Sequence record: MN432485
Origin: Shigella phage SFP17
Reading direction: 5' to 3' (one strand)
Length of the DNA stretch: 51,296 bases
Position 1 is the stretch's first letter, and each line of letters opens with the position of its first letter. Under the pieces are notes generated by a model. That model did no database searches. It was not told where the DNA came from and saw only the letters and a program-made list of their open reading frames with translations. Positions 1 to 51,296 of the stretch are shown here, one piece after another. A program made the translations under genes and the position numbers.

Positions 1-387
1 ATGAAAGTTATCTGCAATAAAACCAACGTTTTGATGAACGGTCGTTATAAAGCTGTATACGAAAAAATTGCTGGTAGCGATGATGTGATCGAGTTGGAAC
101 AATTCCAGGTAAAGAGCATTACAAAGGGTAGCAAGTGGCAAAACGCTGTTGAATCTGACTATCGTCATATCAAGACAAAAACAATTAAATGCACCTTTGT
201 AGATCACAAGATCCCGTGTAAAAAGCATTTCAAAGAAGGAAAGCGCTACCAGATTGAGCAAGGCCGCGCGCTTGGTGCTGTTGCTGGTTATGTTTTTGAT
301 GAATCTGGCGACCGCTGGACGCTATACCGCGAAGAAGTGGGATTTTCAGCTGGTGGCTGTCATTTGTTTGAGGCCATGTATAAGTGA
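1..387 (+). CDS. hypothetical protein (128 aa)
   Basis: ATG at position 1; its RBS (AAAGGAGA) and motif promoter lie at the window end (51220-51290), so the genome representation is permuted; no recognisable motifs. Confidence 0.55.
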   Translation: MKVICNKTNVLMNGRYKAVYEKIAGSDDVIELEQFQVKSITKGSKWQNAVESDYRHIKTKTIKCTFVDHKIPCKKHFKEGKRYQIEQGRALGAVAGYVFDESGDRWTLYREEVGFSAGGCHLFEAMYK

Positions 388-605
388 TCAAGGCTGAATA
401 TCGCTATAAGGTGACTCATTCGGCAACAAAAACCTTTAAGCCTGGCGATATAGTCAGGCCAATAAAGAAAACGATGGTTGGGTGGCTGATTGGTCTTTCT
501 TACCACAAATCACTTTATTTTGATTTTGCTGATTCCGTAACCGCGCATTGCTATAGCGCAAGGGAACCAGAAAAAATCTTAGTTAGCATAGAGCGGATCA
601 AATAG
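384..605 (+). CDS. hypothetical protein (73 aa)
   Basis: GTG start overlapping upstream stop (GTGA); weak GAGG upstream; no ATG alternative near. Confidence 0.35.
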   Translation: MIKAEYRYKVTHSATKTFKPGDIVRPIKKTMVGWLIGLSYHKSLYFDFADSVTAHCYSAREPEKILVSIERIK

Positions 606-645
606 CATTTTTTGTTAAATGCGGGTAGCATTGGTGCGGTATTAT
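601..645 (+). promoter_or_regulatory. conserved-motif promoter (AATAGCATTTTTTGTTAAAT + 22 nt + TATTAT)
   Basis: Member of 16-copy motif family at fixed spacing to a -10-like hexamer; upstream of 674-2257. Confidence 0.5.
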
Positions 646-673
646 TGCCGCATCAAAAAAGGAGTTATCATCA

Positions 674-2257
674 ATGAATTTTTCGTTTGAAACCAATAAA
701 CTAACACCAAAACAAATTATCGAATTAGCTGATGCACAAGGATTGTCTCCGGTGCGCGTGTCCATTCAGGCAAACGGATACCGTCAATCGTCCAGCTTTT
801 GGGGTGAGGTTAATGATGTTAATAACGGAAACGATCGCTACCCTATAATTTCTCTTGGCAATGATGTTGATGTTGTTGGTAAGTTGGCGCGCAACATTGC
901 TCGATCAGTTCAGTTCCCTGAATCATCGGCATATATGCATTTTATCGGCTGCGTGTCTGCTGCAATGCTTGGACGCTTCACTGTTGAGTATCACGGAACG
1001 GATCAACCAACCGCTCTGTACGTTGTTACAAGCCAGCCTCCTTCAACTGGTAAATCTGCCGTTAACAGCCTGGCACTTGCTCCTATGGTTGCTGAAGTGG
1101 AAAGAATTAATGATCAGCGAAAGAAGGAGCGAAAAAAGATACAAGCTAAGCTGGCAGGTCTTGCAAAAGAGATGAAAAGCGAGCGCTCCGGCGCTGACAT
1201 GGAATCTCTGTACCAGGAGAAAGAAGATCTGGAAGAAAAACTGGAAAAGATGTGTGACATCGTTTTCCCTGTGTCCGACACAACGCCGGAAGGACTTGCA
1301 AGAATCAACAATCGCCAGGGTAACTTTGCTGTGATTTCAGACGAGGCAACAAGTATTAACAGCCTTTTAGGTCTGACATATGCCAATAGCGAACGTAAAA
1401 CCAACAGCGAACTTGTGCTAAAAGCATGGGATCATGGTCATGTTTCTATAGCTCGTGCAAACGCTGACAACAATATGAGTTTTAAAGCTCTTGGCTGTAT
1501 GGCGGTAATTGCCCAGGATGAAACAATCAATGCCATCATGGATGCAGGATCGCGCGGTATCGGTGTAAGTGAGCGTTATTTGCTTGTGCGTGAGGAATCA
1601 TTTTTAGGTCGTCGAAAGTTTGTTGATGATAACGGTGATTCTACTTATGAACCTGTTGATGGAGAACTGAAAAGCCAATATTTCAAGCTGATCCATAACA
1701 TCATGAGTGAATCGAACATCCAGCTTAAGATCAGCAAATCAGCAATGAGAGTTCTTAACATGGCTCGTCAGGAGATGGAACCGCACCTTGCCGATGGCGG
1801 AAAGTATTCGCATACAATGCTGCGCGGTGCGCTTGGCAAAATGGATAAGCAGGTGATCAGGATTGCTTCGGTTTTGCACACTATCCGCAATTGGTTTAAT
1901 CCTGGCGGATACCCTCAAAAGTCGAAAGAGATTGAGGTTGAAACCGTTCAGGAAGCACTGCTGATGTTTAGCGAGTTGAGCAAAACATACATTAGCGCCG
2001 CCAACGCTTCTGGCTATGCTGGTGATGATGCTGAAATGGGTAAACTAATCGAGATTATCACTCGACACGGTAAGGCTAACAAGGGAATCTTGAATGTGCG
2101 CGCCATATATGAGGCTGCACGAAAAGTTAAGCCGTTTGTTGGTCAGGCTGGCGTAATGAAGCGTATGGAAACGCAACTGCTGCCGATGCTTGAAGAAAGA
2201 AATTATATTTGTGTGATTAATGGCGTTGTTTTCGTAAATCCAACATTGCTGGGGTAA
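674..2257 (+). CDS. P-loop NTPase of unknown function (527 aa)
   Basis: RBS AAAGGAG 7 nt upstream; Walker A-like SQPPSTGKS and Walker B-like FAVISDEAT in translation; motif promoter at 601-645. Confidence 0.75.
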   Translation: MNFSFETNKLTPKQIIELADAQGLSPVRVSIQANGYRQSSSFWGEVNDVNNGNDRYPIISLGNDVDVVGKLARNIARSVQFPESSAYMHFIGCVSAAMLGRFTVEYHGTDQPTALYVVTSQPPSTGKSAVNSLALAPMVAEVERINDQRKKERKKIQAKLAGLAKEMKSERSGADMESLYQEKEDLEEKLEKMCDIVFPVSDTTPEGLARINNRQGNFAVISDEATSINSLLGLTYANSERKTNSELVLKAWDHGHVSIARANADNNMSFKALGCMAVIAQDETINAIMDAGSRGIGVSERYLLVREESFLGRRKFVDDNGDSTYEPVDGELKSQYFKLIHNIMSESNIQLKISKSAMRVLNMARQEMEPHLADGGKYSHTMLRGALGKMDKQVIRIASVLHTIRNWFNPGGYPQKSKEIEVETVQEALLMFSELSKTYISAANASGYAGDDAEMGKLIEIITRHGKANKGILNVRAIYEAARKVKPFVGQAGVMKRMETQLLPMLEERNYICVINGVVFVNPTLLG

Positions 2258-2259
2258 TT

Positions 2260-2652
2260 ATGTTTCTTCTGGATCTGTATCGCTGGTGTGAGTCATTCGA
2301 ATGGTTTACACGTCAACATATCGCAAAATTTATATTTCAGCATAGAGAATGTGAGCGGCTCGCAAGGGCCGCAGGATTTACGCCGAGAATGTTTGCAACC
2401 GCCGTTTCAAAAGAGTTTTGCGCAAGAATGATGACCGCTGGTTATCTTGATGGAGTTGGTGGAAAGTTCTGGTGTAAGAAAGGGTCTGCAAATCGACCTT
2501 TCTCGTTTGAACTTTACAGTCTGGAAGGTATGCAAAACGAATGGGTAATGGATGTTTTAAGGATCGGAGAAATGAGCGATGAAGAATTGTTTACGTCAAA
2601 TGCTAATAGACAAAATATTGAAGTTCTGCGCCGTAAGTTCAATCTCACATGA
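2260..2652 (+). CDS. hypothetical protein (130 aa)
   Basis: ATG 2 nt after upstream stop; long ORF in operon context. Confidence 0.55.
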   Translation: MFLLDLYRWCESFEWFTRQHIAKFIFQHRECERLARAAGFTPRMFATAVSKEFCARMMTAGYLDGVGGKFWCKKGSANRPFSFELYSLEGMQNEWVMDVLRIGEMSDEELFTSNANRQNIEVLRRKFNLT

Positions 2653-2773
2653 CGATTTCATGCACGCAATGTTAACGCTCATTCATTCTGACATGCGAGC
2701 GTTTGATATATCAGAGCATAATTTGTGTGATGATGATGGCGTTTTATTGGTTACTGTAAAGCGTATTGAATAA
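2579..2773 (+). CDS. hypothetical protein (64 aa), overlaps upstream gene out of frame
   Basis: ATG with GGAGA 9 nt upstream; ends at terminator hairpin; overlap of 74 nt makes it uncertain. Confidence 0.35.
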   Translation: MKNCLRQMLIDKILKFCAVSSISHDDFMHAMLTLIHSDMRAFDISEHNLCDDDGVLLVTVKRIE

Positions 2774-2774
2774 C

Positions 2775-2802
2775 AAAGGAGGCGTTAAGCCTCCTTTTTG
2801 TT
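2775..2802 (+). terminator. intrinsic terminator (AAAGGAGG-loop-CCTCCTTT + T-run)
   Basis: 8-bp GC-containing stem followed by TTTTTGTTG; boundary between convergent blocks. Confidence 0.7.
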
Positions 2803-3183
2803 GCCTTTGCGGTAGGAAAAGTAAAGCATTGACAAAAGACCACTGAAAATTGCAGCGCAATAGATTATAGGATCGTACCACTTCCTTTGCTCACCCTGCA
2901 CAACCTGGATTTTATCAGCCTTGATGGTGTTTGCCTGAATGGTTGACGTAGTGAAATCCTTCTTGCTGGAAGTGTCCACCTTATCAACCGCAGATTCCTT
3001 TATTGTAGTTTCCTGTTTTGTGCTGGTGTCCTGCTTTGCGGTAACGCCAATGGTCTGCTTTACGTTCTCCGCTCCTGCCTGTGCTGTGATTTCCGGCTTA
3101 CTACCGATTAATCCGGTCAGTGGCGTAACGCTTGAACATCCAGACAAAATAACAGCGATCGCGATTACTGATAACTTTCGCAT
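2785..3183 (-). CDS. unimolecular spanin-like outer-membrane lipoprotein with C-terminal TMD
   Basis: N-terminal lipobox ILSGC, C-terminal hydrophobic helix, RBS AAGGA; immediately downstream of endolysin. Confidence 0.65.
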   Translation of the reverse strand: MRKLSVIAIAVILSGCSSVTPLTGLIGSKPEITAQAGAENVKQTIGVTAKQDTSTKQETTIKESAVDKVDTSSKKDFTTSTIQANTIKADKIQVVQGEQRKWYDPIIYCAAIFSGLLSMLYFSYRKGNKKEA

Positions 3184-3185
3184 AA

Positions 3186-3674
3186 TTACAGATCCTTAAT
3201 GCAATATTTAAATTCCACCGCGCGGCGGTTGCGCAGTCCTTTAGACGTTTCTTTCTTTCCTGTTTTTGGATTGGTGTATTTTGTCCATCGCCATAACTGA
3301 TCGCACGCTTCCATATAACGACCGTTATTAATCAGCTTAAGCATAGTTGAATTTCTAAAAGCACCAGTGCCAGCATTGTATGTGAATGAATACATCGCCG
3401 CGCGCATTGTATCAGGAATGTCAACCTTCACACGTTTATCAACTTCATCCTTTGCGATCTTGATATGCTTTGCCAGTAGAGCATCACACTCTCTCTGTGT
3501 GTACGTTTTACCTGGTATTACGTCAGGTCCAGTTATTCCGGCGCAAACCGTCCATATTCCAGCAATATCTTTGTACGGCTTATATTTTACTCCTTCTATT
3601 TCCTCCAGTAGCGGAGAAGTAAGGGCAAGAGCAACGCCAAAAGCCGCAGCGGTCACTCTTTGTTTTATACTCAT
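3186..3674 (-). CDS. SAR endolysin (T4-type lysozyme, GH24)
   Basis: Catalytic E-8aa-D-5aa-T triad ([16 protein letters not shown]); Gly/Ala-rich weakly hydrophobic N-terminus typical of signal-anchor-release domains; start overlaps holin stop. Confidence 0.85.
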
Positions 3675-3889
3675 TATTTACCTCTGATCTCAATAGCTTT
3701 CTTAATATCACCGCATTCAAGAGCGTCACGTAGCGCCTTACTATCACGCCAACGAAGATAAGCGCCCCACATACCAAATGCAGCCATCAAAACTAAGCTG
3801 GCTATTGCGATAGTTGTTTGACCAGTTACCGCGCCAGTGATTGACGCGCCGCCAGTACCGGAAGTTGCAGCGTTTAAAAAATCTTTCAT
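3674..3889 (-). CDS. holin (71 aa, single TMD; pinholin-like)
   Basis: One strongly hydrophobic segment followed by charged C-terminus; RBS AGGAGA; position directly upstream of endolysin. Confidence 0.7.
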
Positions 3890-3960
3890 GATTAGATCTC
3901 CTGTAGATAAAAGTCAACAATTAATTGTTTGTATCCTAACCATTGAACTCACAAAAAGGA

Positions 3961-3992
3961 ATAAAAAAAGGGCGAAGCAAAATGCCACGCCC
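3961..3992 (-). terminator. intrinsic terminator after phosphoesterase gene
   Basis: GGGCG...CGCCC stem followed on minus strand by a run of T. Confidence 0.6.
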
Positions 3993-4035
3993 AATTAAAT
4001 TGATGATTTATATTTATATTTTAATGATTAAAAGT

Positions 4036-5151
4036 TCAATCAGCCATTTCTGGATAATGCATAAATCGCCCCACTTCTCCGTATTCTTTATCGTAAACAA
4101 TAACAGCTGCGCGGCGACGAGAACGCCATCCACCGCGCGCAGCATATGCATCTTTTGCCGCCATAGTGCTATGCACTTCAACAATGCCCAGGCTTGTTTC
4201 AGTTACTGTCTGATGATGCCAGTGCCCTACGTGAGCATACATCATTTTTGAATTTCCGAAGTCTTCGCGCCAGTCTGCCGCGCACATCATTAGTAATGTT
4301 TCAGGCTTGCGTATAGTGTGCCCGTGATGATATGCCAGGAATGTTTTGCCATACTGTGTGTGATGAACTACTCGCGGAGAAACATCAACATGCACTCGCG
4401 GCTCATTCTCATATGCTGCCGCCATTGCTGCGCGCAACCAGATCATGCCGCTTTGGTCGTGGTTTCCTTCAATAATCTGAATCTCGACGTTTTTGTGTTT
4501 TGATAACAGCTTTGTGATTGCTCGACGCACTGACCGGATGGCAACATAAACAAGTTTTGCGTATCGACTATCTTGATCTAATACGTGACCGCTTGCAGGT
4601 GTCACCGCTTCCAGTCCGTCGCTGTGAAGCATATCACCACCAATCAGCAAAACAGCTTTTTCACTATCCGGCGCGCACTGGATGGAATAATCAATGAAAT
4701 TATTCATTACGCGCTCTGCTGTTGCTGTATCCCAATTCTCGCCGCATTCATGCTTATGCGCCATTGCGCCCAAGTGCATGTCAAAGATCGGATACAGTGA
4801 TAACGTCTCGCTATAATCCTTTTGTGATTCTGGCTGTGGATCAAGTCGAGGAACTTCTTCGCTAAATGCATCCATAGCGGCCTGCATTAATGCTTCTAAC
4901 TGTTCGCGGTCCTTACTTGTCTTAATCCATGTCATAACCACATTGCCATCTTTATCAATTAGCTTTGATTCTCCAGTAACACCAAAACCAGGTGATCCGA
5001 TGGTTGTAACTTTACCTTGCTTTGCTAATCGTGCCGCGCGTCGCTCAATGCTGCGAACGTTCATACCATACTCATTAGCGATCTGCTTATATGTCTTTCC
5101 CTGCTTGCGCTCATTGATAAATTGTTCATCTGTGATTTTGATTTGCTTCAT
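4036..5151 (-). CDS. calcineurin-like metallophosphoesterase with N-terminal HTH domain (371 aa)
   Basis: HTH-like TYKQIANEYGMNVRSIERRAARLAKQG; phosphoesterase motifs GDMLHSD, GNHD, GHWHH; RBS AAGGAGA; ATG at 5151 (track start 5154 is TTG). Confidence 0.8.
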   Translation of the reverse strand: MKQIKITDEQFINERKQGKTYKQIANEYGMNVRSIERRAARLAKQGKVTTIGSPGFGVTGESKLIDKDGNVVMTWIKTSKDREQLEALMQAAMDAFSEEVPRLDPQPESQKDYSETLSLYPIFDMHLGAMAHKHECGENWDTATAERVMNNFIDYSIQCAPDSEKAVLLIGGDMLHSDGLEAVTPASGHVLDQDSRYAKLVYVAIRSVRRAITKLLSKHKNVEIQIIEGNHDQSGMIWLRAAMAAAYENEPRVHVDVSPRVVHHTQYGKTFLAYHHGHTIRKPETLLMMCAADWREDFGNSKMMYAHVGHWHHQTVTETSLGIVEVHSTMAAKDAYAARGGWRSRRRAAVIVYDKEYGEVGRFMHYPEMAD

Positions 5152-5249
5152 CAAAAATTCTCCTTATCTCATTATAACAACGTATACAATAGAGATCGCC
5201 ATCATAACAGGTAAGGGCAAAAGTAACAAACGCCACATGATAATAATCC

Positions 5250-5492
5250 TCATTTGTAGTATTTGCGCGGCTCGCGAATTTTCGCCATAGCCTCTTTGAA
5301 ATCAATCTTTGTTGGTATTGCTGGTACGCGATGCATCTTGCGCGGTCGTTCATTGAGAAATGTCATTTTGTCGCCGCTGATAATGCTTATGTCAGCAATA
5401 TCAAAATATTTTGCTATCCTGGCTATGTCTTCAGAGATCCCGCACTCCTTTGCGTGATCCCATACGGCCTGCCTACCTTGTTCAACCTTCAT
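5250..5492 (-). CDS. hypothetical protein (80 aa)
   Basis: ATG at 5492 overlapping upstream stop (ATGA); track ORF extended to a TTG at 5513. Confidence 0.5.
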   Translation of the reverse strand: MKVEQGRQAVWDHAKECGISEDIARIAKYFDIADISIISGDKMTFLNERPRKMHRVPAIPTKIDFKEAMAKIREPRKYYK

Positions 5493-5661
5493 GCTTATAA
5501 TATGCCTCCGCAAATTCTAATGGGTAGTGACCATATGCAACGCGAAGTAGAATCATTGCCGCGCCCCAATCAAGCTGCATATTGTTTTTCGTTCCACCTT
5601 TTACCGCCTCGCGTGCGGTTTGTTGCGCCTGGTCAAATGCTTTCTTGCTGTATACTACCAT
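5482..5661 (-). CDS. hypothetical small protein (59 aa, below ORF-track cutoff)
   Basis: ATG with GAGGAA RBS 6 nt upstream; sits directly downstream of motif promoter 5694-5739. Confidence 0.4.
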   Translation of the reverse strand: MVVYSKKAFDQAQQTAREAVKGGTKNNMQLDWGAAMILLRVAYGHYPLEFAEAYYKHEG

Positions 5662-5693
5662 TTTTATTTCCTCATGTTTGTTTCGTTGAAATA

Positions 5694-5739
5694 ATTATGC
5701 CCGACACAAGGCCGGGCGTTTTAACAAAAAGTGCTATTT
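5694..5739 (-). promoter_or_regulatory. conserved-motif promoter (motif + 22 nt dyad spacer + CATAAT)
   Basis: AAATAGCACTTTTTGTTAAAAC then GCCCGG...CCGGGC then CATAAT; upstream of 5482-5661. Confidence 0.5.
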
Positions 5740-5973
5740 TGACGCGGATTCGTAAAACTCTTGCAAGTCTTTACCGATCTGCTCATGCCATTTTTCAAGC
5801 GGTAGTTTTCTTGTTTCCTCAAAACTCATATCAAGCGCGCTTGTAAACTCCCACGGATCACAACCTAATAGCGGTTTTATGAAATCGTTTTTATCAAGCG
5901 CCTCGCAAACCATAGCGCGAAATAACAACCATTCGCCAGTTTCATTTAAATAAACGCTTCTTTCTTTCTGCAT
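5734..5973 (-). CDS. hypothetical protein (79 aa)
   Basis: ATG at 5973 with GGAG RBS; begins 4 nt after Dam stop; track ORF extended to 6060. Confidence 0.5.
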   Translation of the reverse strand: MQKERSVYLNETGEWLLFRAMVCEALDKNDFIKPLLGCDPWEFTSALDMSFEETRKLPLEKWHEQIGKDLQEFYESASK

Positions 5974-5977
5974 GATA

Positions 5978-6679
5978 TTAACTCCGCTTTCTTGCCCGAC
6001 GCTCTGCCACTGACGGGCAAATGTCGCTGATTTTAACGTATCGAGTTTTCTGCTGCTCACCTTCTTTCAGTTCGCGCATGATGAAAATAACGCTGCCTTT
6101 GTTGTTTCCCTGCACTGGTTTACCTGTTAGCGCGGAAGTAAACGCCAGGCGTCCGGTGCGGGAATATTCTGTTCCATCCTCCTGGTAAACTTCGCCAGTG
6201 ATCCAGATTATTTCCGCTGCGCGCTGCTGCGCTTCATAAAACCATCCTGTTGATGTGTCGCAAGGTAACAGAATGTCGATCTGGTTGTTGTGCTCCATTT
6301 GCTCAATCGCCTTCTTAACAAATGGCGTAATATTGCTATACGGTGGATTAAGCCATATATGCTTATTACTACCCCACCAACGCTTTAAGCAATTTGTTTC
6401 CTTGCTGTAGAATTTTTCACATACAGCATTTTCTTTGCTTGCCGCCGCGTCGATGTCATAATCACCGTATTCGCTCTCCATCCATTCGACAAGCTCAGAC
6501 GGCGTAGACCACAAATCGCGCACAACGTCCGGCGTATTGCTTCCGTTATAGCGGTTGCCAGTCACTTTGAAATATTGATTTGGTTTAACAGCCTGGTAAT
6601 GACCACCAGTAGCAAGAGCATTGCCAATGAATGTTTCGCGTTCTATTTGTTCAAATGTCACTTCGGTTTCTTTGCTCAT
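5978..6679 (-). CDS. dam: DNA N6-adenine methyltransferase (Dam-like)
   Basis: NPPY catalytic motif (WLNPPYSN) in translation; RBS AGGT; motif promoter immediately upstream. Confidence 0.85.
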   Translation of the reverse strand: MSKETEVTFEQIERETFIGNALATGGHYQAVKPNQYFKVTGNRYNGSNTPDVVRDLWSTPSELVEWMESEYGDYDIDAAASKENAVCEKFYSKETNCLKRWWGSNKHIWLNPPYSNITPFVKKAIEQMEHNNQIDILLPCDTSTGWFYEAQQRAAEIIWITGEVYQEDGTEYSRTGRLAFTSALTGKPVQGNNKGSVIFIMRELKEGEQQKTRYVKISDICPSVAERRARKRS

Positions 6680-6713
6680 TTCTTAATTACCTGTTGCTTG
6701 TTGAACTGGTGTT

Positions 6714-6759
6714 ATTATGGCGCAATCCTTCGCGCCTGTTTTAACAAAAAGTGCTATTT
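6714..6759 (-). promoter_or_regulatory. conserved-motif promoter upstream of dam
   Basis: AAATAGCACTTTTTGTTAAAAC + 22 nt (GGCGCgaaggattGCGCC) + CATAAT. Confidence 0.5.
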
Positions 6760-7173
6760 CATCATGTATTCTACCGCGATCATGAATTGCTTATATCCGT
6801 ATGTTACGGCAGCGAATCCGCCAAGCTCACGCACACGGCGCAAGAAGTCTTTTTGCTCCTTGCTGACTGGTGAAGCCTTACCCTTGCCAGACTTATTGAC
6901 GCGTTTCATCTCAATAGCCGCGAATGGGTAACGGCCTTTTAATCCAATCAGGATGATAAAATCACTTACGCCCTTAACGAGTCCAGCTTGCTGATCCATC
7001 ATTGCGGTAGCGATACCCTTTTCTCCCTCATTTTTCGTATGCCAGGCAAGAAATTCAGGATGAGCATAAGTTAACCATTGAAACGCCCCAATCTGGTGTG
7101 ATTCCTCTTTTAGCGTATCCGTCGGATCTCTTTCGTAAAACTCCAGATAATCGCCTTTATCAGTCATTGCCAT
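6754..7173 (-). CDS. VRR-NUC-like PD-(D/E)xK nuclease (139 aa)
   Basis: GVSDFIILIG...AAIEMK pattern matches VRR-NUC core; ATG at 7173 with GAAGGA RBS, overlapping helicase stop. Confidence 0.65.
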   Translation of the reverse strand: MAMTDKGDYLEFYERDPTDTLKEESHQIGAFQWLTYAHPEFLAWHTKNEGEKGIATAMMDQQAGLVKGVSDFIILIGLKGRYPFAAIEMKRVNKSGKGKASPVSKEQKDFLRRVRELGGFAAVTYGYKQFMIAVEYMMK

Positions 7174-9229
7174 AATTAAAGTCCTTCTTGTACAAATTAT
7201 CTTCACCCTTGCTAGTCTTGCGGTGAGTCACACGCGATGGCGGCATAATGTGATTCACATATTGCATTATTTTTCGTGCATTACGATAGCTCGCCACCAT
7301 GCCAGCAACGCGGCGATCTGGTATGTGCTTAAGAGCAACGCTTCGCCATTTTGCGCGGCAAATTTGGCTCTCAGATTCAGGGAAAAATATCTCTCTCGCC
7401 CTGAAAGTGTCCATGCCATCGGAAAGCTCATAATTAAATATTATCCCTTTCTGGTTTTTCGTCATGTCAACCGAGAAAGATTGCACCTTGAACCAGTCGT
7501 TTTTTGTGTAGTGCTTTCCGCTCAACTTCTCGTTAGGGTCGATCAATGACATGTCGCAATGTCTGCACACCCTGGCCGCAATATCATTTTTCGTTCCACA
7601 ACCGCGATGAATAATCTTTTTAGTGCGCGGGTCAATCTGATCATCGCATGTCCTGAATTTAAAGAACCACTCGCATCTGTTGCCGTTTTCGTCTACGTTC
7701 ATACAACGACGAGCATAATAGCTATTAAGAGTTCCGCAAATAGGGCAAGGTTTCGGATCTTTACCATTTCTGAATCGCTTCTGATGCTGCGCCTGTTCAA
7801 GTATCGGATCAAAATAAAGCTCACCTAACTCATCCATAGTTCCTGAAAAATCCATTACTAGGTGATCATCTTTCTTGAATCCTTGCTCCTTATGCCACTT
7901 CTTAAGCAGTCGCATTCCGCGTCCTAAAAGCTGAATCAACAAAGTTAGCGATCCAATCTTGCGCAGAATAACAGACGTATCCCAAAACGGCACGTTAACG
8001 CCAGTTGTTAGCGCCTGCACCTGGAAGATGTATTTAACCTTCCCCTCGTATGCTTCCCTCAGCCACTCCTTGCGCTGATTGTCGCCAGTCTTACCAGTAA
8101 TGATCCTGTAAGTAGTCCCATGTGGCAACGCTGCCGCTGCCTCTTTGCAATGCCTTTCTCCTGCACATGTCACAAGTACGCCATTGCGGTTTTTACAGAT
8201 CTCGTGAACTTTTGCCATGATGCGCTTTGTCATGGTCGCTTCTTCATGAATTTTTTGTTCCATCCTACGAAGCGTTTTAGCGTCAAAGTCTGCAACGCCA
8301 TCCTCGCTGGATGCCTCAAACTCTGAAAGGTCATACCCTAGATCGCCAACGTCGCCAAAATTTGTTGGCACAACAGAACCGAATTTAATCAGGTAGTTGG
8401 TGTCAATATTAGTAACCTGTTCACGCCAGAATCCTTTTTGTTTTTTGTCTTCTACCAGGATCGGGACTACGCCGCGAAACTCCGATCCAGTCATGCCAAA
8501 TATGCGCAGTTCATGGCCATATGCTTTCCTGCAACGTCGCATCATTTCCATGATAATGACAGTGTATTGTGTGCGGCCTGTTCCCTCCATTGGCAAGCCA
8601 TCCTCACCAATCAGGAACTCTGTATTTCTGTTCCTGCTTCCCTTTGTTATGTCATAATCTGGATTTGGTACTTTTTCGCCTTTCTTAGTTGTCATTTGTA
8701 AAAATGACTCGTCTTTCTCTATTGCGTCGGCAAGGTCTTCCCAATCCACCTGGTGACACTCGTCAATCCCGATAACGTGCGGAACATAGTCGCCAAGCGC
8801 TTTAAACAGTCCATTAACTACAGTTCCCTCAGAACCAACAACGATCGGAAAGTATGCGCTTTTTGTCTTCAGTCCTGCACAATAGATGGAGTTCGGCACA
8901 CCAAGATTTGTTATCTCTTCAGAATCCTGATCCACAATCTCAGCCTGGCGAGCAAGGACCATCATTTTCAAGCCCATTTTCCGGCACTGGTGAGCAACCA
9001 TTGCAAACATCAATGTTTTGCCAGCCGATACGGACGCTTTAACAAAGAATGGATGCTCATAATTTTTCATACGCTTTGCGATCTCAGCGTATGCAACGCA
9101 CTGGTAAGGGTAAGGCACAATTTCGCCAACAGTGAATCGCTCCTGAATGGATTTAATTACCGCTTCACCAAGTGCTGATATTTGCTTTTCAATGTTTGGA
9201 ATCATTCTAAAACCTTTGAGTAATGCCAT
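7160..9229 (-). CDS. SF2 ATP-dependent DNA helicase with C-terminal zinc ribbon
   Basis: Walker A SVSAGKT, DECH box (GIDECHQV), paired C-terminal CxxC motifs; start ambiguous (ATG 9229 nearly leaderless, or ATG 9205 with AAGG RBS). Confidence 0.85.
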   Translation of the reverse strand: MALLKGFRMIPNIEKQISALGEAVIKSIQERFTVGEIVPYPYQCVAYAEIAKRMKNYEHPFFVKASVSAGKTLMFAMVAHQCRKMGLKMMVLARQAEIVDQDSEEITNLGVPNSIYCAGLKTKSAYFPIVVGSEGTVVNGLFKALGDYVPHVIGIDECHQVDWEDLADAIEKDESFLQMTTKKGEKVPNPDYDITKGSRNRNTEFLIGEDGLPMEGTGRTQYTVIIMEMMRRCRKAYGHELRIFGMTGSEFRGVVPILVEDKKQKGFWREQVTNIDTNYLIKFGSVVPTNFGDVGDLGYDLSEFEASSEDGVADFDAKTLRRMEQKIHEEATMTKRIMAKVHEICKNRNGVLVTCAGERHCKEAAAALPHGTTYRIITGKTGDNQRKEWLREAYEGKVKYIFQVQALTTGVNVPFWDTSVILRKIGSLTLLIQLLGRGMRLLKKWHKEQGFKKDDHLVMDFSGTMDELGELYFDPILEQAQHQKRFRNGKDPKPCPICGTLNSYYARRCMNVDENGNRCEWFFKFRTCDDQIDPRTKKIIHRGCGTKNDIAARVCRHCDMSLIDPNEKLSGKHYTKNDWFKVQSFSVDMTKNQKGIIFNYELSDGMDTFRAREIFFPESESQICRAKWRSVALKHIPDRRVAGMVASYRNARKIMQYVNHIMPPSRVTHRKTSKGEDNLYKKDFNYGND

Positions 9230-9243
9230 TTGGCGTGTATAAT
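9216..9243 (+). promoter_or_regulatory. sigma70-like promoter for regulator/primase operon
   Basis: TTGAGT - 16 nt - TATAAT within palindrome GTGTATAATACAC; divergent from helicase promoter. Confidence 0.4.
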
Positions 9244-9282
9244 ACACAATCATTAAATCATCGTTTAACAAAAAATGCTATT
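9239..9282 (-). promoter_or_regulatory. conserved-motif promoter upstream of helicase
   Basis: AATAGCATTTTTTGTTAAACG + 21 nt + TATTAT; predicted start site almost coincides with ATG 9229. Confidence 0.45.
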
Positions 9283-9294
9283 GGAGAATGAATA

Positions 9295-9768
9295 ATGAAA
9301 GAACAGCGAATCGCAGTATCAACTGGTAAGATTGACAAACGCACAATCAATGGCAATAACGGAACTCGACGGGGTAAAGATAAGAAAAAGCGCAAGCGCC
9401 CTACAGGATACTATGTTTTAAAAGATGAAGTGCGCGCCGGACTAAAAGCACGGCTTGACATTCTTATTGAGTATTACGGCAGCGTGTCAGCAATGGCAAA
9501 GCGTCTTAACGTTAGCCAGCAAACTGTAAATCAGTGGCGCGTTCGCGGTATGATTTCAGCCGCTGGCGCTCAAAAGGTGCATAACGATTACAAAAAGTAT
9601 GGCTGTCAAGGCTATCGCGCTTCATTCTGCCGTCCAGATCTGCGATTTGATTCCAATGGAAAACCGCTCACAAAGAGATGTGATAAGCGTGAAATGTTGC
9701 GAGTGGTAAGAATGTCAGATTATGAGCCTGGCGGATTCCTGTATAAACCTGAAAGCACTAATTGCTAA
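9295..9768 (+). CDS. HTH DNA-binding protein (157 aa), putative replication/transcription regulator
   Basis: RBS GGAGA; HTH-like AMAKRLNVSQQTVNQWRVRG; basic N-terminus; directly upstream of primase. Confidence 0.65.
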   Translation: MKEQRIAVSTGKIDKRTINGNNGTRRGKDKKKRKRPTGYYVLKDEVRAGLKARLDILIEYYGSVSAMAKRLNVSQQTVNQWRVRGMISAAGAQKVHNDYKKYGCQGYRASFCRPDLRFDSNGKPLTKRCDKREMLRVVRMSDYEPGGFLYKPESTNC

Positions 9769-9775
9769 AAACAAT

Positions 9776-9813
9776 GCCTGGCATGATGTTATCATCTGTC
9801 AGGCTTTTTTGTT
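9776..9813 (+). terminator. hairpin + T-run (attenuator-like) between regulator and primase
   Basis: GCCTG...CAGGC stem with long loop followed by TTTTTTGTTT. Confidence 0.35.
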
Positions 9814-9823
9814 TGAGGTGCAT

Positions 9824-10756
9824 ATGAACAACGAAAACTTTATGGTTTATCAAAAGGAAGATGTTCTCCCATATATGCAAGGATTGTGGCGTGAGGCGCT
9901 ACAAAGTATTTGCGGTCTTCCAAATGAAGTTTTTAACGGCAAGCATCAATCTTGCCCCCACTGCGGCGGAAAGGATCGCTTCAGATGGACGGATAAACTT
10001 GGCGATAAAAAAGGCGATGGCGGTGCGATCTGCAACGTGTGCGGTAATGATACCGGAATTGGTTGGATCATGAAGCTAACCGGAGAACCTTACAGCGAAG
10101 TGATCAATATTTTGGGCCGCTTTCTTGGAAAAGTTCCGCAGGACTATAGAATCAAGGCAAATAAGCGAGTATCTCGTGATTCTGGTTATTCGTTTGGGAA
10201 ACAGGCAAGCCATGAATGCTGCGAGCGCGTTATGTCAAAAACACTAAAATTTGATCGCACGCCGTTAAGCACATATGAAGGAATATACCCGCCTGAAGAT
10301 GGTCATTATGATTGCGGCGTTAAAGATGGTCGATACATTCACGCGCTCCCATGTTACCTGGTACATTCAGATGAAATTGATGATGAAATGTGCAATGTGC
10401 TTTTCATTGATGAAGAAGGTAATAAGTCTTTTCTCGCAAAGGACTACACGCGCGGGTCGATTGTGAGAACAGGAAGCACAGATAAGACGATCTATCTTTG
10501 CGTTGACTGGATTGATGCGCAACACATCCATCTTGCAACTGGTCAAGAGGTTTGGGCCTGTTTTGATGCAACTAACATTGAGATTGTGGCTTACAGGTAT
10601 AAAGGCAACAGAAGAATGCGAGTTGTCTGTAAGAGCACAGATCGTGACGCTATCATTGCCGCAGAGGAAAGAGGTCTTGAAATTATGATGCCGATTAATG
10701 ATAATTACAGGCAAGGGATAGAGAAGAAGGTTTACAAACCTGAATCTCTTCTCTAA
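9824..10756 (+). CDS. DNA primase (zinc-binding plus TOPRIM-like)
   Basis: Zinc motif [14 protein letters not shown]...CNVCG; acidic DxD-like core; RBS GAGGTG; ATG at 9824 (track start 9722 is non-ATG and crosses a hairpin). Confidence 0.75.
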
Positions 10757-10773
10757 ATGTCACTGCTACTTTA

Positions 10774-10797
10774 CCCCGCATTGCGGGGTTTTTTTTG
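10774..10797 (+). terminator. intrinsic terminator after primase
   Basis: CCCCGC-att-GCGGGG followed by TTTTTTTTT. Confidence 0.8.
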
Positions 10798-10854
10798 GCC
10801 TTGGCAAATGCTATTATCTGCATTGACATTAACATGCAACATAGGAGAAAGCGC

Positions 10855-12975
10855 ATGGCAATTTACAGAACCGGACAAGCGTCAATGGACGCTCAAGGTT
10901 ATATAACTGGATACGAAACGAAATGGCGAGAGCAACTAGCGCTCATTCGCCCTGGTGCAACAATCTTTTTCATTGATGCACCATTTCAAGCGGCTGTGAT
11001 CAGTGAAGTTGTCAGCGATACACAAATCCGCGCCATCACAACTGGAGGCGCTGAAATTGGGAGAAGCAACTACATTATTTTGCTGCATGACTCAATCACT
11101 GTTGATGGCCTAGCGCAAGATGTTGCGGAAACGCTGCGTTACTATCAAAGCAAAGAAACTCAGATCGAGGAAGCTATTGAATTTTTCAAAAACTTTGACC
11201 TAAAACAGTTGCAAGATCTGGCTAATCAGGTTAAAGGTGATGCAGAGAAAACGGCAGAAGATCGTGCTGCTACTGAACAACTGAAAAACGACACTCAACA
11301 GATAAAGGATTCTGCTGTTGCTGAAACAAACCAGATTAAAGCAGACACCAACGCAATCAAGGCGCAAACGCAACAGATTAAAGATTCTGCGATAACGGAA
11401 GTTAATTCCGCACGCGATCAAGGTGTTTTGGCTGTAAACCAGACTAAAGATCAGGCTGTTTCAGAAATGAATCAGATAAAGGGTGATGTTTCGAATCTGA
11501 AAAACGAAGCTATTTCAGCAAGGGATTCAGCCCAGCAATACATGACTGGCGCTCAATCTGCAAATAACGCCGCTGAAACTGCAAAAAACGGCGCTGTTAC
11601 GGCGAGAAATGAGGCTGAAGAATTTGCTAAAAGCCTTGATGCTGAAAATCTACTCAAAAAAGATGCGAACCTTTCAGATCTGTCTAACATAGAAGTTGCT
11701 CGCCAAAACATGCGAGTCGGTCCTTTTGATACTGTTGGTGAACATACGATTATTTACTCGCCAGAAGGATCTTATAGGCTGGTTATCAAAAATGACGGAT
11801 TACTAATTTATCAGAAAGGTGACGGAACTGAAACCAAGCCATTTGAAATTGCGACTGGTGGGACTGGTGCAACTACTGTTGAGGGTGCTCGCAATAATCT
11901 TGGGCTTGGAACTGCGCAAGATGTTCAATTTAAGAGCATTGTTGCCACAGACGGCGATGTTCTAGTGCCGCAAGCTCGCATTGTCGGCTGTAAAACTGAT
12001 ATTGGTGGTGATAAACGCATCTATCTGATGAACGTAGGTGGCGACTCAAATCCATATGGGTGGGTAAACCTATTGCAAGGGAATTGGCATGAAGGATACT
12101 GGCGGTTCGGAGGAATCAGGGGCGACGGAACGGATCTAAACAATGTCCAGCTATACATGAGTCCAAATAAAGCAGGATACTCCGGCATCGCTTTTAACTT
12201 CATACCTGAGCAGAATGACGCTCATGCTAGCGGGTATGTAAGATCACCTCGCGGTTTTATGGGTCGTTGCTATATGGGTGGCTGGGACGCCGACGCAAAT
12301 AACAGGTTAACGCCGTTTTGGGCTGACACCGTTACTAGAAATAACAGCGGCTGGTCTCCGATAGTGTCAGGTGGGTCTATGTCTGACGGTGGTTACTATA
12401 TGAGAACGTCTTTAGGTATTATTTCAAGCGGCACTACCGATTGGCCCCAGGTTGCTATTCACATGTTAGGTGATGGTCGTTATCATCGCGCATATAATTT
12501 TAGTGAGTCTGGTGGCATTTATTCTTGGGGTAATGATCCGTGGGGTGGAAACTATGACTTTGCAAAAAACCCAACATCTGATCGTGATTTGAAGCACGAT
12601 ATTCAGTACACGGACGGAAAGGAAAGCTATGATCGCGTGATGCAATGGTTGCCAACCATGTTTAAATACAATGGATCTGATATCCAGCGTTTTGGCCTGA
12701 TAGCTCAAGACCTGTTAAAAATCGATCCGCAATACGTGAAACTTGTCCCAGGCTCACCAGTATTTGAAGATGTGATCGGGGTTGATGAAAATGGCGAGGA
12801 ATACATTGATCACCAGATTGAAACTGACAGAAAGGATGATACCTTAGCGCTTGATAGCAACGTTATGCTAACTGATATGGCTTGCGCTATGGTTTACATG
12901 GGAGGAATGATCGAAAAACAGCAAAAGGAGATAGACGAATTAAAGGCGGCTGTTGCTGCACTGCTCAATAAATAA
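10855..12975 (+). CDS. tail fiber protein with C-terminal S74 intramolecular chaperone domain
   Basis: C-terminal SDRDLKHD...[10 protein letters not shown] block typical of autocleaving S74 chaperone; N-terminal QQIKDSA coiled-coil repeats; RBS AGGAGA; ATG at 10855. Confidence 0.85.
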
Positions 12976-12991
12976 CAATATTTTTAACTCA

Positions 12992-13017
12992 AGCGCGGCT
13001 CATGCTGCGCTTTTTTT
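12992..13017 (+). terminator. intrinsic terminator after tail fiber gene
   Basis: AGCGC-loop-GCGCT followed by TTTTTTT. Confidence 0.65.
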
Positions 13018-13153
13018 CGTCTTTATGCCAGTTGCTTACATATCGCTTACAAATGTTTTATATCTATTCCTGACAGTTAGGCGCATACTCTTTGTCGTAA
13101 CATAAATGTTGCAAACTTTTTTTAATTTTTTTAACGTCAAAGAGGAATTTACT

Positions 13154-13855
13154 ATGTCAGATATGACTTTACTGCCTACTGGTGGTGGTTTTGGTGGCGA
13201 AGCTGGCGCGGCTGGTCTTGGCGGTGCTGTTGGCGGCCTGATTGGGTCATGGTTTGGTAACGGCTTTAATGGTCGTGGTGGTTATGGTGGTGATGGTGCT
13301 GCTGTTGCTGTCGGTGCTAACGCTGTTCTTGATGGAATTAATAACATCCAGACAGGAGTTAACAACCTTGGTCTGCAAACTCTGCAAGGCCAAAATTCCA
13401 CAAACCTTGCCGTTGAGCGCTCCGCTGCATCAACCTTTAACGGCATTACCAGCCAGAATACGCAAAACCTGCTTGCATCGGTGCAAGGTTTCGCAGGACT
13501 GAATACCGCGATTGTTAGCGGCACTAACCAGACAGTTGCTGCGATTAATGCTGCTGATGTTAATGCTCTTGAGCGTTCCTATCAGGCACAGATTGCAGCG
13601 GAGAGATGTTGCTGCGAGACTAACCTGAACATTGAGCGACAAGGTAACGCAACGCGAGATCTGATTCGTCAACAGTTTGCTGATTCTCAGGCTGTTTTGA
13701 TTTGCGATATGAAAGCTCAGTTGCAGGAAGCGCGTTTTGCTCTATCTCAGGCAAACCAGACCGCCGCACTGAATTGCAAAATCAACCAGGTAGAGCAATT
13801 GGTAAACTTCAAGTTGCCTACCCCTCAGACTCCGCCTACTGGCTGTTGCGGCTGA
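13154..13855 (+). CDS. glycine-rich protein with Cys clusters (233 aa), unknown function
   Basis: RBS AAGAGGAA; N-terminal ~60 aa Gly-rich, Q/N/T/A-rich middle, CCCE and C-terminal TGCCG; flanked by terminator hairpins. Confidence 0.65.
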   Translation: MSDMTLLPTGGGFGGEAGAAGLGGAVGGLIGSWFGNGFNGRGGYGGDGAAVAVGANAVLDGINNIQTGVNNLGLQTLQGQNSTNLAVERSAASTFNGITSQNTQNLLASVQGFAGLNTAIVSGTNQTVAAINAADVNALERSYQAQIAAERCCCETNLNIERQGNATRDLIRQQFADSQAVLICDMKAQLQEARFALSQANQTAALNCKINQVEQLVNFKLPTPQTPPTGCCG

Positions 13856-13864
13856 TAATAAATC

Positions 13865-13886
13865 AAGCGCCTTTCGGGGCGCTTTT
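13865..13886 (+). terminator. weak hairpin/attenuator after Gly-rich gene
   Basis: AGCGCC-tttcgg-GGCGCT followed by TTTT. Confidence 0.35.
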
Positions 13887-13904
13887 CATCAAGAGGGCGA
13901 GATA

Positions 13905-14228
13905 ATGAAGATCCGTTATGCTGGCTATAAAATACCGCGCATTCATTTGCCGCGAGTTTCAATCGGTAGTGATGATCATGATGATGATTATGAGCGAGAT
14001 AGCAAAAATGATTCAGTTATGGGAAGTGTTATGGAAAGAACTAAGCACTATCCTAAGACATGGGACGCGCACATTGACAAGCCAGGCGGCTTAATGTCGA
14101 TTGTAGAAATGGAATACAAAGAGCTAATGACCGAAAAGGCAGACGGCTCGCATCATGGCATAGAGAAAGAATTAACCGATCTTGCTGCCGCTTGTATCTG
14201 CGCATTGCGTAAAATGAAATCAATGTAA
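13905..14228 (+). CDS. hypothetical acidic protein (107 aa)
   Basis: RBS GAGGG; DDHDDDYERD acidic stretch; no confident family assignment. Confidence 0.55.
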   Translation: MKIRYAGYKIPRIHLPRVSIGSDDHDDDYERDSKNDSVMGSVMERTKHYPKTWDAHIDKPGGLMSIVEMEYKELMTEKADGSHHGIEKELTDLAAACICALRKMKSM

Positions 14229-14242
14229 AAAGGTTAACCGAT

Positions 14243-14734
14243 ATGCAAAACATTAATCAAAATGGCGCTGGCGTGACTCAATTCAACGGGATGAGGCCGA
14301 AACAAATCATTGAGATTGGCGGCGTTAAATGGTCGTTACGGCGTGATGCTACTGATTCATCAATGGCATTCCCACACCAGAAAGTAAACTGGCTTAACGC
14401 CGGATGTGAGCCGCTTGATGGCAACATTCATTATTGTTGGATAATGGGCGTAATTGCGCCAAATATGGGAACTCTTGAGCGTCCGGCTAATGTGATGTAT
14501 ATCGGTTTTCACCAACAGAGGATCATGATCGCACCAAATAGCGTTACTGTTGCAGATCTAGACAGGATGCATGTTTATGTAAGCGATAGTTCAAATTTCG
14601 TTGGTGAGTTTGTAGGAAAATTTTTAAGAATTGAACCTGAAAAGCCAGTAGCAGAAAGGGAATCAATTAGCCCGTGGCCTGTAATGCCAGAACAGCAATC
14701 AACTCCTGAAGGAAAAGAAAATGACGAAAAGTGA
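14243..14734 (+). CDS. hypothetical protein (163 aa)
   Basis: RBS AAAGG; clean ORF. Confidence 0.6.
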   Translation: MQNINQNGAGVTQFNGMRPKQIIEIGGVKWSLRRDATDSSMAFPHQKVNWLNAGCEPLDGNIHYCWIMGVIAPNMGTLERPANVMYIGFHQQRIMIAPNSVTVADLDRMHVYVSDSSNFVGEFVGKFLRIEPEKPVAERESISPWPVMPEQQSTPEGKENDEK

Positions 14735-14978
14735 AGGAATAGATCAGGTAGTTAAAGACCTGTCAGAGAGAGCGCATACAATAGCTGATGAAGGTCATTC
14801 GCCAATATCAATAATGAAATCAGCAATGTCAGATTTTAACGGGATTGGAAGTATGAGCGGAATGTTGTCAATAATGACCACTGGAAAACTTAACGCTCAT
14901 CAAACTGAACTTGCAAAGAGAATTGCTGTTAAGGTGATTGCAGTGCTTGGGATGGCTGAAAGTGAAAAAGGGGCGTAA
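14721..14978 (+). CDS. hypothetical protein (85 aa)
   Basis: RBS AAGGA; stop lies in loop of bidirectional terminator. Confidence 0.5.
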   Translation: MTKSEGIDQVVKDLSERAHTIADEGHSPISIMKSAMSDFNGIGSMSGMLSIMTTGKLNAHQTELAKRIAVKVIAVLGMAESEKGA

Positions 14979-14990
14979 TGCCCCTTTGTT
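14965..14990. terminator. bidirectional intrinsic terminator between convergent blocks
   Basis: AGGGGC-gtaat-GCCCCT with T-runs on both strands. Confidence 0.75.
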
Positions 14991-14992
14991 GA

Positions 14993-15445
14993 TCAGAAAG
15001 GAATGTCGTCGTCAAAGTCCATAGGAGGTTGATTGCTTTGTCTTGGCTGTTGCGGTTGTTGCGGTTGATTCTGTTGTTGTGGCTGCCCACATCCTCCTTG
15101 CGTTCGCTGCTGATATTGTTGCTGGCTTTCCCCGCGCTGACTGAAGATAAGATTTGCAAATCCTCCTGGCATTAAACTTGAATACATCTTTCCGTTATAT
15201 TCGCGCGTTTCAATGCGCAGCGTGTCGCAAGATACAGAAATAACCTTGCCAACCTGGAACGCCTCAGCATACCAATCATTAAGACCTTCTGTTTTGGCAT
15301 TAAAAAAGAAACTGTAGTTTGTATATTGCCAGTTTCCATCTTTATCTTTGTATCGCTCTGAAAGTTCAACCACATAAAGTGTGCTGCCGTTAGGCATTTG
15401 CTTTACTCGCGGCTCTTTTCGGATCTCACCAGTAATAATATGCAT
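14993..15445 (-). CDS. ssb: single-stranded DNA-binding protein
   Basis: OB-fold-like N-terminus, Gln/Pro/Gly-rich tail ending in MDFDDDIPF; RBS AGGAGA. Confidence 0.9.
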   Translation of the reverse strand: MHIITGEIRKEPRVKQMPNGSTLYVVELSERYKDKDGNWQYTNYSFFFNAKTEGLNDWYAEAFQVGKVISVSCDTLRIETREYNGKMYSSLMPGGFANLIFSQRGESQQQYQQRTQGGCGQPQQQNQPQQPQQPRQSNQPPMDFDDDIPF

Positions 15446-15460
15446 GTTTTATTCTCCTGT

Positions 15461-15482
15461 AAAAAAGGGGCGCAATCGCCCC
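15461..15482 (-). terminator. intrinsic terminator/attenuator between erf and ssb
   Basis: GGGGCG-caat-CGCCCC followed on minus strand by TTTTTT, immediately before the ssb RBS. Confidence 0.6.
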
Positions 15483-15488
15483 TGTCAA

Positions 15489-16145
15489 TCATTCAAAATC
15501 AGTGATACTTTGCGATTTTACTTGCTCGTCGTTTTTTGTGTCAACTTCTGGCGATGCAAGATTTTGTTTTGGTTGCGCTGGATTAAATCCTCGTGCTTTG
15601 CCGATCTCAAGCTCTGCCTTGCGCTTCTCGTAATGCTCTTTAATTACCTGCTTGCTTGCCGGATCGCTTGCCTTCCATGCTGATTTAAGCACTTCTTGCA
15701 ATTCGTTTACGCTTTCGCATTTCTCAATGTCACGCTTCCAGTCGTTTGCAGATTTAACGGCAATCTGTGCGTCATCGTCTGCCTGGCTTAAGCCAAATGC
15801 AGCTGCTGCTGCATAACGACGAGCGTATGTGAATGCGGATCCGACACCTTGAGGATCGTTTTTAACGATTGGTAGCTCTGCGTAAAATTTCACCCACTGA
15901 CCGGAAACATGAAGAACTGTTGTCTCAACCTTGATTCTGTTTGGTTGTTCGCTTTCAATCATGTCCTGCATCAACATTAGCTCGTTATCATTCAATGCTG
16001 GAGTGATTGCATCAAGTACGGCATCAAGCGTTGCGTAACGGTTTTTGAGGTGCGTGTTTTGCTTATCTTTCTTCACCTTTACAAACAAACTACGCGCCTT
16101 ATGCAGTGCTGGTAAAACCTTGTCGAATTGCTCTGATAGTTTCAT
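15489..16145 (-). CDS. erf: Erf-family single-strand annealing protein
   Basis: [24 protein letters not shown] resembles the conserved core of P22 Erf as recalled; sits between exonuclease and SSB. Confidence 0.8.
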
Positions 16146-16190
16146 GATTAATTCCCGTAATTAATGGCGGCTTTCGCCGCCTTGTTGCTG

Positions 16191-16469
16191 TTAATGTTTT
16201 GTTTCTTCTTTGGTGTGTAATTTAATCAGATTTTCCATCATGCGATCAGAACTTTCTTTTACCGCCTTTATTGCTTCCTCGTTGTCTTCGCTCATTGTTG
16301 CAACAAGTACGACGTTATCGACTGCATCCATTACTTTTCTGATGTACTCCATTTCTTCTGCGCCTGCCGTTGGATCAAGCGGCGCCACAAAGTCACGAAG
16401 CAACATAGCCATGCCGGTTGCAAAATTATTGATATGAATTGCTACCTCTGACACTTGTTTGTTTTCCAT
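16191..16469 (-). CDS. hypothetical protein (92 aa)
   Basis: RBS AAGGA; between exonuclease and erf. Confidence 0.6.
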   Translation of the reverse strand: MENKQVSEVAIHINNFATGMAMLLRDFVAPLDPTAGAEEMEYIRKVMDAVDNVVLVATMSEDNEEAIKAVKESSDRMMENLIKLHTKEETKH

Positions 16470-16498
16470 GTTTATTTCCTTACGCTTATTGTTGACTT

Positions 16499-16545
16499 AT
16501 GCGGTGAATTATAACACCGCATTTTTCATTTGTTTAGCTATTTGT
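16499..16545 (-). promoter_or_regulatory. hairpin with TATAAT in loop plus shortened motif (AAATAGCTAAAC)
   Basis: ATGCGGTG-aattataa-CACCGCAT stem-loop; AAATAGCTAAAC 21 nt upstream of TATAAT on minus strand; upstream of 16191-16469. Confidence 0.3.
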
Positions 16546-16550
16546 GCTGT

Positions 16551-17612
16551 TTAAATAAGATATTGCTTAAACTGGCGTCGCACCCAATCAGGAGTATCAA
16601 GGCAAACCTCCGGCTCACCGTTTGAATACGAAGGCCAAACGTCATGTTGCTGGCACATGGCAAACTGGTTAATTACGCTCATGTACTGAATGCGCCCGAT
16701 CTTCAATTGCTCGCTATTCATGCGGAAAGCCAACGGCAAATAAGGCTCTTTATTCTCTTGCGCTAACAGTCGAACAACTATAGGTCGCTTTTCTTCTGGA
16801 TACGCTTTTCTGAATAAATCACATTGCAACGCCATTTTCAAATAATAGCCGTGATTGTAAGCCAGGCGCATAAACTCAACCGGATTCGCGCTCATTGTGG
16901 TTTTGTAGTCTGTGATCACAATGGCCTCTGGATAAATAATATCGCGGCAAATCGGATGACCTTTTTCATCGTAACCATCAATCAGCGTTGCGGTGACGTT
17001 CTTTGTTACGTCAACGTGATCGCATCGCACTTTGACTTTTACGCCGTTGATTTCACCGAACAACGATAATTCACGTTGTGCTGTCTTGCTATTCATACAT
17101 GCGTTATGTTCCGGTATTGATTCCAGAACCTGGCGCATTGCAACGCACGCATCGTAATCTTTAGATTCGATTAGCTGTACGCCGTCAGCCCTGGCCTGGC
17201 TTTCTGCGATCATCTCAATCAACCACATAACGTTAAGGTCTTCTCCGCAATCCACCATCATTTTGATAAGGTCTGGATAAGTCTTTCCTGTTGTACCTTT
17301 CAGGCCAAATGATTTCAGCTTTGCAGCAAGTGCCGTTTGGCTAGTTATCAGATCCTTAAAGTCTTCTGGCGCTGGCGCGCGTCGATAGGTTTTTTCGAAA
17401 AGCTCCTTGCTTTCAAAGTTGGTATGCGACTGCGTACCGAAAACTAGCGCCTTGCTCTTATCGTCACGCGGCTTGAACTTCCACGCTGCCGGGCATGTGC
17501 TGTAAATCTCTGCCAGGCTTGAACCGCTAACATAATCAGCCGTCCACGCTTCTGGATCGTGATAAAGCTCATTGCTCATTTCTTCGCTGGTGTACGCCAT
17601 AAACTTATTCAT
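16551..17612 (-). CDS. PD-(D/E)xK recombination exonuclease (353 aa)
   Basis: ITDYKTT catalytic-core motif; RBS GAGGG; first gene of the exo-erf-ssb module. Confidence 0.8.
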   Translation of the reverse strand: MNKFMAYTSEEMSNELYHDPEAWTADYVSGSSLAEIYSTCPAAWKFKPRDDKSKALVFGTQSHTNFESKELFEKTYRRAPAPEDFKDLITSQTALAAKLKSFGLKGTTGKTYPDLIKMMVDCGEDLNVMWLIEMIAESQARADGVQLIESKDYDACVAMRQVLESIPEHNACMNSKTAQRELSLFGEINGVKVKVRCDHVDVTKNVTATLIDGYDEKGHPICRDIIYPEAIVITDYKTTMSANPVEFMRLAYNHGYYLKMALQCDLFRKAYPEEKRPIVVRLLAQENKEPYLPLAFRMNSEQLKIGRIQYMSVINQFAMCQQHDVWPSYSNGEPEVCLDTPDWVRRQFKQYLI

Positions 17613-17722
17613 GATTTGCCCTCATTGGTTGGTATGTCTGCATTGTAGCTATTTGATGCGTTTAGTCAATAGTTATTTTGTTTTTTCTGTTCTAACAACG
17701 TTCTCACCAACTTGGATAACAA

Positions 17723-17738
17723 AACTTACATGTAAGTT
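17723..17738. promoter_or_regulatory. 16-bp perfect palindrome AACTTACATGTAAGTT
   Basis: Exact inverted repeat ~110 bp upstream of exonuclease start, flanked by GGATAACAAA and TTGATAAAT. Confidence 0.4.
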
Positions 17739-17830
17739 ATTGATAAATATACGCGTTGTCTTTTTGTTCTCTTGTTCCTCCATTTGCGCCGGATATAGAT
17801 ATATAGACACACACAACCACTGACACATAC

Positions 17831-17940
17831 ATAATCACAATAAAAATCACCGGACACGCAAAATCACACAAAACATAGATAACAAGAAAAAACAAATATA
17901 AATATATATACTACTAACTTATTGATTTATATGTATGTAT
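17831..17940. repeat. iteron/AT-rich repeat block, copy A
   Basis: ATCACA/ATCACC iterons incl. TAAAAATCACC, then AACAAATATAAATATATATACTACTAACTTATTGATTT; ~85 percent identical core to 47491-47530; plus strand almost G-free. Confidence 0.6.
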
Positions 17941-18039
17941 ATATATTTATCTGTATGTATTGCGCTCTATTGTTGCTCACATTTTGAGCTAAATTTAAGC
18001 CTCCGCAGATTTGAGAACGCAGGATAACAAAAAGAACAG

Positions 18040-18083
18040 GATAGCACTTTTTGCTAAACGCCCACCGCAAGATCGTGTATAGT
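18040..18083 (+). promoter_or_regulatory. conserved-motif promoter upstream of cor
   Basis: GATAGCACTTTTTGCTAAACG + 21 nt + TATAGT. Confidence 0.5.
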
Positions 18084-18114
18084 TGCAACCAACAACAACT
18101 AAGGAGACACCAAA

Positions 18115-18342
18115 ATGAAAAAGTTAATCGCCGTTTTGATTGCCACCGTTGCACTGACTGGATGTGCAAATATGCCTAAGCGTGAATGCACGGCTATTTA
18201 TGAAAATAGCGGCATGCAGTATTCAGTTGCTATTTTTGGAGCAAAACGAGTTGGCGATCGCACTCTTGTTAAGGCTGGCTATCCGTTTAATTTTCAGTGG
18301 GTAAGTATTGATAACTTTAAAAACGCTGATTGCAGCATGTAA
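18115..18342 (+). CDS. cor: Cor-like superinfection-exclusion lipoprotein
   Basis: Signal peptide with lipobox LTGC; 75 aa; between tail and recombination modules; strong RBS AAGGAGA and own motif promoter. Confidence 0.55.
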   Translation: MKKLIAVLIATVALTGCANMPKRECTAIYENSGMQYSVAIFGAKRVGDRTLVKAGYPFNFQWVSIDNFKNADCSM

Positions 18343-18352
18343 ATAAAAATAA

Positions 18353-18376
18353 AGGGGCGAAAGCCCCTTTTTCTAT
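18353..18376. terminator. bidirectional intrinsic terminator after cor / end of tail operon
   Basis: AGGGGC-gaaa-GCCCCT with T-rich flanks on both strands. Confidence 0.75.
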
Positions 18377-19014
18377 TGGTCGTAAACATCAGTCTTTATT
18401 GCAATTATTGAATTTCCGTTATTTGTTATAGAGCCTGTTCCTGGCGTTGTCCTTGCTGCACCTATCCTTGTGCTTGAACCATCATACCTGCATGATGTAT
18501 ATATGTCAGACGCACCCATACCTATAACCGCACCAAGCCTTGATGGGCAAACAGCATAAGAACCAGATAATGTCTGATCTATATTAGTTCCCCCTGAAGA
18601 ACCAGGAGTACCAATTGTCACAAGGTCTGTTAGCACCCTGCTTTCATTAGTTAAAACCAACTTGCCGCTTGCATCCCATATAGCCATGCCATATTTTGGT
18701 AGAGTTTGAGGGAATATGGCAAATATATAAACAGTCATTGTAAATGATTGACCGTATGGATTGCCTCCGTTTACATAAATGTTGCCACCATTCCTGTAAG
18801 CTATTAATGCAGTTGGCTGCTGTGTGTTTGTTGTTTTTATAAATGCCATACATGGATAAGATTGGTTTAATGGTATATTTGCGCTTGCGCTATGATAGGC
18901 AGAAGTGCCAGAAGATGAATAAGTGTACTTGCCATATAAGCAAAATGGCGTTGATTTTGGTGTGATAAATGGATTCCCATTTGATAAAGATAACATTGCT
19001 CCATATTCAGCCAT
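18373..19014 (-). CDS. putative tail-tip associated protein, paralog B (213 aa)
   Basis: ATG at 19014 with RBS GAGAGGG; N-terminus MAEYG shared with upstream gene; internal WDASGK repeat of the N-terminal WDANGK. Confidence 0.6.
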   Translation of the reverse strand: MAEYGAMLSLSNGNPFITPKSTPFCLYGKYTYSSSGTSAYHSASANIPLNQSYPCMAFIKTTNTQQPTALIAYRNGGNIYVNGGNPYGQSFTMTVYIFAIFPQTLPKYGMAIWDASGKLVLTNESRVLTDLVTIGTPGSSGGTNIDQTLSGSYAVCPSRLGAVIGMGASDIYTSCRYDGSSTRIGAARTTPGTGSITNNGNSIIAIKTDVYDQ

Positions 19015-19015
19015 T

Positions 19016-19321
19016 TTAAGCCCTCTCAAGAAAAACAACTAACTCGCACTTTGAAGAAGAATACCTATTTGGACCAACTGACGATATAGGACTAATTCTT
19101 ATTGTATTTCCAGATGCCACTATTTCCCTTCCAACTCCTCTAGCGCCTTCATCAAGTGAAACAACATACCCAACCTTAAAACCACTTGGAATGCTAAAGC
19201 TCCACGATCCGCTTGTCTGACCAGCGGCAAGACTGATGACACCAACAACGGAAACTGGCTTGATTCCGTAGTTGTTATACTTCCCGTTAGCATCCCACGT
19301 TGAAACACCATATTCAGCCAT
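19016..19321 (-). CDS. putative tail-tip associated protein, paralog A (101 aa)
   Basis: ATG at 19321 with strong RBS GGAGG; MAEYGVSTWDANGK N-terminus; directly downstream of J. Confidence 0.55.
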   Translation of the reverse strand: MAEYGVSTWDANGKYNNYGIKPVSVVGVISLAAGQTSGSWSFSIPSGFKVGYVVSLDEGARGVGREIVASGNTIRISPISSVGPNRYSSSKCELVVFLERA

Positions 19322-19339
19322 TATTAAACCTCCATAAAT

Positions 19340-19357
19340 GCGGGGCAAACGCCCCGC
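19340..19357 (-). terminator. hairpin after J-like gene (weak terminator)
   Basis: GCGGGGC-aaac-GCCCCGC followed by ATTTAT on minus strand. Confidence 0.35.
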
Positions 19358-19364
19358 TTTGATT

Positions 19365-22300
19365 TTACCACGTACCAGTAAGCCTACCAATCTGAACACG
19401 CAAGCGCCCGTTTGCATCCCTAACGCTGATCGTTTCGTTTGTCATTTTCATGGCTCCCTCTCCAGGAGTAGAACCATAATTTTCAAACGTGCCGTTTTTA
19501 TCCAACCTCCATCCTGTTTGATTCCAAACGTAATTGTTTGATTGGATGAAGTTACCGATCATGGCGTTTGTGATTGATCCGTTCTTAACTAACAAGCTGT
19601 TGATGAATACTTGGTTATTTTCAACAACGAAAGGCAGCGTATACACTCCGCCAGTCGAACTTGTCATGATGGCGAACCTGTTCGCATCAAACAAAATCTG
19701 CGAAATAAGGCCGGATGAACCCTGCGAAAGCTGCATTACCATTCCTGCGCTGTACTGCTGCCCGTTGTAGGTCAATCCCAATTTCATTGCGTACTGTGAA
19801 CCAACGCCATTAACGCCAGCCCATGAATCAAGTTTTTCAGTCAGCGCCGATTCAACATCTCCAAACTTCGCTGTTAATGCTGTATCAGCCGAAACGCGCG
19901 CCTCTGTTTCGTTTGCAATCGCTTCCTCAACCCGCGTTAATTGCCCCTGAATATCATCACCAATCTGTGATTTCAATTCCTCAATGGCTGTTGCTCGCGT
20001 TTCCGATTCTGTTGCAATTGCCTGATCAAGCCTCGTTACTTCGCTAGTTATTTCCTCGTCAAATTCAGCCTTGAGTTGCGTCATTGCGGTAACGCGCGCC
20101 TCAGTTTCACTTGCGATCAATTGGATTGATTGCCTGAATTCGGCTTTGCGTTTTCCGTTTTCCTTCCTCATAATCCTGACGTCTGCATCATTCGCCAATG
20201 CGTTTTGAATGATGCTTTGTGCCTGATCCTTGATTTTGTTTGCGCTATCAATGGCATTCTCTTTCAGATCCTTTCCTGCTTCGGTATCAAAAATCTTATC
20301 AAGAATATCGCCTAAAACAGCCTCCACATCATCTGAAGCCATGCCTCTAACAAAATCAGTCCAGCCGGAAACGTTGCCGATTCTGTCAACGCTGCGGATT
20401 CTATACCATACAACATGACCAGCCGGAAGCGTACCGTGCCAGTATTCATATTGTGGATATGGGATCAGCGTTAACAGGCTTGAGTTTTCCGCTGTTCCAT
20501 CTGGCGACTGATGAAGCTCAATGTATGCCGTGTCTCCGCTCCCTTCTGGCATCCCCCACTTAACACGAATGCCAAACACCTCATTGTCGGATGCTGTTAA
20601 GTTAATTGGCGCGCCTGGCTCTCCTACCTTACCAGTCAGTGAAGCTGTCACAATTCTGGACCAAGGAGACGTAGAACCGGAAGCAGAAACAGATCTAACC
20701 CTTACCTGGTAGTTTCCTGAATAAATACCTTCAACCTCAATTTCTTTGTTTGCAGTCTGTGGTGTATTCAGCCAGTTGCCATCACCTTTTCGCCATTGCA
20801 TTTCATACAGCGATGCGTAAGGTACTTTATCCCACGACACAACCATTGTTTCAACGCTTGCACCCTGGACAATTCGCGAGTATGAGGATATTTGCACATT
20901 TTCCGGTGCTGCCATTGTGTCAGGCTGGACAATTGACGTTGGTCTGTCGTCAATGTTTACTCCATAATCAATCTCGTCGTATTTGTTCGGGTCATATTCA
21001 ACAGCCGTGATGGAGTATGTAAACTCATCATCATCATCACCTTTGCCGATACTCGTTACAACGTATTGCTGCAATGCAATATCAGTGCGGTCGATTGCAA
21101 AAACTGTGTCTGGTTTAACTTCAAACCCAAAACCAATGTTTAGTTCAATAGTTTTTCCGTCACCGCTTACTTTTGAGATTGTGCGCTTAACTGGCTTTCC
21201 GTCCGGTTTGTTGATGATAATGAAATCACCTGGTCGCGCGTCAATCTTAAACGGAGCGAACACCTGCAAGCCGGAAACTTCCATCACGCGCCCTGATAGG
21301 TTTAATTTAAGGTTGCTGCTGTGAAAATTGTCAGCAATAGCAATCACATCACCTATTGATGGGATCATGCCTTCCAGTCCAGTAGCAAAGTTTACCGTAG
21401 TGCTGCGCAAGTTGGTTTTTAGTATCCATCGACCGCGCCGATTAGCCTCACTCCTGCGTGTACATCCGATCGCGGTTATGCTTGTAGGATTGTATCCAAA
21501 GCGCAATGCTGCCTCGTTGTCGAATACGCCCTCTACGTCCTGTTGATACATGTTTTGTTCGTCGTCGAACGTCACGTTGCACTGCGTGTACATGCTCTTT
21601 TCGCTTGCTGTTGTGTACTGAAAATCACCATCAACAACGTTGTCATTGGTGAAGATGTACGACGGATCGCGCGGCTTATCAATGACGATTGACAAGCTCT
21701 CGCCATTCCAAAAGCTCATTCCTCGGAAGATTGAGCAAATATCACGAATAAGCTGATAAGCCTCAATCTGGCTTTGAATCACAACGTCGCATAGATAACG
21801 CGGCTCTGTACCGCCTTTTCCATCCGGCACTTTCTGATCGCAGTATTGCGCCGCTTCGTAAAGACTCCATTTGTCAACCTGCACACCAAGTTCTCGCTGA
21901 TCTAATCCGTATCGCTGGTTTGTGATAATGTCATAAAGAACCCACGCCGGATTGTTCGACCACGCTTTCTTGAAAGTACCATCCCATGAACCGTGATACT
22001 CTCGCATTACCGGATCGTAATTGCTCGGAACATTAATTAACTTCCATTTCTTCTTGATTGAAATGTTAGGGATCTGGTTAGGGAACAACTCACTGTCAAA
22101 TTCAACGTATACAAGACCAGTCAGAGGATAACGGAATTTTGCATCAATAACCTCAGCGTAACTTTGTATCTTAATCAGATCAGTAACACGAGAAGATGCG
22201 CTGTCTGCCGTAACCCTTCTAACCCTAAGTAATACGCGATCATTAAATGCCGGAAGGTCAATCCTTCGGCTCCTGTCGTAACCTGACCGCGTTTTACCTT

Positions 22301-22790
22301 CGATAGTGTCTCGCAATACTTCTTTGTAAGAGTCTCCGTCAACAGCCATATCAACAGCATAAGTGACCTTAACACCTACAAGATCGCCGTTATCCTCTTG
22401 CTTGATGCCTGTTGGCATTAGCATTTTGATTCTGATAGCCGATAATGTTTTGTTGGTTACAGAAATTACATAAGGATTTGATGTAGTAATGTCACGCGCC
22501 AGCGTCACTTCGCTTGATGTGTCAGTAAATCCCTGGATGTAATCTTGCGTCTGCGTTCCAGGTCGAAATTCAGCTTTCACACCCTGGTAGTTAACAGTTC
22601 CGTCGTCTGCAATTACCGGAACATCATCAAGATACAGATCGCGAAGTGTAAAACTTGGATCGCACTCACCATCGGAAACGGCAAGAAGTATTTTGATTTT
22701 GTTGATTGAGATCAGGTTATCTTCCATCTCTTTCGGAACATAAGGTTTTGATGATCCACCCTTACTGCCCGTTATCATATTTTCAGCCAT
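19365..22790 (-). CDS. tail tip / host-specificity protein (lambda J-like)
   Basis: 1141 aa; lambda J-like size and position after I/K/L/M; RBS AAGGTG. Confidence 0.9.
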   Translation of the reverse strand: MAENMITGSKGGSSKPYVPKEMEDNLISINKIKILLAVSDGECDPSFTLRDLYLDDVPVIADDGTVNYQGVKAEFRPGTQTQDYIQGFTDTSSEVTLARDITTSNPYVISVTNKTLSAIRIKMLMPTGIKQEDNGDLVGVKVTYAVDMAVDGDSYKEVLRDTIEGKTRSGYDRSRRIDLPAFNDRVLLRVRRVTADSASSRVTDLIKIQSYAEVIDAKFRYPLTGLVYVEFDSELFPNQIPNISIKKKWKLINVPSNYDPVMREYHGSWDGTFKKAWSNNPAWVLYDIITNQRYGLDQRELGVQVDKWSLYEAAQYCDQKVPDGKGGTEPRYLCDVVIQSQIEAYQLIRDICSIFRGMSFWNGESLSIVIDKPRDPSYIFTNDNVVDGDFQYTTASEKSMYTQCNVTFDDEQNMYQQDVEGVFDNEAALRFGYNPTSITAIGCTRRSEANRRGRWILKTNLRSTTVNFATGLEGMIPSIGDVIAIADNFHSSNLKLNLSGRVMEVSGLQVFAPFKIDARPGDFIIINKPDGKPVKRTISKVSGDGKTIELNIGFGFEVKPDTVFAIDRTDIALQQYVVTSIGKGDDDDEFTYSITAVEYDPNKYDEIDYGVNIDDRPTSIVQPDTMAAPENVQISSYSRIVQGASVETMVVSWDKVPYASLYEMQWRKGDGNWLNTPQTANKEIEVEGIYSGNYQVRVRSVSASGSTSPWSRIVTASLTGKVGEPGAPINLTASDNEVFGIRVKWGMPEGSGDTAYIELHQSPDGTAENSSLLTLIPYPQYEYWHGTLPAGHVVWYRIRSVDRIGNVSGWTDFVRGMASDDVEAVLGDILDKIFDTEAGKDLKENAIDSANKIKDQAQSIIQNALANDADVRIMRKENGKRKAEFRQSIQLIASETEARVTAMTQLKAEFDEEITSEVTRLDQAIATESETRATAIEELKSQIGDDIQGQLTRVEEAIANETEARVSADTALTAKFGDVESALTEKLDSWAGVNGVGSQYAMKLGLTYNGQQYSAGMVMQLSQGSSGLISQILFDANRFAIMTSSTGGVYTLPFVVENNQVFINSLLVKNGSITNAMIGNFIQSNNYVWNQTGWRLDKNGTFENYGSTPGEGAMKMTNETISVRDANGRLRVQIGRLTGTW

Positions 22791-22824
22791 GCTTTTTCAC
22801 CTTTTGTGCTATTTGATTTGTTGA

Positions 22825-22853
22825 ATTATACGGGCAAAAAAAAAGCCGCGCAA
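22825..22853 (-). promoter_or_regulatory. sigma70-like promoter upstream of J-like gene
   Basis: TTGCGC - 17 nt - TATAAT overlapping the terminator of the upstream gene. Confidence 0.35.
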
Positions 22854-22860
22854 CGCGCGA
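22836..22860 (-). terminator. intrinsic terminator between I-like and J-like genes
   Basis: GC-rich palindrome GCGCaacGCGC followed on minus strand by nine T. Confidence 0.55.
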
Positions 22861-22870
22861 CTCTTTTATA

Positions 22871-23467
22871 TTAAGCCTTATCTTCTGCATAACTACCAGC
22901 CGACCAGATAGCTCCACCGACGGTCCTTTGACCGTATGGCAATGGTATTGGGTATCCTGCCGCCGTTGTGTTAACCGCACCGCCAAAAGCGTAAGACGGC
23001 TTATTCTCTGCTGATTGGGATGATAACCGCGACCCGCCTTGCTGTGGTGAAATCATTTGCATTACGCCGCCAAGCACCATAGCACCACCCATCATGAAAG
23101 CAGACGATGCAAAAGCACCCATCAACGCAAGTGAAGCGCCGCCAGTGAAAAATGCAGTCGCCATAATAACCGCCCCAAGAACAACCTGAAACAACCCACC
23201 AGACTTTGAACCTGTTGGGATTGGAATAATCCTCACTTCCTTTGCGCATTGCCACGCTTTTTCATCGTGCTGTCCTACATTCTTACCGTCAACAAATACA
23301 GCGTAACGCATACGCGATCCTACTTCGCTTTGCATGTAGTCCTTGAATCCTTCCACCTGCGAAGATAGTGCGCGTATTGCTTCTGGGTATGAATCAACAG
23401 CCAGCTTATGAAATACTCCAAATCTTCGGCCTAAAGATCCAGATAATTTAATTACCTTCAAAGTCAT
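22871..23467 (-). CDS. tail assembly protein (lambda I-like)
   Basis: Position between K and J; C-terminal Gly-rich hydrophobic segment. Confidence 0.65.
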   Translation of the reverse strand: MTLKVIKLSGSLGRRFGVFHKLAVDSYPEAIRALSSQVEGFKDYMQSEVGSRMRYAVFVDGKNVGQHDEKAWQCAKEVRIIPIPTGSKSGGLFQVVLGAVIMATAFFTGGASLALMGAFASSAFMMGGAMVLGGVMQMISPQQGGSRLSSQSAENKPSYAFGGAVNTTAAGYPIPLPYGQRTVGGAIWSAGSYAEDKA

Positions 23468-24179
23468 ATTTTAGATCCTTATGTCTACAAACCATTTTTG
23501 CATGTTCCTGATACCATCCAGAATACAAATCAACACTTGACAACTTGCCAAAGGCATGATGGAGCAATTGGTTGTTGCCAAGATAAATACCTGCATGATT
23601 CCACACTGGCGCGGAAAGCTGAAAGATAACCATATCACCAGGTTTTGGCGGCTCTCCTGTTTCAATAAAGCCCTCTTTCAGATAATTTTCTTGATAAAGA
23701 TTTTCACCGTGCTCAGGCTTCCACCATTCATATGGTTTCCTGAAGTCATTCAGGATAACGCCATGTTGCTTATGCCATGCCATAATAAGCCCCCAGCAAT
23801 CATACGCCCCAAGCGACCACGGGCGACCAATCAGAGGACGAGATTCAGGCTCAATGATTCTCATATCACCTTCGGGCCATGACACAATAACCCATGAAAC
23901 ACCCATTTCATCACACATGCATGTATCATGGGCGCTTGGAATTGTACTTGCCCCGTCTCCAGTGTGGCTATGCACAACAGCAATAAGATCGCCACTTTCG
24001 CACGCTTCAACGTATTCAATTGCGTCCATCTCAAAATGATTTTCAGGATCATCATGTACGTTGGTTATGCGGCGGTATTTTTGCACGCGTGATTTTTGAG
24101 TGATAACACCGCACGCCTCGCGCGGGTATTCATCTTTTACGTGCTGCATTATTTCAAGTTTTATTTTTGCACTAATCAT
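23448..24179 (-). CDS. tail assembly protein K-like (MPN/JAMM plus NlpC/P60)
   Basis: JAMM motif HSHTGDGASTIPSAHD; C-terminal Cys/His peptidase-like region; ATG overlaps L stop. Confidence 0.85.
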   Translation of the reverse strand: MISAKIKLEIMQHVKDEYPREACGVITQKSRVQKYRRITNVHDDPENHFEMDAIEYVEACESGDLIAVVHSHTGDGASTIPSAHDTCMCDEMGVSWVIVSWPEGDMRIIEPESRPLIGRPWSLGAYDCWGLIMAWHKQHGVILNDFRKPYEWWKPEHGENLYQENYLKEGFIETGEPPKPGDMVIFQLSAPVWNHAGIYLGNNQLLHHAFGKLSSVDLYSGWYQEHAKMVCRHKDLKYDFEGN

Positions 24180-24940
24180 CACTGATTTCTCCTTAACAGG
24201 CTTGCTACTGGCGCACCGCCAAAATCAAGCTGCTGATCTGCACCAAAACGAAGTTTGCACGCTGTTACAGTTCCGGCGCAAAAGTCTTGAGATGGATCGG
24301 TTACAGGATTGTTGTCTTTGTCAAACATTCGCGATCCATTGTATCCGCAACCCTTTCCGCTTCGATACCATCCACGCTGCGCCCAATAACAAACGCTTTG
24401 AGTTATTCGCGGAGGAATCATTATTCCATCCATATCATAAGGCGATGTCAGATCAAACTTTGCCATCATTCTATTGTAATGGCTTGGGCGCTCAATGTAA
24501 TAAACCAGCTTTCTTGAAGCGCCATCTTTAATGCTGCCATCTTTACCCATTAATTCTGCTGGCGTGATCCAGATTGTAACCTTAGCTTGCATCATGCCGT
24601 TAAAGTTGCGAATCATCGCGCTCACCTGGCTGTCAAGGTTTGACAGTATCAATTGTGGCTTATCAGCCTTTCCGTTGCTTGTGAAGTTGATACCTGATAT
24701 TCCGAACGGGCGCGCGCCGTAAACCTCACCACGGAATGTAATCTCTTTCGGCGGAAGAACTCCAGTTTCTCGCGCCTGCAATAATTCTTCCGCAGTGTAT
24801 GAGATGTTCTCATTGTGTATGCGGTAAATGTTTGCGCCAAACTTTGTTCCGTCAATTTCAATTAGCGTGATAATCTCGCCAGGGTAAAGGCTTTGCAGAC
24901 AATTTTCAAGATCCGCGCGACCTGTTTTTTCATTAGCCAT
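24179..24940 (-). CDS. minor tail protein L-like
   Basis: ATG at 24940 with RBS AGGAGG; C-terminal Cys cluster; position between M and K. Confidence 0.8.
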   Translation of the reverse strand: MANEKTGRADLENCLQSLYPGEIITLIEIDGTKFGANIYRIHNENISYTAEELLQARETGVLPPKEITFRGEVYGARPFGISGINFTSNGKADKPQLILSNLDSQVSAMIRNFNGMMQAKVTIWITPAELMGKDGSIKDGASRKLVYYIERPSHYNRMMAKFDLTSPYDMDGIMIPPRITQSVCYWAQRGWYRSGKGCGYNGSRMFDKDNNPVTDPSQDFCAGTVTACKLRFGADQQLDFGGAPVASLLRRNQ

Positions 24941-24962
24941 AATTGCACCTCCTTTCGTACAT

Positions 24963-24988
24963 TGTATCATCAATAAAAAAGCCGCACA
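24963..24988 (-). terminator. intrinsic terminator between M-like and L-like genes
   Basis: AAGCCGCC-loop-GGCGGCTT then TTTTTTATTG on minus strand. Confidence 0.6.
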
Positions 24989-25001
24989 AAGGCGGCTTGA
25001 A

Positions 25002-25358
25002 TTATTGCATTGATGTAAATTGTTCAGTAAATGTTGCTTTCACTTCCTGAACGGTTGCTGATATTGGAGTTAATCCAACGCTACCAGATTTCACCCTGAA
25101 TAGACCAGGTTGACCGTCAGGCATAAACCATAAAAACGGCTTCAGCCTGTGTCCATTCAGGAAGTCAACAACGTCTCTGTAATCCTTGCCAACATAGACA
25201 ATGGGAAACTCCCTGCGTACCGTGTTAAACCCTCCTGAAGCAACCTGCGTGTAACCATTGCCAAATGAGATTTCCCTGTCGTTATTCGATGTGGTCATAG
25301 TGCCGCCGCCTCCTTGCGTTTGCGTGCACCATTTGAATTGCTCAAGTTTCACTATCAC
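25002..25358 (-). CDS. minor tail protein M-like
   Basis: FKW...FGNGY...FLWFMPDG pattern resembles lambda M as recalled; GTG start overlapping tape measure stop (GTGA). Confidence 0.7.
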
Positions 25359-28027
25359 CCCCGCTTAGACATAACAAATTCATAAACTTCCCCACCCTGC
25401 GTACAGGAACGCTTAATCATATCAGTGAAAATCATTTTTACGCCAGTCTCCAAACCTTTCGGATCGCTTCCGTTGTTAATATCAACGCTGATCCCGCCAA
25501 TATTAAGATTTGTTGCTCCAGATGAAACGCCTCCGCCAGTGTATGAAGATCCACCAACAACGCCGCCATTTGCATAACCGCGCATCATTTTGTAAAGATT
25601 TCCAACTCCGATCCGCTTCGTGGCCTCCTTCGTCATGACAAACTCGCCTTTATGGACAACACCTGCTGGCTCATACTTCCCGCCATCGCCAGTGTATCCA
25701 CCAGTTGCAAATCCAACATTTTTAAGAAGGCTTCCAATCGTCCAAGTGTCACCGCCAACCGCACCGGATATGGCATTAAAGATAACCATCTTCGTGATCA
25801 TCTGGATAATCATTTGGATGATTGACGTTGCGAAGCTCTTAAAGTTTGCCTTACCTGTTGCAAGGAAAGTAGCCATTTGGTTGGTTAGACCGTTGAGCGC
25901 CTCGCTTGCAATATCTTGCACGTTGCCGTACATATCCATTGCATCTTGTCCGTAAACCTCCCATGCGTTCTTTGCTCCTGCAATCCAGTTATTTCTAAGC
26001 TGATCTTCAGTGGCGTAATACTCTTTCAGCTTTGCTTCCATCTGCTGATAAATTTCATCGTCGATACTACCGCCGCCAGCAACATAATCAGTTCGCAACT
26101 TTTTCAATTCAAGCTCTCGCTGGATTTGCAGATCTGTAGCTCCAGACTGTCGCAAGTTCATAGCATCAATGGCATCTGAAGTTTGCTGAATGAACTTTAG
26201 CCCTTCCTGATATTGCTTGTTCTTTCTCTGTTGCAAAACAATCTGATCGCCTATCTCTGCCTTTTCTTTTGCCATAGCAAGAACTGTTTTTTGCTCGTTT
26301 AGTAACGCCTGTTCCGCTTTTGTCAGCTTACGTTTGCTTTGCGCTTCCTCTAGGATCTGGATCTGCTTTTCAATACTCCACAAAGATTGCCTCTGGCGTG
26401 AAATAACATCATTTACAGTTCGGTGCTCTTTCAGCGTTTCAAGTTGCGCCTTGAGAACATATAGCTCCTTATCAAGCTGCTCTGTTGGTGCTTTTACAAC
26501 TCCGCCAACTTTCTCCTTTTGCTGCTGTGCCTTCTTCGCCTCTTCAAGCTCTTTTCGCCTGAACTCAACGTTCTCGGCTGCTCGTTTTTTCAACTCTTCG
26601 TCTGCTGTCCTTGCTACATTTTTCTGATCCTCTATGGCTTTGTTTAAAGCCTCTTGCGCCGCTCGAACTCTGTTTAAGGAAAGATTTTCTCTGTCGATGC
26701 GTGCTGCTCGTTCCGCCATATCCTTATTCGCATCTTTTACGATCTTTCCTATATCCTCATAGGTGTTCTTCGCAAATTGCAACATAGGATTTACATAACC
26801 AAGCTCTTTCCCCAACAGCCCTCCGGACGGTGAAGCATAATCATTCTTCGCTTTTAAGACTTCATACCACGAATCGCCAAGCTCAAGAACCTTGTTTTTG
26901 TGATCAGCAATCTCATTGTTGAGACTTACAAAACTTGATGCATTCTTGTATTCGTTTACCTTTACCTTTGCTTCGTCATAGGTAAACCCAACATCGACGA
27001 GTTTTTGTATGGCCTCGGTTGCTCCATCCTTAGTGCTTATGTATGCCTTTGCCAGATTATCGGCGCTCTCACCTGTCTTGTCAGATAGCGCCTGGATTCC
27101 AGTTGCAATCCGCTCCGCAAAATCACCAGAAAGACCAGTTGCCTCCTGAACGGTTTTTGTGATCTCCTTCAGTTGTGCATTTGCTTTGTATGCATTATAT
27201 GCAGCATAACCAAGAGCACCAGTCAGCGCCGTCATTCCTACACTTAAAGGCGTGACAAATGTCATTAGCGCTTTAAACGTGTTAGCAACACCGCCAAATG
27301 AGTCCTTGATTTGCCCGCCCTGCTGGATTGCGATCATCCATACTGGCATACCTGAAGCAAGAGAAGTAACAACGTCAGTAATCTGCATTGGCAATTGCGC
27401 CATTGCTTGCTTGTACTGCCCCATAGAAACGCCAAGTTTTGAGGCTTGTTTTTCCTGCTCCTTCATTTTTGCAATAAATGGCGCGGCCTCTGCACTAACT
27501 CCAAGTTGTGCGGCTCTCATTTCTACAAGCTCTGATTTTGTTTTTTCCGCTGCGTCAGCTTGCGCCTGCAATGCCGCAATGAACTTTCTTGCCTCAGCCT
27601 CTGCTCTTGCCTTATTTTTTGCTTCCTCAAGCGCTGCGCGGCCTTCTTCAGTTAGTGCCTTTTTAGTTGCGATCAGTTTATTTTGCTGCGTCTCAAGAAT
27701 TGATCCTAACTCAAAGAATGTATCATCCGGCACAATTCCTTTTTTCCAAAGCGCATCAAGCTGTGTCGCAGCTTGGCGCAACTTATCCATTTTGCTTGCT
27801 GTCGGATCTATTGCCGACTGAATTGCTTTAAATTCTTGCTTCTGCTTTGCCAATTCCTCAGCCAGTTGTTTGGCTCTTTGTCTTGCAACAACCTCTGAAT
27901 CAACAAAACTCTCAACGCTCCCCTTTGCGTCGTCGTTTGCCTTCTTGAATTGCTGTAAAGACTTTACAGCATTGTTGAGTTGAGAAACGTCAACCCCAAG
28001 CGTCAAGCCTGCGTATTGTTCTGACAT
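25355..28027 (-). CDS. tail tape measure protein (890 aa)
   Basis: Long alpha-helical Ala/Gln/Lys/Glu-rich protein with Gly-rich C-terminus; RBS GGAGG; follows chaperone pair. Confidence 0.9.
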
Positions 28028-28044
28028 TATTAATCCTCCAGGTA

Positions 28045-28068
28045 ATAAAAAAAGCGCCCGTAGGCGCT
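28045..28068 (-). terminator. intrinsic terminator/attenuator between chaperone and tape measure genes
   Basis: AGCGCC-cgta-GGCGCT followed on minus strand by TTTTTTTT; chaperone stop lies in the stem. Confidence 0.55.
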
Positions 28069-28696
28069 TATTTTGAATGCATCATTTCAAGTGCTTTTTG
28101 CTCCATGATTCGCAAGTCGTTTAGCGCCATCTCGCGATCCTCAACCTTGTAAATCTCAAAAAGCATAGGCAAGACATTATAATCAAATCCGTAAGCGCCA
28201 CCGCCAGAACATCTCCATTGCGTTTGCATTGCGCAAAATATATCCCATGATTGCATCATGCTTTCATCAAATATAACCTCTGGCGGATCTTCTCCTTCAT
28301 AGTCTGCCCTTGTAAGGCCAACGGCCTCAAGCTCTGCATCTGTCGGCGGTTTCTGATAAAACAGGTAAACCGCCCTTTTTAGTTTTTTACTCGCTGCCCC
28401 GCAAGCGCTTTCATGTATGCGCTAGTTAATCCGATTGCTGTTGCTGGGTAGTAATCAAGAAGCTGTTTAATATTTTCTTCGTTAAATTCATCATCAAGAT
28501 TCCAACCTGAAGCAAGGAAGGTGATCATTTCAACATCGCTCATTGGAGTATCTGAAGTGTATCGCTCGTGAATCTCACTTGTTTTGCGGTGGCGAACTGT
28601 GAAGATAATTGTTTGATCTTCTCCGTTAGGTATTGCAAATTTCACTGGTAATTTAAAGTCAGGAAGCGGCCCAATCGTCAATTTCATTTTTGACAT
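28068..28696 (-). CDS. tail assembly chaperone frameshift product (G-T-like) via -1 programmed frameshift
   Basis: Slippery A_AAA_AAC at 28382-28388; -1 frame stays open from the slip site to stop at 28068. Confidence 0.6.
28379..28696 (-). CDS. tail assembly chaperone (lambda G-like)
   Basis: 105 aa directly upstream of tape measure; ends GTA AAA AAC TAA with slippery heptamer. Confidence 0.75.
   Translation of the reverse strand: MSKMKLTIGPLPDFKLPVKFAIPNGEDQTIIFTVRHRKTSEIHERYTSDTPMSDVEMITFLASGWNLDDEFNEENIKQLLDYYPATAIGLTSAYMKALAGQRVKN
28382..28388 (-). other. -1 programmed frameshift slippery heptamer A_AAA_AAC
   Basis: Last codons of chaperone gene read GTA AAA AAC TAA; -1 frame open downstream to 28068. 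Confidence 0.6.
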
Positions 28697-28709
28697 TTCT
28701 TTCTCCTTG

Positions 28710-28729
28710 ATAGCACTTTTTGTTAAAAG
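28710..28729 (+). promoter_or_regulatory. conserved motif copy in reverse orientation relative to flanking tail genes
   Basis: ATAGCACTTTTTGTTAAAAG reads rightward, abutting the RBS of the minus-strand chaperone gene; poor -10 (TAGCAT) at the usual spacing. Confidence 0.35.
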
Positions 28730-28765
28730 AATTGATTATGAATCGTGTAGCATGATTGTACAGTA

Positions 28766-28790
28766 ACAAAAAAAGGGGCGCAACGCCCCT
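28766..28790 (-). terminator. strong intrinsic terminator after major tail protein gene
   Basis: AGGGGCG-caa-CGCCCCT followed on minus strand by TTTTTTTT. Confidence 0.8.
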
Positions 28791-28795
28791 TGTGA

Positions 28796-29458
28796 TTATG
28801 CTACTTGAGAAGGTAGGAAGGTGAATCGACCTTTCAGGGATACAGACAGGGAAACAGTTTCCATTTCGTTAACGGTCGTTTGTGGGATCTCGTTAAACGA
28901 AAGGACACCAGCCCAGCAACGCATCTCTTTCGCTTTCGGTACATACATGCGAAGCGCGGTCACTTCACCGGATTCATCTGCTGCACGAAGTAACGGATAG
29001 ATCGCGTTATCGTATTCGTGCGCAAAAGTGTAGGTCAGAGAAACGGCGCTCTTATAGGTAGGTAACTGCTGCTCCTGGTCGTCCGCCAAACACTGATAAG
29101 TGTAATATTGCTGTTCTCCGCCGTCCTGCGACAAATCCTGAACGCAAGGGATCTCAGTCCATGCATCAATCTTGGCAAAAGATGCAGTGCCGCCAGTCGG
29201 GAACACGTTCTGATCGGTAGTATCAACACCCTCAAGAGTCACGCTTGTTTCTTCACCGTTAGCCTTTACACGCATAACACGATCAATCAGCTTGCCCCAA
29301 GAGGACGCAGTTATGATCACATAATCACCTTTCTTGTACGCAGTGCCACCAGATGCAACGGTGAATACAGGATCTTTAGCGTTTGATACTGCCGTTGCTT
29401 GGATTTCGCTGCCACGATTGCTCTCAACGAAAATTTGCGATCCATTTGGTAAATGCAT
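28796..29458 (-). CDS. major tail protein
   Basis: 220 aa with strong RBS AAGGAG, followed by strong intrinsic terminator; position upstream of chaperones. Confidence 0.7.
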   Translation of the reverse strand: MHLPNGSQIFVESNRGSEIQATAVSNAKDPVFTVASGGTAYKKGDYVIITASSWGKLIDRVMRVKANGEETSVTLEGVDTTDQNVFPTGGTASFAKIDAWTEIPCVQDLSQDGGEQQYYTYQCLADDQEQQLPTYKSAVSLTYTFAHEYDNAIYPLLRAADESGEVTALRMYVPKAKEMRCWAGVLSFNEIPQTTVNEMETVSLSVSLKGRFTFLPSQVA

Positions 29459-29463
29459 AATTT

Positions 29464-29862
29464 TTACTCCTTTGTTTCAATTCGAACATAAAATCTTATT
29501 GGGAGAAGCCAGCCGCTTTCACTCTTGAGCGGCTTGTGAACTCTTGCACCCTCATATATATAACCATGCTCCAACATTTTACCATCGTAAAAGAATTGCG
29601 CAATCTCTTTAGCGAGCACACGCGGTCTGTCAGTTCCGTAACCTGGCGGAAACACAATGCCAACCTGAATCATTCCGATATAGGAAACACATTTGCGATC
29701 CAATGACAAGTATTCTGTGTCAACTTCAGTATAGTCAAACTTCAACCACGGCGAACCGTCACCAGGTGGAGTGAACTCTACGTTTTCATAAGCGATCATG
29801 AATCTTCTTTCGTATTCAGTAGCCAGCGCCTTACGCGCCGATAGCATTAATTCATAGTGCAT
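29464..29862 (-). CDS. putative tail terminator / minor tail protein
   Basis: Position only; RBS GAGGG. Confidence 0.45.
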   Translation of the reverse strand: MHYELMLSARKALATEYERRFMIAYENVEFTPPGDGSPWLKFDYTEVDTEYLSLDRKCVSYIGMIQVGIVFPPGYGTDRPRVLAKEIAQFFYDGKMLEHGYIYEGARVHKPLKSESGWLLPIRFYVRIETKE

Positions 29863-30295
29863 TTTTTGCCCTCGACTCTTTTATTGCCTCAGCCATATAA
29901 GATCTCAACTTAACCGCTACAATCCCAAGCACACCCGCTGGCGCTTGTTTTGAATGACCGTATTCAAGCGCGTTAGCGTAAATAAGCATATTTGAAAAAT
30001 AAATGGCCCTTACCGCTCCGCCACCTCTCAATATTGCGTATATAGCTCGCTTACCTTCCGCGATCGTTTTGTCGCCGTGCTTATCGTACTGGTTAAGCGC
30101 ATACAATGGCGGCTTATTTGCTGTTACCTGCCAGTTTCCACGGTAACGACCAGTATCTACCGGAGAACGCTTAACCAAATCTGTGTGTACTTTTTCGGCG
30201 AATAACTCCACGCAATCTTTTAGTCCACTATCAACGGCGTTTATCCACGCATCAATGTTGCCGTGAAATTCTCTTATCGTGTAGTTTTTAGCCAT
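29852..30295 (-). CDS. putative tail completion / head-tail joining protein
   Basis: Position only; RBS GAAGGA. Confidence 0.45.
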   Translation of the reverse strand: MAKNYTIREFHGNIDAWINAVDSGLKDCVELFAEKVHTDLVKRSPVDTGRYRGNWQVTANKPPLYALNQYDKHGDKTIAEGKRAIYAILRGGGAVRAIYFSNMLIYANALEYGHSKQAPAGVLGIVAVKLRSYMAEAIKESRAKNAL

Positions 30296-30659
30296 GTACA
30301 GAAATCCTTCTCAAAATAGGCCGATAAGCAACAGTGACATTGGTTTGTCTGATTGGTCTTGCTTCAACTACAACATATAATTCACCATCAACATCAATAT
30401 GATACCCGTTCTTAATTTCAACCTTGTTGTTAAAAACTCCCAACTTATCGGTTACTCGTATTGTCTCGCCGTCAATCTCGCGTACTTTTGGTGAGCGAAT
30501 TAAACCTTTGATCATTACACTGATCTCTGGCTTTTCTACTTCTTCGCCTCCGATGATTTCAACGCTTCCACGCTGCGTTATGCACTTAAACTCACCGTTG
30601 CCATCACTAAAGAAGTTAATTCCTTCGGTTGCCATTCTTGCGATCTCGTTATAGTTCAT
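30288..30659 (-). CDS. putative head-tail connector protein
   Basis: ATG at 30659 with RBS AGGAGA (track start 30665 is TTG); position. Confidence 0.45.
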
Positions 30660-31072
30660 TTGCAACGTCTCCTAAATCCAGTAACAAGACCAAATCCGCC
30701 GCCTTTTTTGCGATTTAACGTTTCATACATTTTACCCCACGGAGTTTGCCTTATCTCTTTTCCGCTTGAATCGCCGGACACACGATCAAATGTCTGACTA
30801 AATTCACCAGTCAGGGAAAATGACGCCACGCGCCGCGAGTAACTATCTACGCTTTCCCCTTCCTGTTTCATCGCTCCATCAAGCGTCATAAGGTGCAACG
30901 TATAAAGAGCAACCGCTTTGGGATATGATTCTTTAAACCGCTTCTTGCAAACAAATTCCTTTGCAAGCCCAATCCATGCCACCATTAAATCTGGATCAAT
31001 CTGCTTCATCGGTGGCGCTAATTTCACGATTTGCTGCGTTATTTCTGCGTCAGTGAAAAATTCATCAACCAT
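30656..31072 (-). CDS. putative head-tail adaptor protein
   Basis: Position downstream of capsid genes. Confidence 0.45.
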
Positions 31073-31095
31073 TGTGTTTCCTCCAGATATGACAA

Positions 31096-31114
31096 AGGGC
31101 GCTTATAGCGCCCT
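31096..31114 (-). terminator. GC hairpin (weak terminator)
   Basis: AGGGCGC-ttata-GCGCCCT; only a short T-tract follows. Confidence 0.35.
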
Positions 31115-31119
31115 CTTTA

Positions 31120-31392
31120 TTAATAGATGCCGCCGTCTTCAAGTTCGGCTTTGCTCTTGCCCTCTCGTGGGTCTTTTTTACGTTTGCTTGCTGCGCTCTG
31201 TTTGATTTCTTCGTTCAATGCGGAGTTGTCTTTAACCTCCAGATCTCCTTTTGCAATTAGATATTCAAACGCGCTTGTTTTCAATTTTGATTCTTCTACG
31301 TCAAACTCTTTGCCTGGATGATAATGCTCACCATCAACAATGATAAGGCACACGCCGGAAACCTTTAGCGTTACAGTTTTTTCTTTAGCCAT
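31120..31392 (-). CDS. hypothetical structural-module protein (90 aa)
   Basis: RBS GGAGG; flanked by hairpins. Confidence 0.55.
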   Translation of the reverse strand: MAKEKTVTLKVSGVCLIIVDGEHYHPGKEFDVEESKLKTSAFEYLIAKGDLEVKDNSALNEEIKQSAASKRKKDPREGKSKAELEDGGIY

Positions 31393-31405
31393 TTCATAAC
31401 CTCCA

Positions 31406-31435
31406 ATAAAAAAGGGAATCCAGTTAAGGATTCCC
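31406..31435 (-). terminator. intrinsic terminator after major capsid gene
   Basis: GGGAATCC-agttaa-GGATTCCC followed on minus strand by TTTTTTATTGG. Confidence 0.75.
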
Positions 31436-31448
31436 CAATGTTATACGA

Positions 31449-32423
31449 TTAACCTGATTTTTTCAAGCCAGTAATAAGTACTAGCGTAAACGGACGGTAA
31501 ATCGTCAGGCCAGTACATTTTGAAGTGCACGGAACTTTGAAATGCAGATCTTTTGGTTGCGCCGGAAGCATGTTAAATGCTTCTGGAATTTCGATCGACA
31601 TGTTCATCGGGTCTTTCTCATATACCAGGCAACCTTTCGTTCCAGCGCCATCAATATCCTCAAGCTCTGCGATTGAGTCGATGGTGATTCCGCTGTTTTG
31701 TTTCTGGAAGTATTCCAGATAACTTTCAGTGGTGTTTTCCATTCGAACGGAAAGAACCTTGCGCATAGACGGCGGAATCAAGATATTGGTTGCGCGGTGC
31801 TGACCATTGGTGATGGTCTGAATGGTTTCAATAGCCTTTTCCAGTTCATCAGATGCAGCCTGCGGGAACTTAGTGTTTTCATCATTACTTAACCAGCCAG
31901 AAGACATGATCTTTGTCAGGTTAGGATGTTCGAACACCGAAAGAATCTTATGCGGCTTTGAACCCTTAAACACCAGGCGGTTAACTTCCTGATCATGAGC
32001 GTTTTGCGCTGCGTTTGCCTTGCGAGTGGAAAGGCTCTTACCAGTGCGCTGACCAGCCTTGATTTCGTCAATGGAGATCAAGAACGCGTTACCCAGGCGG
32101 AATACTTTACCGAACTCGCTAGACATCAGCGCGTCAACGGTCGGCAGGTCGTCGGTGTAATCAGCGATAATTTTTGCGTAACCAACTTTGTCAAACATCT
32201 GATATTCAAAAGTCTTATCAGTATCAGAAAGCTCATTAGTTACAGGGAATACGCGAAGCGCTGAACCTGCCGGATATTCTTTCTCGTAAGCATTAGAGCG
32301 AATCTTATGCAGTTCTTGAGCGGCCCAAATACCCATATCGGACGCATCACCTTTAACGCCGCGAGTAGCCAGATAGCTAGAAACAATGTCCGCATCTAGC
32401 TGATCAAATTTTTCTTTTTCCAT
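31449..32423 (-). CDS. major capsid protein
   Basis: 324 aa, strong RBS GGAGGAAG, strong terminator downstream; position after scaffold and decoration-like genes. Confidence 0.8.
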   Translation of the reverse strand: MEKEKFDQLDADIVSSYLATRGVKGDASDMGIWAAQELHKIRSNAYEKEYPAGSALRVFPVTNELSDTDKTFEYQMFDKVGYAKIIADYTDDLPTVDALMSSEFGKVFRLGNAFLISIDEIKAGQRTGKSLSTRKANAAQNAHDQEVNRLVFKGSKPHKILSVFEHPNLTKIMSSGWLSNDENTKFPQAASDELEKAIETIQTITNGQHRATNILIPPSMRKVLSVRMENTTESYLEYFQKQNSGITIDSIAELEDIDGAGTKGCLVYEKDPMNMSIEIPEAFNMLPAQPKDLHFKVPCTSKCTGLTIYRPFTLVLITGLKKSG

Positions 32424-32469
32424 TTTCTTCCTCCATATATAAAGGTCGTTAGTATGTAACGGACCAATG

Positions 32470-32489
32470 ATAGCATTTTTTGTTAAACG
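32470..32489 (+). promoter_or_regulatory. conserved motif copy in reverse orientation relative to flanking capsid genes
   Basis: ATAGCATTTTTTGTTAAACG reads rightward between two minus-strand capsid genes; poor -10 (TATGGG). Confidence 0.35.
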
Positions 32490-32506
32490 TGCAACATAAT
32501 TTTGTG

Positions 32507-32941
32507 TTATGGGTCAATGCTTACCCCGACAATATATGAATCATTATCAACCTTTACATGTTCGCCAGTAAAGATCCAACCAATCAGCAAGTCGCCTTCA
32601 CTGTATGCCACATCTCCATCTTGCGTTACAAATACTTTATCTCCATATTCTGGCGCTTCGCTCTCAGAAGTTAAGCACCAAACATTACCTCGACTAACCA
32701 CATTAACTGGATCGCCCTCCTCATATATGCACGAGTCCGGCGGCCTTACTGCCACGCCAATAACGAGATCCCCATTAACACTTGCTATTTTGTATCCATT
32801 TGTTGTATGTGATAGTCGCACAATCTTACCTGGCTCAATAAATTCATCTCCGCACACGAAAGATCCGTTAATCACCATTATTGAAGAATCGACCATGCAC
32901 CCTGGCGACTCAGCGCCAACAATGACTGAATAATCACTCAT
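32507..32941 (-). CDS. capsid-associated (decoration-like) protein, paralog 2
   Basis: Shares G-V-W-L...AP..G...DG.V....G....WI.TG...K block with 32987-33499; RBS GGAG. Confidence 0.55.
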   Translation of the reverse strand: MSDYSVIVGAESPGCMVDSSIMVINGSFVCGDEFIEPGKIVRLSHTTNGYKIASVNGDLVIGVAVRPPDSCIYEEGDPVNVVSRGNVWCLTSESEAPEYGDKVFVTQDGDVAYSEGDLLIGWIFTGEHVKVDNDSYIVGVSIDP

Positions 32942-32954
32942 GAGAACTCCAAAT

Positions 32955-32979
32955 ATAAAAAAGGCGCTCAGTGAGCGCC
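32955..32979 (-). terminator. intrinsic terminator between the two capsid-associated paralogs
   Basis: GGCGCT-loop-AGCGCC followed on minus strand by TTTTTTATATTT. Confidence 0.65.
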
Positions 32980-32986
32980 ATATTTA

Positions 32987-33499
32987 TTAACCTGCTGAAA
33001 CTGCCGGAACTTTTTGCACCTGAACCTCTACCAGCTTCAAGTCTTGAAACTTGGTGAAATCACCAGTCGCGATCCAGTTTGTTTCGATAGTGCCAGACGT
33101 GGTATCGACCTGACCATCATCAGACAGTTTGATTGCAGTGCCGAAAGCTGGCGCGGAAGCGTCTTTAGCCAACATCCAAACACGCCCCTCAGTCATTACG
33201 TTGATTCCGCCGCCAGATTCATAAATCATTCGACCGTCAGACGAAGTTGTCTGAAAGTGAGATCGAATTGCAACGCCGTAAGCCTTTCCGCTTGCCGCCA
33301 TCGGCTTAATTAGCTTATTGCCCATAGCGTCAACGCCGCCATGCTGGACCGCCACACCAACAAAAACAGACTGATTCTGATTGCCTGCTGCATTCTCAAG
33401 AACACAAGCGCCATCAATATTATAAGCTGAAGTGTCAGAAACCTGACCAGGTAACGCACGAGACATTACAGCAAAGTAGCTTGCTCCAATTGTAGCCAT
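32987..33499 (-). CDS. capsid-associated (decoration-like) protein, paralog 1
   Basis: Paralogous to 32507-32941; RBS AGGAGA; terminator downstream. Confidence 0.55.
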   Translation of the reverse strand: MATIGASYFAVMSRALPGQVSDTSAYNIDGACVLENAAGNQNQSVFVGVAVQHGGVDAMGNKLIKPMAASGKAYGVAIRSHFQTTSSDGRMIYESGGGINVMTEGRVWMLAKDASAPAFGTAIKLSDDGQVDTTSGTIETNWIATGDFTKFQDLKLVEVQVQKVPAVSAG

Positions 33500-33511
33500 G
33501 TTTATTTCTCC

Positions 33512-34624
33512 TTATTTAAGTTTTTTCAAACGCGCAGTAGGATCAAGGGAGTCGGTTTTTTCACTCTTGCCAGATTCGAAAGAATCGCCCTTAACAGATT
33601 TACGCTGCGCCGCCATTTTATCAGACTGCTTCGCAAGGTCAAAAGCTGTTTCAATATATGCATCGGCTTTTTCTGAAATATCAGCGCCAGTGACTTCTTT
33701 GACATAAGCAACCTTGATCGCTTTAGCGTCCAATCCGTCACACTTGATGCCAATTTCAGTTGCATCTGCAACCAGCTTGGCGTGTTCTTCTGCGTCAGTC
33801 TTTGCCTTCTTAACAGCTTCTGCAATCTGCGCCGGAATGCCATCGACTTTAGTTTTCAGGGCGTCGCGCTCGGCCTCAAGGCCATCAGCTTTTTCGGTTG
33901 CAGCTTTTGCGTCTGCCTTTAACGCCTCAATATGATCAGCAACGGCCTTTGGAACATCAAATTCTACCGCGCCATCAAGTTTAATTTTTACTGTCATTTC
34001 CTCATCTCCTTTGTCATTTAGAACCTCGTCACTATACGGAAAATCTTGTTCACTATCAAGATTTAATTTGGCAATGCCAGCACGACCACGAAAGACAAGA
34101 GCAATGTGATTAACTCTGATGTTAGTCTGAATGGCGTCAAATTTCACCCAATCAGGAGAATCCGGATTCCAGTCTTCTTTAATGTCTTCCTCAAATAAGT
34201 AATCACCAGTTTTATTGTTGCCCCAGCCTGGCTTATCAATATCAATTGATGTGTAACCAACTGAAATTTCAGCCGTATCTTTCTTTTTTGCGCTCTCAAT
34301 TGCTCGCTTTGAGTAAATGCTTAACGGAACTTCAACGCCAATTCCATTAGGAACACCAGCGCCAGCGCATGAACCAACAACAACCTGATCCGCATTATCT
34401 GGCGTCACTGTGACGTGACCGATAGTGATCGGCTTACCTGCGAAAGTAGCAAGGGAATCAGCCTTGAACACCTCGGACGCTGGACGGAACTCTCGTCTGA
34501 TTCCATACGGTGTGCGGTACTCCTGCAAGCCAATTCTCGCCACAATTGGGCGATCAACTAAAAAGCCATTATCATCAAAATGCGCCTTAACCTGGACGCT
34601 ATCAAATCTTTGTTTTGCCTTCAT
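33512..34624 (-). CDS. putative capsid scaffolding / maturation protein
   Basis: Globular N-terminal domain plus Ala/Lys/Glu/Asp-rich coiled-coil C-terminus; position between head morphogenesis gene and capsid. Confidence 0.5.
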   Translation of the reverse strand: MKAKQRFDSVQVKAHFDDNGFLVDRPIVARIGLQEYRTPYGIRREFRPASEVFKADSLATFAGKPITIGHVTVTPDNADQVVVGSCAGAGVPNGIGVEVPLSIYSKRAIESAKKKDTAEISVGYTSIDIDKPGWGNNKTGDYLFEEDIKEDWNPDSPDWVKFDAIQTNIRVNHIALVFRGRAGIAKLNLDSEQDFPYSDEVLNDKGDEEMTVKIKLDGAVEFDVPKAVADHIEALKADAKAATEKADGLEAERDALKTKVDGIPAQIAEAVKKAKTDAEEHAKLVADATEIGIKCDGLDAKAIKVAYVKEVTGADISEKADAYIETAFDLAKQSDKMAAQRKSVKGDSFESGKSEKTDSLDPTARLKKLK

Positions 34625-34627
34625 TAA

Positions 34628-35392
34628 TTACTCTCCTTTATTATTCCAATCTGGAATCGCCCAGCAACGGCAACCCCACGGCTCACCAGGGAAATCATGA
34701 ATTGCATCAAGCGCTATTCTTTTACCTTCCCATAACACATGCTGCAAGCGCTCTCTATCATCTAACATCCCATGCCAGAAATAATGAGTCACCTTAGCAT
34801 CATAAAGGCGCTGGCGCATCAGGCGACTATTCCACGCGCCGATAATGTTTTCTGATCTTGTTTTGCCCCAAGAGCTATAAACAGCAAATCTCTTTTCTGC
34901 AAGATCATTAACCTGTTTATCATTGCTTCCGCGAAAGTTTGCATTGCGAATGTTTGTTGACCAGTCAGACACAATATTTGTGAATAGCTTCCTTAGCGAT
35001 GATTCTGTAAGGCCGTGCCATTGACCGTAAAGCGTCTGATACCACTCCTCGTTAGCGTTAGCGCCAATCGCGATCAAAACAATTACCGCCGTGTTATCCT
35101 TTCCGCCAGTTGACTTGGCAACATTGATAAACTGCTTCGCATTGAATTTATAAATGGTCAACGCGATTGCAGGAAGAGTGGAAACAATGCCAGCTATAAG
35201 GTCAGTTGCCAGGATGTTAATTTCATCTTCTGCGCTGTTGATCTCATTATCTGTTGCGTCAAACTTCATCGCTTTTGTTCGCTTGCGCATGAGAACCACA
35301 AGATCTCTAATTGCCTCCTGAATTGAGCGGCTAAATTGCCGCTCGCTTGCTTCAGGAAAGCGCCATTGTTTAACGACGCCCTTCACTTTCAT
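34628..35392 (-). CDS. head morphogenesis (minor head) protein
   Basis: Directly downstream of portal; C-terminal CRCWAIPDW motif. Confidence 0.6.
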   Translation of the reverse strand: MKVKGVVKQWRFPEASERQFSRSIQEAIRDLVVLMRKRTKAMKFDATDNEINSAEDEINILATDLIAGIVSTLPAIALTIYKFNAKQFINVAKSTGGKDNTAVIVLIAIGANANEEWYQTLYGQWHGLTESSLRKLFTNIVSDWSTNIRNANFRGSNDKQVNDLAEKRFAVYSSWGKTRSENIIGAWNSRLMRQRLYDAKVTHYFWHGMLDDRERLQHVLWEGKRIALDAIHDFPGEPWGCRCWAIPDWNNKGE

Positions 35393-36672
35393 TACTCATT
35401 CCCCTGTGTGCCTGGCTCCGGCTCAGTTGGCTCCGGCAGCTTGATTTTATTAGTGTCCTTTAGTTTAACGCTTGGGGCGATTGCTCGCAACGTGTCGCGC
35501 GCCTCTTCAACATCAAGGAACTGACCATCAATAGCCTTGCTGATTGAGTCGATATTCTTATTCAGAATTTCAGCCTGATCTTTATCGCTAGGTACGCTCA
35601 AAGGTGAGAACTCAATGCTCCACTCCTGCTCACTAATGATGAACGGTAATAGAAATTCAAGGATAGGCTTGTAATCCTCAATGCGCTTTCGTTCAATCAG
35701 TTTATAGAATGTTTCAAGCGCCGTGTTTTGGCTTGCGCTAACGCCGCCAACGTTTTTATTTTTCAGGATGATTTCATGAATACCTGAAAGGGAAACGATG
35801 CGATCCATTTTCTTTTCCAGAAAAGAATCAACGCCGCTAATATCAGAGTTAAGAACATCATATTCCTCATCCTCAGCATCAATACCAATGGCCTTGCCTA
35901 CTCCACCCTCATCGTCAACCTGCGCAAGTCTCAGGCGTGCCGCGCTAACTCCCTCCTCATCATCGCACAAGTCAGCGAGTCCTTTAGCTTTCCATACTGC
36001 CTGTTGCTTCCGCCGCAATAATTGCGTTGCCAATGTTTCACAATAGTTATAATCAACAATGGCCTCAACAAGTCTCTTGTTAAGAACTGACTCACCCCAT
36101 CCATCATTGCTGCGTCGCTTTGCGTTAGGTATCCGCTCACCGTCGATAATGCAAACACGCGTGTAGTGTACCTGGTATTCCGGCAAATCTCCGCCTGGCG
36201 TTACAGTGTAAAGCACTGGCTCACCATAGCGAACCTTGCGGGGATTAGTTTCGCGCGCTTCAACGCGAATCTGATAACGATCATAAACGCGCACATCTTC
36301 CAGAATAGCTCCAGGCTTTACAGGTGATTTGAGCGCTCGCCCATCCTGAACAAGAGCAATGATTGCAGATCCGCCAAACAAACGCGACCAGCAAAGCGCA
36401 TCAATGATTTTTGCATTCAATCGCTTCTCATCCCACAAAGAACGGAATGCCGCCTCGTCTGCCACGCCGTCAACAGTAAAGCCAGGGGAAACCATTTCCT
36501 CTGGTACTACGTCAATAATCCTTTTTGCCAGGCCATCTTTTTCGTAAAAGTCAGCAAGTGTCTTGTATGGCATTGATTGCATGTAGAATGGTTGCTCTAC
36601 TCGCGATTTGCAATTCTCGCCTTTAAAGATCTCGTTATAGCCGTCAGCCTTAACGATTCGTGATTTACTCAT
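35392..36672 (-). CDS. portal protein
   Basis: 426 aa immediately downstream of terminase large subunit; acidic C-terminus; RBS GGAGG. Confidence 0.8.
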   Translation of the reverse strand: MSKSRIVKADGYNEIFKGENCKSRVEQPFYMQSMPYKTLADFYEKDGLAKRIIDVVPEEMVSPGFTVDGVADEAAFRSLWDEKRLNAKIIDALCWSRLFGGSAIIALVQDGRALKSPVKPGAILEDVRVYDRYQIRVEARETNPRKVRYGEPVLYTVTPGGDLPEYQVHYTRVCIIDGERIPNAKRRSNDGWGESVLNKRLVEAIVDYNYCETLATQLLRRKQQAVWKAKGLADLCDDEEGVSAARLRLAQVDDEGGVGKAIGIDAEDEEYDVLNSDISGVDSFLEKKMDRIVSLSGIHEIILKNKNVGGVSASQNTALETFYKLIERKRIEDYKPILEFLLPFIISEQEWSIEFSPLSVPSDKDQAEILNKNIDSISKAIDGQFLDVEEARDTLRAIAPSVKLKDTNKIKLPEPTEPEPGTQGNE

Positions 36673-36684
36673 TATCTTTCCTCC

Positions 36685-36710
36685 AATAAAAAAGGCTGGA
36701 TTTACCAGCC
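36685..36710 (-). terminator. intrinsic terminator/attenuator between terL and portal
   Basis: GGCTGG-attta-CCAGCC followed on minus strand by TTTTTTATTGG, immediately before the portal RBS. Confidence 0.6.
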
Positions 36711-36740
36711 TTTGATTATATATTGGTTTGTCGATTCGTG

Positions 36741-38309
36741 CTATTTGTTCCGCAAACCTGCCAATTTTTTCATTCTTCCTACCGGATCATCTGCCATGTT
36801 CATTTCAATGTTAACAGCATCAATGATGTTATCAACAATATCATCATGAGGATGCGAATCATCGAATGTAAACGCCGCAACTTCAGCCAGTATCTCAGCC
36901 AGCATAGGGTGGGATTCTGGAAGTGCTACGCGTCCGGCGCGCATTACTGGCGCTGCGTCCATTGCACGAGTAACCTTGTCTTTATCGCGCTGAACGGGAT
37001 TGATCTTGATCATGATTTTTTTCGCTGCGCTCTGAATCAAGCCAGTGCCAGACGATTTATCTTCAACATGAATCCTTCTCAACGTTCCGCATTCTTTATT
37101 GCGCTTCCAGCACTGATTAACGAACGCAACAAAATTAGTCTCAAGGTCTGGCGCTTCCCATTTTCCGCGAACACCATCAATGAAGTAAACGCGATCTTTA
37201 TACATCCCCCAATAACAGATCACGGAGTAGTCGTTAAGCTCCCCTGTTTTCTGCGCGGTATCAACCGTGATAAATGTATATTCAAAGCGATCCGGTTTTG
37301 GTAGCGTGCATTTCTCGCTGCTTCCGTAATACCGAAACCACTCTGTTTTAAACACGTTGCCGCCAAGCGCAACAGGCTGTTGCTGATACTGACTAGCAAA
37401 CGTGTACGGATCAGCATTTCGAAGTGCAAGTAATTCCTCCGCGCTTTCCTTAGCAGGCCAGAATGAATAATGAGCAACACCATCAATCATTACTGGCTTA
37501 CTGGACAAAACATCGCGATCAAACTCAGGCTTTAACCAATCAGGAAGCGTTTCGCGATATTCCTTAGTAACGAGCGCCGGAATACTGACCACCTTAAACT
37601 GGATGCCGCCCATGCCGCCGTTTGTCATGAACCATGTTGAATCATTGACGTGTAGCCGTTGCTGGACCATTACGATTGGCGTGGTGTCCTTCATTCGACG
37701 TGATCGCACCGTGTTCTTTAGGCGCATGTGTCCGGCTTCGCGCTTCACCTTAGAAAGCATATCATCCGGCTTGTCTGGATCGTCAAGAACCAGCATACCA
37801 GTAAATCCATCATCCATGTAGCCGCCACGCAGACCAGTAACCTGACCACCGATAGAACGCGAGTTAACTTGCAATTTAACCTTGCCGCCATCGGTTACAA
37901 TCAAATCCTTTGCGCTCGCCTTTGCCAGCTTTCCAGGCCATAGCTCCTGCCATTCTGGAGAACCAATAATCTCTTTGATGCGGTTGCTATTCTGCTGGAC
38001 AAGGCCATCACTAAACGAAAGATTAAGATTTCGCACCTTCTTACTTTTCAATGACGCATAAGGTGACATGTGGATCGAGAATATCTCTGTTTTACCACTG
38101 CCTGGCGTTATGTTGAAAATTACATTCTGTGACTCGCCTTTGATGATTTTTTCAACTTCGCTACATAGGTAACTGAAATGCCAGTTTCCTAAGAATTTCT
38201 GACCTTGCAATAACTGAAACCAAATGCGGATCATCTTTTCGAATGAATATTCGCTCATTTCCTTAACGGCGCGTTTTTGCGCCGCTGTTAAGTCTTCCCA
38301 AATCAGCAT
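36741..38309 (-). CDS. terL: terminase large subunit
   Basis: Walker A-like TPGSGKTE, Walker B-like LVLDDPD, C-terminal acidic nuclease-like region; followed by portal. Confidence 0.85.
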   Translation of the reverse strand: MLIWEDLTAAQKRAVKEMSEYSFEKMIRIWFQLLQGQKFLGNWHFSYLCSEVEKIIKGESQNVIFNITPGSGKTEIFSIHMSPYASLKSKKVRNLNLSFSDGLVQQNSNRIKEIIGSPEWQELWPGKLAKASAKDLIVTDGGKVKLQVNSRSIGGQVTGLRGGYMDDGFTGMLVLDDPDKPDDMLSKVKREAGHMRLKNTVRSRRMKDTTPIVMVQQRLHVNDSTWFMTNGGMGGIQFKVVSIPALVTKEYRETLPDWLKPEFDRDVLSSKPVMIDGVAHYSFWPAKESAEELLALRNADPYTFASQYQQQPVALGGNVFKTEWFRYYGSSEKCTLPKPDRFEYTFITVDTAQKTGELNDYSVICYWGMYKDRVYFIDGVRGKWEAPDLETNFVAFVNQCWKRNKECGTLRRIHVEDKSSGTGLIQSAAKKIMIKINPVQRDKDKVTRAMDAAPVMRAGRVALPESHPMLAEILAEVAAFTFDDSHPHDDIVDNIIDAVNIEMNMADDPVGRMKKLAGLRNK

Positions 38310-38830
38310 TATATCTTCTCCAGAATGTCAATTACCGCCTCTTTGACTTCCTCCGCCGTTACAGCGTCAACGCTGGCGCTTGTGTTATTCTCAATGGTAA
38401 CGGTGGCTGGCTTTTCAATGCCGATCTCTTTACCAATGAATCCGGCGTTAACAATATTGTTTGCAGCAAGCTGGAATTTTTGCTCGTAAACAACGCCGTC
38501 GATAAAGTCCATAACCTCGCTGAATCCTGGCTCACGTCGCCATTTTTCAAGTACGGAAGCAGAAAGGCCAGCGAATAATCGGAATCCGTTTAAGGTGAAC
38601 ACTCGCGGCTTGTGAATCTTGCTTTCGTATACGTCACCCTGAAAGGATGCCGTTTCCGCAGCCTGTATATGGTTTTCCTCGGCCCACGTAAAGTAACGTA
38701 CAGCCAGATCAAACACCTGTTCCGGCGTGTACTTGTGCGCCTTTGTCATTTTTGCAATATCGCCATATTGCTTATTATATAGTTTTTTAAAATTGCAAGC
38801 CTTTACTGCTGGCTCAACGTTTTTAGCCAT
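38309..38830 (-). CDS. putative terminase small subunit
   Basis: ATG at 38830 with RBS AAGGAGGG; 173 aa directly upstream of and overlapping terL start; call is positional. Confidence 0.55.
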   Translation of the reverse strand: MAKNVEPAVKACNFKKLYNKQYGDIAKMTKAHKYTPEQVFDLAVRYFTWAEENHIQAAETASFQGDVYESKIHKPRVFTLNGFRLFAGLSASVLEKWRREPGFSEVMDFIDGVVYEQKFQLAANNIVNAGFIGKEIGIEKPATVTIENNTSASVDAVTAEEVKEAVIDILEKI

Positions 38831-38881
38831 AATGCGCCCTCCTTTATAACAAAGCCTCATTATAGACAAATTGCAGACAAT

Positions 38882-38903
38882 AAAAAACCCGCCATTTGGC
38901 GGG
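38882..38903 (-). terminator. intrinsic terminator upstream of terminase genes
   Basis: CCCGCC-attt-GGCGGG followed on minus strand by TTTTTT; a TATAAT hexamer follows before the terS RBS. Confidence 0.65.
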
Positions 38904-38910
38904 TAGTTGG

Positions 38911-39150
38911 TCAATACTTGTATTTTACTTTCTCTGGATTTGTTTTCATAGTGCTGTGAATCCTGCCACCGATTGATAAATAGTGACCGCGAACCTGCCA
39001 AACTTTCTGCTCTTCATCCCAAAACGCTAAAGCAAATTCACCCTTTTTTGACTTATAGCGAACGCCAACAGCCACCACGAAAGATACAGCAACAAAGCCG
39101 ATTAGAACACCAATGATTAAAGAAACCAAACCAATAATTACAGAACTCAT
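38911..39150 (-). CDS. small membrane protein (79 aa)
   Basis: N-terminal ~30 aa hydrophobic helix; RBS AAGGAAAA; terminator downstream. Confidence 0.5.
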   Translation of the reverse strand: MSSVIIGLVSLIIGVLIGFVAVSFVVAVGVRYKSKKGEFALAFWDEEQKVWQVRGHYLSIGGRIHSTMKTNPEKVKYKY

Positions 39151-39335
39151 GATATTTTCCTTACAAGATCTATTGAAAACTGGTGAGTGTCTTGATTAGC
39201 GCCGGACAACTCTTTTGCTCTTGCTGCTGCCTCAAGCTCTCCGCGCGCTTCAACCTCACATTCAAAAATTTGTTTGCATGAAGAGCAATTACGCCCCATT
39301 CGTCTGATTGTCAGCTTTACTTTGTACTTCATCAT
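39147..39335 (-). CDS. hypothetical protein (62 aa)
   Basis: ATGATG start overlapping end of upstream gene; weak RBS. Confidence 0.4.
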   Translation of the reverse strand: MMKYKVKLTIRRMGRNCSSCKQIFECEVEARGELEAAARAKELSGANQDTHQFSIDLVRKIS

Positions 39336-39522
39336 TAACAATCTCGCGCTTGATGCAATTGATATTGTGAATAGGATAAATGTAATCACCTATTCGAATA
39401 AATTTACCATCATCATCAATTTCATCCTCATTCACGGTAACAGAAAAGCTATTGCAAGCGTAACCATTTAATGGATTCATCACCATACTGTTAAACATGA
39501 AAGTTAATTTGTACTTTTCCAT
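39289..39522 (-). CDS. hypothetical protein (77 aa)
   Basis: ATG at 39522 with RBS AGGTGA immediately after terminator hairpin; track ORF extended through the hairpin. Confidence 0.5.
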   Translation of the reverse strand: MEKYKLTFMFNSMVMNPLNGYACNSFSVTVNEDEIDDDGKFIRIGDYIYPIHNINCIKREIVNDEVQSKADNQTNGA

Positions 39523-39534
39523 ATATTCACCTAT

Positions 39535-39576
39535 AAAAAAGGCGATACGTCTTACGGTAAAAACCTGCATATCGCC
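39535..39576 (-). terminator. hairpin + T-run (terminator-like)
   Basis: GGCGATA...TATCGCC stem with long loop, followed on minus strand by TTTTTTAT. Confidence 0.4.
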
Positions 39577-39668
39577 GTTGTTGCGTGGCAACCGCGCCAC
39601 CCGTTCGGCACTAACGCCGCTCTTATGTAAACGCCGAAGATGTTAACCAATCAGGAAATCTTTGTCAA

Positions 39669-39899
39669 TCATTCGCGGTCAAATGCGTTTCCCCATCGCC
39701 CACGAAGATAACCACACAACCAGATGAATTGGGTAATTGCAAGCATTGGCGCAACTGGCTGATAATGTTCGGCAATAATTCCCTTCATAACTTCATCAAC
39801 ATACTTTCCGCGCTTTTCAACATCCGCTTTCATTGCCTCGCCGTACTTCTTAGCCTGGCGTTTTGCAGCGTTGAATTGTGCCTCGTTCATTCCAAACAT
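39669..39899 (-). CDS. hypothetical protein (76 aa)
   Basis: ATG overlapping stop of upstream micro-ORF. Confidence 0.5.
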   Translation of the reverse strand: MFGMNEAQFNAAKRQAKKYGEAMKADVEKRGKYVDEVMKGIIAEHYQPVAPMLAITQFIWLCGYLRGRWGNAFDRE

Positions 39900-40027
39900 T
39901 ACAGACCTCTACCCTTCCACAAGTTGTACATTTCGAAATAGTGCATTGCAGTTTCAGTGTCGCCGCGTTCTAATGCTTCCTCTTGCTTCTGTGCGCACCA
40001 CTGCGACGGTTTTATGTAGTTATCCAT
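39899..40027 (-). CDS. hypothetical small protein (42 aa, below ORF-track cutoff)
   Basis: ATG with RBS AGGTGA; stop overlaps next ATG (TAATG). Confidence 0.35.
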   Translation of the reverse strand: MDNYIKPSQWCAQKQEEALERGDTETAMHYFEMYNLWKGRGL

Positions 40028-40042
40028 TGAATCACCTTACCT

Positions 40043-40087
40043 AAAAAATGCCTCGTCAAAATGCGTCCTGTTCGCTGTATGAGGCAT
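40043..40087 (-). terminator. hairpin + T-run (terminator-like)
   Basis: ATGCCTC...GAGGCAT stem with long loop, followed on minus strand by TTTTTT. Confidence 0.4.
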
Positions 40088-40097
40088 TCAATTTTAA

Positions 40098-40412
40098 TTA
40101 AAAATCGTCGAGCAACTCACGAAAGTTGTTAAGCGTTGCAACTTTAGCGCAATCCCACTCCGTCGATCCGGCTTCTTCCCACGGAGAACCAGGCCCGTGA
40201 TTTGTCATGTCGTCGATTAGTGATGAAATTTCATCAACAACAATCTCTTTCAAATGCTCTCGGTGCTCTATGTCTTCCACTGGCTCAAAAGCCTGAATTA
40301 CGCCACCCAAAACGCGTTGCTGTGCTTTCGCATCGTCGAGCGTATCACAAATTGCTCTGCGCTCCTGCTTGTTTTCGTTTGTCCCGATCTGGTAGTAGTG
40401 AATGTAAATCAT
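40098..40412 (-). CDS. hypothetical acidic protein (104 aa)
   Basis: RBS GGAGGA; ATGA overlap with upstream gene. Confidence 0.6.
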   Translation of the reverse strand: MIYIHYYQIGTNENKQERRAICDTLDDAKAQQRVLGGVIQAFEPVEDIEHREHLKEIVVDEISSLIDDMTNHGPGSPWEEAGSTEWDCAKVATLNNFRELLDDF

Positions 40413-40642
40413 AATCCAGCATCCTCCGCCGTCTCGTTTTTGCGCTTCCAGTATTCAATAGCCTTCTGAATGTATCCTGCCTCGTTACGCCATGCGGCAG
40501 TTTCTGCCGCTCGCGTTGGTGCTGGTGTAAGTTGACGGCAAATCTGATCCGCAACTTCACCCATAGCGCCTTCCATACCAAATCCAGAAATGTAGCTCAT
40601 CACTTGATATGCTTGCTTCTCTGAAAGGTTAATCGTGATCAT
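40409..40642 (-). CDS. hypothetical protein (77 aa)
   Basis: RBS GGAG; translationally coupled. Confidence 0.6.
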   Translation of the reverse strand: MITINLSEKQAYQVMSYISGFGMEGAMGEVADQICRQLTPAPTRAAETAAWRNEAGYIQKAIEYWKRKNETAEDAGL

Positions 40643-40896
40643 TCGATAATCTCCGCTTCATTCTCTGTAAGACTAAACCAATCTGTTTCTTTTACTTCGC
40701 CAAATTCGCCGTTGTGATTAATGCCAGCCATCGCCCACATCTCACCATCTTTGTAAAGCTCGACAACCATTTCCTTTCCGTTTTCGAATCCGGCCCACTC
40801 GCGCAATGTTGGAGATTCTGGATCTGGTCTGTAGTCAACATTGATTAACTTAACTCTAACATGACCGATAAAATTTTTATCTTTTAAGGTTGACAT
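40639..40896 (-). CDS. hypothetical protein (85 aa)
   Basis: RBS GAGGAAAG; motif promoter 40929-40973 upstream. Confidence 0.6.
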   Translation of the reverse strand: MSTLKDKNFIGHVRVKLINVDYRPDPESPTLREWAGFENGKEMVVELYKDGEMWAMAGINHNGEFGEVKETDWFSLTENEAEIIE

Positions 40897-40928
40897 TGCT
40901 CTTTCCTCTGTTTCGCTTCAATGAGGAC

Positions 40929-40973
40929 ACTTTAACAAATGCCCTCGCGGAAGTTTTAACAAAAAGTGCTATT
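40929..40973 (-). promoter_or_regulatory. conserved-motif promoter
   Basis: AATAGCACTTTTTGTTAAAAC + 22 nt + TAAAGT; upstream of 40639-40896. Confidence 0.5.
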
Positions 40974-41259
40974 AGCTCATGTAATAGATTTCATCGCGAA
41001 CAAAATCGTCAAAATCAGATTGCGTTAACGGTCGATCCTCTAATGCTGCCTGTTCAATCATTTCAACCAGGGCGCAATCCATATCAAGGTAATGCGCATC
41101 AAGATCATACCATGAAGCCATTTCACGCGCCCAGGATCGGCAATTCTTGAATCCGTAACGGCGGATACAGTTTGCTGTGTGAAATGAGTCATTCCAACCA
41201 CGCTCAAGCGCTGACTTTTCGAATGCGTTAATCAACATTTTACGATAGCTTTTAGCCAT
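40972..41259 (-). CDS. hypothetical protein (95 aa)
   Basis: Strong RBS AAGGAGGAAG. Confidence 0.6.
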   Translation of the reverse strand: MAKSYRKMLINAFEKSALERGWNDSFHTANCIRRYGFKNCRSWAREMASWYDLDAHYLDMDCALVEMIEQAALEDRPLTQSDFDDFVRDEIYYMS

Positions 41260-41302
41260 TTGCTTCCTCCTTTTAGCGCCACCGAAGCGGCGCGGTTAAA
41301 CA

Positions 41303-41479
41303 TTATTTCTTCCCGGTCAGAATGTAACGCTTGCCATTTTTAAATCCATCGCCGTAGCCGTAATATGCGCCAGCCAGGAAAATAATCATTCCGCCGATTG
41401 ACTCAACAATGCCGCTATACCCATAAGCCAAGTGGGAACCAGCGATAAGTGCAATAAAGGTGATAATTACTCTTTTCAT
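41303..41479 (-). CDS. small membrane protein (58 aa)
   Basis: ATG overlapping upstream stop (ATGA); hydrophobic Gly-rich helix IITFIALIAGS...GGMIIFLAGAYYGYG. Confidence 0.45.
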   Translation of the reverse strand: MKRVIITFIALIAGSHLAYGYSGIVESIGGMIIFLAGAYYGYGDGFKNGKRYILTGKK

Positions 41480-41739
41480 TCGTGATCCCATACGTCGCAC
41501 TTTTTGACAACCAACAAACGCAGTTTGTAAGGTCGGAACTTGTGCAACTTTTTAGCGTACTCACGCGCTTCACTGTAGCTATTGAACTCCATAGCCCAAA
41601 AGCCGAAAGCATCATCCGTCAGATATTCCCAATCACCACTAATAACTCGGCGGCGTTGCAGGTAATAAATCTTGCATTCTGTGCAAGCAACGATCCGGTA
41701 TTCAGGTTTAAAGATTCGTTTTAGTGCGTTAAAAACCAT
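41476..41739 (-). CDS. hypothetical protein (87 aa)
   Basis: RBS GAGGG. Confidence 0.55.
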   Translation of the reverse strand: MVFNALKRIFKPEYRIVACTECKIYYLQRRRVISGDWEYLTDDAFGFWAMEFNSYSEAREYAKKLHKFRPYKLRLLVVKKCDVWDHE

Positions 41740-41838
41740 AGTGCGGCCCTCACTGAATAAATAAATAAGAGAATCAAGAATAACACAATCATGATTTCAT
41801 GAAAATCAAACGGTGGCTTAGGATTGGTTGCGTTGTTG

Positions 41839-42243
41839 TTATTTCCCAGCATTTCGCGCAATCCCCTTGTACATGACGTAAAAATCATTACCAGGCTTTT
41901 TGAACTTGATCGCATTGCGCGCAAGTCGGCGCATACGTCGCGCATCGTATCGCGCTCGCTGAAATGGTGTTTTCATTGTCTTAACATGGCAGCCGCGATG
42001 ATCGCTGATTCGCTTAAGCTCAATCAAAACTCCTTGAGTTGCCACTACGCAATAATGATCAAAGCCAAGTCGTCGAGTAATGATATATCCATTCTTGATG
42101 CGTGGTCGGTTAAACTCTTTGAGCGATCCGATATAGCGATCTGAAGCCGTTACAATCTCACCTTTACGAATGCCGCATCGCTCATCATATACCCAGGTTA
42201 CAACAAATTTTGTGCCTACGCGGATTTTGTGAAGATCTAACAT
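41839..42243 (-). CDS. hypothetical basic protein (134 aa)
   Basis: ATG at 42243 with RBS GAGAGGA, downstream of the -10 of motif promoter 42274-42319; track start 42288 would lie upstream of that -10. Confidence 0.55.
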   Translation of the reverse strand: MLDLHKIRVGTKFVVTWVYDERCGIRKGEIVTASDRYIGSLKEFNRPRIKNGYIITRRLGFDHYCVVATQGVLIELKRISDHRGCHVKTMKTPFQRARYDARRMRRLARNAIKFKKPGNDFYVMYKGIARNAGK

Positions 42244-42273
42244 GTTCAAGTCCTCTCGTTGATTGGTGTTTAC

Positions 42274-42319
42274 ATTATAGCGAGGCATTGCGCCCCGCTT
42301 TTAGCAATTCGTGCTATTT
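42274..42319 (-). promoter_or_regulatory. conserved-motif promoter (GAATTG variant)
   Basis: AAATAGCACGAATTGCTAAAAG + 22 nt + TATAAT; upstream of 41839-42243. Confidence 0.5.
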
Positions 42320-42904
42320 GATCTTAATGTGTTTCCACTGGACCGTTTTGATGATCTCGTCAACAGTCTTTTCTGGATCGCCATCAATCATTGTGAAGTC
42401 GTAATGTTTTACGCGGTGATGGTATCCGCTCAGGTCAATATAGTTTCGTGAATCGCCATCAAACGTGAAGCCTTCGCGATGCAGTCGGCAAATGTGCACT
42501 TCATGTCCTGCCTTAACTAGCGGCTTGATTTCTTCAGGGAATCCGCCATCACTAATTACAACAGCTAAATCTCTGTACATCTCGTGTACTTGCTCAACCA
42601 TGCGATTTCCGAAATATTGCTCGCCAAAAGCTGGCTTCATAACTTCTTCGCTAATCCAGATCATGAACTGGCGAGGAGACTTTCCTTGCAAGATTGCTTG
42701 AGGCTTTTCTTTCTGCTCGCGGTCGTTATACAGATCAATGAACTCGTCATATCGGTAAACGCCAAGCATGGAGAATGCAATATCAAACATAGGCTGTTTA
42801 AACGACGCTTTAACCGCTGCGTAACGATGGCCCGTTAAGTATGCCGCAAGCGTATCCTTGCCAACTCCTGGCGGTCCGTTAAGGATGATAATGTCTCGTT
42901 TCAT
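42314..42904 (-). CDS. P-loop kinase (polynucleotide kinase-like or dNMP kinase-like)
   Basis: N-terminal Walker A ILNGPPGVGKDT right after Met; ATG at 42904 with RBS GGAGA. Confidence 0.7.
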   Translation of the reverse strand: MKRDIIILNGPPGVGKDTLAAYLTGHRYAAVKASFKQPMFDIAFSMLGVYRYDEFIDLYNDREQKEKPQAILQGKSPRQFMIWISEEVMKPAFGEQYFGNRMVEQVHEMYRDLAVVISDGGFPEEIKPLVKAGHEVHICRLHREGFTFDGDSRNYIDLSGYHHRVKHYDFTMIDGDPEKTVDEIIKTVQWKHIKIK

Positions 42905-42905
42905 A

Positions 42906-43043
42906 TTAGTTGTCTCCATATCTGCTTGAATGTTTACCTGGGCGCTTGCGCTTATTGCGATAGCGTTGATTCATCTCTTGGTGCTCGTGGTAGCTGTATC
43001 GCTTCTTTTTGGATACGATTTTTTCGAAGTTTCGCATCTTCAT
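42906..43043 (-). CDS. hypothetical small highly basic protein (45 aa, below ORF-track cutoff)
   Basis: ORF rich in K/R immediately upstream of kinase gene; weak RBS; speculative. Confidence 0.3.
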   Translation of the reverse strand: MKMRNFEKIVSKKKRYSYHEHQEMNQRYRNKRKRPGKHSSRYGDN

Positions 43044-43098
43044 GATCTCATGTTGTTATCTCAACATAGCGCACTGCATGAATGCGCTATAGCAAGAA

Positions 43099-43284
43099 TC
43101 ACCACTTAAAGCCGCTTTCATCCCGTACAATCTGGTAAAGCGCCACCCAAAACCACACAAACCAGAACATCAGAACAAGAGGCTGATCTTTATCCGTGCA
43201 ATCACACTCTTTAACCAATGCGCGGAAGATGAATAGTCCTGAAATATAAAAGAAAATCACCAAAAATACAAGTGCATATATCAT
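43099..43284 (-). CDS. small membrane protein (61 aa)
   Basis: RBS GGAGAA; two hydrophobic segments. Confidence 0.5.
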   Translation of the reverse strand: MIYALVFLVIFFYISGLFIFRALVKECDCTDKDQPLVLMFWFVWFWVALYQIVRDESGFKW

Positions 43285-43300
43285 TTGTTCTTCTCCTCTA

Positions 43301-43600
43301 TCACTTGCGCGCCATTTTGCGAAGCTGGCGACTTGTTAGTTTGCGCGGATCGACTACGTGACTGGCAACAATTCGGCCTCCTGCAACCAATACTTTATTC
43401 CAATGGTTATGGTTGCTTTGTTCTGTTGCATACCATCTGAACATGAAGAACGCAGGAGAGATTCTGCCACACAGAGAAGGTTTGCACTTCCCGCGAGCGT
43501 CGCGATACATCGCAATTGATGTGTGGCCTTGATGGTTTACGTGGTAAAGTTGAACTCCCATCTCGTTGGTGAATTTATAAATCGCATCACGAACTAACAT
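43301..43600 (-). CDS. hypothetical protein (99 aa)
   Basis: RBS AAGGA; motif promoter 43632-43677 upstream. Confidence 0.55.
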   Translation of the reverse strand: MLVRDAIYKFTNEMGVQLYHVNHQGHTSIAMYRDARGKCKPSLCGRISPAFFMFRWYATEQSNHNHWNKVLVAGGRIVASHVVDPRKLTSRQLRKMARK

Positions 43601-43631
43601 GATGTTTTCCTTTTTCGTTGTCGATGGGCTT

Positions 43632-43677
43632 ACTATACCGCAAGCCCAACAATCTGTTTTTGCAAAAAGTGCTATTT
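43632..43677 (-). promoter_or_regulatory. conserved-motif promoter
   Basis: AAATAGCACTTTTTGCAAAAAC + 22 nt + TATAGT; upstream of 43301-43600. Confidence 0.5.
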
Positions 43678-43833
43678 ACGGACACATAACGCCGTTACAT
43701 CTTTTCCACTATCTGACATGTGGAGAACAACTTGCTTTCGTGCTTCCTGACATCTTGATTCGCCGTGGAACTCATGCGATTCAATAGCGGCGGAGTTGTA
43801 ACTTGTGACAAAGATTAAAAGTAACCAGGTCAT
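43672..43833 (-). CDS. hypothetical small protein with N-terminal hydrophobic segment (53 aa)
   Basis: ATG at 43833 with strong RBS GGAGGG, ATGA overlap with phosphatase stop. Confidence 0.4.
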   Translation of the reverse strand: MTWLLLIFVTSYNSAAIESHEFHGESRCQEARKQVVLHMSDSGKDVTALCVRK

Positions 43834-44450
43834 TTCAAACCCTCCACGCCGCAACGCAAACATTTACCATCAACCACACTAAAACAGTGCTCGCCTTCGC
43901 ATTCGATTTTTGGCTTCAATTCATCCACGCCGTGCGATTGGATGTGATTATGTGGCTTGTCGTATTCCGTGACCTGATAGGTTGTGATTCCCAGGCTGCG
44001 GAAGTGCTTAACCACGTTCGGCGAATCATCAAAAGCACACACGATGTTTTCCAGTCCGATAGCTCGCAAGACTTCCTCTTTGATGATCGTGTCTTTTCGG
44101 TTATCTTCCTTGCGGCGCATGATTAACGCGTCGTACTTGATGCCGTTATAATTTAACCAGTCGCAGGTGTCAGCCATCACCTCATCGCTGCGTCCGGTCA
44201 GGATAACAATGGCAAATCCTGACATCCACAATCCGTTAACCACTGCAACCGTGCTCTTAATCGGCGAATCGCCAACAGCCGCTTTGTTGAACTCAGACCA
44301 GCTTTCTGTAAGGTGTAAATCTTCTGTCGGCAGCAGGTGCAAACGATGAGTCCCATCGGATAACGTGCCGTCAAGGTCAACGACAACAATCGGCTTGCTC
44401 GTGGAAAAATGGTATTTGCTTCCCCAAAGTTCAAATTCGTATTTTTTCAT
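43830..44450 (-). CDS. HAD-family phosphatase with C-terminal zinc ribbon (polynucleotide 3-phosphatase-like)
   Basis: HAD motif I VVVDLDGTLSD near N-terminus; C-terminal CEGEHC...CLRCG; ATG at 44450. Confidence 0.7.
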   Translation of the reverse strand: MKKYEFELWGSKYHFSTSKPIVVVDLDGTLSDGTHRLHLLPTEDLHLTESWSEFNKAAVGDSPIKSTVAVVNGLWMSGFAIVILTGRSDEVMADTCDWLNYNGIKYDALIMRRKEDNRKDTIIKEEVLRAIGLENIVCAFDDSPNVVKHFRSLGITTYQVTEYDKPHNHIQSHGVDELKPKIECEGEHCFSVVDGKCLRCGVEGLK

Positions 44451-44461
44451 TATCAAACCTA

Positions 44462-44683
44462 TCAATTAAAATGGATTTGCTTGTATTCGATTTCATCTGC
44501 CAGATCATTTAACTTATCCGCCAGCTTGCGCACCTGGTCAACGGTGAGTATCGACCTAAAATCCGGCCTGCGACCACCTTCAAGCGTGCCATCAATAAAC
44601 ACTCTATCGCCGAACTTATATACTTCAAGTGCATCGCCATGATTATCAATAAACTTGTGCTTAACGCGCTTATTTGTTTCCAT
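44462..44683 (-). CDS. hypothetical protein (73 aa)
   Basis: RBS GAGGTGA. Confidence 0.55.
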   Translation of the reverse strand: METNKRVKHKFIDNHGDALEVYKFGDRVFIDGTLEGGRRPDFRSILTVDQVRKLADKLNDLADEIEYKQIHFN

Positions 44684-44900
44684 CTTTCACCTCTTCAAAT
44701 TCAGCAATTACCATAGCGTGTGCCATAACCTTAGTGCCTTCACCACCGTTCAGGAACATGCGATGCCCTTTACTATTGCTCACGTAAAAGGATCCGGTTG
44801 ATGATTTCAGCTTTTGCGCCGTATAGATTTCGCCAGGCTTGAACATTCCAGCACAACCATAGTTAACGGAAACGCATTTCATCTTCTTGTTAATATACAT
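44670..44900 (-). CDS. hypothetical protein (76 aa)
   Basis: ATG at 44900 with RBS AAGGA downstream of motif promoter -10; track start 44963 lies inside the promoter. Confidence 0.5.
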   Translation of the reverse strand: MYINKKMKCVSVNYGCAGMFKPGEIYTAQKLKSSTGSFYVSNSKGHRMFLNGGEGTKVMAHAMVIAEFEEVKDGNK

Positions 44901-44930
44901 CGTTTTATATCCTTCGTTGAAAGTGAGGCC

Positions 44931-44975
44931 ATTATACCTGGCCCCACATTTGAGTTTTAACAATTCGTGCTATTT
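44931..44975 (-). promoter_or_regulatory. conserved-motif promoter (GAATTG variant)
   Basis: AAATAGCACGAATTGTTAAAAC + 21 nt + TATAAT; upstream of 44670-44900. Confidence 0.5.
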
Positions 44976-45879
44976 ACACTTTAACCTTCCACTTAACCAT
45001 CGTTCCGCGCTTGATGCTGATCTCTCCTGCAACAGTCCGGTTTTTCGCACTGCCATAATGAAGCAGAAGAATAACAACGTCATCATGAATCTCGATCGTC
45101 TTTGGCTTTGCCGTTAATTCAAACCATGTGCCATCCGCAATTTGGACGCCTTTTAGCGTGGCGGCAAGCGGCATGTCTTCAATTGCGCCATGAGTTACGA
45201 TTTCTTGATGGGCAAAGGCGCTCTTATCAATACGCCATCCTCCGGACGCCTTAATTGTTTGACTGTGAATCTGCTCACCAATACGTCGAGCGGCGTTATC
45301 TATCGCCTGCGCAAAATATGATTTACCTCCGCCAATTGGCGCATCTCCAAACAAGTGTTTCGTAATATCTTCCACGTAATACACTTTATCCTTTTCGTTG
45401 TGCGGATTGAATTTGTTGTGACCATTGACAAAGAAATCAACTTTCAACTCCGATTTCTGACCATCGCTATAAACGCCATTGTCGCGCGATGTGAAGCGAA
45501 TCGTTGAATTACCAACCGTGTAGAACGTGATCGGATACTTGATATTGTCCACACTTAAGCACCACAGCTTTTTGTAGTCGCAGGTTTTCATCTCGACCGT
45601 ATGAATCTCTGATCGCTCAGTTGAGCGCACTGGTAACACTTGGCCTTTATATGGCTTATAGTGCAAACATGTGTAGCCTGGCATTGCGTAGCCGTAGTCA
45701 TGTATTGAGTTGTAGTGCTTATTGTGCGCATCAATGAAGTGCTCAATCTCCATAGTTGAAACATCAGGCTTTCCGTATTCGTTAAACTTAGTGCATGTAT
45801 TTTTGTCGGAATACATGAAGTGACCAACGCCGCGAGATTGGAAGGTGATCGGGAATTTAATGTCAGCTAATTTTAACAT
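44974..45879 (-). CDS. hypothetical protein (301 aa) with N-terminal internal repeat
   Basis: RBS AGGAGAAAG; repeated IK(F/Y)PITF segments; His-rich; no family recognised. Confidence 0.7.
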   Translation of the reverse strand: MLKLADIKFPITFQSRGVGHFMYSDKNTCTKFNEYGKPDVSTMEIEHFIDAHNKHYNSIHDYGYAMPGYTCLHYKPYKGQVLPVRSTERSEIHTVEMKTCDYKKLWCLSVDNIKYPITFYTVGNSTIRFTSRDNGVYSDGQKSELKVDFFVNGHNKFNPHNEKDKVYYVEDITKHLFGDAPIGGGKSYFAQAIDNAARRIGEQIHSQTIKASGGWRIDKSAFAHQEIVTHGAIEDMPLAATLKGVQIADGTWFELTAKPKTIEIHDDVVILLLHYGSAKNRTVAGEISIKRGTMVKWKVKV

Positions 45880-45934
45880 GGTGCTTTCTCCTGATTGGTT
45901 TAACTGGGCGACGCCGTGCCGCCCTATGTGATTT

Positions 45935-45980
45935 ATTATGCCTGGTTATCGTTTTTGAGTTTTGACAAAAAGTGCTATTT
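45935..45980 (-). promoter_or_regulatory. conserved-motif promoter
   Basis: AAATAGCACTTTTTGTCAAAAC + 22 nt + CATAAT; upstream of 44974-45879. Confidence 0.5.
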
Positions 45981-46164
45981 AGAATTTTACCTCTTCCACA
46001 AGCTCAACCATTTTATAGCCCAGCCGATAAGAGTCACCGAACAACAAGATCCCCATAAATTCATCGTGGCTTATTGACTCTTTGCCAACCGTTCTAAGCT
46101 CGCCGTTGTGAATCACAGTATCGCCGATCTTGATTTCTGATTTATGGACTAATTTCGTCTTCAT
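45979..46164 (-). CDS. hypothetical protein (61 aa)
   Basis: RBS AGGTGA. Confidence 0.5.
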   Translation of the reverse strand: MKTKLVHKSEIKIGDTVIHNGELRTVGKESISHDEFMGILLFGDSYRLGYKMVELVEEVKF

Positions 46165-46179
46165 TTATTCACCTGCTAA

Positions 46180-46365
46180 TTAAAAGAAAGCTACATAGTT
46201 TGCAATGCCTTTGGCGTCGTCGTTTGGCATTGCTTTTACAGCCAGGTCATAACCTGCCTCTACCTTCTGCTTTGCTGTTTCTTCGTTGTATCCCCAGATG
46301 ACCAGGATTTTAACTACGTTTTCTTTGTTCAGGACTTTAAGGTCTTTGGTGATGCGACGTGCCAT
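46180..46365 (-). CDS. hypothetical protein (61 aa)
   Basis: RBS GAGGAAAA; motif promoter upstream. Confidence 0.5.
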   Translation of the reverse strand: MARRITKDLKVLNKENVVKILVIWGYNEETAKQKVEAGYDLAVKAMPNDDAKGIANYVAFF

Positions 46366-46397
46366 TTTGTTTTCCTCAATCTCGTTTCGATGAGGCT

Positions 46398-46443
46398 ATT
46401 ATGCCAGGATTTGCACCTGGCGTTTTAACAAAAAGTGCTATTT
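46398..46443 (-). promoter_or_regulatory. conserved-motif promoter
   Basis: AAATAGCACTTTTTGTTAAAAC + 22 nt (CCAGGtgcaaatCCTGG) + CATAAT; upstream of 46180-46365. Confidence 0.5.
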
Positions 46444-46698
46444 AATATCTGTTGTGACTTGTTGGTGTATTACGTTTTTGCCGTTGCGGTATGTGCTATC
46501 CGTTGCGCCTTTGCAATTTGTGTAATAGATCGCGCGACCGTTATCATAGAATCTGTATGCTGTGCATCCGTCAACAGTGAACAGGCGACCGACTTTGAAA
46601 TCTGACTCCACGCCTACGACAACCGTTGATTCTGACGCCTTTTCGCATCCGGTCAGCGTAGCGATTGCAATCAAAAGTCCAATTAATGCCTTATTCAT
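46438..46698 (-). CDS. lipoprotein (86 aa)
   Basis: Signal peptide with lipobox LTGC; RBS AGGTGGGGG. Confidence 0.6.
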   Translation of the reverse strand: MNKALIGLLIAIATLTGCEKASESTVVVGVESDFKVGRLFTVDGCTAYRFYDNGRAIYYTNCKGATDSTYRNGKNVIHQQVTTDIK

Positions 46699-47267
46699 TA
46701 TTCATCCCCCACCTTTACCATCTCGTTGAGCATTTCATTCATTCGCTCAAGTGCGATTGCCGCACCCTCCAGGCGCTCACCTTCCAGATCACTGATTCGC
46801 GGCTGTGTTTTCAGTAGTTGAGCAACAAACTTTGCTCGCCACTTGATTTCAAGTTTCGCTATATCATCTCCAGTCAGAACGCGAGGCTTGCTTTTGGCTT
46901 CAGTGAGCGTAAACACAAAGCCATCACCCTCATCAGTCACCTTTCGCTTAATGCTGATCACGCCTTTTTGCTTTACTTCTGGCACACGGTTGACCACCTG
47001 GCGCATGTACGATGCTGTAATTGCGTCGCCGTTCTCCACGTTAGCGCACAAGAAAAGTGCTGGCATGAATACATTATTACGCTCACCACTACCAATTGCC
47101 GCGCCCAGGTCGCGAAGCATATCGCAGAACTCACTACGCGACATGGTGCTAATATTTTCTTCATTCATGGCGTCTACTCCTTTTGTTGCGTTTAAACTGG
47201 ATGCATTATTGCCTTGCCCTTCCCACGTGTCAATGTATTCTTGTGTTTTAATAACAATTTTTGGCAT
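46698..47267 (-). CDS. hypothetical early protein (189 aa)
   Basis: First minus-strand gene after the 47.3-47.9 kb non-coding region; clean ORF. Confidence 0.6.
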   Translation of the reverse strand: MPKIVIKTQEYIDTWEGQGNNASSLNATKGVDAMNEENISTMSRSEFCDMLRDLGAAIGSGERNNVFMPALFLCANVENGDAITASYMRQVVNRVPEVKQKGVISIKRKVTDEGDGFVFTLTEAKSKPRVLTGDDIAKLEIKWRAKFVAQLLKTQPRISDLEGERLEGAAIALERMNEMLNEMVKVGDE

Positions 47268-47375
47268 GTGGCGCGTTTAAAGATAACAAAATGCTTCAGT
47301 TAAGTCATTGGTTTTTCTGTTAAAAGTGACCTTGTTGACTTGGTTGACGGAGGATTGCCCCATACCCATATATAT

Positions 47376-47545
47376 ACATATAAAAATCACCACACATCAC
47401 CATTGATTAAAAAATATACAATCACACATACATATCACCACAAACAATACCACTCCACCATATACCCATAGAACAAGCTCAACAGTAAATAACAAATATA
47501 AATACATATATAACTAACTTATTGATTTTATGGGTATATATATAA
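47376..47545. repeat. iteron/AT-rich repeat block, copy B
   Basis: TAAAAATCACC plus 4-5 ATCAC(C/A) iterons, then AACAAATATAAATACATATATAACTAACTTATTGATTTT; direct orientation relative to copy A; plus strand almost G-free over ~125 bp. Confidence 0.6.
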
Positions 47546-47768
47546 ATTTTACTTTGTTCTTTTTGTTGATGAACGCCGATTCTGTTATCTAAAAGTGCGG
47601 AGGCTTATTTGAGATAACATGGGGAACAGAAATAACAGATGCGCGCGCCAGGATTGCTGGAAAGGATGCAAGAGGGCCGTGTTTCTCTATCCCCTCCACA
47701 CAAAAAGTTAATCACTTGATTAAAATTGACCAAACTCAAAGTCTCACAATCCAGGTGATCGCGAATGA

Positions 47769-47813
47769 GTTATTCCTGTTATTCCTGATTAATGGAATAG
47801 ATGGAATAATAAC
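47769..47813. promoter_or_regulatory. operator-like repeat array (GTTATTCCT x2 followed by inverted GGAATAgatGGAATAATAAC)
   Basis: Four half-sites with dyad symmetry centred about 47790, 10-50 bp upstream of motif promoter 47822. Confidence 0.4.
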
Positions 47814-47821
47814 CAGTCAGC

Positions 47822-47867
47822 AAATAGCACTTTTTGTTAAAACGTGCCTGACTGGATTCGGCATAAT
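47822..47867 (+). promoter_or_regulatory. conserved-motif promoter
   Basis: AAATAGCACTTTTTGTTAAAAC + 22 nt + CATAAT; upstream of 47906-48178. Confidence 0.5.
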
Positions 47868-47905
47868 GCACACATCGAAACGAGATACCATTCAGGAGAT
47901 AGCAA

Positions 47906-48178
47906 ATGAACATCAGCAAAACCACTTTCAACTTTGCAAAGCGTCATGGTCTGGACCTGACTGTTGAGAATTTCGGCGATGTTCTGCAACTCTGCATTTG
48001 GGAAGCGGATAACGATTGCGAGTGGCTTTGCTCTTATCGTATCAACTACGATTGCTTAACCTGGCATGGCAACGTTTACCTGCCGCAAGAAGTGAAAGAG
48101 GAATTGCCAGCGACCATCAATAATGAAGTGTTTTTGCGCAAAGTCATGAAGTTTATTGCTGAGGAGATCAAGAAATGA
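47906..48178 (+). CDS. hypothetical protein (90 aa)
   Basis: RBS AGGAGA; motif promoter 47822-47867 upstream. Confidence 0.6.
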   Translation: MNISKTTFNFAKRHGLDLTVENFGDVLQLCIWEADNDCEWLCSYRINYDCLTWHGNVYLPQEVKEELPATINNEVFLRKVMKFIAEEIKK

Positions 48179-48420
48179 TTAATGAAGTGGATTTTGAACT
48201 TGCTGAGGCCCATGTAAGGGCCAAAAAGATGGGATTTCGGATCTTGACGCAAACAGTCGAGTTCCCGTCGATGCCGTTCGCATCATTCCATAAAGTGACG
48301 GTATTCAGTCGCAAACGCGAGTGTAATGCGCTAATACATGTTGGTGATGATAATCGCATGGCTAAATTCATTAACGAGTCCTGTGATGTTCTGAGGGCCG
48401 TTAAACACGATCAACAATGA
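48175..48420 (+). CDS. hypothetical protein (81 aa)
   Basis: ATGA overlap with upstream gene. Confidence 0.55.
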   Translation: MINEVDFELAEAHVRAKKMGFRILTQTVEFPSMPFASFHKVTVFSRKRECNALIHVGDDNRMAKFINESCDVLRAVKHDQQ

Positions 48421-48433
48421 AGGAGAAATAAAG

Positions 48434-48700
48434 ATGGCGCGAATCAATGCACCTATTCCAGTTAAGCGCAAAGCACGTTTGCTCAATAACGGATGTTACG
48501 CCCTGCGGCCTGCATTTAAGGATCGCACCTTTCCGGTTATCGTTAACGTATCTCACGTAAGCCGTAGCGGAAACCTGGTATTCGTTGAAGGCTCTGACCT
48601 GGCGGCGCTTGGATTCTATGGCGGCATATTCAATGAGCCGCTTGCATTTTGGGCCAAGCATCCATCAACCGGATTGCCAGAAATTGAACTTATCGACTAA
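48434..48700 (+). CDS. hypothetical protein (88 aa)
   Basis: RBS AAGGAGAA. Confidence 0.6.
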   Translation: MARINAPIPVKRKARLLNNGCYALRPAFKDRTFPVIVNVSHVSRSGNLVFVEGSDLAALGFYGGIFNEPLAFWAKHPSTGLPEIELID

Positions 48701-48744
48701 AAAGCACTTTTTGTTAAAACTCAATCCTGGCAATCCGATATATT
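48699..48744 (+). promoter_or_regulatory. conserved-motif promoter
   Basis: AAAAGCACTTTTTGTTAAAAC + 22 nt + TATATT; upstream of 48778-48930. Confidence 0.5.
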
Positions 48745-48777
48745 ACACACATCGACAACGAATGCGAGGATTTGAAA

Positions 48778-48930
48778 ATGGTTACTCTGATTACCTGGGA
48801 ACACGAAAACAGCCAGCCGGAAGTGCGCGAATTTGAAACTGTAGCGGCCTGCTACAACCTTGCGAAAAATGGCGGCTTCTATAAGGCGCAAATTGTTAAC
48901 GAATTTGGAGTTGTTGACTATGAGTTCTAA
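48778..48930 (+). CDS. hypothetical small protein (50 aa, below ORF-track cutoff)
   Basis: RBS GAGGA; downstream of motif promoter 48699-48744; stop overlaps next start. Confidence 0.45.
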   Translation: MVTLITWEHENSQPEVREFETVAACYNLAKNGGFYKAQIVNEFGVVDYEF

Positions 48931-49201
48931 GTTTTACAGTTATACCGATACCGTTGATTTTGATGGGATACAATTGCCCCTCCCTAACAACTACAGATAC
49001 ATAACTCGTGACCGTTTCGGTTTTATCCAGGGGTGGCGGAACAAACCAACACACACTGAGTTCGGTATGTCTGGAGGAGAAGAGTTGCCGATCACTTTTG
49101 GTCATCAAAGCGGTGAAAATCTTCCGGTTGTTGCGCGTAAGTATCGCAGACACAAGATTACAAGGCAGCTTATCTCTTTAACTGGATCTGTTGTTGAATA
49201 G
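48920..49201 (+). CDS. hypothetical protein (93 aa)
   Basis: ATG at 48920 with GGAG upstream; track ORF starts earlier at non-ATG. Confidence 0.55.
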   Translation: MSSKFYSYTDTVDFDGIQLPLPNNYRYITRDRFGFIQGWRNKPTHTEFGMSGGEELPITFGHQSGENLPVVARKYRRHKITRQLISLTGSVVE

Positions 49202-49241
49202 CACTTTTTGTTAAAACCGATGCGTCTCTGATTGGTATATT
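49197..49241 (+). promoter_or_regulatory. conserved-motif promoter
   Basis: AATAGCACTTTTTGTTAAAAC + 22 nt + TATATT; upstream of 49273-49467. Confidence 0.5.
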
Positions 49242-49272
49242 AAGCGCATCGACAACGAACGAGGATTTAAAA

Positions 49273-49467
49273 ATGGAAAATCAGGTTGACGTTAAAGTTG
49301 TACAGCGTGACACCACTCACGAGAAAGGAATCTTTAAGAAAGGCGCTATCATCACAATCGATCTTGATGATATGGTTGCGTATCACTCCGGCCTGACATG
49401 GAACGTTGTTAAACATGGCAATGATTTCAAACTGCGTGGATTCAATACTTTTATGGAGGTTGTGTAA
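49273..49467 (+). CDS. hypothetical protein (64 aa)
   Basis: RBS GAGGA; motif promoter upstream. Confidence 0.55.
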   Translation: MENQVDVKVVQRDTTHEKGIFKKGAIITIDLDDMVAYHSGLTWNVVKHGNDFKLRGFNTFMEVV

Positions 49468-49748
49468 TGGCATACAAAAACAGCGATTTTAAAAACTCAG
49501 CCGAAACAATCAAGACGCAACTCATTAAACAACGCGCTTATAGATTCTGGCTTGATTATCATGACCTAAGAAAAGAGATGGATAATCTTATCAAGACTGG
49601 TAACGCGTTCTGTTCTAACAGGACGGTTTGGCGCAATATGAATGCGCAGTACGGTTATGGAAAAATTCGTGTATTTGGTGAGGCTGTTGAAGCGTATGTA
49701 TTTAGCGCAACAAAAGCTGTGAGTTTTAATGTTGTTGGTATTAATTAG
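49467..49748 (+). CDS. hypothetical protein (93 aa)
   Basis: RBS GGAGG; start overlaps upstream stop. Confidence 0.55.
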   Translation: MAYKNSDFKNSAETIKTQLIKQRAYRFWLDYHDLRKEMDNLIKTGNAFCSNRTVWRNMNAQYGYGKIRVFGEAVEAYVFSATKAVSFNVVGIN

Positions 49749-49848
49749 ATGAAGCTAATAATATTCCATAATGCCTGGATGGTAGCTGTTGCAAATAATC
49801 ATTATGGCGGAGACGGCAAGCGAGCAAAGCGCCATAGCTATTTCAACT

Positions 49849-49892
49849 GATAGCACGAATTGCTAAACAATATTTCTCAAACCTGGTATAGT
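49849..49892 (+). promoter_or_regulatory. conserved-motif promoter (GAATTG variant)
   Basis: GATAGCACGAATTGCTAAAC + 21 nt + TATAGT; upstream of 49923-50150. Confidence 0.5.
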
Positions 49893-49922
49893 TATCACAC
49901 CAAATATAATGAGGATTGCATA

Positions 49923-50150
49923 ATGAAAGCTAAAGTTACTAACATCATGAACACTGTTGATGCACATCACCGCGTCGCCGTGAAAATGGATAAATCTTGT
50001 GGAATCAACCAGTTAACAATCACGAGTGGTAAAGGTGTGTTTGTTGTTGGCTCACATCCAGGTAGTAAAATCCGCAAATATACGCGCGAAGAATTGATTA
50101 AACTGCTGGAAGAAAACAGCATGTTTATTGAAAGCTGGAAGGCTGTATGA
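49923..50150 (+). CDS. hypothetical protein (75 aa)
   Basis: ATG at 49923 with RBS GAGGA downstream of motif promoter; terminator hairpin follows. Confidence 0.55.
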   Translation: MKAKVTNIMNTVDAHHRVAVKMDKSCGINQLTITSGKGVFVVGSHPGSKIRKYTREELIKLLEENSMFIESWKAV

Positions 50151-50159
50151 TTAATCAAT

Positions 50160-50183
50160 GGGAGGTTTCCGCCTCCCTTTAAA
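50160..50183 (+). terminator. intrinsic terminator
   Basis: GGGAGG-tttccg-CCTCCC followed by TTTAAAT. Confidence 0.5.
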
Positions 50184-50197
50184 TAAAGGTGATAATA

Positions 50198-50299
50198 ATG
50201 ATGAAATTTCTTGATATTTTATTTGTCGTGATGATTGGCCTTGTTGGTTTGCTTTGGCTTGAAATTCTTCTTACTGTTATTAAGGAGTTTATTAAATGA
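50198..50299 (+). CDS. hypothetical small hydrophobic peptide (33 aa, below ORF-track cutoff)
   Basis: RBS AAGGTGA; single predicted TM helix; stop overlaps next ATG. Confidence 0.3.
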   Translation: MMKFLDILFVVMIGLVGLLWLEILLTVIKEFIK

Positions 50300-50520
50300 G
50301 TCAAGACGGTTTTTTTGAGCGACTACAAAAAGCGGAAGATGCCGGACTGAATAAAGAGGCCGCGCTTGAAGTCGCATATAAAATCAGGACGCTTGATGAT
50401 GCGTTGGGTGAAATGGATATGGACCATGAATGCGGCGCTGCATTTGCAGATCCAACTATGATTGTTAATGATTGTGGTTGCAATTTTGATCCGAACTGTC
50501 CTAGATGCTTTCCGTTTTGA
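50296..50520 (+). CDS. hypothetical Cys-rich protein (74 aa)
   Basis: RBS AAGGAG; C-terminal CGCNFDPNCPRC suggests metal binding. Confidence 0.55.
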   Translation: MSQDGFFERLQKAEDAGLNKEAALEVAYKIRTLDDALGEMDMDHECGAAFADPTMIVNDCGCNFDPNCPRCFPF

Positions 50521-50529
50521 GGTGATGAA

Positions 50530-51225
50530 ATGTATAAAGGTTTAATATTCTCTTTGTTTGATGGATCTGGCAAAGCCGTTAAAGATTGGGCGGAGGCTGG
50601 ATATCAATGCATTTGCTTTAATGCTGATGATGCTGATCATGGTGATTACCAGTCAGTGCGGATAATTCACGATAACATTTATTACGTTAACGCGTGGATT
50701 GATGCTGATTTTATATATAAAGCGTGCCTTGAAACATGGGGTAAGCCTGATTTCATTATGGCATTTCCGCCTTGCACACAATTAGCAAATAGTGGATCTC
50801 GTCATTGGGCTAAAAAGCGCATGGAAAATCCTAACTTCCAATATGAAGCCGCCGACACTTGCAAAATTGCGGCGCATATCGCTGATTATTTCGGTGTTCC
50901 GTACATGATAGAGAATCCTGTAGGCAAGCTGTCAACGTTATGGCGCAAGCCTGATTATACGTTCCATCCGTGCGATTATGCTGGCTATCTTCCGGAAGAT
51001 GATAAGCATCCCGACTTCCCTGATATTATTCCGGCGCGGGATCGGTACTTTAAGAAAACATGCCTTTGGACTGGAAACGGATTTGTTATTCCTCCGCGCG
51101 CAACAATCCTTCCTAAAGAGGATGACAAGGATAATCCTGGTTGGGCCAAAACTGGCGGAAAATCATCTCGCCGCCCTACTCCGCGAGGTTTTGCTCGCGC
51201 CGTCTTTGAAGCTAACGCAAAATAG
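50530..51225 (+). CDS. putative DNA methyltransferase (C5-cytosine-like motifs)
   Basis: Motif I-like LFDGSG, motif IV-like FPPCTQ, motif VI-like IENPVGKL; RBS GAGGTGA; short (231 aa) so assignment is tentative. Confidence 0.55.
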   Translation: MYKGLIFSLFDGSGKAVKDWAEAGYQCICFNADDADHGDYQSVRIIHDNIYYVNAWIDADFIYKACLETWGKPDFIMAFPPCTQLANSGSRHWAKKRMENPNFQYEAADTCKIAAHIADYFGVPYMIENPVGKLSTLWRKPDYTFHPCDYAGYLPEDDKHPDFPDIIPARDRYFKKTCLWTGNGFVIPPRATILPKEDDKDNPGWAKTGGKSSRRPTPRGFARAVFEANAK

Positions 51226-51265
51226 CACTTTTTGTTAAAAGCCAGGTGTAAAAGCCTGGCATAAT
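51220..51265 (+). promoter_or_regulatory. conserved-motif promoter driving the gene at window position 1
   Basis: AAATAGCACTTTTTGTTAAAAG + 22 nt (GCCAGGtgtaaaaGCCTGGC) + CATAAT, then RBS AAAGGAGA at window end. Confidence 0.5.
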
Positions 51266-51296
51266 CACTTCACCGAAACGAAAGGAGAAATAAACG

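Follow-up and report, generated by a model that had tools for sequence, protein, structure and literature searches.

What does the phased array of short repeats in the largest non-coding region of this T1-like phage do: does it control the promoter motif just downstream, or does it serve packaging or replication? The question extends to the whole group, as Drexlerviridae (T1-like phages) are abundant and present in therapy collections, and their gene regulation, pac site and replication origin are essentially uncharacterised. Based on comparative sequence analysis, we propose that the array serves in cis as a binding platform for a multimeric protein with sequence specificity, which may modulate the first rightward early promoter, a reading to which we assign a probability of roughly one half.

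Genomic setting

The window (the whole stretch of DNA analysed, 51.3 kb) was placed by megablast as a complete Hanrivervirus genome (Drexlerviridae, Tempevirinae; T1-like). Over the test region the closest matches are JLBYU41, JLBYU09, Henu8, KarlJaspers and others, at 93-97% identity. Leftward genes extend from ~47.2 kb through the terminase and structural genes, and rightward genes extend from 47.9 kb past the record end and up to ~2.65 kb; the cumulative GC-skew minimum at 47-48 kb corresponds to this strand switch. The array lies between the divergent gene blocks in the largest non-coding region, a stretch of ~640-740 nt according to the start chosen for the first leftward gene. We rejected the array region as coding DNA, as the ORFs called there in some GenBank records vary in frame and extent and are broken in the window. 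Rfam searches over 47000-48200 returned chance-level matches only.

The remainder of the non-coding stretch has several features of its own. An AT-rich tract of ~120 nt (47400-47520), with nearly no G on the + strand (A+C-rich), lies between two divergent promoters. The leftward promoter (47166-47233, -) is a strong sigma-70-type sequence, with TTGACA at 47233-47228, a 17-nt spacer and AATAAT at 47210-47205, followed on its 3' side by AGGAG and then by an ATG at 47168. The 189-aa ORF called for the DUF7174 gene (start 47267) is probably too long, as both the Pfam match and the TLS homologue start near residue 42. Upstream of the leftward promoter are three GTCAAC/GTCAC direct repeats with 9-bp phasing (47326-47348, -). 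Analogous repeats occupy the equivalent place in T1 (three copies of CGATTAACA) and TLS (two copies of CGTGAACA), and the GTCAAC x3 repeat of the window is absent from seven close relatives.

Structure of the array

The array (47769-47813) reads GTTATTCCT GTTATTCCT GATTAAT GGAATAGAT GGAATAATAAC and thus comprises two direct TATTCC and two inverted GGAATA boxes with 9-bp phasing (Table 1). A repeat finder returned the 9-nt direct repeat (47769-47777 and 47778-47786), two copies of ATGGAATA placed 9 nt apart (47792-47799 and 47801-47808), and an imperfect inverted repeat of 16 nt (47770-47785 and 47794-47809) that is 81% complementary. The core common to all four copies is TATTCC/GGAATA, and three of the four share the longer TTATTCC/GGAATAA. 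The array ends 10 nt before the 21-nt promoter motif and is therefore upstream of the core promoter, not over it.

An earlier sequence-only reading of this DNA had described four half-sites in direct and inverted copies. That arrangement is indeed present, and no cluster of four hexamers arose in 1000 simulated genomes (first-order Markov model), the best result being three within 45 nt, in 5 of the 1000 runs. The exact half-site given by that reading, GGAATAAC, does not occur, and the hexamer TATTCC/GGAATA takes its place as the common core. Searching for the half-site elsewhere returned 35 TATTCC/GGAATA hexamers in the whole genome, as well as boxes in the related loci described below. The longer sequence GTTATTCC occurs four times in the genome against 1.26 expected.

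Table 1. Array and promoter features in the window, with the arrays that occupy the corresponding position in other lineages.
Feature	Position	Strand	Remarks
Distal direct repeat 1, GTTATTCCT	47769..47777	+	core TATTCC at 47771-47776; box intact in 34 of 36 distinct homologous arrays
Direct repeat 2, GTTATTCCT	47778..47786	+	core TATTCC at 47780-47785; TATTC invariant in alignment A4
Central spacer GATTAAT, approximate dyad centre	47787..47793		sequence not conserved among lineages
Inverted box GGAATA, extra 9-nt unit	47794..47799	-	Hanrivervirus/Warwickvirus clade only; elsewhere degenerate GAAT/ATTG
Promoter-proximal inverted box GGAATAATAAC	47803..47813	-	GGAATAAT invariant in 12 of 12 aligned lineages; 15 nt from ATAGCA of the motif
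21-nt family-wide promoter motif AATAGCACTTTTTGTTAAAAC	47823..47843	+	marbox-like, forward; predicted at ~-51 to -31
Predicted -10 hexamer CATAAT	47862..47867	+	19 nt after the 19-mer box
RBS AGGAGA (47894-47899) and R1 (47906-48178), first rightward early gene	47894..48178	+	90 aa, without Pfam match
Array in the same position: GATTAC x4, 10-bp phasing			GATTAC-type array also ahead of the upstream tandem promoter of T1
Array in the same position: TTGCA-N6-7-TGCAA pairs			SU57 among carriers
Array in the same position: TGTCAAAATGACA			
Array in the same position: AGACC-N4-GGTCT x2			TLS
Array in the same position: TTGACgggcATCAA			FNR-box-like (TTGAC-N4-ATCAA)
Array in the same position: CCCGTTCATCA x2			
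Array in the same position: GAACG type			CF1

The downstream promoter motif

A motif promoter just downstream of the array had also been claimed, and it was recovered here: AATAGCACTTTTTGTTAAAAC at 47823-47843 is one of 14 copies of this type of 21-mer in the genome, where none is expected. Around 20 further motif copies were identified, including those at 601, 5718, 6738, 9262, 16532, 18041, 28709, 40953, 42299, 43656, 44954, 45959, 46422, 48700, 49197, 49850 and 51221. The 21-mer copies are co-oriented with the local genes, except for the copy at 28709, which is antisense to structural genes. A GC hairpin follows this antisense copy after ~50 nt (28709-28790, +) and is the terminator of the opposite strand; a short antisense transcript may arise from this copy.

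Published work has described the 21-mer in TLS, T1 and Rtp as the intergenic 21-base repeat (consensus aaATAGCACnnnTTGnTAAAA), with its function listed as an open question (PMC11447400). The element at 47823-47843 is a copy of that repeat. The TATTCC array, in contrast, is a separate element, which lies upstream of only one of at least 14 copies and is absent from the published description (PMC11447400).

We compared the motif with the marbox consensus AYnGCACnnWnnRYYAAAY (PMC3709825) and found 19 matches with no more than one mismatch, against 1.5 expected, three of them perfect. A TATAAT-like hexamer (5-6 of 6 positions) lies 18-19 nt downstream in 18 of the 21 motif copies examined, with no canonical -35 at normal spacing. 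Class II promoters of MarA, SoxS and Rob have a forward box centred at -36 to -55 that overlaps the -35 position (PMC12052159). The marbox-like box spans ~-50 to -32 and is centred at ~-41 relative to the predicted transcription start, which we infer to be near 47874. Given the -10-like hexamer 18-19 nt after the box, the forward box would stand at class II marbox geometry, and the 21-nt repeat fits the E. coli marbox consensus in this arrangement, as judged by its sequence. We found no literature link between T1-like phages and marboxes, and no AraC-family protein among 30 window proteins scanned against Pfam.

Many motif copies have a GC-rich inverted repeat between the motif and the -10 hexamer. 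Its sequence varies (for example GCCAGGtgcaaatCCTGGC, -11.3 kcal/mol, z -3.6), with sites at 47844-47861, 46395-46425 (-), 5690-5718 (-), 6710-6738 (-) and 51242-51260, and it seems that structure, not sequence, is kept.

Conservation of the boxes in related phages

To the loci fetched by anchoring on the small terminase (80) and on the DUF3987 helicase (58), we added T1, TLS, SU57, Jahat_MG145 and BHUENT2 from GenBank. The same boxes were identified in 59 related loci, which comprise 36 distinct array and motif sequences. The carriers include Hanrivervirus, Warwickvirus, Tunavirus (T1 and others), several unclassified lineages and a large distant clade, probably Webervirus, whose small terminase (TerS) is ~45% identical to that of the window. 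Within Hanrivervirus the array is near-invariant, but the flanks are equally so, and the informative comparisons are therefore the distant ones.

Taken singly, the three key hexamers are each preserved in 34 of the 36 variants, and the spacer sequences diverge freely. The direct repeats are 2-3 nt apart, and the distance from direct repeat 2 to the proximal GGAATA is 8-9 nt, or 17 nt in the Hanrivervirus/Warwickvirus clade because of an extra 9-nt GGAATAnnn unit. Most lineages thus have two direct boxes and a single inverted box. The distance from the proximal GGAATA to the ATAGCA of the motif is 15-17 nt in all 36 variants. Alignment A4 shows the same contrast, as GGAATAAT and TATTC are invariant and the flanks are not. 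GG precedes the motif in all clades but Hanrivervirus, giving GGAATAGCAC and hence another GGAATA across the first bases of the motif, at its 5' edge. Selection acts on the sequence of the boxes, and their register to the promoter motif is fixed; the near-invariant hexamers, free spacers and fixed distance to the motif fit recognition by a protein, not a hairpin.

Secondary arrays of the form TATTCC-N2-TATTCC-N7-8-GGAATA were found inside coding DNA in two pairs of related phages, at the 3' end of a pnk-like gene (L043 ~13618; L045 ~13707, the same site as L143 ~975) and in the middle of a 162-aa ORF (L079 ~20177, L085 ~18542). In the pnk case the secondary block is identical in both phages while its flanks diverge, a pattern typical of protein sites. 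The secondary arrays are ~0.85-6 kb from the main array and none adjoins a motif promoter. The window, T1 and TLS each have a single array.

Other arrays in the same position and the first early gene

In other lineages, unrelated repeat or dyad arrays lie at an equal distance upstream of the first rightward motif promoter (Table 1). These were found at L021/L149, L023/L103, L025-27/L105-109, L013 (TLS) with L113/114, L036/41/42/119-122, L123/153, L151 and L277 (SU57). Close relatives can have different arrays, as do TLS and CF1, and as does the window compared with L021 and L023, in which the first downstream gene is 87-94% identical to that of the window. The presence of unrelated arrays in one and the same slot suggests an exchangeable operator cassette at this position.

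The gene directly downstream, R1, has a homologue with the same -10 and 5'UTR in the Krischvirus (RB49-like) phage vB_EcoM_G37-3 (L278 380-717). The segment 47861-48178, with R1, its -10 and its 5'UTR, is common to RB49-like T4-type phages (39 nt at 92-95%). In this Krischvirus phage the promoter is a canonical TTGACA-N17-CATAAT with a terminator hairpin ahead of it, and the sharing of its -10 and 5'UTR supports the -10 assignment in the window. R1 together with its -10 and 5'UTR looks like a mobile early-gene cassette.

Search for the binding protein

The sequence-only reading had named two possible binders, and neither is supported by its distribution. For the Cro-like helix-turn-helix (HTH) protein encoded at 9295-9768, identity and recognition helix follow phylogeny and not array type. 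Specifically, its HTH region is the same in TLS as in CF1 despite their different arrays, and its recognition helix varies among phages that carry the TATTCC array. The other candidate (4036-5154) is the 'DNA repair exonuclease' of the family and is 80% identical in TLS, which is without the array. The operator-like reading is thus supported in part, in that the conserved hexamers and the fixed register of 15-17 nt suit a protein site tied to the promoter, but neither named binder is supported. A host protein, which that reading had also mentioned, is still a candidate.

Other phage proteins were considered and rejected. DUF7174 (46698-47267), the product of the first leftward gene, is present in TLS, which lacks the array, and missing in T1, which bears it. 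R1 is 93-94% identical in phages with GATTAC arrays. TerS, the primase and the DUF3987 helicase, the last compared window by window with its C-terminus included, all follow phylogeny and not array type. We also searched for any ORF associated with the array. All window ORFs were compared by tblastn with 32 loci anchored on the helicase and 46 anchored on TerS, and by phmmer with 25 merged partial genomes; neither search returned an ORF present in all array-positive genomes and in none of the array-negative ones. Profile iteration was applied to the two top candidates, and one run was contaminated by translation of the promoter motif, the profile drifting because the peptide 'IALFVKT' is common to ORFs that read through the motif. 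Of the three best candidates, all of which failed on closer comparison, the ORF at 48434-48700 was set aside tentatively, as apparent relatives, recognised by eye in the drifted run, occur in array-negative lineages and include TLS gp04. That at 44974-45879 has homologues in the array-negative TLS, N11 and N12, and neither T1 nor close array-positive relatives have that at 40639-40896.

The 88-aa product of 48434-48700 (+) appears to belong to a divergent family of small proteins that share 'NGGY..(M)K..tFP'. Its apparent members, seen by eye in the contaminated profile run, occur in several lineages, TLS gp04 among them, sometimes across the intergenic region.

We found no AraC-, GntR- or RHH-type domains among the 30 window proteins scanned against Pfam. 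A scan of GTDB genomes for the array pattern yielded at least 120 stretches; the matches listed belong to scattered unrelated taxa, with one from Enterobacterales. No match was obtained by blastn of the array against E. coli genomes, a search in which BLAST is too insensitive for so short a site. As the hexamer is constant across divergent phages of Enterobacteriaceae and no co-varying phage gene was found, we lean towards a host protein conserved in Enterobacteriaceae as the binder. Alternatively, the binder may be a small phage protein that is unrecognisable by sequence.

Proposed role in early transcription

We propose that a multimeric protein modulates the first rightward early promoter, which would drive R1 and the genes downstream. 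Its protomers would bind with cooperativity to the two direct and the one or two inverted TATTCC boxes, at a spacing of 8-9 bp, and so occupy ~-105 to -61. In most lineages they might also occupy the further GGAATA over the first bases of the marbox-like element, at ~-52. The bound protein could either hinder or help the factor and RNA polymerase acting at the marbox-like element, and of the two directions repression or gating is the more likely. A precedent for this mode of binding is NanR, which shows cooperative hexamer binding on (GGTATA)3 with 8-9 bp phasing and requires at least two repeats (PMC8012715).

The likeness to the NanR operator of the E. coli sialic-acid regulon extends to the sites themselves, since both consist of short hexamers at the same phasing. 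The minus strand of the window reads GGAATAACAGGAATAAC, and the nanA operator reads GGTATAACAGGTATAAAGGTATA. However, essentially all phage copies have A where the NanR hexamer has T at its third base, inverted boxes are present in the phage array in addition, and the array is upstream of its promoter, whereas the NanR operator is downstream of the polymerase site. We therefore rejected the array as a NanR operator, which requires GGTATA hexamers, as GGAATA is found in 34 of the 36 variants.

Operators with several half-sites are also used by dimer-of-dimer regulators, such as HipB (TATCC-N8-GGATA), Fur with its hexamer array, and the Arc/MetJ type with tandem boxes. The inner pair of the phage array, TATTCC-N8/9-GGAATA, is similarly a dyad of 6-bp half-sites, and the additional phased boxes suggest higher-order binding. 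The box sequence, however, is unlike that of each of these operators, no cognate repressor gene is present near the phage array, and the phage is virulent and without an immunity region. Although the kind of element is familiar, the TATTCC array as found across the family, with its exchangeable slot, appears not to have been described before.

Several observations weigh against the proposed operator. Array type is not tracked by any of the proteins tested as binder (TerS, DUF7174, R1, the Cro-like HTH protein, the C-terminus of the helicase and the other ORFs), and no usable host site emerged from the searches for one. The array is upstream of the core promoter and not over it, and it adjoins assigned pac ends. 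Given these nearby ends and the secondary arrays away from motif promoters, the primary role of the array could differ from promoter control.

The rules of the array (box sequence, phasing and promoter register), together with the swapped arrays, provide a handle on the protein that would control the first early operon. The marbox fit of the 21-nt repeat may matter more, as it makes an open question directly testable in rob, marA and soxS mutants. A wider and rather doubtful extension is that early transcription in T1-like phages may be wired to host regulators, with Rob, MarA or SoxS acting at class II marboxes and the first promoter, beside the packaging end, gated in addition by swappable lineage-specific cassettes that read another host protein. 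Were this true, a strictly virulent phage family would sense host physiology at entry.

Packaging, replication and RNA structure as alternatives

The packaging start assigned in T1, TLS and SU57 falls close to the array, which the sequence-only reading missed, and a role in packaging must therefore be weighed. The array would then be part of the pac region, with TerS or an accessory factor binding the boxes and the first cut falling some tens of bases to their left. Repeated short boxes flank the cut at pac sites such as those of P1 and SPP1, and the phage arrays resemble the P1 pac hexamers and SPP1 pacL/pacR in being repeated boxes beside an assigned packaging start. The T1 and TLS records both begin within the same intergenic region. 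T1 carries the same TATTCC array (ATTATTCC...TGGAATAtcTGGAATAAT) ~36 nt from its 48836/1 junction, and its position 1, which we assumed to be pac from the 2.8-kb terminal-repeat annotation of the record, aligns near window 47734. Position 1 of TLS is ~85 nt from the TLS AGACC array. The SU57 end, defined by PhageTerm and a read-coverage step, is ~85 nt to the left of the TTGCA array of that phage and ~165 nt from its first rightward motif promoter. By homology, the array is ~35-165 nt from the packaging ends assigned at low resolution in these three phages.

The resolution of these ends limits their weight. The TLS pac was mapped with restriction enzymes to ~5,882 bp from a HindIII site, and the exact base was chosen by weak similarity to the P22 pac (PMC11447400). 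Moreover, the arrays differ from the P1 and SPP1 sites in showing no co-variation with TerS, in keeping a register to a promoter motif, and in sometimes being present in more than one copy per genome. The TerS proteins of L021 and L023 are 65-68% identical to that of the window, yet their arrays are unrelated to its array; those of T1 and the probable Webervirus clade are only 45-50% identical, yet the TATTCC array is common to them and the window. TLS and CF1 likewise are close relatives with different arrays, and some genomes have a second TATTCC array inside genes ~0.85-6 kb away. The register to the promoter motif is fixed, whereas the distance to the assigned ends varies from 36 to 165 nt. 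In lambda, T1 presumably starts packaging between P and Q (the esp location), and no TATTCC cluster occurs between these genes, which is a weak test. Overall, we consider a pac function possible but unlikely. The comparison nevertheless narrows the search for pac, as in T1, TLS and SU57 every low-resolution assignment is within ~165 nt of such an array.

Two further observations concern packaging. AATCA(C/A) motifs with ~10-11 nt phasing occur near the assigned genome ends and immediately upstream of arrays, at the T1 junction (L010 1-70, L011 1960-2001), at the TLS junction (L012 1-60, L013 960-1001) and in L064-L094; they are a possible alternative candidate for pac or for IHF-type recognition. 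The small-terminase ORF (38309-39001, -) is 57 codons longer upstream than the start conserved in T1 and TLS. Its true start is likely Met58, near 38830, and the Pfam domain GP3_package covers residues 90-189.

The boxes might instead be replication-origin iterons, with either the adjacent HTH protein or the primase/helicase module of P4-alpha type as initiator. The largest non-coding region, where the GC-skew minimum and the strand switch fall, has three to four phased repeats, with an AT-rich tract (47400-47560) ~200 nt from the array, and the T1 record describes the replication genes as P4-alpha-like. Phage P4 has short iterons at two separate loci, of which the secondary TATTCC arrays are reminiscent. 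However, neither the helicase (its C-terminal domain included) nor the primase nor the HTH protein co-varies with array type, and the GC-skew minimum is accounted for by gene orientation. The fixed register of the array is to the promoter motif, and the AT-rich tract, the candidate unwinding element, is ~200 nt away and not adjacent. We regard an origin as distinctly improbable.

That the inverted repeat acts as a hairpin or cruciform (a terminator, processing site or other structural signal) and not as a protein site is the least credible explanation: although the window array folds better than shuffled controls both as RNA (-16.9 kcal/mol, z -4.7) and as DNA (-7 kcal/mol, z -3.3), its stem is AT-rich with no T-run, its arms are conserved in sequence with no compensatory changes among the 36 variants, the single inverted box that most lineages have against two direct boxes leaves a 6-bp stem, no upstream promoter that would transcribe the array is evident in the window, and the array region matches no Rfam family. 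Judging from the variants, it is sequence and not pairing that is under selection in the array.

Returning to the rightward genes, we note that 49273-49467 (+) encodes a 64-aa protein that matches Pfam PF25180, 'Phage antiviral trigger protein Gp54' (E = 2e-37).
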